Assembly: GCA_046563655.1 (NCBI GenBank)
Contig: CM102285.1
Span: 8,246,001-8,310,000 of the forward strand
Length of the DNA: 64,000 nucleotides
Direction of reading: 5' to 3'
Source of the DNA: Yuukianura sp. NJ FZ-2021
Lineage: Eukaryota
Both the position numbers and the translations under genes were made by a program. A model generated the notes under the pieces. The model did not search any database, was not told the origin of the DNA, and saw only the letters and a list, made by a program, of their open reading frames with translations. Below are positions 1-64,000 of the stretch, piece by piece (position 1 is the first letter of the stretch; every line of letters begins with the position of its first letter).

Positions 1-1598
1 TTCAAAGCCTTAAAATCTGAAATTTTGAAACCTAATGTCATTCTTGTTTTTATTTTAGCACTAAAAACGCTGAAAGATATGACCGGGCTAAAATGTAGGC
101 TTCAAATTTCGGAATTGAATTTCGAATTTAAGGAAAAATAATTTTCTTTGTTAATAATTTTCGAAATCTTGCTGAAAACAACGTCAGGCTATTTTTGTGG
201 CTTAAAGCCCCGAGCATTAGGAAATTTCAACCCCGCTGCGTTTGTACATTTGACTAGACTGAAAATGTTTCATTTTGGATTTGAGAGTGGAGAAAGTGGG
301 TTGTGCCAAAAGTAAAAGTTTCTCTTGATTGAAGAAAGTGGTTGTAATTAACTGTGGGTCTCTGTGTACTCTTCGTAATGAAGAAGAAGCTCAATCAGGA
401 GAGGATCCAGAGACGTCTCTTGATTTACTTAATTTATGCGGGAATCAGATCTTCATCCGAAGTAATTAAAAGAAGTGCCCATTGTCACACTATGCCCTCA
501 CACCTCCTGAAGCACGAAGTCTAATTTGATTTAAGCATCGCTTCACACCCTCCTGAGGTAGTCTCTCGCGTCTATCCGAACCAAATTGAAATTCAATTGT
601 ATCTTTGTCTAATCTTTTTCCTTAAGAATGATCCCATTTGTTTTGTTCTTGCTTTATCTTAAGCGTATGTTCTTCTGGGGTCATGAATTCCCAAGTAATT
701 GAAACGTAGATGTCAGAGTGGAGACAATAAAAAGTGATTTAAGCTGCACTAAATAATAAGATGTGAAAAAAGTTATCAAAATGTTTGAGTCGAGTGTAAC
801 AAGCATTTGTAGTTGAACAAGATTGCATAGTTGTGAACTGGATGTTGTAAACATTCTTTTAAAAGACTGGCAGATCTTGTAGTAGAGTAGTTACATGTTT
901 GTAGTACGACACTTACAACAACACGGTAGGGGGTTACTGCTTTTCTTATTTTCTCGTTGGTCATAAATTTAGTTCAAAATTACGAGCTTACAAGATACAA
1001 AAGAATTCAAAAAGTAATTGTTTCTGGTAGTAATTACAACCCTAAAGTTTCCTTTGCGGATTAGTACTTTAAAACAACAAGCACACGCTTCATGCGGGCG
1101 TTAGAAACTTGATTGTAAATTTACAAAATAATAAATAAAACGCCTAATTTCATAGCATTAAGTTGGAGCAATGCAATTGGCTAATATTTTGAATTACATA
1201 TCTGCAACACGGTGATAATTAAGCTGTTGATTATACTTTGAAGTATGACTTTTAAAAAAGTGTACAAACTTCATTTGTTAGTCAAACTTCATTTATTGTT
1301 AGATTTTTTTTCAAATGGAATAACTAATGTTATATAGAGGTAGACAAACACTTAAGATTCTGACACTAAAAACACACTGATTTTAGGGAGTGGTTGAAGA
1401 GATTGTTCTGCGTAGCTAAAACGACTTTTATGGCCAATTCCCGTCAAGGATTTCCCAAAGTTGTCGCAATAAGTCAAAAAGTTATGCGACAATATGTTTG
1501 TTTGTGTCAACTTTAAGTTATTTTTTCATCCCTCGTGTTTTGTAGTTTAAACCTTTCAGGTCCATATATGAACAAAAATTTAGTTAAATTCATCTTAC

Positions 1599-2620
1599 CT
1601 GGTGAATTTTTGGAGGCGACTGAGGAACAGTATCCATCATCTTCAATTCGTACATGTAGTCGACTAGTTGGATTTTGCTGGGCTGCTTGAGGGTTGTCTT
1701 GGATATTGACTGGATTAGGTTGAGTGGTGGTGACCTTGTCAGGGGCAGAGGTCATTAGAAGCGGGTCGGACGGTAGGCTGCCAGAGGAATGACGATGGGT
1801 GGGTGAAATGACTGCAATCCGTTTCCCTGGATTAAATAAGAATTCGGAAATTTCAGCTGAAGTGTCAAATTTTGAAATTCATATGACCGTTTTACAGATT
1901 CTAAACAGACACAACGCAAACTGACATGTTGAAGAGCATATGGAAAAGCAATCAAAGCCAGAAGTAAGAACTTAATGTGAAAAAATAAAGTTTAAAGATT
2001 TATTGAAATAGTTTTTTTCTTGAATTTCTGGGGATTTACTTTAGAAAAACAAAACCTGCAAAAGAATAAGAGCGAACGAATGCGAATCTCATCAGAGATT
2101 TGGAAAATTAATCAAGCTGCTGTTTTTTTAGTTTAAAGTAATAACTCAAAAATTTGACAAGATTTAAGAACTTGGCAAAAAAAAATTTTCAAGAAATACA
2201 GTGAAGGTGAAAGGTCAAGGATTTGGAGAAAGTTGAAAGATTATTCAGCTTACTTTTTTCTGGTAGGAGAACTTGAGCGATGGCGGGATGAGAGCGGGAT
2301 TGCTGAATTGGGGTTTTTGAAATTTGGAAATCTCCACTTTCTGGGACGACAATGGGTTCGGCGGGAGGATTTGAATCGAAATCCTCACAAAATGGTTGAC
2401 TATCGACGACTACCGTAGGGAGAGATGATGTCGCTTCGAACGGTCGTAGTGGACTACCCAGTTGACTCTGGTCTCCGTTCATGTGGTGGCGGTTTGGTGG
2501 CATTCCAGAAGAGGGTAGAATGAAGGCGTCCATTTCCCGCAGTGAGAACCCTTCACTTTCTTCGTCGTCTACATTTTCTAATGGATTTTCGATTAACCCC
2601 GCCGATTCTTGCTTAGCCAT
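1599..2620 (-). CDS. Partial (5') coding region of an unidentified gene; low-complexity Ser/Pro/acidic N-terminus, continues toward or beyond the left edge
   Basis: ATG at 2620 opens exon 2254-2620 (MAKQESAGLIENPLE...LLPEK), ending at a phase-1 GTAAG donor. It splices in frame to exon 1599-1826 (cag acceptor; RKRIAVISPTHRHSSG...SKNSP), which ends at another GTAAG donor. No recognisable domain. Confidence 0.6.
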
Positions 2621-5600
2621 CCTCCCTGATTTTTCTTGTAAATTTTTACAAGAAAGTTTTAGGAGCACTGGAACTAAACGTTATGAACTTGGAGTGGGGT
2701 ATTGCTTCCCAAAGTGACATTATTTTCCCAAAGTCCCGCCACAAGAAACGCTCAAGGAACAAAACAACATCTGTATAGCCTAAATTGTCTTTTTAAACAA
2801 AACTCTTGAATCTCCTCAACTTCTATTGGTTATTGTTTGCGTTCAATGATTAGTTTCCGAGGGGATGGAAGTTTTTTTTTTCTCGGCTCGACTTTGCTCG
2901 TGGAATTTGAATCTTCACGTTGAAGCTCTTTGTGTTGCGAATCAGGACTAGAATGTGATACGGAAAATCAGTATGGAGAAGAGTCTGAAAAAGAAATTAG
3001 AAATTGACTTAGTTTCTGCTCCAATTGGCGAGTACAGGGGAATTAAGGAATTACAAAGCAAGTGACTCGAATTAGACCAAATTGGGTTTTTGCTAATAAT
3101 CATAATCCAATCATCCCCTTCACTTGACTATGTTGTTGAGTCCACTATAATCCCCTAACTATGATTGTTAGTCAGAAATTGAAAATTCGAACTTAAGTTT
3201 AGTTGATTTTTTGAGGAGTTTGCTGTGGGAAGCGTTGAAAGTGTATTGTTGGGGGTAAATGTGAAAAGTGAAAGTAGAGAAAGGGGTGTTTGGAGGCAGT
3301 GAGGCGTGACAAGAGGGATAAATCCACACTAAACTCCCTCCGAAAATCACAATCCTAAATCACAACTTAAGGTTCCTCAATTTCCCAAATGTAAAGCTGG
3401 ATATACCGTGAATTTTCAATAAACCATCGAATGTCAAAAAATTTATGGCGCTCAGAGGCTTAGATTGCCACAATATAATTAAGGGCATTTGAGGGAAAAC
3501 ACGAAAGTGAAAGTTCTGGAAACAATTTAGCTAACCAGAAGAGAAAGCGTATGATTTTGCATCCAGAATTCCATTTGACCTTAATTTAATGGAAATGTAC
3601 TAAATTTTTGAAGCAAAAAATCGTTTCCAAATTAACTACGAGTTTGCAGAAATGACAATCACAGTACATAATGAAATTGTCTAAGAAAATTGAGAGAAAT
3701 AAGCTTACTTTTTCCTCTTTAGTCAGAAAATAAAAATCGTCCGTTTTGGAAGGTATAACCTCAAATTTACACTAAAAATTCTACTTGTCAATAATAAATT
3801 TATAATTACGTTGTGTCAATTGCAAGTGTCTTACCGTTGAGACTTTGACAAAAACTCCGTATCTCGACAAAACAAACTGGCGTTGGTTTCAACTTCACTA
3901 TTATTGTTCTTCACAGCCTCCGCAGATTTTGATCTTTCTCCCCCACTTCGCTAAATCTGTCTTTACTTGTCTGCTAAACTCCTTTTTAAAACCTACTTTT
4001 TTGCAATAAAGTTTTATGTTTCGGAGTAAATAAGCTTAAAGACGATTCAGGGTTTGGAAGGCTTATGTTAGATAAAGCGTCACTTGACACAGCTTCGTCT
4101 TCCTCACCTCCTGGTTTCCGTCAGCGTCACTCTGCACCGTTGTTTGGAAATTAATAAATGTTGTTTTGAGGACGAAGTTTGAACACTGCTGTCTCCAGCG
4201 ACCATTCACACCAACGCTCCAAGTGGACTCATTGACTCCTCGCTGTAAGCCAACCCTAATTGGCCCTCTTGTCTTCAAGTCCTTCAAAGTCTCTAGCACT
4301 CAAAATCAAGTTACTTCACCTTAAGCTCTGTGCACACAGTCACTTTGGCCCTTAAGCCAAGCGTCATGGCCCTAACACCACTTCCTTTGGCACTTCTAAA
4401 TGTCGCTACCATCGTATCTCATTACTCGCAACCACTGCACGAGTTATAATAGCAAATGTCCTCTGCTACTTTTCAGTTAGAAACTAAAATAAGTTGAAAT
4501 TTAAAAAATTCAACTTCTTTAACAATTAGCGTCAGAAATTCTTCACTTCGATGTACCGCTGAGTACCAATACCAACGCTTGACACTTTGAAGTCACCGCG
4601 TAGGGATGCGAACATTGACAGTAAAACTGCAAAGGCTTCCAGTAGTCTAGTCAAAGTGAGACTGAGGACAGAAGTTCCAGGAAAGCCTCAATAAGTAAGC
4701 ACCAACAGTAACTGGGTCCAAAATATCAGAATATTCTCATCCCTCGGTGCCAGCCCAGGGAAAGAGGCTTCTTCATCCTTGGGACCAACGGATGAAGACT
4801 ACTTACGGGGAAAATCAGATACTCTTTCACATTCCGTACAGGAGGGCTCCGAATTTTCTAAATCTGTGCATTATTTGAACAAACAAACGCGTTTTCAAAT
4901 GCTGACCAATTAGTACATGTAAACAAGAGTGCTGGACAGCAGAGTACACTAATTACAAAACAGTTCAAGGATTTCCTGGAAACTTTCACTTTTGATCCTC
5001 AGTCACTTTCACTTTGGTTGAAATACACTTCAAAAATGTTTTTTGAAATGTTCAAAACTTCGTCACGTATTCAAACATTGGAATTAAGAATGACGTCACT
5101 CTTGATGACGGATGTTAATCCACGCGCACACTTCTACAAATTGCCAAACGCGTCATTTGCACAAGTAAGCACGTGGATTTGTGCAGGATTAGCTCACAGA
5201 TCTTTTCCAGTTATTGTAGCATTTTCATTTTGGTTTTGCAGATTTATAAGCAATAAAAGAAAAAAGTGATGAAAAAAAGTTGTATCGGTTGTAAATCTTC
5301 AGTTTTCACTTAAGTTGATCTTTTCACTGAGGTTACTAGAGTCTATGAGGTCAAACACTCTGCTATAAGATGACTGTGTTTCAGTACTAACTTGAAGTTG
5401 TTTTGCTGAATTCCTGAAAGCTGAAAGTGATGATGAGGAAATAGTAGTAAAATAGTTTGGTGTCATAGTTGTACTTTGTTGGAAGTTCACTCACTTTAAC
5501 CCAAAAGTAAGTGAGTAAATACAGGTTTTGGTGTGAAATGAACAGAATGGATGATGGTGGTGGAAGTATTTTGGGGGCGCTGGAGGTGTTAGTTGTATTA

Positions 5601-7910
5601 TAGTACTCCGCAGCTGGAGTGTGATTACATTCGGCGGAATTATAAGCGATTCCCAGATGGGAATCTGATTGTGTGAGAAAGAGTGCCAATTTAGAATCAA
5701 TTGAGTGACGCTCATCCCTCAAAAAATTATTTACAAATTGAAAAAGAACACAACTTTTTCTCAGGCTCAAATGAACAGATTTTCTTTTCTTTGTTTCTTT
5801 CCGTAAGGAAAGGCGGAAATTAAGCAAACGTTTCAAGACCGCGTGCGTTTTTGTTCTTTACAACCGTCATCAACTCTCATGTGCCCAATTTTCATAAAAA
5901 TTAGGAAAAGTTAGGCATTGCGTTTCATTCTTTCATTCTGGCAATTCAACCTTGCCATTAAGTCCGTCAGGTCACGACTCACGACGACGCAGTCACACTG
6001 GTCGTCACCTTCAAAGTGCCACAAGTTTCATTTGCAATTTTTATTACAACAGGGATATCCGCCTACCATAACAAAGTTAGTTTCTCAAAAGTCCTTGCAT
6101 TCCCAACTTTAGTCATCAATTGATAAGTTTCTTCTAAAAAAAAAACAATATGCATATTCAAGACTTCAGTGAGAAAGATGTATCGCCGATGACATGCGAC
6201 GCTGAGTCGTGCACATCCAATCGCCCGCTGTGAATTGGACACGACCTTTGACATATGCGTGGGGAATAGAAGAAAATTTCCATAATTGTTTTTCTATGCT
6301 TTAGGGTGGAGTATCAATAAGGAAACAAGTTTAAGGAGAAAACTGCTTTGCAAAAGTGAATTGACCAGTCACGCTCACGGACATTGGAATTAATGACCTA
6401 GTAGTTACAATGACATTTTCTGATTTTTACCAAATTGGAAAAAAACGCATAAACAAGTTGAACGAAGACGTAAATCGTAACCTCACGACTTTTCCCGTGC
6501 TTAAATTATCCTCATGCGAAGCGATTACAGAAGAAGGCGGAGACATGCGGGAGATTACTTTTTTCAACTTATTCAAAAAAATAGTTCTTTTTCCACTTTC
6601 TTTCATTTAGGTCAACTTCTACTCAAAAATGAGAGTACCGGGGGCGGGGTAGTTTGAATTTTGACTTTTAAATCATGCTAAGAACTTTTCTGCAAAGGAT
6701 TAAAATCCTCCCCCTTTTCGTTAGAAGTCTCTTCAGCAGTAAGTGTGGGGCTGCTCTTGAAAGTGAAAGGACGCTCCATATTACAAGGCGTTCAAAAGTG
6801 AAAGCAGCTTTCACCGTGCAGAAAGAACTCCGCTTCTGCCCAAAAGCGCTAATCAGCGCTCAGAAACTTAATTCTTTGGAAGTTAATCAATCTGACTCTG
6901 CTGGGAAGAGGTGAAAGTCCCTCTCAAACTAAACCGCCGTAGTCAAACATAAGTTGAAAGGTCAAATGACCTTGTGGCAAATACACTTTGAAACTGTATG
7001 CCTCAGTGCCTCTATCCACTTCCACCCTCCCAAGTTCACTGATGAGAGTCAAAAGCATGGGCCAATACACCAGAACCTAATTTACTTTCTCCCGCGCACT
7101 TTCTCTTTAAATAGTTCAATTCTACTCCCTAGACAATACACACACAAATGAGGGCAAGGCCCTTTCACAAATGAAGTCATTGAATCAAACGTCCAAAATT
7201 CAATGAAATGTCAAACTGTGGAACTGTGTGTGTTAAAAGGAACTAAACTGACGGAGGTATGTCAATGTCACTGGTTTGTGGTTGACATATCTCCAGCAGA
7301 CCGCTTTATCGCAGCCCTCTCGTCGTCATACACCACAAGACGCGACTTTCAAATGTTATGAATACAGTTTCAACTTAAAGGAAAGATCAATAGGAGGGGA
7401 CGAGATGGAAAGCGGGTTTCCTGTTGATCAAAATGTAAATCTTTAGAAGAAAAGTTTTTTTCCCTGTTACGACAACGGAGAAAGTAGACTTCTTAATCCT
7501 CTACTGCTCTCAACAAGATTCAGATTTGTTAGAAAGAAGAATACGGGAATTATTTCATTTGTCAAGGGACTGACACAGTGGAGCTAACATGATGACAATG
7601 TCATTGACATGATGCTGCCTGTTATACATTAGCATCATACAAGAGTAGGACGCTTATGACGCAAATCTCGTGACCTACATCTTCCGCACCATTTTCCTCT
7701 GCTTACGTACATAGGGAAAAAAGTAAGCTAAAATACACTTGTGTTTGTTTGGGTTTTGTGGTGAAAATTCACGTTTAATTGAGTGCGAGAGTCGAATTGC
7801 GTCAGTTATATCCTTACTTGGTTCACTTAAACATTACACGGCTGACTGGGAAATCTTATTAACTGATGAACAGGAGAGTTAAATTGACGTAAACAGAAAC
7901 CCAGAATGGT

Positions 7911-8868
7911 TTAGGTGTTGGACTCATGGAGCAATCGATTGAAGGCATTGTACGAAGCCTCTAAATCATGAGTAAACTGTCGTGCTTGATCATCCGTGAG
8001 CTCCTCGGAGGCAGTCATTCCACCAAAAGTCTCAATCCAAGATTGTACCTTCTCCCTTCCCTCAAAGTCATTTGGAATGATGCTGAGGCGGAGCATTGTC
8101 GCCATGAGATCTCGAACGTCTTCCTGGAGCTCATCCACTGCCTTCATACCCAATCGAACCTTGTCCATTAGCGTAATGAAGAGCTAGAATAAAACGAAAA
8201 ATGTTGAGTCAGGAAAGACTAACTGAACAAACATATTTTTTTCAGTTGAAAACAATGAAATGTATTCAACTTACGGCAACAATCTCGGCAATGCATTTGC
8301 TTGTGTTTCCTTTATCGTCACGAATAGTAATAGGTTTATCTTCTTTGATTCTCTGAAGAGCAGCCGGGCAGTCCAACTAAGAAAAATTTAAATACTAAAG
8401 TCACAATGCAAAACAAAAACCAATTAAGCCTGACAAGAAAGCTATTTTGAGTTTCTCTGATCCTATACCTTGAACCTACGAATAAAAGTCTCCAAATCAG
8501 GGCAGTCATCGTGTCCTTGAACGAGTTTGAAGGCTGCTTTGTATTGGACAAGAAGCTTGGAGCAAGCGGCGGTGTACTCTTTGGAGGTGACGGCGTCACG
8601 TATGTATGCCTTCTCCAAATGCTGAAGTGTCGTTAAAATTGAGAATAAGTCTGCCATGTTGTCGTACTTCTCTCGTTCCCAGGCGTTCTTGCTCAATTTG
8701 ACTTCTTCATACAGTTCCGGTCGATTCATATCTGAACGAAGAAGCAAAAACCATTTAGTATTGACGAGGTATTCGATAACAGTACTGCTACTGCATTGTA
8801 CACTCACCGTGATTAGTTGAATATGTCGGAAAGCCGCCTCCAGTACTGTTGTTCAAAGCATTAAACAT
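7911..8868 (-). CDS. VPS28: Vacuolar protein sorting 28 (ESCRT-I subunit)
   Basis: Four GT-AG exons (8808-8868, 8469-8731, 8275-8376, 7911-8183) join in frame: MFNALNN...[10 protein letters not shown]...[14 protein letters not shown]...LEKAYIRD...[17 protein letters not shown]...[42 protein letters not shown]...[14 protein letters not shown]. These are typical Vps28 motifs. Confidence 0.96.
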
Positions 8869-10010
8869 TGTCTCGACGGTAGAATCGAATCGTCAAGCTT
8901 CTACGAAGACAGATTTTATTTTGGCAATAAATGTTCGGAAGAGTTGAATTTTGGATCCCTTGAGTGCTATTATTAATTACTGCGGTTGCGGATTGGACCT
9001 GAGTCGATACAAATTGTCGAGTTCCCGTTCCACGTTCCAAATCAAAATTACCTAAATGAAACACTGCGATTGAAAAAATTATTGGTGACTCACACAACCA
9101 GTTCAGCGAAACTAGAAAAATATAGATATTAATATTACTAACAACTTACATACAATGTATGAATAGGAAAGGAATACTAACTACGAATAGGATTGATAAA
9201 TTTGAAATTTAGACGACTTTACCGTTTTACCGTAAAAGCTATTTGAGAGACCGTCCCTGCCGTCGTCATATGGCTGTTGTTTCCCGACAAATGGGATGAC
9301 GACAATAGGATACGGGTTGGAATAACCAAATTACATGTGAAATGTAACCACATGGTGTAAGTACCTACAACATTTTTGTATCTATTCGTTTATCTATATG
9401 TATTTGTCCCTATTCGTGTTCGTCTATTTGTAGCGGCTACAATCGGTTGCTAGAATACATTGTTAGGTTAGTCAGATTTTTCTAAAGTTAGTATTCACCG
9501 GATTACTAATAATCAACCCCGGTGTAACTATAAGGTTATTACAAAAGATGCATTTTTGTTTGATTCAACCGGATTTCGTTTCCCAAAATCTTTAAGTTTT
9601 TGTTGAGGTAAGACGGGGCTGTCATTGTTGTGACAAGATAATTCAATCAACAATCAATCAAAATATTATATGTATTACATATGTTTGACTGGTTCCATGC
9701 CATTGGTCCAATTTAATTGGTTCAAAACCAAATGATTTAAAAAAATTACTTCAATAACCTACCCTAAAATACACATTGAACCTAATATTTTCGAACCATT
9801 TCAGCTCCTGAACCAATTCAAATTTGAACTAATGGCGTGCTTCCGTTTCGCTTATTTGGTTGTATCGTTGAGTTTGCTAATGTACCCGTAACCATCAACA
9901 AACACACCTTTTTTTGAGGAAAAACTAAGGACCACAACATTCCTTTGACTTTGTCCATTAATGGTTACTGCAAATATGTACGTAAAATAAGCGTAGTAGC
10001 ACCTTAGCTA

Positions 10011-10223
10011 CGTAGTGGACCAATCTTAGAAACCACGCTATCCCTCTTTCTCCCTCCTATTATACCGCCAACTTCCAACTAGTGGAGGAGAGCGGGGAAG
10101 AGAAATTGTCAAAACTCAACTCAATGTAAGAGTTTTGCACATTACTCGAGGTTTCACGGTAACCGTGGGAGGAGTGAAATGAGAAGAGCCAATCAGAGGA
10201 GTTTCTAAGATTGGGCCACTACG
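10011..10223. mobile_element. MITE, 213 bp, TA target-site duplication (Tc1/mariner superfamily type)
   Basis: 23-bp TIRs cgtagtggaccaatcttagaaac / gtttctaagattgggccactacg (1 mismatch), flanked by TA at 10009-10010 and 10224-10225. No coding capacity. Confidence 0.75.
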
Positions 10224-11197
10224 TATTTAACGTTTTGGAAGAGTAGTAGGTTTATTTTCAACAGCGGGAAGCTGTTGAATTATTAATTGCAACCTATCAA
10301 ACTTTAACCGAATTTGCTGTAAACGAGCGACAGACTAATTGATTGCATCAAAGATGCTGGTCGCTTGCTTGTGATCAGAATACTATTAGTATCTGCTAGT
10401 AGTACCTTATTAACTTGGTAGTTATTTTCTACCCCAAATAACTGAACCCTATACTTGGGTACGGTATGCATATTCTTGTCTAGTTCATCCAATCTCTTCT
10501 GTGTTCTGTCCCCTCTCGTAAAAGCGTCTACTGTTGCAACTTTTGGATGACATGCAGATGTACACACATTTTTTTAACTCCATATACATCATCGCCACCA
10601 TCCTCTTTAGCAAACCAATGGCTTCGCTTAAGCGAGAACATTGTAGCCGTTTAACTAATCTAGCCCAAAATGCGACAAAAATTGTCGAATAGTGTAGTTA
10701 CACGGCTGCTGTAATATGCGCGGTAACACTGATTTTCCTTAAACCTTAATGCAACCAAGCCTTCAGTACGGAACGGTACGACATACACGACACGGCACGA
10801 CGGTACCAAATCTAATCAACCCAGGGAGAACGAAGAAGTGAAGCGGCAGTCGGTCATTCATTGTCCGTCATCCTCATCATCTTGTCATTGATCAGGTTCA
10901 CCCAGGCAAGGTCGCTCGCGGTGTATCAGTACGGATTTTGGCTCTCGAAAAGATTGTAACGTAAGTAACCGGTACCGGTAGCGGTAATTGGCTAGGTTAA
11001 ATTGAAGAGGTGTAGAAGAAGATTATCATCGAGGTACTTAGGTTGCGTTGCTTTGTTTGCATTCCTTTTTATTCGTAGTTTTCAGGGACTGGTCTTGCGC
11101 TATGGCGTTGCTATCTTAGTCCTTAACACTAATTATGTATTATTATAGAAATAATAATCTTGATTTTGCACTTTCAGGAGGCTGTCACTTGGTAATA

Positions 11198-11992
11198 ATG
11201 GGAGTTACGATTGAAACAACTCGGGCCGGTGATGGTAAGCGTTTGTTTACGCTATTACGTTACGTTACGTTATGTATTACGTTACGTATACGTCGAGATC
11301 CGACCGCTCATTATTTTGAACCAGCGGGCAGCGGGTATCGATGACATCTGTACTTGATAAAAAATATATGCACTGCTTGCACTTTGCGTTTTGTAACTCC
11401 CATAAGCTATAAGAGATAGAGCTATGCAGTGTCTACCGAATCTCGAATCGGTTGATGAAACTGACGAAGTGATAGTAGATCTTATCTAAGTACTACAAGC
11501 TACTCGCCGTAGTTTCTTTCTACTAAACGAAGACGTGCTTGAATATTACAGGCGTGACATTCCCGAAGAAAGGACAAACTGTAGTAGTCCACTACACTGG
11601 GACTCTTACCAATGGAAAGAAGTTCGACTCCAGTCGTGATCGTGGAGAGCCTTTCAAGTTTCGCATTGGGGAAGGTCAAGTTATCAGAGGCTGGGATGAG
11701 GGCGTCGCCCAGGTATACATTCGTCTGGTTTTAATTCAGCATTCAGATTCATATTAAAACTTGTAATGTATTTTATTAGTTGAGCGTCGGTCAACGGGCA
11801 ACCCTTACCTGCTCCCCGGATTATGCTTATGGCGATCGTGGCCATCCAGGTGAATTCTTTAAGCCAAACTGTTTTGATCATGCATTTTACTAATTAGCAC
11901 ACTATAATTTTGCATTGTTTACACTTGTAGGCATCATTCCACCTAACTCCACTCTCATTTTCGATGTTGAGCTCATTCGCTGCGACAAATAA
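11198..11992 (+). CDS. FKBP12: 12-kDa FK506-binding protein, peptidyl-prolyl cis-trans isomerase (109 aa)
   Basis: Exons 11198-11234, 11552-11712, 11780-11849, 11931-11992 give [109 protein letters not shown]. Confidence 0.97.
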
Positions 11993-12530
11993 GATCTTCT
12001 TTCACCCCTCAATTCAACTCTCATTGTAAATCATTCAGAAATGGATTCTGTTAATCTTCTGTTCCTGTTTTCCTCAATGCTTGTAAAACTTCTGCTAAAT
12101 ACTACTTTAGTCTTTTTGATAGAATCCCCGTTTGAAGAAGAGTTTAGAATGTTTAAGATTTGGAAATATCAACATTCAGGAGTGCAATAGATATTGATAT
12201 AAGTATTTGAACTAATTGGCAATCCCCATGTCACAATGTTTCACTTTTTGTACTTGTCCCCCGTAGCCAAAAATTGTTGTTGTCTCCGGACTTGACCAGA
12301 AATAAATTCCCAATTGTGAGAGTCCGAAGCAGAAAAAAAACGCAATTGAGCAACAAAGTTATTTGGTTCCTCCGTTGTTTTAATACTGATTTCTCGTCTC
12401 CGTTTCCATTTACGGAACTTCGAGACGGTTAAGTTTTAAAAAACGTTGTTGCAATGTCAGTTTGAACTTGCATTAAAAGATATTTGTTGTTGGAGCTCTG
12501 TTATGAAATGCTATTGGTTCCTTAAAATTC

Positions 12531-13934
12531 CTAAACAGCCTTCACCGGACGAGAATTGTGGAAACGGTTGAGAAGTGCTCTCCAAATACTGCCTGGGAGT
12601 ACTTGATGCTCCAGTATCAGATTCTGGATGGCTGCCGAAGTCTAAACGAATGAAATATTTTACGTTATGATTTTGAAATGACTAAGTCAATGATTCGTAT
12701 TTAGAGAACTTTCGTCAGTTAACCTTAGCTGCCAAAGTTTCAGGCGTCATTGCTGGATCGTAGTGAATTGGCTTCCCAATGATTGTCTTCATTTTGACGG
12801 GAAAGAAACCATAGACAGGAATGATTGGCAACTTGGTTCTTGCATAAAGCCAATGCCAGAATCTACTCCCCCATTGCACTGTCCGGAAGGCTTCACGTAT
12901 ATTTTGAGTAAACATTGGCAGAATCGGTGCTTGGGCCTCAATCGCTACTTTGGCAAAGCCCAGTCGTTTTTTCCACAAAACTTCATACTGTTCTGTACCA
13001 AATTGAGCTTCGTACACACCTCCTGGGGCAATAGCAAGGACGTTTCCTTCCTTCAGAAGGTTGGAACAAACTGTGACAGTTCCAGGGATAACCTTGCAGG
13101 CTTCCAGCATTGGTGACCAACCTAATAACGTCATTGTCATCAGGTTGAGTCGAAATGTTGTAATGAAATTCCAATGATTGTGATATTACCAGGAATTTTG
13201 AACAGAAACCTGTCCCCGACTGTGTGGATGAGACGATTTTTCTTTAAAATCACTCCAGCGATTAAGTAATATACGTCGATGGGAAGAGCTCCATGATAAT
13301 AAACTATTAATGCAGGTCCCGAATCTGGAATATTGTCAAGTCCCTCGATTTCATGACCTACAAAATTAAAACAAAGTAATTCCTATAAACAAAATAGATT
13401 TTTTTTATTGTAACGTTGTAAGTAGTAAATTGAAACTGACTTGCAAGAAGCAAAACACTCACCATGCCACAGCCAACCGATGGTTTCCCAAATCACAGCG
13501 AGAGTTTTTAGAGCACCATCCCAAAAGTCATGACGATAAGCATCAACCAGACCTCGTCTGAAAAACGTCAAAAAGAATTGAAAGTTAAAATACTTAGGAC
13601 AATCCATACAGGACGGTCTACCGTGTATAACAGTGACGAAGAAAAATCGAACCACAAACCGACAAACCCTGCGTAAAACTAAATATCATTGGGTTCACTT
13701 AATCGACGAACCTGTATTTATAAATAAAAAGCCATAACGCGTTCATATAAAGTAGCACAAGGATGACCACGGGTAGTAAAAAGACAATCATCACTGGAGT
13801 AAAAAGCCATCCCAGCCTACAGAGATAAATAAAGTTCACAGTTACTAAAAGGTAACTTTAGCTTTTTATTTGTTGAATATGAATTTTATTAACGTTTTAA
13901 CTCACCATCTCATGTAATCAATATCAACGTTCAT
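12531..13934 (-). CDS. TMEM68: TMEM68-like membrane acyltransferase (PlsC/DGAT-like fold), about 301 aa
   Basis: Exons 13906-13934, 13712-13816, 13463-13557, 13190-13357, 12724-13121, 12531-12641 are in frame. N-terminal hydrophobic segment WLFTPVMIVFLLPVVILVLLY, then WHGHEIEGLDNIP..PALIVYYHGALPIDVYY, HTVGDRFLFKIPGW, AIAPGGVYEAQF, RLGFAKVAIEA..PILPMFTQNIREAFR. The start codon is uncertain. Confidence 0.9.
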
Positions 13935-16041
13935 AATGGACGCTGCAAAAATGTAAGCAATAATTATTAGGTTGAATTAAATGGAGTTGACAAAAAACCG
14001 AATCCTATGTGCGCACAAAAACACTCACTGAACAGCGGCTAACAAGTTGCATAGCGTAACCGGAACACTTTTCTGTTTTCTGTTTATGAGGGCATTTGCT
14101 CTCCAAACAAAAACTGAAAATTGTTAAGACTAGTGAACCGATGTTTCCCACTAACCACTGACTAATACAATAAAAGCGGCATTCCAAGCCTTGTACTGAC
14201 GCAATTTATCCCTGTCCAAGTACCTTAGTCAACCCGGATAGAACAAATCGCCGTGTAAAAGTAATTCAGCGGTCACTGTAAACTGTACCCGCTGTTATAA
14301 AGCGACTTTAGTCATTGTTAAATGGAGGTCCCGAAGCGAGCGTAGCTTTCCCATGTTCCATTGCTGTCTCTATTTCGGATTCTGGAAACTTAGGTGATTT
14401 AATCAACATTGTCTTTGTTTTAAGGTTGACTTACAGAGAATCCAGAACAGACTTGACACTGCGCTCGTATCATTATTCTGCGAAGGGGCAAATTCATGTA
14501 CGTCAGACGATTTGTCCATCTTTTGTTGCAAAGTAAAAATCGGAGCTTCAGCTTCCCAAGAGTGTTCCGGTCAGCAGGCCTCGCACAAATGCAGCTCTGT
14601 GTACTACACCTACACGAACGGATCGTTAATGTCTTGTCGAGCAGCTTGGAGCAGATACGGATGGAGTTGTCGTCATTGTCTCCTCGTCCTCACAAGAAAA
14701 AACGTCGACCAGTTATCCTTCCTGCTGCCCATTCTTTGCTTTTCTAGCATAATCAAACACAATGTCAAAGGTTATGATTGGTGAGAAATAAATGAAAAAG
14801 GGCAGAACATAAAAATGGCTTACGTGTCACACAATTGATTTGTCAGTAGAATTCGGAATTTGTTGACTAGAACATGAAATACACCCTAAACCGGTTGATT
14901 GCTTGCTGGAGGATTACCAACAGAGGCTTGCCACGTTGTTTTATTATTATTTGTATTTTATATTTACATAAATTACAAAATTTATGTAAAAGCAGAACTT
15001 GTTTTTGAAAACAAAAGCAATTTAAAATTCAACAACAATTTTTAAGTTCATGAAACGGTTCTGCCTTTGAATGCCGTTTCTTTCCTTCTTTCACATTGGC
15101 AAGAGATGGGCAATCCCTCTCACTATGGCTGAAATTAGTTGTGGCTAAAAATTAAAGAGGAAGATGGTCCAACACATTCCAGATTCCAAGAACTAGTTTT
15201 TGCAACTTTGGTATTGGTTTTGATCGATGTTTCAAACGTTAAAAACGGGAAGCCAGAAAAAGTAAACACTATATAATTATTCCACTTCTTGAAAATAAAA
15301 TGAAGAATGGTGAGCAGTTGATCAGCGATGTTATTTAGAAACATTCCGCTAATCGGCTTACCGTAGGCGATCGCGTTTCTAGCCAATTCTATGGTCAATT
15401 TCAATTTTAATTTTGACCCAATACTTGGTGGTCAAACCCGGCATCATTAGCACGACAGTACACTAAACTGTACTATATGAGACTGTAGACTGTCGTGTTC
15501 AAGGAATATTTTCGGATCGATAATCTATAATTCAGTTGTCATCATCTTAAACCTGTGGTGTGGTGACCTCAATGACCTTCATCGATATAACTTCAAATAA
15601 ATCGAAGAATCGACTGATTGCCTCATTTTTTATTTTCGTTCGATGAGATGAGTAAACTATTGGTTTTAACATCGCTCCACACTGTTTCTAATATTGCAGC
15701 AGCACAAAACAACCCCCATTCCATTTCAACCCTTGTGTTAAGTAGTATTTCACCCAACCCATTTCACCACACTTTCTATTCCGCCTTCACCGAAATTGAA
15801 ATTGAATTCAATCAATAAATGTTAAGGTTAGGTGGATGCAAAACTTTTGATCCCAAAGAAATGAAACCTATGCACCAATGAAACAATTCAAACTGCATTT
15901 TCACTCAGATTTAATAAAGTCAGTTCTGAAATTAACAATTTGCGTCTTGTTCCATTAAAGACGACATGTTAACCTAGGATTTTCGTCATGCATTTACAAA
16001 GTAGTCTACGTAGCATAGTTAAATAGGTTTTCCGCTTCGTC

Positions 16042-19000
16042 TCACGTTTTCATTTGCCATACCATTAGGGTTGTGCATTGCTTTGATTCAGCCTCCGAAC
16101 TGTTGATGAATTGATCATGGTAATTCTGGGATCTCATGTTGATGTACCCTCGACCTCCAACTACCACAATCAGAGTCCGTTCAGACCGTGGCTTGAGTCT
16201 ATTCTTGCTAGTGGTAGTTGTGCCTCGGTTAATCGTTTTCTTTGTTGTTCCGGGAGTGGGTGGTGGTGGATTTGTACTGGGGAGATTTGAGGTAGATGTA
16301 GAGGACACTGTGGGTTTCAAGGACTGGTCAATATCCAACTGTCCAACAGGGGTAGGTGTATTAGGTGTATCGGTTCTCTCTGTGGCTCGACTGTTTCTGG
16401 AACCATGTCCAAGTCCAACACTTTCGTCACTGGAAGCAGAAATTTTGGAGTCTACGGACCAATTTGAAAGGTCAAGCGACCTTGGACGACTCATGCGCAT
16501 CTTGATACGACGATCCAAAGTACTGATTTTTGCATCCAAGGCAACTAGCTCTGGGTCACTTCGTCTCAACGCATCGTAAAGAGGATCCAGGAATCGACCT
16601 TCATCTTCCAGCCCTCTGACGTTAATCAAGTTACCGTAGAGACCATACACATCAGAATCGATACTAAACCGGTTGAGTGGAATTGGACCACCGCGCGGTA
16701 AAGTTTTGCAGTTTCGATTCATGCCGCTCTCTCCCCTAGAATTCTTTTTCCGAAGTACTACAAGCGTTTTGTGGAATCCGCCAAGTGAGGGCAAAAGATC
16801 GTTAGTGCGACTGCTTAGCCCCAAACCACTGGCAATGCTCTGAAGCGGAGAGCTTGAATGGGAACCTTGCTTAGAAGACTCGTTGAACGAACTGCTGTTG
16901 CTTAAGCTAGGACTCGCTGATTCTGATTTAGTTTCAACCTCTTTTCCATTCACATGGTCTCGGAAATTCGTTCTCGGCGGCGTTCGGTACTTTTCGTCTT
17001 CATCCAAACCGCTCTCAGCGTCTTTGTGTTCGCTAAATGTCACTGGAGTGACAGATTTTTGTGATTTTTGAGTCGAAGGTGTCTTTGGCACGGTAGAGAT
17101 GTTGGCTGGAGATGGAGTTGGAACAGATGAAGGTGCTTTGGTAAGTGGCATGAGGAATGTGACTGGTCCAAAGTAGCCGTGGTAAGATACATTGGCTTTT
17201 CCAGTATTGATGATGGGCACTCCCTCTAGCCGCGGAAGTGGAATCGTCAGAACCACGCCCAAGTTGGTTCCGATCCAGAGCCAGCCTTTGTGGGCCATGA
17301 GGCAAGTGACATAGCATCCCTTCTGTCGCCGGTATGAATCACGTACGGTACGGTAAACGCTGGGAGCAATGCTCACATCTTGAAGATGTTGAAGCGATTC
17401 TAGATGGTAGAGGCAAACTGTTCCACTTTCATGGGTTGTAATCCAGAGACCAACGCCAGAACATGTCATGTGAGAAATTGGACCGTTGTGATGAGTTAGA
17501 ACAACACTTTTCTGAAATTGGAAATAAAATTTTTTAAAATGATGCGTGTTTTCAAAATTTTCGAGGGTAATTTGAAATGAACTTACTTCGATTGTGTGCG
17601 TTTTTGCGTCGATGATCACAACTGCATTTCCACATGAGGCGTAGATGTGCTCCCTGGCTCCAAATACGGAAACGATTTTTTCCGAACCCAGGCTGAGTAG
17701 TTTCGAAGGTTCGAGTGGCTTTGGATTTTGAATTTGCGTAAAAACTGCTAAAGTGCCGTCGCTCATTCCTGCGTACACTGTGCTGCCGAAAAGTGAAAGT
17801 TTCAACACGCTTTCAGTCAACAGGCATTGGCTAATGTGACCTTTCTCTGTATCCGATGGATCAAATATCATGACCCTGAAAATAAAATTCAATTTTTAAA
17901 ATGAATTCAAAAAACTGAAGGTTAATTTTCAAAAACGAGAGGTTTGCTCCTTAATACTTTCCACCTTCCACATATCCACAAACATTCCAGAAATTGTGAG
18001 AAATTTTGAAATTCTGCGGCAAATTGATATGAATGTGACTTACTTCCGACTTTCAGTTGCCATCCAGACATGACCTGAGACGAACAGCAGGTCATTGACC
18101 TTCTCTTCCACCAAGTCAAACGACGTTACTTCTTTGAGAACGTTTTGTTGAGATCTGTATGAAGTTATGTGACTTGAAAATCCGTCGGTACAGCTCACCC
18201 AAAGATAGTCCAAGATTTTAGAGCGTCCTGTGGGACTCACTGAAGTATGCGTGAAGAAGCAGCCTGCTTTCACCTGAAATTCAAGAAAACTTTTAGTCAA
18301 CTCAGGACTTAAATTTTTCAAAATTTTAAATTTTTTTCTCAAACCGTATTGAGATGTGGTGAGCGACAGAGTGGCAGGGATCTAACGAATAAGGGAAGCC
18401 GATGTTGCGGATACGGCGATTCCTGTGGTAAGTCCCAACCTGGACTGTTGTTTGGATCCAATGCCAATTGCGCCAATCGGAGTTCTTCAATCCACTCGTT
18501 CCGAGCTGCAGGACTTGGCATTTGAAATACAACTTTCTCCCGATTAGTTCCAGTTCCAAGCAAAAGTGTGAGACAGGAAGAGTCAAAATAGGAAATTTGT
18601 TCGTCACGACATCTAATTTGGTGTTGGATTTCAAGCAGCAATTCTTTGATGTAAGATTCTGTGAGTCCTTCATAAGTTGACTTGAGTGTTGAAATTAATT
18701 CTGAGATTCGACTTAGAACTGAGTAGTCGTGCATGAGGCACTGCATTTCTTCTAAGAGACAAAGCGACTGTTGCGTCTCTTCGTCTGGAGTTGACGCAGT
18801 GCCTCCAGCTTCATTCGAACCAGTTTTTTGGCGTCCGAAACTAACGTATCGACTCATTGTTGGCGATATTGAGAGGTCTTCGACTTCAATTTCTCTGACG
18901 GGGTAAGACCACTTGAAAACACTTTTCTCCACTTTCCCATTAAGGTTGACCGTAGAAGACTGTTGGGCTGGAGCTTTGTCTGTATTGATGTAACTGTTTC

Positions 19001-22000
19001 GTCTTCCAGCCCTTTCTGACGAAGAGGTCGAAGCGCCACTGGAACTCATGGTAACACAAATCAGCATGTCGTTGAGGAGGAGGAGTTTTCTCGTTTTGGA
19101 CTTGGCTACTGTTCCTCCATTGCTATCAAACTCTAACTGCGTCACCAAATCTTGACGCAGAAGAATTCGATTGGGATCGTCAGCAATTGACCTCAAAAGG
19201 ACAAATTTCCCACCGCCAATGGACTTGATTGTTTCTCGAAAAGCTTGGTATTGCTCAGACTCGCGTTTTCTTTCGTTCAGCATGGCTGCTAGGCTCTCTA
19301 ATTGTGTCAATGCCAGTTGCAAAGACATTCTGTCATGATGATCCTTCGGCGTGTGTTTGAGCAAATCCTGCGCACAACATTTCAAAAGTTTTGAAACATG
19401 CAATTACAGTAAATTGAGAGGGGAATGAAATTCCAGAACCATCGATTTACCTGCAGAAGGAGGATAAATTGTGGGAATCGTTGAACTGGTTTGACCATGA
19501 GTCCAAATAGAGACAACCGATCATGCGCAGTCATCTGCTTCACTTTGAGGAACTCTGCAAAGGCACTTTTTCGACGAGCTTCCGCTTTGGCTGTTTCCAT
19601 GGCTTGTCCAAAGTTATTGATGAATTCAGAATAGACGTCCAGAACGAGGCTCTTTGAGAAGGAAGCCACGAATACATCTCCAATTTTCTCATCAGTGTCC
19701 CACTTACGGATGTATTCGGCCAGAGCTATTCGGAACAGCGAGTGACACTGAAGGATTTCTGGAACGCGATGGAACACCGTGGCAATTTTTGAGTGACTCA
19801 ACATTACAGGATGGCTGCACTCCAGTGGTTTCTTGTATTCCTGTGCCAAATTTAAAATTCAGTCATTTAGAATCCAATCTGACCGTTTTTCATCAAATGG
19901 TCTGCAAATTAATTACTTCCTTGTCACTCAAAGTCAGAAATTATGCAAACAGCTTCGTTTCTGGTATCAACATGTCAAAAAATTTTGAAACTCGTTCATC
20001 AGTATCAAGAAAAGGTGTTTGAACTTTGAAATGAAAAAAATTGCAAATCGAAGACGGTAAAGATATTAGGAATTGACGACTTGAAGATTTCGAATGCGGT
20101 TTAAATGATTTGTGGCGAATAATCAAGCCTCCTTAACACCATGAAAGGCAAATCATTCCGCTTCGGTGAGTTCAAAAGTGACATTAATTGCGACTTGCCA
20201 AAATGCGAAAACCAGACACGACTCGAAATGCTTTCGGCTTTGATTTGCCAAACCTTATGCCGTTTCAGGTGCACACTGACATTGAGTGAGAGTGAAGTAA
20301 AAATTAAATATAATTTTGGTTTTAAAATTAAAACTAAAGAAATTTTCATGTCATGAACCCACTTTGGCTTACAGTTGTAGCATAACATCGCTCCCGAAAT
20401 GAAATTTTATACAGTATGTACGCGTGAAAATAAAATTTCAAAGTTTTGTGAGACGTTGCTTACGTTGACTAGTCGCTGAAGTGCTGAGACGTAGTTGTTC
20501 TCACTGTGAACAATCGCTGCGACGATGTGTCTCCGTGTAATTTGCTCTGGAGTTAGGTCTGGCGGTGGGACTGGAAGCGTAGGGGGCAGCACTGTTCTCC
20601 TCGGCCAGTAGCCTTCTTCGTCTTCCATGAAGCTCAAGCGCTTAAGATCTTCTTCGCTTAGTAAAGGCAGAGTGCTGTTCCGATTGTTTCCAGCGTTAGT
20701 TCCGGCGCTTGCGCCGTCCACTGTTGTGGTGCTGCCGCCATGATGATTCTTCCTCAGAGAAAACCACCGTAACAGACGATTCTCCTCTTCCATATTAGTT
20801 TTTGAAAGTGTCTTAGACTGTGTCCAGGACTCTCTCCATTTGTCCTTGATCCCTGATCCACGACGGAACTTTGGGGCTTTCGGGATATGATCTGGAACAA
20901 TTGGACTACTGTGGGAAACAGAAACATAAATGTCAAAATATATTTATTTATATAATATAAAATTAAATAAAGAATTCGTGAGGAAGAAATGCTACTAGGA
21001 ACAAAAGCCTACAGCAGGGATCGCTGTTATATTTTTTAGGTCAGAAATTAAACAGATTGCTGAGGGAAGGAAGCTGGCGGACGCGTGTTAAACTCTCAAA
21101 CTTCAAAGTGATTTAGCAGTTTTCATCTTTTCTTGGATGTGACGTAGCTTGAGTAACTAACGATTAGGAATACTTTTTGCTATCCTCAAAACTAACCTTG
21201 GGAAGAGCAGAATATGAATTAGCGTCAAGGCCTTCCATCTTCATTACTTTGAAACCATACTATAAATAATATACCTCAATCAGCTAATAGTGTGGGATGC
21301 TTTTACATTCACCTGAATTTAAACACTTTACCTACGATTTACGACGTGAGTCACACTTTAAATCTAATTCTAATATTAGCACAACTTTCGATGCACAAGT
21401 TGAACACGTTTTCTGAACTGTTTAGATTCCAAAGTGCACTAAATCCCTGCTGGCTTCTTAGCAGAAAGATACGAGAGACAATGGAAATGTAACGAGGCAT
21501 TCTAAAAAGTTATGTCAATGAGGAATAATTAAGTTGTAAAAGTAATTTAGTAAACCAAACATTGGAAAAGTGAAGGCAAAGAAGGTGGAGGAGATTGTCC
21601 GCTGCTGGCAAAGTTTTGTTTAGCTTTTGTAAGTGGATGTCGATTTGCAATTTGCAAAGTGTGACCCCATCCCTAGCTCAAGCTTAAACTAGAGTGCTCA
21701 TGGTCGTAAAGCAATTTTAGCACACTTGGAATGATTAATTTTTATGATAATCAACTCTTCACTGCTTTAAACCTCTCTCAAGCTTCAAAGCATTTGCTGA
21801 CATTTGCCAAACGAAAAGAAAATGTAAATGACAAGGTGAATTCCTACACTTTCCTCTGTGTACAAGTTATGCGCCGCTCATCAAAAAATCACTGACTCCT
21901 AAAATTGCTTTTTTGCAACCTTAGCTGCTTGGAAGTTCGATTGTCATTTAATCTTCATTTTCATGAAACGCTATTTCATGCACTGACGCTGATGGATAAG

Positions 22001-25000
22001 AGCAAGTGTAATTCTTTATGTTGCAATAAGTGTACAATTTTCAAAATTCGAGTACAAATGCAACTTTTCCGAGAAAATATTTTTCGAAACTTTTTGGACA
22101 AAATTTGCATCATAAAGTAGCGAAAGGAACTGTTGAGCCATAGAGTTTGCAAACGATTTCGAAACTTGTATTTGAAATATTTCAAAAATCTTAACACCAT
22201 TTCGACACTCTTTTCTAATATCAAGATTAATACCTACTTTTTTTCTTTTTTTTTTAAACTGAAATTTCATGTCAAGGCAGGTACGTCACTGTGTATTTGA
22301 AACTTTTCAAAAAATCTTGAATTTTGCTAAACTTGTCTAAATTAAATCAACATGTGACCAATTTCTTGTTTTTGTAAACCTAGTTTTCTAGGTTAAAGTT
22401 TACTTTAGTTGTTAAGTTAAGCGTCATTTTAGTGTTCTAGATTCTTAATTCACAGCCAAGAGACTATAAAATGTTTTGAAACCATACAAGATCTAGGAAG
22501 AGCAAAATCGACATCATCCAGGAAAGACATGGAGTAAGTGTGGTCGATGTGGTCCAATGATAATGTAAAGCTAACGAAGGCTTCCCTGATTTATTCTTTC
22601 TGATGAATCATGATTTTTCTAAATTCTCAATGCCATCTTCCTAATCTATCAAAAACCCCAAAATAGTTTCTCAGCAAACTAAAAAAACATCAGAGTCGAG
22701 GTTTTAATTTTGAGAAATTAAAAGCAATAACTTGAAGTTTAAAAAACTTCCTAATACGTTAATGTTACTCCTTGTTAAACTGGTCCACTTTGTTAAATTT
22801 CCTCACGTTTAAACGTGACATGCAGTCTGGAAATGGTGGGTGGCGATGGTGGCACTCCTCAAAATTGTTTACAATTCGAAAAACCAACATTTATCATTTC
22901 CATCAAGTCCACAATTCCCACGCACTTACAAATCGAAAAAAAGTCCGAGTTTCCCCGGACAACATTTTGAGGTAAGGGACCCTTAACTTTAAGGGATCTC
23001 CAATTAGAGTCAACTACCAAAAACAAGATCCTAAAAGAAGCACTTGAGACGTCCACTCCCCTCTTAGATTTTTCCAGTCTATACTACATTGACGTAATCT
23101 TCATCCCCAAAGAACTCCAGAATGAATCCAAAAAAAAAACTAAACGTCTTGAAGATCTCTTTACGAATTCAAGGCCATCATCTTCCTTCTGTAAGATTTC
23201 ATCTTCTTACACAACTTGACTATAAATTGCTATGAGGCAAGGCGTCGAAGGTTTGAAAAACAGGAAAAAATTAAAGTAAAGACCTCCATCATGCGTCTGG
23301 TCGCAGGGTTCCATTCATTTTACAAAGTGTTTCAAGTCCCCCCTCCGGCACTGGACAGGTTCCCACGGAATCAAGGGATCAAGAAACACTATGATGCAAG
23401 CCCAAAAGAGGCCCTTATGCAACATGTCTGAAGAATCTGTACAGAATTCTAAGGGCCCTTGAGCCTTGACTTCACCTGAACCCGCCAAGGAATGTGTTTG
23501 AAGTTGCTTTTTAAAAGTTTTAAATCATTGGCGCGATTTACAGCACCACTTTTACAGGAATTTGCACAGGGTGGTTGTAGGCGACATGCATGGATGATGA
23601 CAAGTATGAGTCTGCGCTGAAGCGTTTCTACGAAAACAGTTAACACAGGAATGCTAACCTACCTCACATCCACTCTGGACCCATTTTCTGCGCTTGACAG
23701 ATTTGAATTTGGCGGAACAGCAGGGGTGCCATTGTTGAGGCCCAGGGTGAGCAAGCCGCTACTCGTCATTGTCATTAAGGCATTCCCTACTTGGGACGAG
23801 AGGTCAGAGGGCAGGGCAGTAAAACTGTCTGGCTCTGTGTCCGAATCAGCCGAGTACCAGTGCTCCTCTTGACCTAAAAGAGGCGGACAGAACGTTGTCA
23901 ATGGATTTATGGCCAACATTTTGTGATGTACTGCCGAACTGAAAGGTTATGTTCCACGTACCTGTTACGCGCAGTTCGTCCATTGAGGAAGATCTGGCTT
24001 TGACTGCAGCCATGTCGCCGTTTTGCCCCGAAGGGATGATGGGGCCCTTCTTCTTCTTTAAATTGTAGCTGGAAATGGACGTGGGGATGAGGAACCCTCC
24101 ACCAGCAGGGCCAGATCCAGCGGAAGCGGAAATTGAATTTGGTCCAATAAAAGTCCCACTGCTTACTTCTGAGCCACTCAAACTGCAACTCTCAGTCTTC
24201 TTCAACTTGTCTGAAAATCAAAGGAATAATAAACCAAATTAACGATTGAGTGACTAGTTACTGTTGATGTTTCAGAGTCAAACACAAAGGAATCCAAGGG
24301 TACTGCCAAGGAGTGACTCATCCCCAACAATAATTGACCCAAAGTGCAACACACTCACTTCATACAAGAATTCGCACTTAGGAATTCCTTAGGAATCCTG
24401 CCTACGAGGATTGGCCAAAACCTAGTTTGCTCCTTGCCAATTAAAGTTTGATCCAAATAACAAACGTTAACCTTCCTCATCTTTCATCTTGAGTCGACAA
24501 ATTGCGTGTTCCCATTTCTATGTTTTACAACTTTTCCTTAACTGCTCCCTCAAGTGATGAAATCGAAATGATTCATCGAATCTAAAATTAAAGTTGGGCG
24601 CTTGGATTAACATTTCTGTAGCTGACGATATCAGCACCGCTTCCTGGATCGTTTCCAGTACTTTTTTTGTGGTTTAACAGCAAAGATTAGTTGCTTTAAT
24701 TTCTTCAAATTCCGTAAAGAAGTTACAAAACCAAAAAACGCTTTTCTTTTTCTTGCAGTAAAAGTGAAAGACGCCTTTGTCTGAATGTTTTTGTTGGCGA
24801 AATACATTTTGTCCGTTTTTTCTTTGCACAAAATCACCTGCTCCAGGGCAGGTGAAATTAGCAATTTTATGAATCACAAAAAAAGTTCAACGTTTCTCCA
24901 TTTTTCAATGTCACCTTCTACAGCACGCTTTCAATTCTTCGAAAAAATATATTCTTTTAAGATCTGCTTTTTGAACTTTTGAAAAATGTTACATGTTGCT

Positions 25001-28000
25001 GTTCAATCCGGCAACAGTGGAATCGAACAACGCCGAAGTGTAATGCGTGCACATAGAATTCAGAGTAATTTTTCATTTTTCTACAGGAAAAGTAATAAGA
25101 GTGTTTTTGATTTGATTTTTTGAATTTGAAAAATTTCGATTTTACAGTTTCAGAACACATCGCGGTAATAAATCTTGTCACCCATACAGTAAGTATATGA
25201 AAGGATTTTGTAACCATCTCAGTAGATAGAATTGACACACTTTTAATTTCACTAAGCAATATATGATGCAGTGTTGTATTGGTATAAATCACGGATTCTT
25301 CAGCCCAAAGCATTGTTTAGAGGACATGTTCCATTTTTCTTTTCAAGGAATTTGCCAATCCCAGCAAAAACTGACACTTGCAAACAACTTTTAGTTTTCA
25401 AATATTTAAAAGAATTTTTTCTTGGCAAAATATTAACCACACTCTGTGTAAATAGTCACATAAACCACTTCAAAACATGTCACCAACTTTAACGTTTCAG
25501 TGTTTTGCAAGAACTGTTGATGTCCAACTGCGTTAGCTTAATCAGCAAAAGCCCAACGTTAGTGTCAAATTTTTTTCTAAAAGTCAACCACGAGATCCCC
25601 TATTTGTAAACAATGGAGTTGATCCTATCTTATCATTGTTACAGTTTATTGTACCCATTTACTAACTAAACTGCTTGGAAATGTGGCAACACACTAACTT
25701 TTACTTAAAAGCTAAAACTTACCCCAAGTCAGTTTCAAATTGAACAGCCTGTTCAAAATCTTAAGTTCTTCAAGAAAGCTTTGTTCAGTTTAAGACAGAA
25801 ACCATAAAGTTATGATAATGTAAAATTAATTTGAGAAACACACGCTTTGTACATTCTGTAAACAGAGGGTCAATAGGTCAACATTGAACATTCTGTGATC
25901 AGTATATCACCCGAAACACAGCACTTAACAATTCCAATCTGATCAAACACTTTAGACTTTACACAAAACATGATGCATCTTCACAGCAATGGCAAAGTCA
26001 AAATTTCCAAGACGCGGCTTGCACAAAAAGCCCCCTCATAAATCATACTTGAACAAAGACCATTATTCACAAAAGCCTCCGAAAACTTACAACGGAAATT
26101 CAAGTTCAGCAGGTCACTTAAGTTAGAATCCCACTTAAAACATAGGAGCGTTCAAGAAAACACTTTCGAATGAAAATTTCGAAAACTTGAAGCCTTTTGC
26201 TCACTTCCAAGCAAGTTGCAAAGATGTAGTTTGGATGTGAACTGGAAAGCAACTTTGTAGAAGCGACGAAGAAGATGAAATGGAAATGAGAGGGAGGGAT
26301 GCAGATGAAGAAGATCGCTTTAGGGCTGGATCTGGAAGAGCACTAACAAGTACGATGTAATACGAATAGGCCAATCATAACAAAATATACTTTGGATTTC
26401 GGCTTAACAATCCTACAATACAACCTTATATCCAACCAAAGTCTTTCTTGATTACTTCATTATTCAAGGTGGGGCAGCGCGTTTTTTGTTGGTGGCCACA
26501 CGAAAACCTTCTTCCCCTGCTTAATTTCTGGTAACAAAGGCTTTAGCTTGCATAATAAACGCAATCCTTATATCTTCCAATGTTAAAGTTTCAAAAGATC
26601 TTCAAACCTCAAGATATAAACTAAACTTTTGTTATAAAGTTTACTTTGTTAGTACTTCAGGTGACGAAGTGCGTGGAGGTGGAAAATAAGAAATCTTAGG
26701 CTGGATACACATTCTTCCCCTCATGATTTCCTTAGATTAGGATCATAACATAACAAAAGCAAAACGATTGTCATTCACGCCTCACCTCCACCATCACTCA
26801 CTGTGCAAAAACACTTAAAGCAATTTCCATTCCAAAATCGAAGTGAAACAAACAATGCAGCGTTGTAACCCTATGCTTGTAACAAAATATTAACTGTATT
26901 GTTAAAAACTAACAATGCAAAACTAGAGCAATCAATAGAACGTTCACCTCTACCAAAGACCTCTCGAATTCCTGACAAGTTGAACTTGCGCAAATTTCTT
27001 GTGAAAAACGTAGTCATACAAGAACAATGACACGCTAAAAAGTCTTGAACTTCAGTATAACCTAACTTCATAATTATACTAACTTAGCACCACTTTTAGA
27101 TTACTAAAAAAACAAGCATTTGTTACTTACAATGCGTCAGAATGATTTCTGGTTCAGAAGTTTCCGGAGTTGCATTTGGGAAGTACCAACTCATGGCCTT
27201 AACGTTAACTCAAGAATAAGGAAAGTGGTTTACTAATTAAGTCAAAATGAAAACACTTAAACCACTGCAAGTTCAAAAGTCAGATAAATCCAGCGACCAA
27301 GCCTTGTAGGTCAAAACACAAGTTTACACTAAAACGCACAAGACACGACTTTTGCACTTTGAATCTTTCATGTCAAAAGCGTGTCGTATGCGGAAACGAC
27401 GCTCCACAAAGACAAGACCTCTTGGTTGTCGCTGTCAATTGAACTTAACATTCTAAGAAAATAGAAACACTGCTTCAATGGCCTTCCGGGAGTTCATCTT
27501 CCTTTTGGCTTCAGAAGAAGTTTCCGCCCTCCATGATCTCACAACATGCCAAAAATAAAGTATAACGCATAGCTTCAAAGAATTTGTAAACTTGAGTGAA
27601 CTTGCACTTCGGAGGCATAGAACTTGTTAGAACAAAACAGGCACCACCACAGCATTGCAAACTTTAGTGTTATAGACTACCTGTCTTGAACATAACTTGC
27701 AAAGTAGACATTTGCAATTTGCGCAAACTTTTTTGGCACTCATCACTCATTCCATGTCTGCAAAGTCTAGTCATTTCCTGCCTCAAAAGTAAACTATCTT
27801 TTCAAAAACAAAAATTTAGCTGTCAATCGTTCCAGAAGTTTTTTAAAACAACAAAACCAAAACAGACGCCTGTCCTTGGCGTGCCTTTTGAACTTCTTTC
27901 CAATTTCACTGCCTTCAAAAACTTCCAGAAGCACAGCTAAAAACAGATCGATAGCACTACCTTGAGCTGTTGTAAACAAACCATTGAAAGAGCAAAGGTC

Positions 28001-31000
28001 ACAACGGAGATGCTTTTGGTTTTTGTTAAAGGAAGTTGAAGTGGAAAGTCGCAGAGTAAACTAAACGCTCATGTTTTTCTAAATTTCAAGTTCAATTGAC
28101 TCAAATCTAGCAAGGAAGTGAACTAGAACTGAAAACTTTTTTGGGAAGAGGGGTGGAGGACATGAAGTTGATAGTGTAGGGCCTACTGAAAATCGTGTGT
28201 CCAATGCAATGGAGGGATGATGAACCTCGTTCAGACTGATGTAGTATGAGTAAGCTCAGCTTTGTTCGTTCGTATTCCACTTCCACATGTATGTCTCTGT
28301 TCGTTGTGCGTGCATGTGTGTGGTAACAATATTTTTGGTTATACTTAATAAATAAAATATCCCTTGAACGTTATAAGAGGAGACCATTTTCCACAGTTGG
28401 ATAGTGGAACAGTGTTCAGTATTCAGTGGATATCAAGCATGAAATCTTCTTGCACCCCCGCACAGTCTCCAAAACATTTTCAAAAAATCTTTGTACACTT
28501 TCCGAAGTACTAGTAAATGTGGCTTCAGAAACAATGGAACGGACAGGGGAGAGGGTTGTATGTATGTAAGTTTATGTTAGAAAAAAACGCTGTAAATGGA
28601 GAGTTACAAAAATAGTAAATGAAATGGTAATGGAGCGTATTTGGAGGGGATTTTAGTTGATGATTAGGATTAGTTTAGAGTCACTTTGTACAAGTGGGGA
28701 AGTTCCATTTCACTGCCTTCAACTTCATGTCAGAGGATGTTGAAATTTCAGGCTTTTAAAAATCGTAAACTCTACAGCACAAAACCATATTTTAGAAAAA
28801 TCCTTCACATAAAAATCGCTTTCCTCCGCGTTCCACTCTTTTTGATTTTTGAAAACACGAACATTTTAAAAGAAACTTTTTCTATGTAAAACTAAATACC
28901 AAAATCACCTTTAATGTCAAACAAATGCATTATGGCCAATTAGCATGTAGGCGTTAATTTAAGAGTTTTTAGTAGAAACAAACCACTATCTCATTAGAGG
29001 TTTCTTAGAATTACTCCGGGAATAAAAGAAGCCGGTTTCGGTTCAAGTTCCGAAATTTCAAATTCCAAATTAAGAATTTGGTTGGAATATTTTGAACTTT
29101 ATAGATGATGCGACTTTCATTTACAATGAAATCGAAATCGAAAACGGTAAACTTTCAGTGGATTCAATTTCCATTGATGGCATCTCATTTTGTATACCAT
29201 TACAAATTACTACTTTTTAAAAAACGGAACAATTGAGATTGGACGTTGGAAATCGATATCACAAACAAACCTCCCACCGATTCCAAAGTCAAAGAACCGC
29301 CACCGCCAGTTACGCCAAAATTCAATTTCGACATTTGCAAAAATTGGTTTTACAACCATAACCCCAACCCCCTCTTCGTATAATGGCCGAAAACCTACAA
29401 AATTGTTCTCGTATTTTAATTTTCAATTTACTAGTTTTTTATTACCTCGTCCAAAAGGTATATGATTTTCAGAAGATCAGAAGAACGGCGGCGGCGTTAA
29501 ACGCAAACTCAGAAAATATCACGCAGCGAGTTATGAAGAAATGTTCAATTCATTTCGGGCTTTTTGCTCGTTAGGCTTTTTGAAATTTTGAACTTTTACG
29601 ACAACCGACAAAAAGTGGCGTGAAGAGTCAAATTCACGGTTGGAAATTGACACAAGAGAAAGGAACGCTTACAAAGACTGAACACTAACTAAACACTTTT
29701 GAAGGCAAATAATTCCAGAAAGATTTACACAGCACTTGGAGCAAAGGTGAGGGCAATTGTTAAGTCAAGTTAAGGTGAACCAGTGACCCTATGCCCAGAC
29801 ATATGCCGTGTAAACATATTTGAAGTGTCGTTACTTAGCAATAGTTGGGATGGAGCCATGAAGTCATTGAGCATCACAAGAGGATTGAAAAGCCCGAAAT
29901 TTCCTGGAAAGATGAGTAAACACCGGGAAGAGCCAAACGAAAATCCAACCTTCCATTATCACATTTTAGAACATAAAAAGTGTGAATCCAAAGATGCGTT
30001 TTCCTGATTCATTCATTCATTTGCTCACTTATTCACAAGATTACTCATTTTGGTAAAGCATCTCCTGCAATTTCGAGCAATTCGAACAAGCTTCACATTC
30101 TTTGCAATTCCCATGAAAAGGAACCTACCGTAAATCTTCTAATAAACGGCGGTCTTCGATAGAAGCCTGTATCACAATGGAAAATTCTAAAATACAGTGA
30201 GTGCCACGAAAACCTGCACACCTCCACAGTAATTATTTTGTTTATTTTGCGAAATCTGGGGGGAAACATGTTGCACAAAACAACATAACAAAATCCTGTC
30301 TAAATATTAGAGAGTAATTTCAACTCACTTTATAGAGTTTATAGAATATGAATATAAAATATAGAATGGAATGCTCCATATTCTATATTTTGCGATTATG
30401 AGAAATAAAGAAAAGTTCTACATTTCGATTAGAAATATAGAATACAGGAAGAAGAATTCGCTGATTGGCAAAATTGACTTGTGCGCACCAACTGCGCACC
30501 AACTGCGCACTAACTGCGCACCAACTGCGCACTAACTGCGCACCAACTGCGCACCAACTGCGCACCAACTGCGCACCAACTGCGCACCAACTGCGCACCA
30601 ACTGCGCACCAACTGCGCACCAACTGCGCACCAACTGCGCACCAACTGCGCACCAACTGCGCACCAACTGCGCAGCTGTGCAATAAGTTCCATATTTCAT
30701 ATTTCCGCTTTGTATTTCGGTTTGCAATTACTCTCTAATTCGAATTCTCAACTCAGGTTGTGTAGGAACAGGATTTCCTCCATAGTTTGAGTTGTTACCA
30801 TGGAAATAAATTTAGGGTGTGCAGGTTTTCGTGGCACTCACTGTAGAAGCCAGTCTCCAATACAAGCCTGGAGACTTGAAAAATAAATAGCCCGGCCTTG
30901 TATTAGAAGTTTTACGGTAATTTTTTTTATTTAAAATTAATTTCTAAAATTAAATCTAATTTGTGTTGAAAAAATGGAAAATTTCTAAAGGAAGGAGAAG

Positions 31001-33759
31001 ATCGAGTTGCAAAGCATTTGTTTAACATCTGCCACTTCCACTTCCATTTTCTTTAAAAGAGCACGCAGGAGTTCCAAAAAATAAAATTTCAACTTGAAGT
31101 TACTGTAAGCTACGTAGAGAATGAAAGTTCCTTTATGACATTTATGTACCGACTCAAGATTACTGAGTATTTTGAAATCAGTTGAAATGAGTCCAAGTTC
31201 AAACTTATTTCAAAACAGTTCGAGAATAAATGACGCTACGCCCTCTCGAACATTGACTTTTAGAAAAAGATCATAAACCTTTCGTTTTCATTTCAGTTCA
31301 AACAGTCGCAGAAGATCTTGACCTCATTTTCAAAAATTTTACGAGTCAATAACACTTTTGCTCGATCCATGAAACCTTGCAGTACAACTGTCAATTACCG
31401 AAATTAAAAACAAATAAAAATATTGTCTGATTTAAAAAATATAACGCTTGGTGCTGCAAATTCAAAAGAAGTAGGAAAAGTTTAGAATTCTTGATTTTTT
31501 TTTTTAAATTACCTTTGCGTTGTTTGAGAAATGGAAGTTTCTTTAGTTGATCTCGGATTTTCCAGTGCGGAATGAGCGAGTACGATCTGTGATGCCTTGG
31601 TTTCGGAGTCTTATAATCCGAGACTTTACTGTCACCGTCTTCTTCCGGTTCTGCTCCCTTCAAGTACTCCTGACCACAATCCTCTGTGGGCCCTTGACTC
31701 GAAATGTGCTTCACACCGGGTGAATTCTGCACTAAAGTTTGATCTTGGTACTTGGAAGCTGTAACACTCCGCTCCAGTTTCTTCCTACGACCAAGTGTAG
31801 CCGAAAGGCCTCGTAGGATTTCATTACCATTTCCTCCAACACTGCTCTTGTCTTCAATGCCGCCACTCCCGGCTCCACCGGAAGCACAACACGAACCACA
31901 TGTCTCACTTTTGTTCTTCTTATGGCCACTGCGCCCATTCCAGACGCCATTCTGAACACCATTGAAATGACAGTCGCTATCTAAACTGACACTGTTCTTT
32001 AAGTCCTTCAAGGACCCTGCAGTACTGTTTGAATAACAATGGGCACTGGAACCCAGCCGAGAGAAGGCCACTTGGACACCACTGTCCATACTTAGACTCT
32101 GCTGGTGACAACTGGAGAATCGACTGGCCTTGTCATTAGTCTGGAGCATTGGTCTTCGTCTGATACTGGTCATGTCACTAGGAAGGACAGTGGAGCTGGT
32201 TGGTTCTGGAGGTGAAATGTTAGAATAACTATGACTCTCAATTTCAGCCGTGGAGTCCAGCAGAAGATTCTCTACATCGAGGTTCAACTGATCCAGAACA
32301 CGGTCATGACCTTGCTGAACTTCTGCCACTTCGGCTAAGATGCTGCCGCTGGAAGTGTTTGTGTAGTATTTTGGATGATGAGCTACACGTTCATTCTCAG
32401 CTATCGAGTGTAGGTCACTTGATGTTGGACACATGTACCTAGCAACGTCACTGATTTCTTCGTACTCGTTTTCACTGGCATGAGTGTAGGGATACTGGCC
32501 ACTGGCCACTGTTCGATCGATTCCAAACTCCGGAGGAACTGAACCGACATTCCCGTTGTTCACTGGCCAACTAGTATCTCCGCTTGCACTACTTCGCTGT
32601 TGCAGTAATGTAGCTTCTCTTTGGAGCTGTTCCAGAATACTTGGCCCATTGTCACCACTATTACCGGCTCCGTTGAAAACAAACCTTGAATTGGGTCCAA
32701 CTGGCTGGGATTCCCCGACCACTGTTGAGTCATACACGTAGGAGTATGGGTCGGAGTCTGAGTTGTTGGAATTCGAATTGCTATTAGTGCTAATAGGATG
32801 AGAAAACACCGGGAAATTACTTCCGGAGGTACTTGGGCAATTAGAAGTAGCTGTCGACGGTTGTTTTAGGTCTTCAATGTAACCTTCGTCCACCAGTCCA
32901 CCGTTGCTCATCGGCTGCTGCTGTTGATGCGACTGCAAGGAGACAAAAGAAATCCAATAAAGTGATGCCTTAGTTTTACAAATTCTGAACAAAATCACGC
33001 AACTGCTAAAAAATTTCTTTTGTGTTCAATAAATCGATTTTGGACCTAATTTAGAATTCCTTGAAGCTTTTTGGATTGACCACGCAGCTCTATACTCAAA
33101 ATGGTTAAAATAGTAATAATGTTTACCATTTGTCGTTGCTTAACAAAATGCTGTTGGAGGTTTGGTGGATGACGCTTTCTGGTTCTCGGTTGATGATTTC
33201 TAGTAAAATACTGTTGGCCATTTGAGTATCGTTGTTGGGGTGGTTGGCAATTGGTAAGTGGTAGGCCATATTGACCTTCACAGTTGCCATTGGGTACCCC
33301 TTGGGGATGAGGGTGATGGTGAAACTGAGCCTGTTGCTGCAGGAAACAATACTGTTGGTACTGGGGGTTGTAGAAATGGGGGTGATTGTAATTCGCCAGG
33401 TCAAAGTGCCCTGGGTCAACTATTGACCCATCAGGACCTCCACAATTGTGATACTGTCCTCTAGGATTGTTGTAACCGTAGTAAGACGATGGAACGCCAA
33501 TGGAATTGTGGCAGGAGTCCCAGTATTGAGCTTGTTGCTCAAGCTGAAACTGGAACTGGCTAAGATGGTAGAGATGAGGTGGGTAGTGCCCGTTGTTGGG
33601 CCCTGTTTGCATGTTAGTGTCTCCAGGAACCTGTGTCAAGGGGCCAGAAGAGTGATCTGACACAGGAAATTTGGATTTCCGGTAGGGTGATGCCGTGTAA
33701 CGAACCGAGAAAGGCCAATTTTGAGAATCTTCTGAACCCCCTCCACCATTGTACGCCAT
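16042..33759 (-). CDS. ARHGEF10: Rho guanine nucleotide exchange factor of the ARHGEF10 family (DH-PH plus C-terminal beta-propeller), up to about 2147 aa
   Basis: In-frame exon chain 33127-33759, 31513-32932, 23962-24210, (23663-23873, 22930-23030 less certain), 20464-20891, 19451-19840, 18345-19367, 18044-18273, 17587-17875, 16042-17511. DH domain RRHIVAAIVHSENNYV...[51 protein letters not shown] closely resembles ARHGEF10. C-terminal LWIGTNLGVVLTIPLPRLEGVP...SYHGY.GPV.FL and LMVWQ are also typical. Linking the low-complexity N-terminal exons rests on splice phase only. Confidence 0.88.
27131..27194 (-). CDS. Probable alternative first coding exon of the RhoGEF (MSWYFPNATPETSEPEIILTH)
   Basis: ATG in a GCC ATG context at 27194, 64 nt, strong GTAAGT donor. 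Phase 1 matches the acceptor at 24210 (T+AC = Tyr, then KLKKTES). Confidence 0.5.
30195..30843. mobile_element. Non-autonomous Tc1/mariner-type element (649 bp) nested in the CCGTA MITE
   Basis: Perfect 28-bp TIR cagtgagtgccacgaaaacctgcacacc / ggtgtgcaggttttcgtggcactcactg, with TA at 30193-30194 and 30844-30845. Confidence 0.85.
30482..30674. repeat. 11-bp minisatellite (TGCGCACCAAC), about 17.5 copies
   Basis: Direct tandem repeat with two variant units (TGCGCACTAAC). It produces the periodic spurious ORFs at 30383-30727 and 30465-30686. Confidence 0.97.
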
Positions 33760-36700
33760 TCTTCTTCAGTCTGAGAGCAGCAAAAGAAACGGCGCCTGGA
33801 AGTTTAGAAGAAAAGAATTTTAGTTGCTGAATAGCACGCACTGTTACGTGACTACTGAATCCGGGTAATGAGGGCAAACAAACATTTTCACTTAAACTTG
33901 TGGCAACATTTTGTGACAATTATTCAATTTGAAAGATGCGAGTTATGGTAAATGGAGGACCATAAAAGCCTTTTCCAGTTTTCACTTTCCTGTGCTCATT
34001 TACTAAAATCAAATTAAAGTTTGCAATGATGTGTTTTATTAAATTATTGATCATCTAAGCCCTTGAATTTATTTCAAAGTCAAGGTAAGCGACCCCTGCT
34101 AGATTTCCGGTATGAGGGTGAGCAGAATTCCAGGAACAAAGTAGGGGGATGTTTCCACCCCCTTACGCCCTATCATGAATAGAATTGGTGTGAATGGTGC
34201 TAGCCACAATAAACGAAACAAAAAATTATTCACAAAATGTTTTTTAGTTTGCGTTTGCTGTTACAGGTTAACATCCTACTACTGCATAACCTTCACTTAA
34301 CTTTAATTCAAGTAGAATTTAAAACGCAATGGCTTAAGGTGTTATGATGTCATTCACACCCAATTTTCCACTCCCTCTGACTCATTGTGAATCATATTTC
34401 AGAACTTAAATTATGAATTGAAATCGAATGATCTAAATTCTAAGGTTCTTTTAGCTCTCAAGTTTTACGCCGACTGTAACTATAAAAATTAAATCGTTGC
34501 ATGTTGACCTAGCACTGGATTTTCAGTTCACCACCTCACTTCAAATGTCTTGCTCTCAATGGACTTGACTTAAATTTAAACACTTGAGATCAGTCACACG
34601 AGACGGCTTGCCGTCAGCAATTTAACAAACGTTAAAACTCTCGCTGTTTATCGAACCGCCAACTTCCAATGTTAAGTGCTAAAGTATTGCCCAACTAAAA
34701 AGCATAAAAATTCTTATTTTTAAAGCAAAATTATGCATTTGACAGCAAGTACTCACCTTTACCTTTTCACAATTTGTGGCTACTACTTGACACGTGATAT
34801 TTAGTTACAGTGAAAACTAAGATGCTTACAGCTATTGAGTAGGAATTGAGTGATTTAAGAGTTGAAGCGACATCACAAACACTTAACTTTACTTGAACTT
34901 AACTTTTAAATTAACTTGTTAGCCTAACTCAAAGAGATGATCTTCCGGAGAGCGTGCCACAGATAAAGGTCACTCCAAATGAAGCACTTTGCAAATCACT
35001 GCTGACTGCTTTATGAAATGAGCTCATTGCAAGTTGCTGCTCACCTGAACTATGGGTCGTTAGTGTTAGCGTTAATCGACTCCACCAAAATTTAACAAAA
35101 ACGAATCTGTTGAGGTACGTTTGAAAGGGAAACTGGGATCTTAAAAGCATAAAAGCACGAGGGGGATGCAAGGAACAAGGTGAGAGACTGCAAAGTTGCC
35201 TACTATACGTTATTCTTCCCTATGTCTTACCTGTGTAGTTACTTCCTTAAGTACAACTTTTACCTTCGGTTACGGACCAACGGCCCTTTGCCGTTTGCTT
35301 CTTTGTTCTCCTACCTTTCGGCTATAACTTTTTGTAAGGTTCCATCAAAACATGTTATTTTGACTATTTTTTGTTGTTTTTTCTTACATTTTGAGCAGAT
35401 GGGTAGTGGTTAAGTGGCCCTCACATATTTCGTAAGAGGTGTCTTAAAAATTCCAACACCTACGTATCTGTCTGTCTAGTGAGTGCTTCCTGTGGTTTAA
35501 TGGAATCTAGTGTTTTTCCATCTTGAAATGCGAGTATTGGTGGTTTAACGATTTGCGAATCTCATCAATCCGAAAAAAAATTTTTTTTGCGGGAAAATCT
35601 TGTTCTGTTCAACAACATTCTCGGAAGTATTTGCATTAGCTACGGTACAGCTGTAGGGGCAAAACGATTTAAAAAAAAACACTGTTTTTGAAAATTTCGT
35701 TAACTGAAACTAATTTTTCAAAATTCAAGGCACCATTTATTTGAAGATTCATTTGAAGTTTCGTAGGTATAAGGAAGACACGCTAAGTTTTAATACAAAG
35801 TGGCGTTGGTTTAATACTAAAAATTTGGCCCGCTCTGCCCTCTTGTGCATTTTGGTTGCAACTACTCCAAACAATTGAATTGTGTTTTTGAATTTTTTGT
35901 AGTGGGTGGGTCTAGTACAGGGGTAACTTCATATGTGGTAGGACATTTATATTATGATCTTTGAATGGGATTCAGAAGTAAATACACCTAGATTTCCATG
36001 CTTTACTGCGTTGATAATTAAGATTAGTTAAAGCAGCTGGTAATTGACTAAGTTTAGCATAGACAAGATGCTGATGAAAAGTAACTTCCTTTGTTTGAAT
36101 GGGCTTCGTCGTTTTAGCCGGCATAGCCTACGACAGCAGAAGTTGAACTTGGTTGAGGGAGGACAGAGGCAAATGGGAAAAATCAATGAATCAATCCACA
36201 GCCAGTTTGCCCCACCCTCTCTTCAAAACAGGCGCCGGGTTTTCAGCCCCTATGAGGGATTGAAGAATGCAAAACAGCAAAATTTGAACCATGAAAAATA
36301 ATATAACTTTTCATTTAACATTATGTTGATAATGACGATACGAATACATTGGGTATTATTATATATACCAACTATAACTACATTCAAGCCGCTGGTTCCA
36401 AATCTAGATTTAGAAAACTTGTGTGGTAATGATATAAATAAAATTGAAATCATATGATTTAAAGCCGCAACAAGCGAAGTTCATAAAAAGTTAATAAATA
36501 ACAAATATGTCAATAAACAAAGTTGTATTGTATTTGTAGGTTGTTAGGCGTATTCCTCCAAAATTCATACACCTTTGAAAGACGTTGTTTTTGTGTTTGT
36601 GTGAAATCCAAATTACATAGTAATATTAAGCAATCATAAATATTGGTGCTTTTACCAAACGCTAAAAATACTTCAGCCTCACTTAATTTACCAATAAACA

Positions 36701-37181
36701 CAAAAAACGCTGGTAATAATCTGGTAAAAATTATGCGACAATTTTAATTAACAAAGAAATTCAAAATACTATATTAGCTGTACACCTAAAATGGGATTGG
36801 CTTGGCCAGGCCCGAAAAGGAAAAAGGCTAACATAATAGTGCTTTCATATTAATCACATAGTTGTTGTAAATAACGCTAGATTTCTTATATGATTATTAC
36901 TAATTTAGTCATTATATATACGTTTGTTTCGTTATGGTATGTTTTTCTCCTCATACTTTTCCTTCCCTCTCCCGAGTTAGCCGGGTTCCCTTTGTTCTGT
37001 GGAACTCGACGTTCGTTCGTTGGCAGTTTCTTTGCTCCCCTCGCTTCTTCACTCATCCGGCGTCGCTCTTCAAGAACGGTCAGACAGACGAGTTCCTTAC
37101 CTCTTCGAACCAAGCTTCAACCTAACGGCAAGTTAATCGATTATTCAGTCTTAATTTACACCACTTAAATCAACAATCAAT

Positions 37182-39765
<2,584 letters not shown>

Positions 39766-40743
39766 AGACAGAGAAGCTGAGTTAGAAGAACTGCAGGAGC
39801 ATCTTTAAGAACATCCAATTGTAATGCCTTACCCGCAATTCTTTTCACTTTCTATTTAGCCATTGTTTTGATTTTGACTCATTGAATACTTTTGTAAGCT
39901 TAATTAAATAATCAGCAAAAGCAACTCCCTGCAGGATTTAAACCTTTTTCTGCTGTAAAATGATAGCACTGTTTTCAATTCTATTGGATTTGTGTACACA
40001 AAATATCGTTACACTTTAGAAAAATTAACTCTGTTTATCTGTTGTCGTTAAATAAAATTTCTGCTTTTGCGTAATTTGTTTGGACTTCTCCGATTTCTCA
40101 TTTCTTAATTTGTTTTAATTACTCTGAGCATATCTAGTTCTAACGAGTTTAGTTACGTAACGAGTGTTGCGGTTTCTTTGCATAGTTGTTTGTGCACTAA
40201 AGTCATTAGACTAGACACATTTGATGACATGTGCGTTGACCCGGCTTTGGAAGTGACAGTTCATATAAATAACTTTAGCTGAGGGTTACGTCATGCGAGA
40301 TTAAGTTAACTTTAACTTGTTTCCAATGTATAATTCTGTAACCCCGCAGTGGTTATGGGCTGGGTAACCACCGGTACCTTGTACCAAGTGGGAGTGCAGT
40401 TGCCTAGGATTTGCCAGTGGAAGGCGTACCTGTCTTGTGTGGGTGGTTATGGTTAGTCGTCCCACTACCACCAACCACCTCTTCCATCAACTGCTGGCTT
40501 CATCATAACAATAAGACTAAGGTGGATCAGAGACTGACTCCAACATTAAGATCCAACTTCCCTTTTACGGTAATCTTCTAGTCTTAATTATCATCTTCAA
40601 GCTTCGCAGAGTCTTCCTTGGACACCATCAGCCTAACCATTTCATTCCTCTGGTGACCACCGACCTCGACAGCCAAAAGTTCAACAAGCTCCTCTCTTTT
40701 ACGACGTCTTTTGACCTCTGCCGCGCATTCCACACTCATCATC

Positions 40744-46005
<5,262 letters not shown>

Positions 46006-46824
46006 ACATTTCAAGGGTCAAGCACATTCAGATCAAAGATTTCAATCATAAACCAACTTTGGATTATTTGGATCGGAGTCTAGATTTTAGTTGAGCGAAA
46101 TGCTTTGAAAAGTTTTTTAACCCTGTGCTTTTCATTCCAACTATTGCTGTTTTAAATCCCAAAACATAACGTTTTAAACTATATGGGGCTCTTGTAACTA
46201 ATTTCAATCATGTAAAAATTTAATGGAACTTAAGAAACGATAATTAACTGCTTGTATTAAAAAATATGGTGCGAATACCAAAAACTAAACTCTGAACATG
46301 AATTTGCGCGTGTCAACACTGTATCCGTACAACTTGGATTTGTTCTACTTTTTGGTGCATTGTTTCCTGATATTTATCTGCTCTTTTTATCAACACTAAT
46401 TTTAGTAACTCCAAAATATGCTTCAGCCAAGTAATTCGAAACGACACTAGGCTTCCTGTTCCTGATGCTGCCGGCCGTATCTCGAATGATTGTTGACGTC
46501 GTGCCTAACAGTGAAAACACAAGGTTTTTTATGACGCCATTCTCTGGTCCCCAGTTGGTTTGGTTTCATAAGTGAAAACGATTAGATTATACTCACAAAA
46601 AATAGCTGCATTAGCAATTTTCCAACTGATAATTAAAATTCAGTTTGGAAACTGGGATTCTGCACGTTTAGTCAGTCATGAGGTTTTCCCTGTTTTTATA
46701 CCATATGCACTGTTTACTAACTTTAGTCCAGGATGCAGTTTGAATGACAAGGGAAATGTGAATTGTCGTGGTTTGTGGCTGGACAAAGTCACTGCTCGAT
46801 TCCATCTCTGATTCAACCGCCATC

Positions 46825-49800
46825 ATGGCTTCTGTTACATCATTTCCTCTAGTAATTCTAACTGCCCTGCTAATTTCCAATTTGTGCTTGACAACCGTGG
46901 GAAAAGTGTTCAAACCATGCGAATTGGGTCGCATCCTAATGGACCAAGGAATTGAATTTGACCGAATTGGAGACTGTAAGTTCGGCTTCATTTTGGATGC
47001 TACAGAACAAAACTTGATGGAATTTTTGGAAAAAGTTTCAATATTGATGCTTATGACGTCTGGTTTTTGGAATTGATTTATTCGGTATTCGTCACTTCTC
47101 AAAGGGATCTGCCTGGCTAGAGCAGTTAGCCTTTACAATTCATCCATGATAGGGGGTCAATTTACGAATGCGAACAAGAACATGGAATACGGAATCTTTC
47201 AGGTAGGCTTCACAACAATTTTTTAAAGTTTCAGGTTTTAGTTGAAACCGCCATTTCATATTGGACATATTTCTTAGATTAGCAACTACTACCACTGCTA
47301 CGATGAGTATAAAAAGAAGCTCAATAACTGCGGTCTAAACTGTACAGGTTAGGAAAACAATTGACTACTAATAAATCAGAAAGTAATTTTATAATCAGAA
47401 ATAATCAGAAAGTATTTTCATAATTTCAAACAAATAAAATGATTTTTGTAACTTTGCATGAAAAACCTCAATTTCGATACTGACGCAGTAAAATTTTGAT
47501 TTGTGCCAATATTTTAGATCTGATTGACGATAACTTGGAAGATGACATTCGTTGTGCCAGATTACTGTACACGCAAAATCGGCGGACGTTTAGAAGTTGG
47601 GGACCAGCGTTTGGAAAACATTGCAATAGCACTGACGGCAATTCCAAGTATTATAAAGGTTGCGATTTTGCAAATGGTACGGCGTATTTCCAATTTCTCA
47701 CGAACCAATGGGAAACGGACTTACGATTAGTTTTAAGGAAATGTTTTTAATTTCCTATCAATGTTTTCAGGAATGAAGCCAAAAATTGAGGGCGAGCACG
47801 AAACGAATTCAACAGTAGTCATCACCAGTTTGAGTCCAGGTCGCATTATCGTTAGTTGTCGAGTGTATGGCACCCTTCCTATCGAAGTTAGCTGGACTAA
47901 AAACCGAAATGTAAGGATATTCGATTTCAATTTCGTCGTAATTCCGTTAAGCCAAAGCCAATGTAACTTTTAAAACTTCGAAGACGACGCTTTATAGTTT
48001 ATACAGAAATTTACTGCTTCTTTGTATTCATGCCAGGCTTACAGCAGTTCAGACCCGGATTTCAAAGTACACACCACGGTCGATGACTTAACGAACTCCA
48101 CCGTGTCAACAGTATTTCTGCGTCATGTTAATGTTACGCTCACCGAGTACGTGACGCTGTTCACTTGTATTGCCCAAAACCAATACGGAAGTGACCATGC
48201 CGACTTTCTGGTCAAAATTATTGAGCCACCGGACAAAACAGACCCGCCAGATTCCATTGCCAGGAAGGCTGTGGAACTCGGACTAACATTTTTTGTGACA
48301 TCCGTCATAATCCTCACGGTGGCTGTAGTCGCTTATAAACGCGCTGTTAAGGAAAAGGTAAATATTTGTATTACATTTCAACTCATTCACTGTAGCTAAT
48401 GTAACTTCATTATGAAAGTTCGTAACAACTTTAAAAAAAACTAAAAATTAAGCTTTTGTTAATTCGTAGGGAGGTCTTACTGCCGCAGAAATTGAGAATT
48501 TTAAAAATGGCGACCACTCAGAGGATAAAAATTTGAATTCGTCCGAATACATTAACGAAGCTCTGACTTTCACGCCTTACAATCCGGAGTTCGAAATTTT
48601 AAGAAGCGAATTAGAAATAGGTATGGAAAATCGGTTCGTGAAATCAAGCAAGTTTTCTTAATGCAAAAAAATTGTTTAGAAAAAAGAGATCTCCTCGGTT
48701 CTGGTCAGTTTGGTTTGGTTTACAAAGGGAAATTCAATGGCAAAAACGTAGCCGTCAAAACGCTCAAACCAAATGCAGATAAAATGTACCTCAAAGCATT
48801 GCTTTCAGAACTCAAAGTTCTGATATATGTCAAAGGTCATGGAAATGTGACTGAAGTTATTGGCGCTTACACTCAAGAGTTGGATAAAGGTAACAGACTT
48901 TACATTAGTAGCTTTAAACAGATCGTTATTTATTGCATATCCTGAAATATCTCGTTGAAAAGCGGAAAACCTCGCCTAAATGCCAGACATTTTGCTGAGG
49001 TATTTTTGGAAATCATTTTTAGCGGGGATATTTTGGGAGAAATACTTGTCATGATGGTTCATTCTTATTAAAATTACGTGTTTTACCATCTAGGTGTACT
49101 TTTGGTCGTATTGGAACTTTGTCCGCTGGGAAGCTTACTCAAATACCTCCAAGCGTACAGGCTAAACAGCCATGTCAGTTCCACTTCCGATGCGAAGCGA
49201 ACTTTGTCAGAATCAAACAACGAAGATACCGTAGAAGACGCTACCGTCATTGACCAACGCCTAATGGTAGCGTGGAGCTATCAAATTGCAAGTGGAATGG
49301 ATTATTTAACGACCAAGAGAGTGGTTCATGGAGATTTAGCTGCAAGAAATATTTTACTGCGAACGCCTCAACTTATTAAAATTACGGATTTCGGACTTTC
49401 CAAAAAATTGTATACCTATTCAACGTATGCGTATGGAGAGGTAGGAAAACGCGCAAGAATATCATCAAAAGGCATTTTGTCACTTGAAAGATAATTGAGT
49501 GGTTTACAGGGACCAATACCTTGGGAATGGGAAGCACCCGAGACGCTAAGTTACCTAAGATTTTCAGCGGCTTCAGATGCTTGGTCATTTGGGGTAACGC
49601 TATGGGAGATATTCAGTTTTGCTCAAAAACCGTATTCAGGTCTGTCTTGGACCCCCGATTTTCCAAATCAGTTGGAAAATGGACTTCGCCTTACGAAGCC
49701 GAATGACGCTTCCGATTCTATGTATGATGAGTTGCCAATTACTCGATTAGATTCGGAGCTTTTTAATCAAGATTAAGTGTTCTGTTGACTATAGATTCAA

Positions 49801-50037
49801 TATCATGGAAAACTGCTGGAAGTTTAACCCAACAGATCGCCCAACGTTTAAATTCTTAAGAGAACTTTTGTATCTAGAGGTTGCCAAATTTTCAACAGTG
49901 GTAAGATGTCGGTACAAAGTAACTTTTGAAATTCTGTCTAACTTAACCGATTTTATTTAATTTTTTAGCGGTATGTTGATTTTACTCCGGACTCTGCTCC
50001 AGTGTCCGAAGATTACCGAAACGTGGGATTTGTGTAA
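46825..50037 (+). CDS. Receptor tyrosine kinase with c-type lysozyme-like + Ig ectodomain and PVR/PDGFR-like non-RD kinase (677 aa)
   Basis: Twelve GT-AG exons in one frame (2034 nt): 46825-46975, 47105-47202, 47278-47347, 47518-47676, 47771-47910, 48037-48357, 48470-48620, 48680-48889, 49094-49440, 49510-49721, 49795-49900, 49969-50037. Signal peptide MASVTSFPLVILTALLISNLCLTTVG. Lysozyme domain KVFKPCEL..WICLA..YGIFQISNYYHC..NNCGLNC..DDIRCA..W..HC..GC with 8 Cys. Ig domain VSCRVYG..EVSWTK..FTCIAQNQYGSD. TM LGLTFFVTSVIILTVAVVAY. Kinase LGSGQFG, VAVK, SELK, HGDLAARN, DFG, APE, SDAWSFGVTLWEIFS, CW..P..RPTF. Confidence 0.88.
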
Positions 50038-50123
50038 TAAAATTGTTCGATTTCTGTGAAAGTGTTTTGTGTTTGTTAACTTTTGACAAAACGGGAGTTG
50101 GGCCAGTCGAATAGGCTGGTTGG

Positions 50124-51584
50124 TTAATTTTCTTGTAGGAAATTGTGGACAACATCAAAAAACTGTTGGTGATGCGTAATATGTATGCTGTGTTTTCCGC
50201 CTTCCATGATCATCAATCTACAAGAAAAACAAAACAAGCAAAAAAATGAAAGCAATAGTTTTGAAAACTATTTGAAAAAATTCACCAATTACCAATTCAG
50301 ATCACCGTTTTTGAGTTCATTAAATTCGGAACTTGTTACCTAGAGTTGGCGATATGTTTATGTAGAAAATGAGCATGTTTCTCATGAACGATCAAATCAT
50401 CGGACCCATGCAAAATAAAAGTGGGACATGTAATTTTGTTCTTTGCACAAAACTCTCCACCGTGGTGTGTGTAAATCCGCTGCAAGATATTTAACCAGGT
50501 TTGCCACGATTCCAAGAAGAAATTTTGACCGAATTCTGCAATCATGGCGTCCTGCATCTTCCCTTTCCAATTTTCTGTGTTTTTGAACCCTGCAAATTAT
50601 AATGGAAACTATTTTAAAAATAAGTGCACAAAAAAAAAACTCTGTAAAAAATCCAAACAGTGCTATCCGCACATTCTAACTTGTCCGCGTCCTCTTTGGC
50701 TACATAAGAAAATACACCCCATACAACCAGCTTTCGAATCTTCTCGCAGTGTTGTGATGCCATGAGCAAAGCGGATAATCCTCCACCGCACCAGCCCAAC
50801 ACCGAATACTTATCGTGACCGAGTTCCTGCAACGAGATTTAGAATGTGTTGACCAATTGTATTAGCAATTAGCAATATATTTCCAATAGGTAAGTTAGCA
50901 CATACCTTCAGTAGGGTCAAAGCCATATCTACATCTTCCTGAATACTATGATCTGTAAAAATTCGTTTGGGCGGCCGACTCTGTCCGAAACCTACAACAT
51001 ACATAAATCTTATTTAATAATTTTGTTTGTTTTCCATTAAATCCCGGTTTACGTTAATTGTTAACCTATTGATTATTCGCGTCGTAAGAAATATTTGTTT
51101 ACCTGGCTGATCCCAGGCATAAAATGTGTAGTAATCCGAGTGTTGCTCCATGTGACCCACGAGGTCCTTTAGATGCATTCGCATTGAACCTAGTAATCAA
51201 AATCAAAAACAATTTGGAACTAAAAATCGACGAAACATAAAAGTGCCAATACTACTGCTATGATTGTAGCACCTACATATATGCATTTATAATAATTAGA
51301 ATTTCATATTTCGTAGTAAAAATTGTTTGTTTCATACCAATAAGTCCAGGGTAGCAAAAGACCGCATGTGGCCCGTTACCAACTTTGATGAAATTGACAT
51401 TGTAAATTCCAATTTGAGTTCTTCGGTAGTACTGCGCAAGAGGGTCAACTTTCTCCAAAGAGTGGAACTCGGTGTCTTTAATTGCAAGACGCCATGAAGA
51501 ATGGACGTCTGTCACAAGTGACCTTACTAAACTACGCAAAGGAGACGAACGGCAAAATTTAGGAATTGAAGTTACAACAAGCAT
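50124..51584 (-). CDS. BPHL: BPHL/valacyclovir hydrolase-like alpha/beta hydrolase, copy 1 (305 aa; GWCGG elbow)
   Basis: Exons 51338-51584, 51103-51189, 50906-50991, 50673-50826, 50340-50589, 50124-50217. Motifs WDQPGFGQSRPPKR, GWCGGG, CPTFILHGSDD, GGKHSIH. Arg/Ser-rich N-terminus resembles a mitochondrial presequence. Confidence 0.88.
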
Positions 51585-52161
51585 TTTAAACGTAAAATGT
51601 GAGGCACTATTCCTAGTACTAATGTTTGCTGACAAATTAAAAACCTGTTCTAGGAAGAATTACAATTATTACGTTGCGACCTAAGACTTTCCTACACAAA
51701 GAATGACACAGAGTAAAAATTAGAACAAAAAAAACGAACCTGTGACCTTTAACCTTCGGACTTGCAAGTTGCAAAACACTTGACTAACACAACATGCATT
51801 TGATAACGCCACTACAGACTCATTTGTCATTTCATTTATCCAAGCAAAAATTGACTCGCACAATTTCAAATAATTATGTTGCAATTTGCAACTTGCAATT
51901 TGTAACACTTTTCCAGAGTGGTATACAGAAGAGCATTGTTTATAATTTTCTATATGAATTGGTAATATCAACTTAACTGTATCATTTACACATTCGAGCG
52001 TCATGTAGAAATGAACATCGTATACTTCGTATCATTGAGAAAAAGATGGGCTGATGGCATCAATACGCCAACTTTTCTTCCAAGTTAAAATTAAACTTAA
52101 AAGTTACCCTGTTAGTAACTGTCGACGAAGAGCGAAGAGGGTTGGTGAAAAATAGACTGGG

Positions 52162-53614
52162 TTATTTCTGTTGAAGATAGTTGTGGATAGCATCAAAGAA
52201 TTCTTGATGGTAACGGATTTGTAGATTGTGTTTTCCCAATGGCATGATCATTAACCTAGAAAAGTTAAAAAAAGATACCTAACATAAAGAACGCATTTTC
52301 CGAAGCCTGGTCGATTGCACTCAATTTAACATTGACATCGTAACCGCTTACTTTGAGTTAGGAATATTTTTGTGTAGGTAATGCGCATGTTTTTCAAGTA
52401 CGATTCTATCCTGGGATCCATGCAAAATGAAGGTTGGACACGTTATTTTGTGCAACACCTTAGCACAAAACTCTCCAGCGTTGTGCGAGTGCATTCGCTT
52501 CATAATATCCATCCAGGTTTGCCATGACTCCAGGAAAAAATCTTTTCCATATTCTTCAACTAGGACATCCTGCATTTTGCCTTCCCAGTTGTGTACGTTT
52601 CTAAACCCTGCAAAAATCAAAATTCTTCAGGAATTGTCAATTCAAAAGCAAAACTTATGAACATAAAAGATAATCCATGTTAGGGAATGACAATCGTAGT
52701 CACTACTTTACATAATACTTGCATTCGAACTTGTCATAATCTTCTTTGTCCACGTATGCAAATACACCCCACACAATCAACTTTCGAATGATGTCGGATC
52801 GTTGTGTCGCCATCAGTAAAGCTGACAGTCCTCCGCCACTCCATCCCATCACAGAGTACTTTTCGTGTCCAAGTTCCTGAAACAGGATTAACATCCCATA
52901 TTCAATAACAATGTTCTTATTGGTAAACGTTGAATTTTTGTAGGATTTACTAATTCGTAGTGTACACACCTTCATTAGCTCCATACTCATATCAACGTCC
53001 TCCTGAAGACTGTCATCCGTGAAAACGCGTTTGGGCGGCCGACTCTGTCCATACCCTGCAAACAAATCACAAAGTCAGCAATATTTTAGTTTGTCTCCAT
53101 CATGGTCACAGTTTTGGCTGAAGTTAGTAAAGTAAAGCAGTTAATTCCCAAATCGACTAGCATTTGAAATATTACCAGGCTGGTCCCATGCATAAAACGT
53201 GTAGTAGTTGGAATGCTCCTTCATATGACCCACGAGTTCCTTTAGATGTGTTCGCATTGCACCTAATAATTAGTAAAACGTTTAAGTAATTAACTACGGA
53301 TTCAGTGGCGGCATTACATAAATTATGGTAAATTTTAAATTAACATTTTTAGAAAAGTACTAGATTTTACCCAGTATCCCAGGATAGCAGAAAACCGCAT
53401 GTGGACCATGGCCAACTTTGAGGTAATTGACATTGTAAATTCCGATTTGAGTTCGATTGTAGTACTGCGCAAGCGGGTCTACATTCTCCAAAGAATGTGC
53501 TTGGAGGTCATTCGTTTTATCGAGCCCTGGTGAATTGACTGCAGTTGTAAGCGATCTAGCTAAAATGCTCAAAGGACTATTGTAAAACCTAGCAATTGAC
53601 GCTACCAGAGTCAT
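52162..53614 (-). CDS. BPHL: BPHL-like alpha/beta hydrolase, copy 2 (306 aa; GWSGG elbow)
   Basis: Exons 53371-53614, 53176-53262, 52970-53055, 52723-52876 (GC donor), 52352-52607, 52162-52255. Motifs WDQPGYGQSRPPKR, GWSGGG, HGSQD, GKHNL. Confidence 0.88.
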
Positions 53615-54301
53615 TTTTAAAGATGAAATACTCCGATATCGAGTTGCGAAATTTCCTGTCAATGCTACTTTGCAAAATCGTTTGAAAATGACCCTTCCAA
53701 AGCAATATACTTCAAAAAGTTTGTCCCTGGTTTAAATAACTGCTACGACTACGAAATCTCAAAGGAGATGAACCAGGAGAGTCCAGCTCAATGTTCAACA
53801 TCCAAACAAAGTCACTTGACATCGGTAAGAGCAAGTTTATAGTTTATAGGCGAACATCATAAGAACGCCATTCCATTTGTTGATCCACATGCGAGTGCTT
53901 AAGTGGAACCAGCTGATATGATAGCCAACACTCACCCAAAGGGAAAGTGGGAGTGCGATCTGACACCGCAAAATAGGCAAACAAAAACTATGGAAGTTCC
54001 ACTAAAAAAAAGTTACGCCGTTCGCCGATTTGGAATTGAAAAAAAGATGCTGAATTTGGCAATATTTATAATATATTTTATATGATAAACGTAGAATTGT
54101 CAGGTTTAGAATTGAGACAGGTCAGTCACATCCTATCCGCTTTCACACCTCAATTCTACGAACATTGGGTTTACATATATATTTTGGAATTATGTTAAAT
54201 CGGAAACTAACTTGATTAGAATGGAGGGGCGATCGTTAGTAATGCGAGGTGTTCCAGCCGGAATTGCAAAAAAAAAAAAAACTGCTTACAAACTCGAAGT
54301 A

Positions 54302-56836
54302 TCATAAATCCAACTCCTTCTCTTCTTCCAACAGGAATGCTTCAACGAGTCGATTGAATTTCTTGAAATGTCTAAGATGGAGATTGTGCTTTCCGCCCTC
54401 CATGATGAACAACCTTGAAATATTCACAAATTACAAACATAATTAAAATTAGTACATAAATTATAATTAACATTCTACCAACTAATACACAGTGGTCGGT
54501 TTATTTATTTTTTGGTTCTCATGGAAAGAAATAAATTTTGTAAACAAACTGACTTATCAGTGTCATTTTGACCCAAAAATTGACGTACCGATTGATTTTT
54601 GTCCTCGAAAACCCTCACCATCTAATGACAAACCGAAGGGTGATTAGCGTTCTGGATGACTTGGTCTTTGATATTTTGAGGTGCAAATCCGCGCATAATG
54701 CTTAGTTAAGGACGGGTAACAGGCAACGTTTGTTTACGATTTGGTGTCAGCCATTGCCGTTAGTAACAAAGCAAAATCACTGCTCAAACGTACGAAAGTC
54801 GGCACTTTTTTGAATGGTTGACGAATCAAAGTTTTCAAAGTACAACATTTCAAATAATCTGGGACTCAACAATCACAGTGTTCCCATGGAGACGGCTAAT
54901 TTCAGTGCCGACTTTTGCTAATTTGCAAATTACTATAGAATTTCATCTACTTTTGCTAATTAGATGTTCATTATAAGACCTAGAAATGCGTTTGAGGTGT
55001 CTAAAAATCCGGAAGACCATGGCGCTTAAGTCGCCTTGACCAAATTCCCGAATTTTGGTATCATTCGACGCGTATAAAAAATTGAACCTTGTATTCAATT
55101 TTTAGTATCACTGTACAACTAAAACTCAAGTTCGGTTCAATGCTCTGTATTCTACAGATAATGACGAATTTTTAGAGCCCTTGTACACATTTCTACGATA
55201 TACCTGTGAATTCTAATTAGACGTTAAAGTTAATTAATTTGAGGCGAAACGAGACACCCCGTTGCCATGTCTGATTCCTTCTTAAGGCCCAAAGCTTATC
55301 CAAAGTATTCCTAAATTCTTGTTTATTTTCTTGGTTGCAATAAACATTATTTGCGAATTTGTGATTTCGCATTCATAACTTGGTGATATGTTGAGATTTG
55401 GCGTCACAACTTCACAAAGCGCCAAATCTATACTTTCAAAAAAAAATTCTAAATTCAAACTGTTCTTTGTCTTTTGTGTCATTCTGGTCGGTCATGTTGA
55501 AAGAAGCATAATGGGTACATTGTGTAGTGTTGCATTCCTGCAACCGAATGAGTTGTCAACGGCAACGTTGTAATTAAAGTTTGTTTCAAAAAACGCCTGA
55601 ACTGTTTTTTTTTTAAAACCGACCACTGTGTAATACTATAAATTATAGTTATGTACATTCAATTGCAGGAAGTACCAACATGGACTTACTATTTTATCTG
55701 TTACAATACTAGTGGGGCACTCAGATTCGCTACCGAACTATAAAATTAAATCAACGCGTGGTTACCGTGAATTCTTGATGTGTTCCTTCAAGTATTCAGC
55801 GTGCTCCATTCCTACCATGGGATCCTGGTCTCCGTGAACAATCAGCGTCGGACATTGTATTTTCGGTAGTTCCTCCTTGCAAATATCTCCTCCATGCTTT
55901 TCATATATTTCAATCCCAGCGTCACATGCTTCAGCCCAGGTTTTGCGAAGATATTCTTCTCCGTAGATTTCGAGCATCGGTGTCCTCATTTTCCTAGACC
56001 AAGTGTCTATGTCTCGTAAGCCTACGTCAGAGAAAATTGACGTTTATGTCGTCTCCAAACGGTAATGAAAAAATTAGTCTTGAGTACGTACTTCTCTGTG
56101 CTTCGCATAGTTTGTCATTAACAAACGCATTGGCAGCGGTGACAACTATTTTTCGAACAGAATTCGGAAATAGGGCAGCCATAACCAGCGCCGTAACTCC
56201 CCCATCGCTCCACCCAATAATCGAGTACTTATCTTCTTTGAGTTCCTTCAAAATTCAAAATCAATTGTATGATCGTGACTATTTCAAATTCTACAACAGA
56301 ACTCATCAGTCACGCATTCAATATCATTTGTAAGTTTTTTAAAAGTAATTTTGGTTACGGTCATGAGCTGTGCGGCAGTTCGAGCATCGCGGTAATACAT
56401 TTGAGCTCCACCGGAGAAATCCCTATCGGGAGGTCTGCTTCGTCCATAACCTGGAGGATCCCAGGCAATCATTGTGAACTTTGATGTATCCAAGGTAGCA
56501 AGCTGAGGCCGAAAATCAGTGTCAATCGTACCTAGTAGTTTAGTAACCAAATTTCAAGAGCAATATTAATTGGGTAGCAATGTTTACCATTAAAAACACA
56601 TGCAAAGTTCTAATCTCACCGAGCCCTCCAGGAAGTAGAAGAAGCGTATGCGAACCACCTCCGACCTTTTCATAATTAATCAAATGCTGTCCAACCGCAA
56701 TCTTCTGTTGATTATTCGTACTGATGGTCAACCTGTTAACATAAGCGAGTCCCTTCGAAGGAACAAATGACACTTTAAACATACTGGAGAGTAGCCTAGA
56801 ATACCGAATAATTGACGAACCCATGTTGAACGTCAT
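54302..56836 (-). CDS. BPHL: BPHL-like alpha/beta hydrolase, copy 3 (303 aa; canonical GWSDGG)
   Basis: Exons 56620-56836, 56359-56531, 56092-56245, 55766-56021, 54302-54413. Motifs LLLLPGGLG..TDFRPQL, WDPPGYGRSRPPDRDF, GWSDGG, GGDIC..LPKIQCPTLIVHGDQDPMV, GGKHNLHLR. This is the most BPHL-like copy. Confidence 0.92.
54488..55630. mobile_element. Non-autonomous DNA element (1143 bp), TA TSD, in the last intron of BPHL copy 3
   Basis: 15-bp TIR cacagtggtcggttt / aaaccgaccactgtg, flanked by TA at 54486-54487 and 55631-55632. It accounts for this intron being about 1.35 kb versus about 100-120 bp in copies 1 and 2. No transposase ORF. Confidence 0.78.
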
Positions 56837-57012
56837 AAGAGGTCATGGACACTGTCCCTGACACGTGGAACGAGACCTTGCTTTGCTAACTTCGTCTGCC
56901 GACGACAGTAAGATTAACAATTGTGATGCTGTTGGATTTTGTTCCCGTGGTGCTGGATAATGACGAGACGACTAGTGCTGAAGGTCAAGTTTTGCTGACT
57001 GTCGAAGTCCTC

Positions 57013-57329
57013 GGTCGAAGTAAACTTTGAGGCAGTCCGTTGTACCCCCCAAATTGCATTGTATTGTACCCCTCCATTATAATCCGTGGCGGCAAATTCA
57101 AAAAAACAACAAATCGCCCCCTCTACTGTTGATTTGTTCAGTTGCGCATAGATTTATGAACTGTACCCCCCGTCCTTAGTTAGGTTATGTTAACCTAACC
57201 TAACCTAACCAACAATAGAGGGGGCGATTTGTTGCTTTTTTGAAATTGCCGCCACGGATTATAATGGGGGGGTACAATACAATGCAATTTTGGGGGGTAC
57301 AACGGACTGCCTCAAAGTTTACTTCAACC
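57013..57329. mobile_element. MITE (317 bp) with about 119-bp TIRs and an 8-bp TSD
   Basis: TIRs 57013-57131 and 57210-57329 (ggtcgaagtaaactttgaggcagtccgttgtacccccc... / ...ggggggtacaacggactgcctcaaagtttacttcaacc). Direct repeat aagtcctc at 57005-57012 and 57330-57337. Confidence 0.9.
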
Positions 57330-58025
57330 AAGTCCTCTTCGTGCTTTTGGTGACTTCAAGCAACTAGTCTTTTAGACGTATCTCGCCGCGTGTCCATACT
57401 TGTTGGTCTTCTCTTATCTTGGTGGCAGTGGCAGTGCAGTTGCCAGTTTCCGTTCTGGAAATAAAGTCTGCAAAGTTTGTGCAACAAAACATGTTCAAAA
57501 GTTCACAACAGGAGACAATCGAAGGTAGTACTACAACATAACACCTAAAGTGAATTTGTTGGAACAGTAGAAAAGACGCATTCTCAATTTGTAATTGTAC
57601 ATAATTTGTTCAATTCATTTACCATTTACACTCCATTTAATTGTAAAACTTCAGTAATCATATGCATAATATTACATTTATTTGTTGCACGCCAACTCTG
57701 CTTTCTGAAAAAGTACATTAGTAATTAAAATTAAGCATTGTTGCAAAAATCACATAAATAAAGAAGAACATTTTTCAAAAAAATAATAATAATAACAGAT
57801 AATGTTGATCCTCGTCTTAAAAATATTGCGATAATCCGAGTTTCTGTTTCACGAAAAATTCGTAAATCTGATCAGTGAGAGTAGTTCTCGGTTCTCACGA
57901 TCACGATTTGTACGGGCTGATATAAAGTTAGACTAGAGAGTCCAAGCGAAAAGATACTAGCTGCGCGCAGAGCAGTATTTCGGTTACATTAATAATATTG
58001 ATCGTGAAAAATATTAACTTATTAA

Positions 58026-60302
58026 TTAATCATCTTTTTTCAAAAGAAATGGGACGACGAGGTTGAGAAACTCGTTCGTATATCGAAGATGTAGGTTGTG
58101 CTTTCCATCGGGAAATATTTTGAACCTAGAATTAGAAAGCATGCAACTCTCCGTTATCAATAATTCACAATTTTTCATTTCCCGACAAACCTACCGATGT
58201 GAATACTATTGAAATATGGAGGGATTCTGGTGGCTAAATTATTTTAAAGTTTCCCGCGTTAAAACATGTTCCGCCAATTAAAAACTAACGTTTTCGCGTA
58301 TTACTTTAATGCGCGAAAACTTTTTTTAATTGCAGTAATTTTAAATTGCAGAAAAATTTTAAACGGGAAAAAGTCTAAGCGTACGTTAACGGAACGTACG
58401 CTTAGGAAACGTACGCTTAGGGAACGTACGCTTAGAAAACTTACGCTTAGAATGCATGTCCAATAGAAATCACATTACCAGAACTGATCAGAATTAGTAT
58501 TCTGTAAATTATTATTTATTGTCTATTATTATTTATTACCTATTGTAAACTATAAAACACTTCATTTCTCATATGCTTTGTAAGGTTTTCAAAAATGTGT
58601 AGCCCCATACAGTGTTGCTGGATATCCAGTTTTTTGACATTGCGTCCACGGCTGGATATCCACAGGAAGAAATGGACGAATCCAGAGGGGTGGAGCTTTG
58701 CCCGCGGGGTTTGAAATACTTAAATCCAAAAAACTTAAGGAATTCAAAATACCGTACAAAAACCAAGGAAATGTCGTTTTTGTAAGAGTTTTAAATAAAT
58801 GCTTAATTTTAGCAATAAAAGAAACCTTTTTAAAATAAAATAAAAGAAAAAGATCCAATAACAATAAATAATAATTTACAGAATACTAATTCTGATCAGT
58901 TCTGGTAATGTGATTTCTATTGGACATGCATTCTAAGCGTACGTTTCCTAAGCGTACGTTCCGTTAACGTACGCTTAGACTTTTTCCCGTTTAAAATTTT
59001 TCTGCAATTTAAAATTACTGCAATTAAAAAAAGTTTTCGCGTATTAAAGTAATACGCGAAAACGTTAGTTTTTAATTGGCGGAACATGTTTTAACGCGCG
59101 AAACTTTAAAATAATTTTGACACCGAACTCCCTCCATATTGAAATACTTACGTTGAATTTTTGATATGATGATGTAGGAACTCAGCATGGTCAACTCCAA
59201 GAACTGGATCTTGTTCACCGTGGATGACCAAAGCAGGACAAGTGACACGGGTCAAGGCCTTCTTGAAGTCCAAGTCAAGCTTGTCCTTCTGATAATTTTC
59301 AACAGAGGTGCCCCATTCCTTGAGCATCTTCGCCAAATACTCCTCTCCGTACAAATCCACCATCGGGGCTTTCATCTTGTCTGACCAATTGTCCAAATCT
59401 CCCATCACTGCAAATGAGGAAAACAATATTATATATCAAATTAAATTAAATTAATTATAACTTACTTTTGCTAAAAAGAACTGCTCGGTCATCAGCAAAA
59501 GCGTGGGCTCCCCAAGTCACAAGTTTGGTAACCCCTGTAGGACAAAATTCACCAGCGAGGAATCCTCCTGTGATGCCTCCATTGCTCCATCCTAAGACGC
59601 CATATTTGTGGAATCCTAGTTTCTGCAAAGCAGTAACCCAAATTAAATAGTCGTGGTGAAAACAATCTAACTATAAATCTGTCAAAATTAGGGTGATTTG
59701 GTATTAATTTAAACTTACTTCCATCAATTTCGAAACAACTTCGGCATCTCGACGGTAAAAGTCACCCGCAAAGTTTCTGTCTGGTGGTCGACTGTATCCG
59801 TATCCTGAATTTTTAATACAGCAGTAATTTAATGTTCTTCCACGGAAGACAAATTTTGAAAGCAACTTTTGAAATGAATTTTTTGAGGTTTGCCGTACCT
59901 GGTGGATCCCAACAAACCACAGTGAATTCCTTGGTTCTGGTCAACGGAGTCAGGATTGGGCCAAAGTCTGTTTCAATACTTCCTATAAAAATGCAAAACA
60001 TTGGTCAAACTAAATGTAACCTAACTTAAATGCTTTTTACGGAAGGAAATTAAAACTTTACCGATAATACCAGGGAGGCAAAGTACTGTATTTGGTCCAT
60101 TTCCCACAATTTTGTAGTGGATTTGCAGATCATCCACTTGTAACTTGGCAGTGATCTCTTCGGTAGCTGTAGCTGTCCTGGGAAAGGGGTTAGCCGATAG
60201 CGAACGCCGTGGTAAACAAAACAGTTGATGAACTTTGGCCCCAGTTTTTTGGTTTACATTCCAGTAAGTCCAGAGTCGATTGAAACCAATCGGAGGCTTC
60301 AT
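58026..60302 (-). CDS. BPHL: BPHL-like alpha/beta hydrolase, copy 4 (307 aa; GWSNGG)
   Basis: Exons 60062-60302, 59899-59982, 59719-59804, 59466-59622, 59152-59407, 58026-58125. Motifs LCLPGIIGSIETDFGP, WDPPGYGYSRPPDRNF, GWSNGG, CPALVIHGEQDPVL, FPDGKHNLHLRY. Confidence 0.9.
58217..59136. mobile_element. Foldback/Mutator-like non-autonomous element (920 bp) with long TIRs and a 10-bp TSD
   Basis: TIRs 58217-58522 and 58861-59136 are nearly identical. The 30-bp length difference equals two extra copies of a 15-bp unit (aacgtacgcttagga) in the left arm. Direct repeat tattgaaata at 58207-58216 and 59137-59146. Confidence 0.88.
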
Positions 60303-61056
60303 TGCGTGTGATATTGTCAGAGGAAAGCTCCTTTCACTTCTGGCATAAGAAGCAACAGCTTTCACCGGCACTTGAATCTGAATCCAGCAAGATGTGCTCG
60401 GACTTGGACTTTGGTTAAAGTTAGGCTTGAGAAAGACCAAGGCAAGCGAATTTTACCCTATGCTTATAAGTGGATGGCAAGCAACACCCGATCGATAAAT
60501 AACACTAGGAAGCAAACACGAAACTATAAGTGGGGGTTTGTCATGTTGCTTGATTATAGTAAGTTAGCATGGGGTTAGGACAAGAATATTCCAATTGCAG
60601 GAACCAAAGTAATTTTTAAAAAAAAACCTAAAAAATGCATGAGCACTTTACTTTCTCTTCATACTATACGAAATCGTGAATATTGGTTGTCGAATATCTT
60701 AAACCTGACGTGAAAACATGACACGTTCCTCAAAATAAGAAAAACTACACGCAAGTATGATATATTCCTAAGAAAAATGCACACACCATCATCTCTATCC
60801 TCATGCATCCTGAAGTAGTACAAAGAAACTTTAGTTAAAAAAGCGTCAGTAAAATTTAAACTGTAAACGGAATGCTGCATCCTGATTTTCGGGATTTTTG
60901 AGCTGGATTATGTTGACCTTGGTTTCAGACCGTGCTTAAGATATTAAGAAGTGATGGATGGAAAACGGCATTGAATTTTACTTAACCTTCAAGATACTGC
61001 TACTCACCTTAGATCTAACTTCTTCAGTGTATGTTAAAGTATTTACAGATGATTTC

Positions 61057-62457
61057 TTAGATTGAGCTTGACAGTGTGTCCTTGTAATAGTCATCTATGA
61101 ATTTGTCCTTTGGCTTTAAGATGCACTTGTCTCGCAAGTTGACAACCCATCCAGGAGAAAGTCCATAAAATATTTGCCTTGGATCCTTCCTTTCCAGCAG
61201 CAGTTCTCGTTGTGGATCAGTTGCCAAATCAGGGAGAATGTAGCCGTACTTCTGTGCTAGGATCAATCTTTCTTCTGCAATTAAATCCGGATCAGCTAAG
61301 TACCCACGGAACTTAGGATCCGAGTAATATTCGACAGCATCTTCTGGTGGCAGCATTCGTTTGGGAATAGGAACACCTTTTGAAAAGAACTGAATTGGAT
61401 CTCGGGCTGTGATTAGGCTGTCCATGTCATAGTATGCTGTTGTGATGGTTCCGCCATTCTTCTCCACCGCTGCAATAACAGCCTCCGTTGTCCATTGGAC
61501 TTCGATGTTCACTTTAGCAGAGAATTGGTCAAGGCCCTGTTGGTTCGAAGGTATAATATACACGCCAGGATTTTAACAAATCAAAACACTTCAAGTTGTT
61601 TGAGTCTGCAATTTGTGTGAGAACTTTTACCTCGTCAGTTAAATTGAATCCGAAGTGACGCTTGAATGGATCAAAAATGCAGACTTTGGTGTTGCTGAGG
61701 GCCACTATGTCAATGGGATCGTTGGGATTTAGCCGATTTGTGTCAATGAGGCTCTGTAGTTTTAATAGACTTAGATGTGGATATTGTCTCCGCAAACTAA
61801 AAGAAAAAACAAAAAATTCAGCATAACAGTACTGCCGGAAGCCGCACGTATCATATTCATTTGATATTGAAATTGAAGAATCTCTTCATTTGAAAATGAA
61901 GAGATTCTTACCTATGATCCTTGTAGTAGTGTTCAACTGGTATTCGCAAGTAAAATGGCGTTCTGCGGGCTCCTTCGTAACCAAGTTTTCCAAAATTCAT
62001 TCGTTGCATTCCTCCCTTGTGAGGATAACCGTGAAGCTTACCGCCATGTTGACCTCGACCAAGCGTTTTCTGCAAGCAAAAATCAAATAATTGTATTCAA
62101 ATATTAGTAGAACAACGAAGGACAAACATAAACAAATGAATATGACTATAAAAAATTAGAATTGAAAAAGTTTCCAAATTCCTCTTCACTCAACCCGCTC
62201 AACCGTCTCTTTTTATTTCCTACAGGGTATGAAGTTTTTTTTAAATAAAACTCAAACCAACTTAAGCTTGGTTATTTGATTCTGTACATCCTCTGAAGAA
62301 CCTAAATATAATACAAGATGGGATCGAAATTCCTGAATATGGTCTTAATTTTACTAACCGGACGTCGTTCCTCTCTGCCTTTGAGGTTACCCAGTGCAAT
62401 TCGAGGTAATGTTCTTATTAGGGCGAGAGCTTTGTCAGCACCAGATCGTAGAGCCAT
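61057..62457 (-). CDS. MRPL15: Mitochondrial ribosomal protein L15 (uL15m), 300 aa
   Basis: Exons 62359-62457, 61912-62069, 61631-61796, 61057-61536: [25 protein letters not shown]...[28 protein letters not shown]...[89 protein letters not shown]. Confidence 0.95.
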
Positions 62458-64000
62458 TTGTAAAAGGAAATTGGTTTTATGCAGAAAAGTCCTGTAATGT
62501 TTGGATGTCGGATTACAACCTTAAATTAAAACCGAAATCAACTTTAGTACCACAAGCATGAAAGAAAAGACAAAAGCAAAAGTAAGAAATGTATTGCATT
62601 TACCGTATACAACACAGTACACCGTCGAGCGTCGTACAACACAAACACAACAGTATACAGTGACAGTACTGGTTGGTTGTTTACACCAACCAGCTAACCC
62701 GGAACAGGAATAATCCCACACAAAACAAAAACCGAATTTTAAAAATTTAACATAATCAACCAAGATCAAACCCACTAATTAAATCGTCTCCAAAGTTAGC
62801 GAAATTAAAGAAACACCTATAAAGAAAAAATAACAACACTGTGTACTAAGGACACAAACAAACAACCGGGTAAACATACGGATTAACTACTGTCATTGTA
62901 GCCTCACAGTGTAGCTGTAGCCACTCCGGTCATCTTATGTGTCTGCAACAGCCGGCTACACCTGAATTACAACTGTAGTAACCAATTAGCCATTCTAACT
63001 TAATCTAAAGTCGCAAAATAAGTTGCCACCACGTGGAACCGCCAATCGTAGGAGGCATTAAATGGCGGAGCAGCTATACAGGTGACTTTTAATGCTCGTT
63101 AAATCTTACGCCAACCAAAAATTGCATGATTACGTTCAAATTACTGTATTCGCGGCAAACTAATTTTGACCTCGCGTCTCACTCTTGATTTTCGTATCAC
63201 ACTAAATCATAAACAGTTTTAACGCACCAACCATTTTGCACAAGGTGCTGGTTCTAATCATGCTGACTCTGATAACTCAAAGGAATTCTTAAATTAAAAT
63301 AAATTAAATTAAATTAAAAAGTGCAACGTCTTGGTGTTTGTGTTTGCTAAATTGGCAGCAACAACGTCGATTTACTAATCTAATCAGGGAATGCTATAAG
63401 CGATGACCGTAGACGAATAGACAAGAGACAAGCCAGCACATTTGCAACATTAGTGTGTAGGCGAGGGGCGGGGTTACAAAAGTACTGTACTTGTAGGTAG
63501 CACTAAGTTTGATCCTCACATGGAATTGGTGGATTTTGAATGGCGCTAAGTTCATAGTCCTTCCACTCCTCCCCTTCCTACGTTCAGGCCTGGATCTGGA
63601 AGTCGTGCAAAATAAAACAAGATACGATTACCGTTATAACAGTTAAACACTAACAAACAATCATAAGTATAGCATGTCCCTATAATCGATTTATCACTTA
63701 CTGCCACCATCACACGCTTTCTTTATCATCATTTCTACTTCACTTGACGTTGAGTTGACAGCCACTTCCATTCACTTTTCACCTTGTCATGCCGCTCTAA
63801 TTTTTAGCAACCGCTTATCGATTTTGCAATCTTTCGCCCTTTTACAGCCGAGTGAATAGGATCGACGCGTTTTTTACTCACTCTTCCTCTTCGTACAGTC
63901 AGTCACAGTCACAGTCAGTGTTCAAGCGAGTGAACAAAACGCTGGTCCTCAAGGACACGTTGCTCCATCGAACAGGTCGTTTGTTTCAGTTTACTCCAAC

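Follow-up and report, generated by a model that had tools for sequence, protein, structure and literature searches.

Can a lysozyme serve as the outer part of an animal receptor tyrosine kinase? Animal receptor tyrosine kinases fall into classes defined by their ectodomains, and we know of no textbook class that carries a lysozyme fold. In the 64-kb stretch of springtail DNA analyzed here (the window), exons for a lysozyme-like domain stand just upstream of exons for an Ig-like domain, a membrane-spanning helix and a tyrosine kinase. We put at roughly 70% the probability that the locus encodes a springtail receptor in which a dead lysozyme-like domain and an Ig-like domain form the ectodomain of a tyrosine kinase from an expanded family, activated by ligand binding. 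What such a receptor would bind is a further question, on which we are much more tentative.

Gene structure

The predicted splice model joins 12 exons of the plus strand (46825-50037) in a single frame, giving a coding sequence of 2034 nt with no internal stops and a type-I membrane protein of 677 aa (Table 1). From the N-terminus the order is signal peptide, c-type lysozyme-like domain with 8 Cys, one Ig-like domain, TM helix, juxtamembrane segment and tyrosine kinase. All 11 introns, which range from 59 to 204 nt, are GT-AG, and the coordinates and open coding sequence agree with the twelve canonical exons in one frame proposed by the initial annotation; the 94-bp phase-1 intron that it placed between the lysozyme-like and Ig exons is likewise borne out by the model. 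An in-frame stop (46759-46761) lies upstream of the start codon, exon 1 ends at the donor gtaagt, and an AATAAA at 50036 overlaps the TAA stop. A later donor for exon 10, at 49730 instead of 49721, was rejected, as it adds 3 residues and its gttgcc is weaker than gtatga. With the donor at 49721 the segment from P to C-W is 16 residues long, which agrees with the usual tyrosine kinase spacing.

Table 1. Coordinates and content of the exons, and of intron 4, in the predicted splice model
Feature	Position	Strand	Content
Exon 1	46825-46975	+	Start codon, predicted signal peptide (residues 1-26), first 24 lysozyme-like residues including C32
Exon 2	47105-47202	+	Lysozyme-like core; Val58 (47125-47127), Glu78 (47185-47187)
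Exon 3	47278-47347	+	Lysozyme-like segment; C90, C101, C105
Exon 4	47518-47676	+	Lysozyme-like C-terminal part; putative calcium loop, C119, C142, C155; phase-1 end
Intron 4	47677-47770	+	94 nt, phase 1
Exon 5	47771-47910	+	First half of Ig-like domain (C189 ... W202)
Exon 6	48037-48357	+	Second half of Ig-like domain (Y-x-C motif, C250), short stalk, TM helix, KRAVKEK
Exon 7	48470-48620	+	Juxtamembrane L-T-A-A-E-I-E-N-F-K-N-G ... Y-N-P-E-F-E-I
Exon 8	48680-48889	+	Kinase N-lobe: G-loop G370-G375, Lys390 (VAVK), Glu407
Exon 9	49094-49440	+	Hinge, kinase insert of ~30 aa, catalytic loop H-G-D-L-A-A-R-N (D514, N519)
Exon 9, further	49094-49440	+	DFG 532-534, activation-loop tyrosines
Exon 10	49510-49721	+	Kinase C-lobe (P-I-P-W-E-W-E-A-P-E, D-A-W-S-F-G)
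Exon 11	49795-49900	+	End of kinase domain (C-W ... D-R-P-T-F)
Exon 12	49969-50037	+	C-terminal tail: Y657, Y671-R-N motif, TAA stop

The lysozyme-like domain

Is the first domain a lysozyme? Its eight Cys (C32, C53, C90, C101, C105, C119, C142 and C155, the first being lysozyme Cys6) are in register with those of canonical lysozyme repeats. Pfam scans of the 12 exon translations, run one exon at a time, gave weak but collinear matches to Lys (PF00062), both under the 27-bit cut-off, for exon 2 (E 0.059, profile 29-56) and exon 4 (E 0.012, profile 82-115). A local HMM made from 4 lysozyme domains, the present one excluded, matched residues 26-154 of the spliced protein with E 6.2e-23 and 75.4 bits, so that the expected GH22 profile match is found. 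By blastp, the canonical lysozyme repeats of an annotated protein (P0263) were matched at 68 bits. Among solved structures, exon 4 matches the milk lysozyme C of dog and horse over residues 84-128, with E 0.0011, and exon 2 aligns to the Musca domestica lysozymes 2fbd and 3cb7.

Is it also an enzyme? The alignments to the Musca lysozymes and to the canonical repeats place Val58 in the position of the catalytic Glu35, and Glu78 in that of Asp52 (HEWL numbering; Glu32 and Asp50 in the Musca lysozyme). Because both catalytic positions are replaced, we read the domain as catalytically dead: a lysozyme fold is predicted to be present, and muramidase chemistry is not expected. The full lysozyme fold with 8 Cys of the initial annotation thus stands, by the local HMM and the Cys register; an intact GH22 enzyme does not. 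Alpha-lactalbumin likewise has Glu in the Asp52 position and a non-acidic residue in the Glu35 position. Non-catalytic members of the c-type lysozyme family include alpha-lactalbumin, SLLP1/SPACA3 and insect lysozyme-like proteins. c-type lysozymes are normally small and secreted, whereas the present domain is linked to Ig-like, TM and kinase parts, and is predicted to lack muramidase activity.

Exon 4 opens with D-L-I-D-D-N-L-E-D-D (47518-47546), which aligns with L-D-D-N-I-D-D-D of the canine milk lysozyme 2z2e and is a putative calcium site; the Ca-binding subgroup is marked by an acidic loop between Cys80 and Cys94 with the pattern K/x-x-x-D-D-x-x-x-D-D. With the c-type lysozyme/alpha-lactalbumin family, and above all with the Ca-binding milk lysozymes (PDB 2z2e, 1el1, 2eql), the domain shares its length, all 8 Cys in register, a G-I-F-Q-I-S core and the calcium loop, here D-D-N-L-E-D-D. 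The cleft is partly retained, in Gln57 and the Trp108 equivalent, and partly changed, the equivalents of Trp62 and Trp63 (HEWL numbering) being Tyr and His; because of these two changes glycan binding is not assured.

The Ig-like domain and membrane topology

Read from the sequence, the protein has a hydrophobic N-terminus (residues 7-25) with a cleavage-like site between TVG and KVF, and a single TM stretch (residues 287-306, 48277-48336) followed by the basic stop-transfer segment KRAVKEK. The predicted mature protein would start with K-V-F, as lysozymes do, and its ectodomain has an even number of Cys, 8 + 2. The six ectodomain N-glycosylation sequons noted earlier are all counted in the spliced protein, as N-x-S/T at residues 62, 104, 143, 172, 226 and 238.

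Profiles assign the second ectodomain module weakly to the Ig-like fold. Exon 5 gave two Pfam matches under cut-off, to Ig_3 with E 0.06 and to I-set with E 0.11, and exon 6 gave none; a local Ig HMM, made from the Pfam-verified Ig domains of 3 relatives, matched the spliced protein with E 6.3e-7 for one target and just 15.6 bits. The core motif of an Ig domain is present, as V-S-C...V-S-W...Y-V-T-L-F-T-C. A blastp comparison aligned exon 6 to the Ig-TM region of an Orchesella cincta receptor (P0255) with E 0.005, and a word search of this exon against longer proteins found no match at E <= 0.001.

The kinase and its family

The Pfam profile PK_Tyr_Ser-Thr runs collinearly through exons 8, 9, 10 and 11 (profile 6-73, 76-158, 166-231 and 235-257; E 1.4e-9, 5.9e-24, 4e-18 and 3.6e-4), and outscores Pkinase on every exon matched by both. 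All of the kinase motifs are there: G370-x-G-x-x-G, K390 (VAVK), the alphaC E407, H-G-D514-L-A-A-R-N519 and D532-F-G. The tyrosine kinase is thus intact-looking, and is predicted to be active.

To what class does the kinase belong? The initial annotation called the juxtamembrane segment PVR-like after the motif TPYNPEFEILRSELEI, which is located at residues 348-363, in a segment (exon 7) that is common to the springtail kinase family. The class label is not retained, since the closest solved kinases vary by exon: exon 9 comes nearest to EGFR, exon 10 to Eph, Syk and PDGFR-alpha, and no single vertebrate class can be named. PVR/VEGFR receptors of class V have seven Ig domains and the present protein has one, and in a kinase tree without a resolved base it is placed outside the Daphnia and insect VEGFR-like clade (SH-aLRT 100), grouping with proteins found only in springtails. 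The next clade holds Daphnia, mayfly, planthopper and beetle 'VEGFR-like' proteins, an oyster FGFR and a snail Ret-like protein. Most likely the kinase is a member of an expansion, specific to springtails, of tyrosine kinases related to PVR, VEGFR and FGFR. The juxtamembrane-kinase module is common to this expansion and the outer parts are very different, those of the sister kinases being Ig, knottin-like or multi-TM.

The arthropod PVR/VEGFR-, FGFR- and Ret-type receptors are also type-I proteins with Ig-like modules and an insert-split kinase, and in them too a tyrosine of the juxtamembrane segment precedes an E-F-E/W-E-F-like motif. They differ in carrying 3-7 Ig domains against one here, in an HRD catalytic loop where the present gene has HGD, and in lacking both the lysozyme-like N-terminal domain and the extra residue in P-x-x-W-x-x-x-(A/S)-(P/L)-E that is common to the springtail family.

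Relatives in Orchesella

The initial annotation knew of no described example of such a receptor. Literature searches for a lysozyme-domain receptor tyrosine kinase found no paper; the architecture is, however, in UniProt, as A0A1D2NCE9 (PF00062 + PF07714). This entry, from O. cincta (ODN02922.1, 524 aa; P0179), was automatically named 'Vascular endothelial growth factor receptor 1', and has a Pfam Lys match of 49.5 bits (cut-off 27) and a PK_Tyr match of E 1.1e-74. A protein of O. dallaii (CAL8127381.1, 597 aa; P0262) has PF00062 and PF07714 as well. The architecture class is therefore not unique, as similar unstudied proteins of two other springtails are already in databases, known as entries of which we found no study. 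A term search of the O. cincta genome paper (PMC4987106) met 'lysozyme' a single time, in connection with horizontal transfer, and 'tyrosine kinase' not at all.

Like the present protein, the Orchesella pair have a lysozyme-like ectodomain, a single TM helix and a juxtamembrane L-S/T-A-A-E-I-x-x-F-K-x-G, and their tyrosine kinases belong to the same springtail family, with 39% identity to the present one over ~356 aa. Their lysozyme domains have also lost the catalytic Glu and Asp and kept the calcium loop, D-D-x-(I/L)-x-D-D (D-D-D-I-T-D-D). They differ in having two additional Cys and only ~30% identity in the lysozyme domain, and in having no Ig domain between that domain and the TM helix.

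Did the three lysozyme-kinases inherit their architecture from one ancestor? In the free kinase tree they do not come together, and 2 changes are needed; forcing them into one clade costs 5.9 lnL, and the AU test (p 0.365) neither rejects such a clade nor establishes it. The kinases with the highest identity to the present one are Ig receptors without lysozyme, namely P0148 (45.6%), P0234 (44.5%) and P0255 (43.1%). The lysozyme-kinase fusion may have more than one origin, or the likeness in architecture may be partly coincidental.

Further lysozyme-kinases may exist beyond the Orchesella pair. None of 261 kinase matches has the order Lys-Ig-TM-TK, and 1 of the 261 has any Lys domain; among the 113 proteins matched by a word search with exon 9, none has PF00062. 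With exon 9 as the query, HMMER matched 9721 proteins at E <= 0.001; the best 150 were inspected. A tblastn search of the window gave no second copy, all other matches having E >= 1.5. Metagenome matches to exon 4 (4 loci of 14-22 residues on contigs of 4-174 kb) were dismissed as chance.

One gene, two genes or a relic

Population variation bears on whether the locus is a working gene. Of the 40 substitutions listed, from a total of 251, 7 are exonic and 6 of these are synonymous; 31 of the intronic ones come from intron 8, and many of them from one divergent haplotype contig. Of the 12 indels listed, from 54, 11 lie in introns or downstream, and the sole exonic one is of 3 nt, in the signal peptide. 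The polymorphism listed spares the reading frame, which points to constraint.

Might two adjoining genes have been misjoined, a secreted lysozyme-like protein and an Ig-TM-kinase receptor that starts from the ATG at 47773? Reading through exon 4 adds 24 residues before a stop at 47748-47750, the ATG in question stands 2 nt into exon 5, and the donor of intron 4, gtacgg, is not of the strongest kind; the nearest kinases, as noted, are Ig-bearing and without lysozyme. A product begun at 47773, however, would be an N-glycosylated Ig domain with no signal peptide, exon 5 having none of its own, and the 94 nt of intron 4 contain no AATAAA or ATTAAA and are too short to hold a promoter, while the phase-1 end of exon 4 is matched by the phase-1 start of exon 5. 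The catalytic residues, which the present domain has lost, should have been kept in a secreted lysozyme, and a lysozyme-like domain is fused to the same kinase family in two other springtail annotations. Nor is the adjacency of exons 4 and 5 an assembly artefact, since DNA contigs from all 4 runs, of 2 studies, span both exons and the intron between them. Two genes are thus improbable. We consider still less probable, to the point of being far-fetched, that exon shuffling made a young, non-functional chimera or pseudogene that is open by chance. Its lineage restriction, the absence of a close orthologue with the same domain order among the 261 kinase matches, and the exon 6 search without a match would fit such an origin; against it are 2034 nt open across twelve exons with every splice site intact, synonymous changes at 6 of the 7 listed exonic polymorphisms with the listed frame-breaking indels outside the exons, a full set of kinase catalytic motifs and the even Cys count of the mature ectodomain. 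Exons 1-12 are very probably a single gene, because splice logic, the Orchesella proteins and polymorphism that spares the frame all favor it; one gene, which the initial annotation held to be the simplest reading, is also the best model here. The splice that joins exons 4 and 5 (47676/47771) is a prediction.

Mechanism and ligand

How might a single-gene receptor of this kind work? As a pseudo-enzyme, the lysozyme-like domain could bind without being able to cleave, and probably it binds rather than digests, acting as a sensor. A ligand on the dead lysozyme/Ig ectodomain would draw receptors together, the kinases would phosphorylate one another on tyrosines of the juxtamembrane segment, the activation loop and the tail, and the phosphotyrosines would recruit SH2 adaptors; the Y-x-N motif of the tail fits Grb2/Drk-type docking.

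Surface glycan-binding or dead hydrolase domains that lead to intracellular signalling are found, on a like principle, in Drosophila PGRP-LC, the plant LysM kinases (CERK1) and tobacco CHRK1. PGRP-LC is a non-catalytic PGRP receptor, and CHRK1 is a receptor kinase that bears a dead chitinase domain. Their folds (amidase_2, LysM and GH18) differ from that of the present protein, to which they have no homology, and their kinases are Ser/Thr RLKs or absent, where the present one is a tyrosine kinase. The most likely class of ligand may be a glycan of beta-1,4-linked GlcNAc/MurNAc, for instance fragments of peptidoglycan or chitin, a suggestion to which we give less than even odds. The opposing thought is that, in a real single-gene receptor, the dead lysozyme-like domain serves in protein binding or adhesion and senses an endogenous protein, in development or cell contact, rather than microbial glycans; we give it comparable, sub-even weight. 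Both catalytic residues are gone, the Tyr and His of the cleft depart from lysozyme, and the domain is similar to the Ca-binding branch of lysozymes and alpha-lactalbumin; alpha-lactalbumin binds galactosyltransferase, and the sperm lysozyme-like SLLP1/SPACA3 binds an egg protein. The kinase family, moreover, is related to growth-factor receptors of the PVR/VEGFR/FGFR type, and the outer parts of the sister springtail kinases do not suggest glycan sensing. On the other side, Gln57 and the Trp108 equivalent are retained, springtails live in soil rich in microbes and fungi, and dead cell-wall hydrolases are well known as glycan sensors, among them non-catalytic PGRPs and chitinase-like lectins. 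That the protein would be a pattern-recognition receptor sensing peptidoglycan or chitin is purely inferred. The most complete version of the proposal, a springtail receptor tyrosine kinase family in which a dead Ca-binding lysozyme would sense peptidoglycan or chitin and pass on a phosphotyrosine signal, within a kinase expansion that shuffles its ectodomains, seems to us doubtful as a whole.

Significance

Do animals, like plants, couple the recognition of microbial glycans to a receptor kinase? A dead cell-wall hydrolase on a tyrosine kinase would make the question directly testable. If glycan sensing is true, the receptor would be an animal counterpart of the plant LysM and chitinase-like receptor kinases, and a pattern-recognition route separate from Toll, IMD and PGRP; the shuffling of ectodomains among lysozyme, Ig, knottin-like repeats and multi-TM parts would then resemble an immune receptor repertoire. 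Even with a protein ligand, the gene documents that the lysozyme/alpha-lactalbumin fold has been recruited into a receptor. Both this and the springtail-specific expansion of kinases with shuffled ectodomains, masked until now by automatic 'VEGFR' names, should be useful for the study of receptor tyrosine kinase evolution and for the repair of annotations.

Results

The receptor gene was rebuilt by script from the sequence and its three-frame translation, recovering the twelve single-frame exons of the initial annotation: 11 of 11 introns, 59-204 nt long, are GT...AG, and one open frame of 2034 nt encodes 677 residues. An in-frame stop (46759-46761) lies 5' of the ATG, and an AATAAA at 50036 overlaps the TAA stop. 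The coordinates, length and phase of intron 4 were reproduced, the juxtamembrane string quoted earlier is found in the spliced product, and the six N-x-S/T sequons reported for the ectodomain are at residues 62, 104, 143, 172, 226 and 238. For exon 10, a phase-compatible alternative donor at 49730 was set aside, since the donor at 49721 is better and preserves the spacing usual in kinases.

Features of the window, with strand and supporting matches
Feature	Position	Strand	Remarks
DAGAT/acyltransferase-like exons	12715-13185	-	
Large gene	16042-20943	-	RhoGEF E 4e-25, PH_19 E 1e-34, WD40_2 E 6.5e-50
Beta-tubulin gene, first copy	38317-39419	+	
Beta-tubulin gene, second copy	45063-45689	+	
Receptor gene	46825-50037	+	12 exons
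Intron 4 of receptor gene	47677-47770	+	94 nt, phase 1
Ribosomal L15/L27A-like exons	61057-61572	-	probably mitochondrial protein

The beta-tubulin copies, about 6 kb apart, have near-identical exon translations with Tubulin and Tubulin_C Pfam matches (E 1e-34 to 1e-39), the second stopping about 1.1 kb before the receptor gene. The large gene has an ARHGEF10/17-like architecture, and the acyltransferase-like and ribosomal-like exons are ordinary nuclear gene context.

How well does the first part of the ectodomain fit a lysozyme? In a Pfam scan run per exon on the 12 exon translations, the lysozyme profile gave two collinear matches, one to exon 2 (E 0.059, profile 29-56) and one to exon 4 (E 0.012, profile 82-115), both under the 27-bit cut-off; a local HMM, built from four lysozyme domains with the receptor gene left out, matched residues 26-154 of the spliced receptor (E 6.2e-23, 75.4 bits). 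Among solved structures, exon 4 matches residues 84-128 of the calcium-binding milk lysozymes of dog and horse (E 0.0011), its acidic loop D-D-N-L-E-D-D standing opposite their D-D-N-I-D-D-D, and exon 2 matches Musca domestica lysozymes (E about 1). As canonical reference we used P0263/P0266, a database protein of 680 aa (NCBI/JGI) in which two or more full-length c-type lysozyme repeats of canonical type, with their catalytic Glu and Asp, precede a long Thr/Ser/Lys-rich mucin-like tail; in blastp the receptor domain scores 67-68 bits against the repeats of P0263. When aligned to the Musca lysozymes and the P0263 repeats, the domain has all eight lysozyme cysteines in register, Val58 at the position of the catalytic Glu (HEWL Glu35), and Glu78 in place of the catalytic Asp52. 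The c-type fold with its eight cysteines stands; going by the two catalytic positions it should not hydrolyse, a point that the initial annotation overlooked.

A C...W...Y-x-C core is recognisable in the Ig-like domain, for which profile support from per-exon Pfam and a local Ig HMM is weak. The tyrosine kinase was described as intact-looking, and the scan agrees: Pfam matches run collinearly over exons 8 (E 1.4e-9, positions 6-73), 9 (E 5.9e-24, 76-158), 10 (E 4e-18, 166-231) and 11 (E 3.6e-4, 235-257), and every catalytic motif is present, the catalytic loop reading HGD rather than HRD, as in its springtail relatives.

Are the lysozyme exons and the Ig/kinase exons one gene? We put the probability at about 0.85, with a predicted 47676|47771 splice. 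The phases of exons 4 and 5 match, the predicted acceptor is strong, a search for a polyA signal in intron 4 found none, and the intron is too short for a promoter; the Ig exon is without a signal peptide. All of this argues for one gene over two, as does the domain itself, since a lysozyme stripped of its catalytic residues is easier to explain as part of a receptor than as a secreted enzyme, and as do comparable fusions annotated independently in two other springtails. For O. cincta, PMC4987106 describes annotation by MAKER2 with RNA-seq and transcripts, which is no specific evidence for the gene. In four of four sequencing runs, from two studies, DNA contigs extend from exon 4 through intron 4 into exon 5, so that an assembly chimera at the junction is ruled out; these contigs and polymorphism that spares the frame also favour one gene. 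Read-through of intron 4 is a possible source of a secreted lysozyme-like isoform with 24 extra residues. One gene holds as the simplest reading, the splice itself staying a prediction.

Among 40 substitutions listed of 251, seven are exonic, six of them synonymous; among 12 indels listed of 54, 11 are intronic or downstream, and the lone exonic one is a 3-nt deletion in the signal peptide. Given these fractions, and with 31 of the listed intronic substitutions in intron 8, the pattern is supportive of one gene, not decisive. A strongly divergent haplotype among the population contigs is confined to intron 8 (48890-49093); one X1 contig has 29 substitutions plus 11 gaps over 275 nt. All four runs carry an 8-nt insertion in intron 10 (49774), which makes the window's form the rarer one at that site. 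At position 48600 all runs have C (Ser357) and the window has T (Leu357).

The proteins closest to kinase exon 9 are from the springtails Orchesella cincta, O. dallaii, Folsomia candida and Allacma fusca, and springtail relatives are 37-50% identical to the receptor from the juxtamembrane segment onward. In a kinase tree of 38 rows with EGFR as outgroup, the receptor's part holds springtail proteins only, among named rows, and next to it comes a clade with 'VEGFR-like' proteins of Daphnia, mayfly and insects as well as oyster FGFR and snail Ret-like proteins. It is therefore most likely that the window DNA is from a springtail. The springtail kinases have in common one juxtamembrane-kinase module, with the juxtamembrane motif L-T/S-x-x-E-I-x-x-F-x-N-G, and their N-terminal parts are very different: several hydrophobic helices (multi-pass) in P0009, P0003 and P0005, four knottin-like (cysteine-knot-like) repeats in P0193, and one or more Ig domains in P0255, P0254, P0148 and P0234. 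Members are automatically named VEGFR1/2/3. The entries P0001, P0002 and P0003 have two to three kinase domains in tandem, a sign that annotation may have fused neighbouring genes of tandem arrays.

When the spliced ectodomain was compared with 261 kinase matches (blastp, phmmer), a single one matched the lysozyme part, P0179, with E 2.9e-7 in blastp and E 9.1e-8 in phmmer. P0179 is ODN02922.1 of O. cincta, which carries the automatic name 'Vascular endothelial growth factor receptor 1'. Its Pfam matches are Lys at residues 20-105 (49.5 bits, cut-off 27) and PK_Tyr (E 1.1e-74), with a TM helix between them. The first 150 residues of P0179 in turn found P0262 (O. dallaii CAL8127381.1, 597 aa, PF00062 and PF07714), 62% identical within that stretch. 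P0262 also has a signal peptide and, opening its lysozyme domain, K-K-F-E-K-C. Neither Orchesella protein has the Ig domain that the receptor adds, and each has two extra cysteines; in both, the two catalytic positions are non-acidic, and D-D-D-I-T-D-D is kept. The three lysozyme-kinases are not together in the free kinase tree, and forcing them into one clade costs just 5.9 lnL (AU p 0.365), so a single origin is neither demonstrated nor rejected.

Discussion

The initial annotation proposed a new receptor class. Full-text literature searches found no paper describing a lysozyme-domain receptor tyrosine kinase, and the receptor is an RTK with an ectodomain type outside the described classes; the architecture is not unique, however, as its core is already in ODN02922.1 and CAL8127381.1 under misleading names.

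The receptor model has a surface-exposed dead lysozyme and Ig ectodomain, joined by one TM helix to a competent-looking tyrosine kinase. By the usual RTK logic, a ligand would drive dimerisation and the dimerised kinases would trans-phosphorylate. Tyrosines are present in the juxtamembrane segment, the activation loop and the tail, which has Y671-R-N where O. cincta has Y-T-N; Grb2/Drk prefers pY-x-N.

What might the ectodomain bind? GlcNAc/MurNAc glycans are candidate ligands, favoured by the lysozyme fold, the equivalents of Gln57 and Trp108 that are kept in alignment to the P0263 repeats, and the precedent of PGRP-LC and CHRK1, dead cell-wall hydrolases acting as sensors. The Trp62 and Trp63 positions, however, are altered to Tyr and His, and the calcium loop, the Glu at 52 and the non-acidic residue at 35 follow the alpha-lactalbumin pattern, which makes a protein ligand about equally possible.

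The springtail-specific expansion is one of PVR/FGFR-related tyrosine kinases, and the receptor gene is a member of this lineage-specific expansion with shuffled ectodomains.

What the first reader, a model, noticed from the sequence alone, without database searches (positions are those of the whole stretch)
47105..47676. The receptor's lysozyme domain looks catalytically dead but keeps a lactalbumin-type Ca2+ loop
Seen: WICLARAVSLYN aligns with the WxCxAxxESxxN motif, so the general acid (hen lysozyme Glu35) is Val. NMEYGIFQI aligns with STDYGILQI, so Asp52 is Glu. The Trp62/Trp63 substrate-stacking positions read YH. The segment DLIDDNLEDDIRC matches the Ca2+-binding elbow of alpha-lactalbumin and calcium-binding lysozymes (KFLDDDLTDDIMC type, three Asp ligands retained). 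Inference: a pseudo-enzyme repurposed as a ligand-binding module that holds rather than cleaves glycan, as expected of a receptor ectodomain.
Basis: partly seen in the sequence, partly recalled or inferred. Interest (0 to 1): 0.8.

Follow-up and report, generated by a model that had tools for sequence, protein, structure and literature searches.

The report
Dead lysozyme domain on receptor kinase
A springtail-type gene encodes a cell-surface tyrosine-kinase receptor whose outer tip is a lysozyme-like domain that has lost its catalytic acid but kept a calcium-binding loop, so it most likely binds its ligand rather than cutting it.

Summary
Window 46825-50037 (+) carries a clean 12-exon gene (all GT-AG, 687 aa): signal peptide, one GH22 (c-type lysozyme/alpha-lactalbumin) domain, one Ig domain, a transmembrane helix and a tyrosine kinase. 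In the GH22 domain the general-acid Glu is Val (GTT 47125-47127). The Asp52-equivalent is Glu, the Trp62/Trp63 positions read Tyr-His, and all eight cysteines are present. The loop D81-D90 matches the Ca2+-binding loop of canine and equine milk lysozymes without a gap.

The nearest relatives found are insect proteins made of 3-10 tandem GH22 domains. Of their 124 domains, 55 lack the Glu/Asp pair and 106 keep the three-Asp triad. So a dead site plus a Ca2+ loop is a recurring state of an arthropod subfamily, not a peculiarity of this gene. Only His at position 63 (0 of 124) is unique.

What I found nowhere else is the fusion to a receptor tyrosine kinase, which has a non-RD 'HGD' kinase.

Loss of muramidase activity is well supported. 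Glycan binding is only an inference and is weakened by several cleft changes. There is no RNA evidence, no orthologue and no 3-D model.

The parts
46825..46902 (+). Start codon and signal peptide (26 aa), exon 1
   Evidence: ORF and hydrophobic stretch read. The cleavage site before mature Lys1 is my inference; no predictor was run.
46903..46975 (+). GH22 domain, mature residues 1-24 plus the first base of the Trp25 codon (rest of exon 1); includes Cys6
   Evidence: The intron splits the Trp25 codon after its first base.
47105..47202 (+). Exon 2: GH22 residues 25-57, with Cys27, Val32 (general-acid position) and Glu52 (Asp52 position)
   Evidence: Pfam Lys PF00062, profile positions 29-56, E 0.059; PDB alignment; column counts.
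47125..47127 (+). Codon GTT = Val32, at the position of the catalytic Glu (hen lysozyme Glu35)
   Evidence: No variant at this codon among those listed (158 variants were not shown).
47185..47187 (+). Codon GAA = Glu52, at the position of the catalytic Asp (hen lysozyme Asp52)
47278..47347 (+). Exon 3: GH22 residues 58-80 plus the first base of Asp81; Tyr62-His63 at 47290-47295; Cys64, Cys75, Cys79
47518..47676 (+). Exon 4: GH22 residues 81-133; Cys93, Trp108, Cys116, Cys129; ends in phase 1 and joins the Ig exon
   Evidence: Pfam Lys, profile positions 82-115, E 0.012; PDB hits.
47518..47546 (+). Ca2+-binding-type loop Asp81-Asp90. Proposed side-chain ligands: Asp84, Asp89, Asp90. Proposed backbone ligands: Asp81, Asn86.
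   Evidence: Ungapped alignment to canine and equine milk lysozymes; triad DDD in 106 of 124 relatives. Ligand roles are recalled from the solved Ca2+-binding lysozymes.
47771..48267 (+). Short linker and one Ig-like domain plus stalk (exon 5, 47771-47910, and the first part of exon 6, from 48007; intron 47911-48006)
   Evidence: Weak Ig_3/I-set hits on exon 5 (E 0.06 and 0.11). Cys...Trp...Cys pattern read.
48268..48336 (+). Transmembrane helix (23 hydrophobic residues followed by basic residues)
   Evidence: Read from the sequence; no predictor was run.
48470..50037 (+). Juxtamembrane region, tyrosine-kinase domain, C-tail and stop. Exons 48470-48620, 48680-48889, 49094-49440, 49510-49721, 49795-49900, 49969-50037. 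Motifs: GSGQFG, VAVK, HGDLAARN (non-RD), DFG, WEAPE.
   Evidence: PK_Tyr_Ser-Thr PF07714 on 4 of 4 kinase exons; motif coordinates. The exon 10 donor was moved to 49721.

Best explanation
The segment encodes a catalytically dead GH22 (c-type lysozyme family) domain. It forms the membrane-distal tip of a single-pass receptor tyrosine kinase: signal peptide, GH22, Ig, TM, kinase.

Shown: the domain keeps the lysozyme scaffold (8 Cys, the GxxQ strand, Trp108) and the Ca2+-binding elbow, and it lacks the general-acid Glu.

Inferred mechanism:
- Extracellular Ca2+ occupies the Asp84/Asp89/Asp90 site and stiffens the helix-loop-helix that forms one wall of the cleft.
- The remodelled cleft binds a GlcNAc/MurNAc-type glycan (peptidoglycan or chitin fragment) without cutting it.
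- A multivalent ligand brings receptors together, and the non-RD (HGD) tyrosine kinase signals.

Odds: about 0.7 that it is a non-enzymatic binding module of the receptor. Within that I slightly favour a glycan ligand over a protein ligand, which gives 0.4 for this full statement.
For: Gene model. All 11 introns are GT-AG and the ORF is open. Exon 4 (phase 1) joins the Ig exon 94 bp downstream. The downstream part has no signal peptide of its own.

GH22 membership. blastp E 6e-19, 8 of 8 Cys, and a PDB link through P0163 at 2.3e-25.

Dead active site. Val sits at the Glu column, which is Glu in 78 of 124 relatives. Glu sits at the Asp column. PMC5104373 (passages) says both residues are required, that SLLP1 with substitutions at both positions is inactive, and that Asp52->Glu keeps <3% activity. 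No other Asp or Glu falls at a cleft-lining position of the alignment; this is my reading.

Ca2+ loop. The triad is kept in 45 of 55 relatives that lack the catalytic pair and in 61 of 69 that have it. That points to a structural role that does not depend on catalysis.

The gene is under constraint. After the exon 10 fix, 21 of the 40 listed variants lie in coding sequence: 14 are synonymous and 7 are not. All four listed coding indels keep the frame (-3, -3, and a +1/-1 pair 3 nt apart). A contig of a second organism label (X4) spans exons 2-4 with 9 differences in 893 nt.

Kinase. It looks functional and is non-RD. From recall (Dardick and Ronald 2006), non-RD kinases are over-represented among pattern-recognition receptors.
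Against: - No RNA run holds the locus, so the exon 4-5 junction is unconfirmed.
- No orthologue with this architecture was found. 0 of 113 kinase relatives list PF00062 or align to residues 1-160, and 0 of 8 springtail relatives have a Lys hit at E<=0.1.
- The glycan cleft is altered. Trp63 is His (0 of 124 relatives). Subfamily Glu100 (107 of 124) is Gln, His101 (114 of 124) is Asn and Ala107 (118 of 124) is Ser. There is a 6-residue insertion in the beta-hairpin and a 4-residue deletion before Trp108.
- An N-x-S sequon sits at Asn36, beside the cleft. It is also present in 47 of 124 relatives.
- Known dead GH22 proteins (alpha-lactalbumin, SLLP1) bind proteins.
- No 3-D model could be made.
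Confidence: 0.4

Rival explanations
1. Same receptor and same dead domain, but the GH22 module binds a protein or another non-glycan ligand. This would resemble alpha-lactalbumin binding galactosyltransferase, or sperm SLLP1 binding an egg-surface partner. The ligand could be a secreted host factor or a microbial protein.
For: The cleft changes listed above: Trp63->His in 0 of 124 relatives, and loss of the subfamily-conserved Glu100, His101 and Ala107. The domain is only 25-37.5% identical to any relative, median 30%. Dead GH22 proteins with known partners bind proteins (PMC5104373 passages for SLLP1/LYZL4; lactalbumin recalled).
Against: Gln57, Ile58, Trp108 and the Tyr62 typical of the subfamily are kept. 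Nothing identifies a partner.
Confidence: 0.3
2. The lysozyme-like exons and the Ig-TM-kinase exons are not, or not always, one product. Exons 1-4 would make a secreted lysozyme-like protein by reading into intron 4 (stop at 47748-47750). On this view the fusion is a gene-model artefact or a minor isoform.
For: The exon 4 frame stays open for 24 codons into intron 4 (ORF 47496..47750). There is no RNA evidence. No other Lys-kinase protein was found.
Against: The gap is only 94 bp, with a good donor and acceptor and matching phase. The first ATG ORF covering the Ig exon starts 'MFSGMKPK' and has no hydrophobic signal, so the receptor would not reach the membrane without exon 1. GH22 proteins normally stop 1-2 residues after the last Cys; here the frame runs on.
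Confidence: 0.12
3. The GH22 domain is a decaying relic with no binding role, kept only as a spacer or cap on the receptor, or the whole gene is a young pseudogene.
For: Several positions that are conserved across the subfamily are lost, and no orthologue is known.
Against: All 8 Cys and the Ca2+ triad are kept. The ORF and splice sites are intact. Listed coding variants are 14 synonymous to 7 non-synonymous, and coding indels keep the frame. In the lysozyme exons the listed variants are one synonymous Ile change and one polymorphic codon (Arg36 of the precursor).
Confidence: 0.1
4. The domain is still a glycosidase and uses another acid (for example Glu52, or a residue brought in by the insertion).
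For: Glu52 is a carboxylate in the cleft. No structure is available to exclude a substitute residue.
Against: From recall, no active GH22 enzyme without the Glu35-equivalent is known. PMC5104373 passages call Glu35 and Asp52 completely conserved in active non-testicular lysozymes. No acid falls at the aligned cleft positions.
Confidence: 0.03

Closest known systems
Ca2+-binding c-type lysozymes of dog and horse milk (PDB 1EL1, 1QQY, 2Z2E, 2CWI, 2EQL)
   Same: Best solved-structure matches of exon 4 (E 0.0011-0.0048). The loop has the same length and the same Asp/Asn pattern, and the Cys and Trp108 positions match.
   Different: Those are soluble, active muramidases with the Glu and Asp pair. 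This one has Val and Glu, has His at the Trp63 position, and is tethered to an Ig-TM-kinase.
Insect multi-GH22-domain proteins (e.g. Hermetia illucens XP_037905664.1, Lutzomyia longipalpis A0A1B0CTG4 'lysozyme', Calliphora vicina XP_065358918.1, Onthophagus taurus XP_022900216.1)
   Same: Closest sequence relatives found: 25-37.5% identity over the whole domain and blastp E down to 6e-19. They share the Ca2+ triad (106 of 124 domains), Tyr62, Ser59, and frequent loss of the catalytic pair (55 of 124).
   Different: They are strings of 3-10 GH22 domains per protein. None aligned to the model outside its GH22 domain; their own Pfam content was not scanned. This gene has a single domain on a receptor kinase. 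His63, Gln100 and Asn101 are not seen or are rare in them.
Mammalian sperm lysozyme-like proteins SLLP1/SPACA3, LYZL4, LYZL5
   Same: GH22 proteins with substituted catalytic residues and no bacteriolytic activity, used for binding. LYZL5 also has Glu at position 52 (PMC5104373, passages).
   Different: Those are secreted or acrosomal vertebrate proteins with no membrane kinase. A Ca2+ triad was not reported in the passages I read.
Alpha-lactalbumin
   Same: A non-catalytic GH22 protein with a Ca2+ elbow that acts by binding a partner (recalled).
   Different: It is mammal-only (PMC5104373 passage). No lactalbumin chain is among the 22 PDB hits of exon 4. It is not a receptor domain.
Springtail and crustacean 'VEGFR-like' HGD tyrosine kinases (Orchesella cincta, O. 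dallaii, Folsomia candida, Macrobrachium)
   Same: Nearest kinase domains: 34-40% identity over the whole domain and 36-45% on exon 9. They share the HGDLAARN motif and a kinase insert, and some have Ig ectodomains.
   Different: 0 of 8 tested carry a lysozyme domain. Several look like fused tandem kinase models.
Functional analogues: plant LysM receptor kinases, Drosophila PGRP-LC, bacterial PASTA kinases (all recalled); archaeal kinases with dead GH23-like ectodomains (earlier notes e1-5120159, e1-4515197)
   Same: A cell-wall-glycan-binding or ex-hydrolase module placed outside a membrane kinase or receptor.
   Different: The folds and kinase classes are unrelated. None uses GH22 or an animal tyrosine kinase.

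Membership tests
GH22 / Pfam PF00062 (c-type lysozyme / alpha-lactalbumin fold family) | Significant sequence match to family members over the whole domain | tested here: met
   The per-exon Pfam scores are below the 27-bit cut-off (14.1 and 16.3 bits; exons 1 and 3 gave nothing). The spliced domain gives blastp E 6e-19 against insect GH22 domains. One of those (P0163) hits 279 PDB lysozyme-family sequences, the best at 1.3e-25.
GH22 / Pfam PF00062 | Eight cysteines in the family's positions (four disulfides) | tested here: met
   Cys6, 27, 64, 75, 79, 93, 116 and 129 fall in columns that are Cys in 119-123 of 124 relatives.
GH22 / Pfam PF00062 | Lysozyme fold in three dimensions | not testable with these tools
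   The structure tools take only contiguous window translations. The domain is split over four exons, so no model was made.
Active c-type lysozyme (muramidase) | General-acid Glu (hen Glu35) | tested here: not met
   Val32, codon GTT at 47125-47127.
Active c-type lysozyme (muramidase) | Asp at the second catalytic position (hen Asp52) | tested here: not met
   Glu52. This column is Asp in 73 and Glu in 8 of 124 relatives.
Active c-type lysozyme (muramidase) | Bacteriolytic activity | not testable with these tools
   Needs a Micrococcus lysis assay of the recombinant domain.
Ca2+-binding lysozyme / lactalbumin Ca2+ site | Three Asp side-chain ligands at i, i+5, i+6 in the loop between the third-last and the following Cys, with unchanged loop length | tested here: met
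   Asp84, Asp89 and Asp90 align without a gap to the canine and equine loop. The spacing matches the three Asp positions cited in PMC3688608 (passage).
Ca2+-binding lysozyme / lactalbumin Ca2+ site | Measured Ca2+ binding | not testable with these tools
   Needs ITC, a Tb3+ or 45Ca assay, or a thermal shift with and without EDTA.
Alpha-lactalbumin proper | Closer to lactalbumins than to lysozymes; mammalian | tested here: not met
   0 of 22 PDB hits of exon 4 are lactalbumin. The window is springtail-like.
Receptor tyrosine kinase | Signal peptide, a single TM helix and a cytoplasmic Tyr-kinase domain with the catalytic motifs | tested here: met
   PF07714 matches 4 of 4 kinase exons (E 1.4e-9, 5.9e-24, 2.9e-19, 3.6e-4). 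Motifs were located. The signal peptide and TM helix were read by eye only.
Receptor tyrosine kinase | HRD arginine (RD kinase) | tested here: not met
   The motif is HGDLAARN, shared with the nearest springtail and crustacean kinases. Among the 113 hits there are 17 HGD, 92 HRD and 3 HCD motif instances.

The most novel reading that the evidence does not exclude
This is the first animal receptor tyrosine kinase whose ligand-binding head is a lysozyme-derived pseudo-enzyme. It would be a soil arthropod's direct sensor of peptidoglycan or chitin fragments, wired to a non-RD kinase. That would make it a new class of animal pattern-recognition receptor, convergent with plant LysM receptor kinases and with PGRP-LC. 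It would have arisen when a GH22 module from the Ca2+-loop-bearing arthropod lysozyme subfamily was shuffled onto a PVR/VEGFR-like receptor.
Probability: 0.25. Interest if true: 0.85.

Novelty: new variant of a known kind. Interest (0 to 1): 0.58.

Why it matters
Non-catalytic lysozyme-family proteins are known: lactalbumin, the sperm LYZL proteins, and many domains of insect multi-lysozyme proteins. A dead active site is therefore not new in itself.

What is new is the placement. A single such domain sits at the tip of a receptor tyrosine kinase. If the splice junction and glycan binding are confirmed, animals would have a kinase-coupled cell-wall sensor built from a hydrolase fold, a design so far tied to plants and bacteria.

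There is also a side result. The three-Asp Ca2+ site, which the passages I read describe as occurring in a few mammals and birds, is present in 106 of 124 insect GH22 domains sampled and in this springtail domain. That bears on how old the Ca2+-binding branch of the family is. The sample was selected with a query that contains the loop, so the frequency is biased upward.

Tried and rejected
- Word-indexed protein search with exon 4 against longer proteins: 1 candidate, 0 hits.
- Whole genome of the window: not held.
- Sequencing runs: 5 holders, all DNA contigs; no RNA holder listed. The splice junctions could therefore not be checked. Laying the runs showed no joints, as expected for DNA.
- Rfam on the whole window: 0 matches.
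- Second copy or paralogue in the window: none.
- Full HMMER search with exon 4: 31 of the 53 hits are WD40-repeat proteins. I treat these as false positives summed over repeats and dropped them. A 52-aa query cannot reach significance on a single-domain relative, so missing single-domain or receptor-type relatives proves little.
- Earlier notes of this scan: nothing for this genome or this sequence.
- Literature: searches listed no paper on a GH22 domain in a receptor kinase, or on Ca2+ sites in arthropod multi-lysozyme proteins. I judged this from listings of titles and abstract starts only. PMC13736114 has 0 occurrences of 'kinase', 'calcium' or 'transmembrane' in its main text; its supplements were not opened.
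- The first version of exon 10 (donor at 49730) was rejected. A common variant would put a stop in it, and the shorter exon scores higher against 6 of 6 kinase relatives.
Full report
THE GENE

The finding's span (47105-47676) is the middle of a + strand gene that I rebuilt from the raw sequence. It has twelve exons and all introns are GT-AG, 59-204 bp long. The reading frame is open from ATG 46825 to the stop at 50035-50037.

I moved the donor of exon 10 from 49730 to 49721 for three reasons:
- A common variant (49725 T>A) would create a stop in the longer exon.
- The same variant turns GTATGA into the stronger donor GTAAGA.
- The shorter exon raises the score against 6 of 6 nearest kinases.

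The product is 687 aa:
- signal peptide (26 aa);
- one GH22 domain (mature residues 1-133; exon 1 from 46903, plus exons 2-4);
- a short linker;
- one Ig-like domain;
- a transmembrane helix (48268-48336);
- a tyrosine kinase.

Pfam on single exons gives:
- Lys PF00062 on exon 2 (E 0.059) and exon 4 (E 0.012), both below the family cut-off. Exons 1 and 3 gave nothing.
- Weak Ig hits on exon 5.
- PK_Tyr_Ser-Thr on all four kinase exons.

The window holds no second copy.

THE ORGANISM

No genome is held for this window. Two lines of evidence point to a springtail:
- The neighbouring ARHGEF10-like exon is 71% identical to Orchesella cincta and 70% to Allacma fusca, against 48% or less for insects and crustaceans.
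- The nearest kinases are also springtail proteins.

So the window comes from a springtail that is only distantly related to the annotated ones. This weakens any statement that no orthologue exists.

CHECKING THE OBSERVATION

Exon 2 alone aligns only weakly to Musca lysozymes (E 0.79 and 1.1), with Val opposite the catalytic Glu and Glu opposite the catalytic Asp.

The full HMMER search with exon 4 gave 53 hits:
- 31 are WD40-repeat proteins. I dropped them as repeat-summed false positives.
- 22 are insect proteins built of tandem GH22 domains. The named ones are from Hermetia, Eurosta, Lutzomyia, Calliphora, Topomyia and Onthophagus; the rest are unnamed.

blastp of the spliced model against these 22 matches its residues 26-155 at 27-37% identity, with E down to 6e-19.

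I cut 124 domains out of the 22 proteins and aligned them with the query. Column counts:
- Val32: Glu 78, Gln 22, Ala 10, Val 1.
- Glu52: Asp 73, Ser 16, Tyr 11, Glu 8.
- Tyr62: Tyr 93, Phe 19, Trp 1.
- His63: Trp 118, His 0.
- The eight Cys columns: Cys in 119-123.

One relative, P0163, aligns over its full first domain to canine milk lysozyme at E 2.3e-25. Its Glu and Asp sit on the catalytic pair of the solved enzyme, which anchors these columns.

The Val codon is GTT, two changes away from any Glu codon. No variant at it appears among those listed, but 158 variants were not shown.

THE CA2+ LOOP

Exon 4 hits 22 distinct PDB sequences at E<=10, and all of them are named lysozyme. The best six are four canine milk lysozyme sequences, 5xuw and horse milk lysozyme. 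Next come human lysozyme variants 1i22 and 2lhm/3lhm, which I recall to be engineered Ca2+-binding mutants.

The query stretch from Ile83 to Arg95 aligns without a gap to the canine loop. This places Asp84, Asp89 and Asp90 on the three Asp residues, and Asp81 and Asn86 on the two backbone-ligand positions. The ligand roles are recalled from the equine and canine structures. The i, i+5, i+6 spacing agrees with the passage in PMC3688608.

The loop is not special to this gene. Among the 124 insect domains the triad is Asp-Asp-Asp in 106. It is kept in 61 of 69 domains that have the Glu/Asp pair and in 45 of 55 that lack it. The site therefore looks like a structural feature of this arthropod subfamily that does not depend on catalysis.

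One caveat applies. The 22 proteins were found with a query that contains the loop, so the frequency is biased upward at the level of proteins, although all their domains were counted.

IS THE GENE ALIVE, AND IS IT ONE GENE?

No RNA run is available. DNA contigs of four runs under two organism labels cover the locus.

Of the 40 best-supported variants listed, 21 are coding after the exon 10 fix: 14 synonymous and 7 non-synonymous. The four listed coding indels keep the frame: -3, -3, and a +1/-1 pair 3 nt apart. In the lysozyme exons the listed variants are a synonymous Ile change (47151) and a polymorphic Arg36 of the precursor. A further 158 variants and 26 indels were not shown, so this is only indicative.

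For a single gene:
- The 94-bp interval between exons 4 and 5 has consensus splice sites and matching phase.
- The Ig-kinase part has no signal peptide of its own.
- Exon 4 has no stop where free lysozymes end.

Against certainty: the exon 4 frame runs 24 codons into the intron before a stop, so a secreted isoform by intron retention cannot be excluded.

WHAT IT PROBABLY DOES

Without the general acid, the domain cannot work as a GH22 muramidase. PMC5104373 (passages) states that both residues are required, that substituted SLLP1 is inactive, and that Asp52->Glu keeps <3% activity. The hen lysozyme Glu35 mutagenesis results are recalled. No other acidic residue falls at an aligned cleft position (my reading).

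The scaffold, the Ca2+ elbow, Gln57, Ile58 and Trp108 are kept. I therefore read it as a Ca2+-stabilised binding module at the tip of a receptor.

Whether it binds glycan is open. The evidence that the cleft was remodelled:
- His replaces the nearly invariant Trp63.
- The subfamily's Glu100, His101 and Ala107 are Gln, Asn and Ser.
- The hairpin carries a 6-residue insertion.
- The 101-104 region is 4 residues shorter.

I put a glycan ligand slightly ahead of a protein ligand because of the fold's ancestry and the soil habitat, and I mark this as inference.

The kinase has all catalytic motifs but reads HGD instead of HRD. It shares this with its nearest springtail and crustacean relatives (the word-based search favours hits that share that motif). 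From recall, non-RD kinases are typical of pattern-recognition receptors, which fits the sensor reading but does not prove it.

COMPARISON WITH WHAT IS KNOWN

Dead GH22 proteins are established, and here they turn out to be common among insect multi-lysozyme domains. The finding as worded is therefore a new member or variant of a known kind.

The fusion to a receptor tyrosine kinase was not found anywhere else:
- 0 of 113 kinase relatives list PF00062 or align to the model's first 160 residues.
- 0 of 8 springtail relatives have a Lys hit.
- None of the 22 GH22 relatives matches the model beyond the lysozyme domain.
- Five literature searches listed nothing on it (listings only).

Two earlier notes of this scan describe archaeal kinases with dead GH23-like ectodomains. 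They show the same design idea with unrelated parts, and I did not test them.

LIMITS

- The spliced protein could not be given to the structure or large-database tools, so there is no 3-D model.
- The large searches used single exons.
- There is no expression evidence.
- There is no orthologue.
- Ca2+ binding and ligand binding are untested.

Noticed in passing
Relatives P0115-P0167 (22 insect multi-GH22 proteins), not in the window: 106 of 124 GH22 domains in insect tandem-lysozyme proteins carry the three-Asp Ca2+-binding triad, and 55 of 124 lack the Glu/Asp catalytic pair. The papers I read treat Ca2+-binding lysozymes as a vertebrate matter. The sample is biased by the query used.
   Followed up: partly
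window 49327-49350; P0002-P0013, P0021, P0023: The kinase is non-RD (HGDLAARN). The same HGD motif occurs in the nearest springtail (Orchesella, Folsomia) and prawn (Macrobrachium) 'VEGFR-like' kinases, which suggests a pancrustacean non-RD tyrosine-kinase subfamily. Several of the springtail models hold 2-3 kinase domains and look like fused tandem genes.
   Followed up: partly
window ~38790-39419 and ~44666-46005 (+): Two beta-tubulin genes lie in tandem about 6 kb apart, with nearly identical large exons. The second ends about 800 bp upstream of the receptor gene.
   Followed up: no
window 49722-49727: A polymorphism at 49725 (T>A), seen in two of the four runs laid (X3 and X4), changes the exon 10 donor from GTATGA to GTAAGA. 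Under the longer exon model it would be a stop codon, which is how the donor was corrected.
   Followed up: yes
window 46830-46870 and 49233: There are in-frame or compensated indel polymorphisms in the signal peptide (+1/-1 pair, -3) and in the kinase insert (-3). Overall the locus is highly polymorphic between contigs of the same sample.
   Followed up: partly
window 16042-19849 (-): Large exons of an ARHGEF10-like RhoGEF (DH, PH and beta-propeller parts). They are 71% and 70% identical to Orchesella cincta and Allacma fusca and 48% or less to insects, which places the window in Collembola.
   Followed up: partly
window 50336-51004 (-): ORFs that look like exons of an alpha/beta-hydrolase gene converge on the 3' end of the receptor gene. 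An AATAAA overlaps the receptor's stop codon region.
   Followed up: no
output: A 52-aa lysozyme fragment drew 31 WD40-repeat proteins at E down to 7e-17 through summed weak repeat matches. This is a warning for short queries against repeat proteins.
   Followed up: yes
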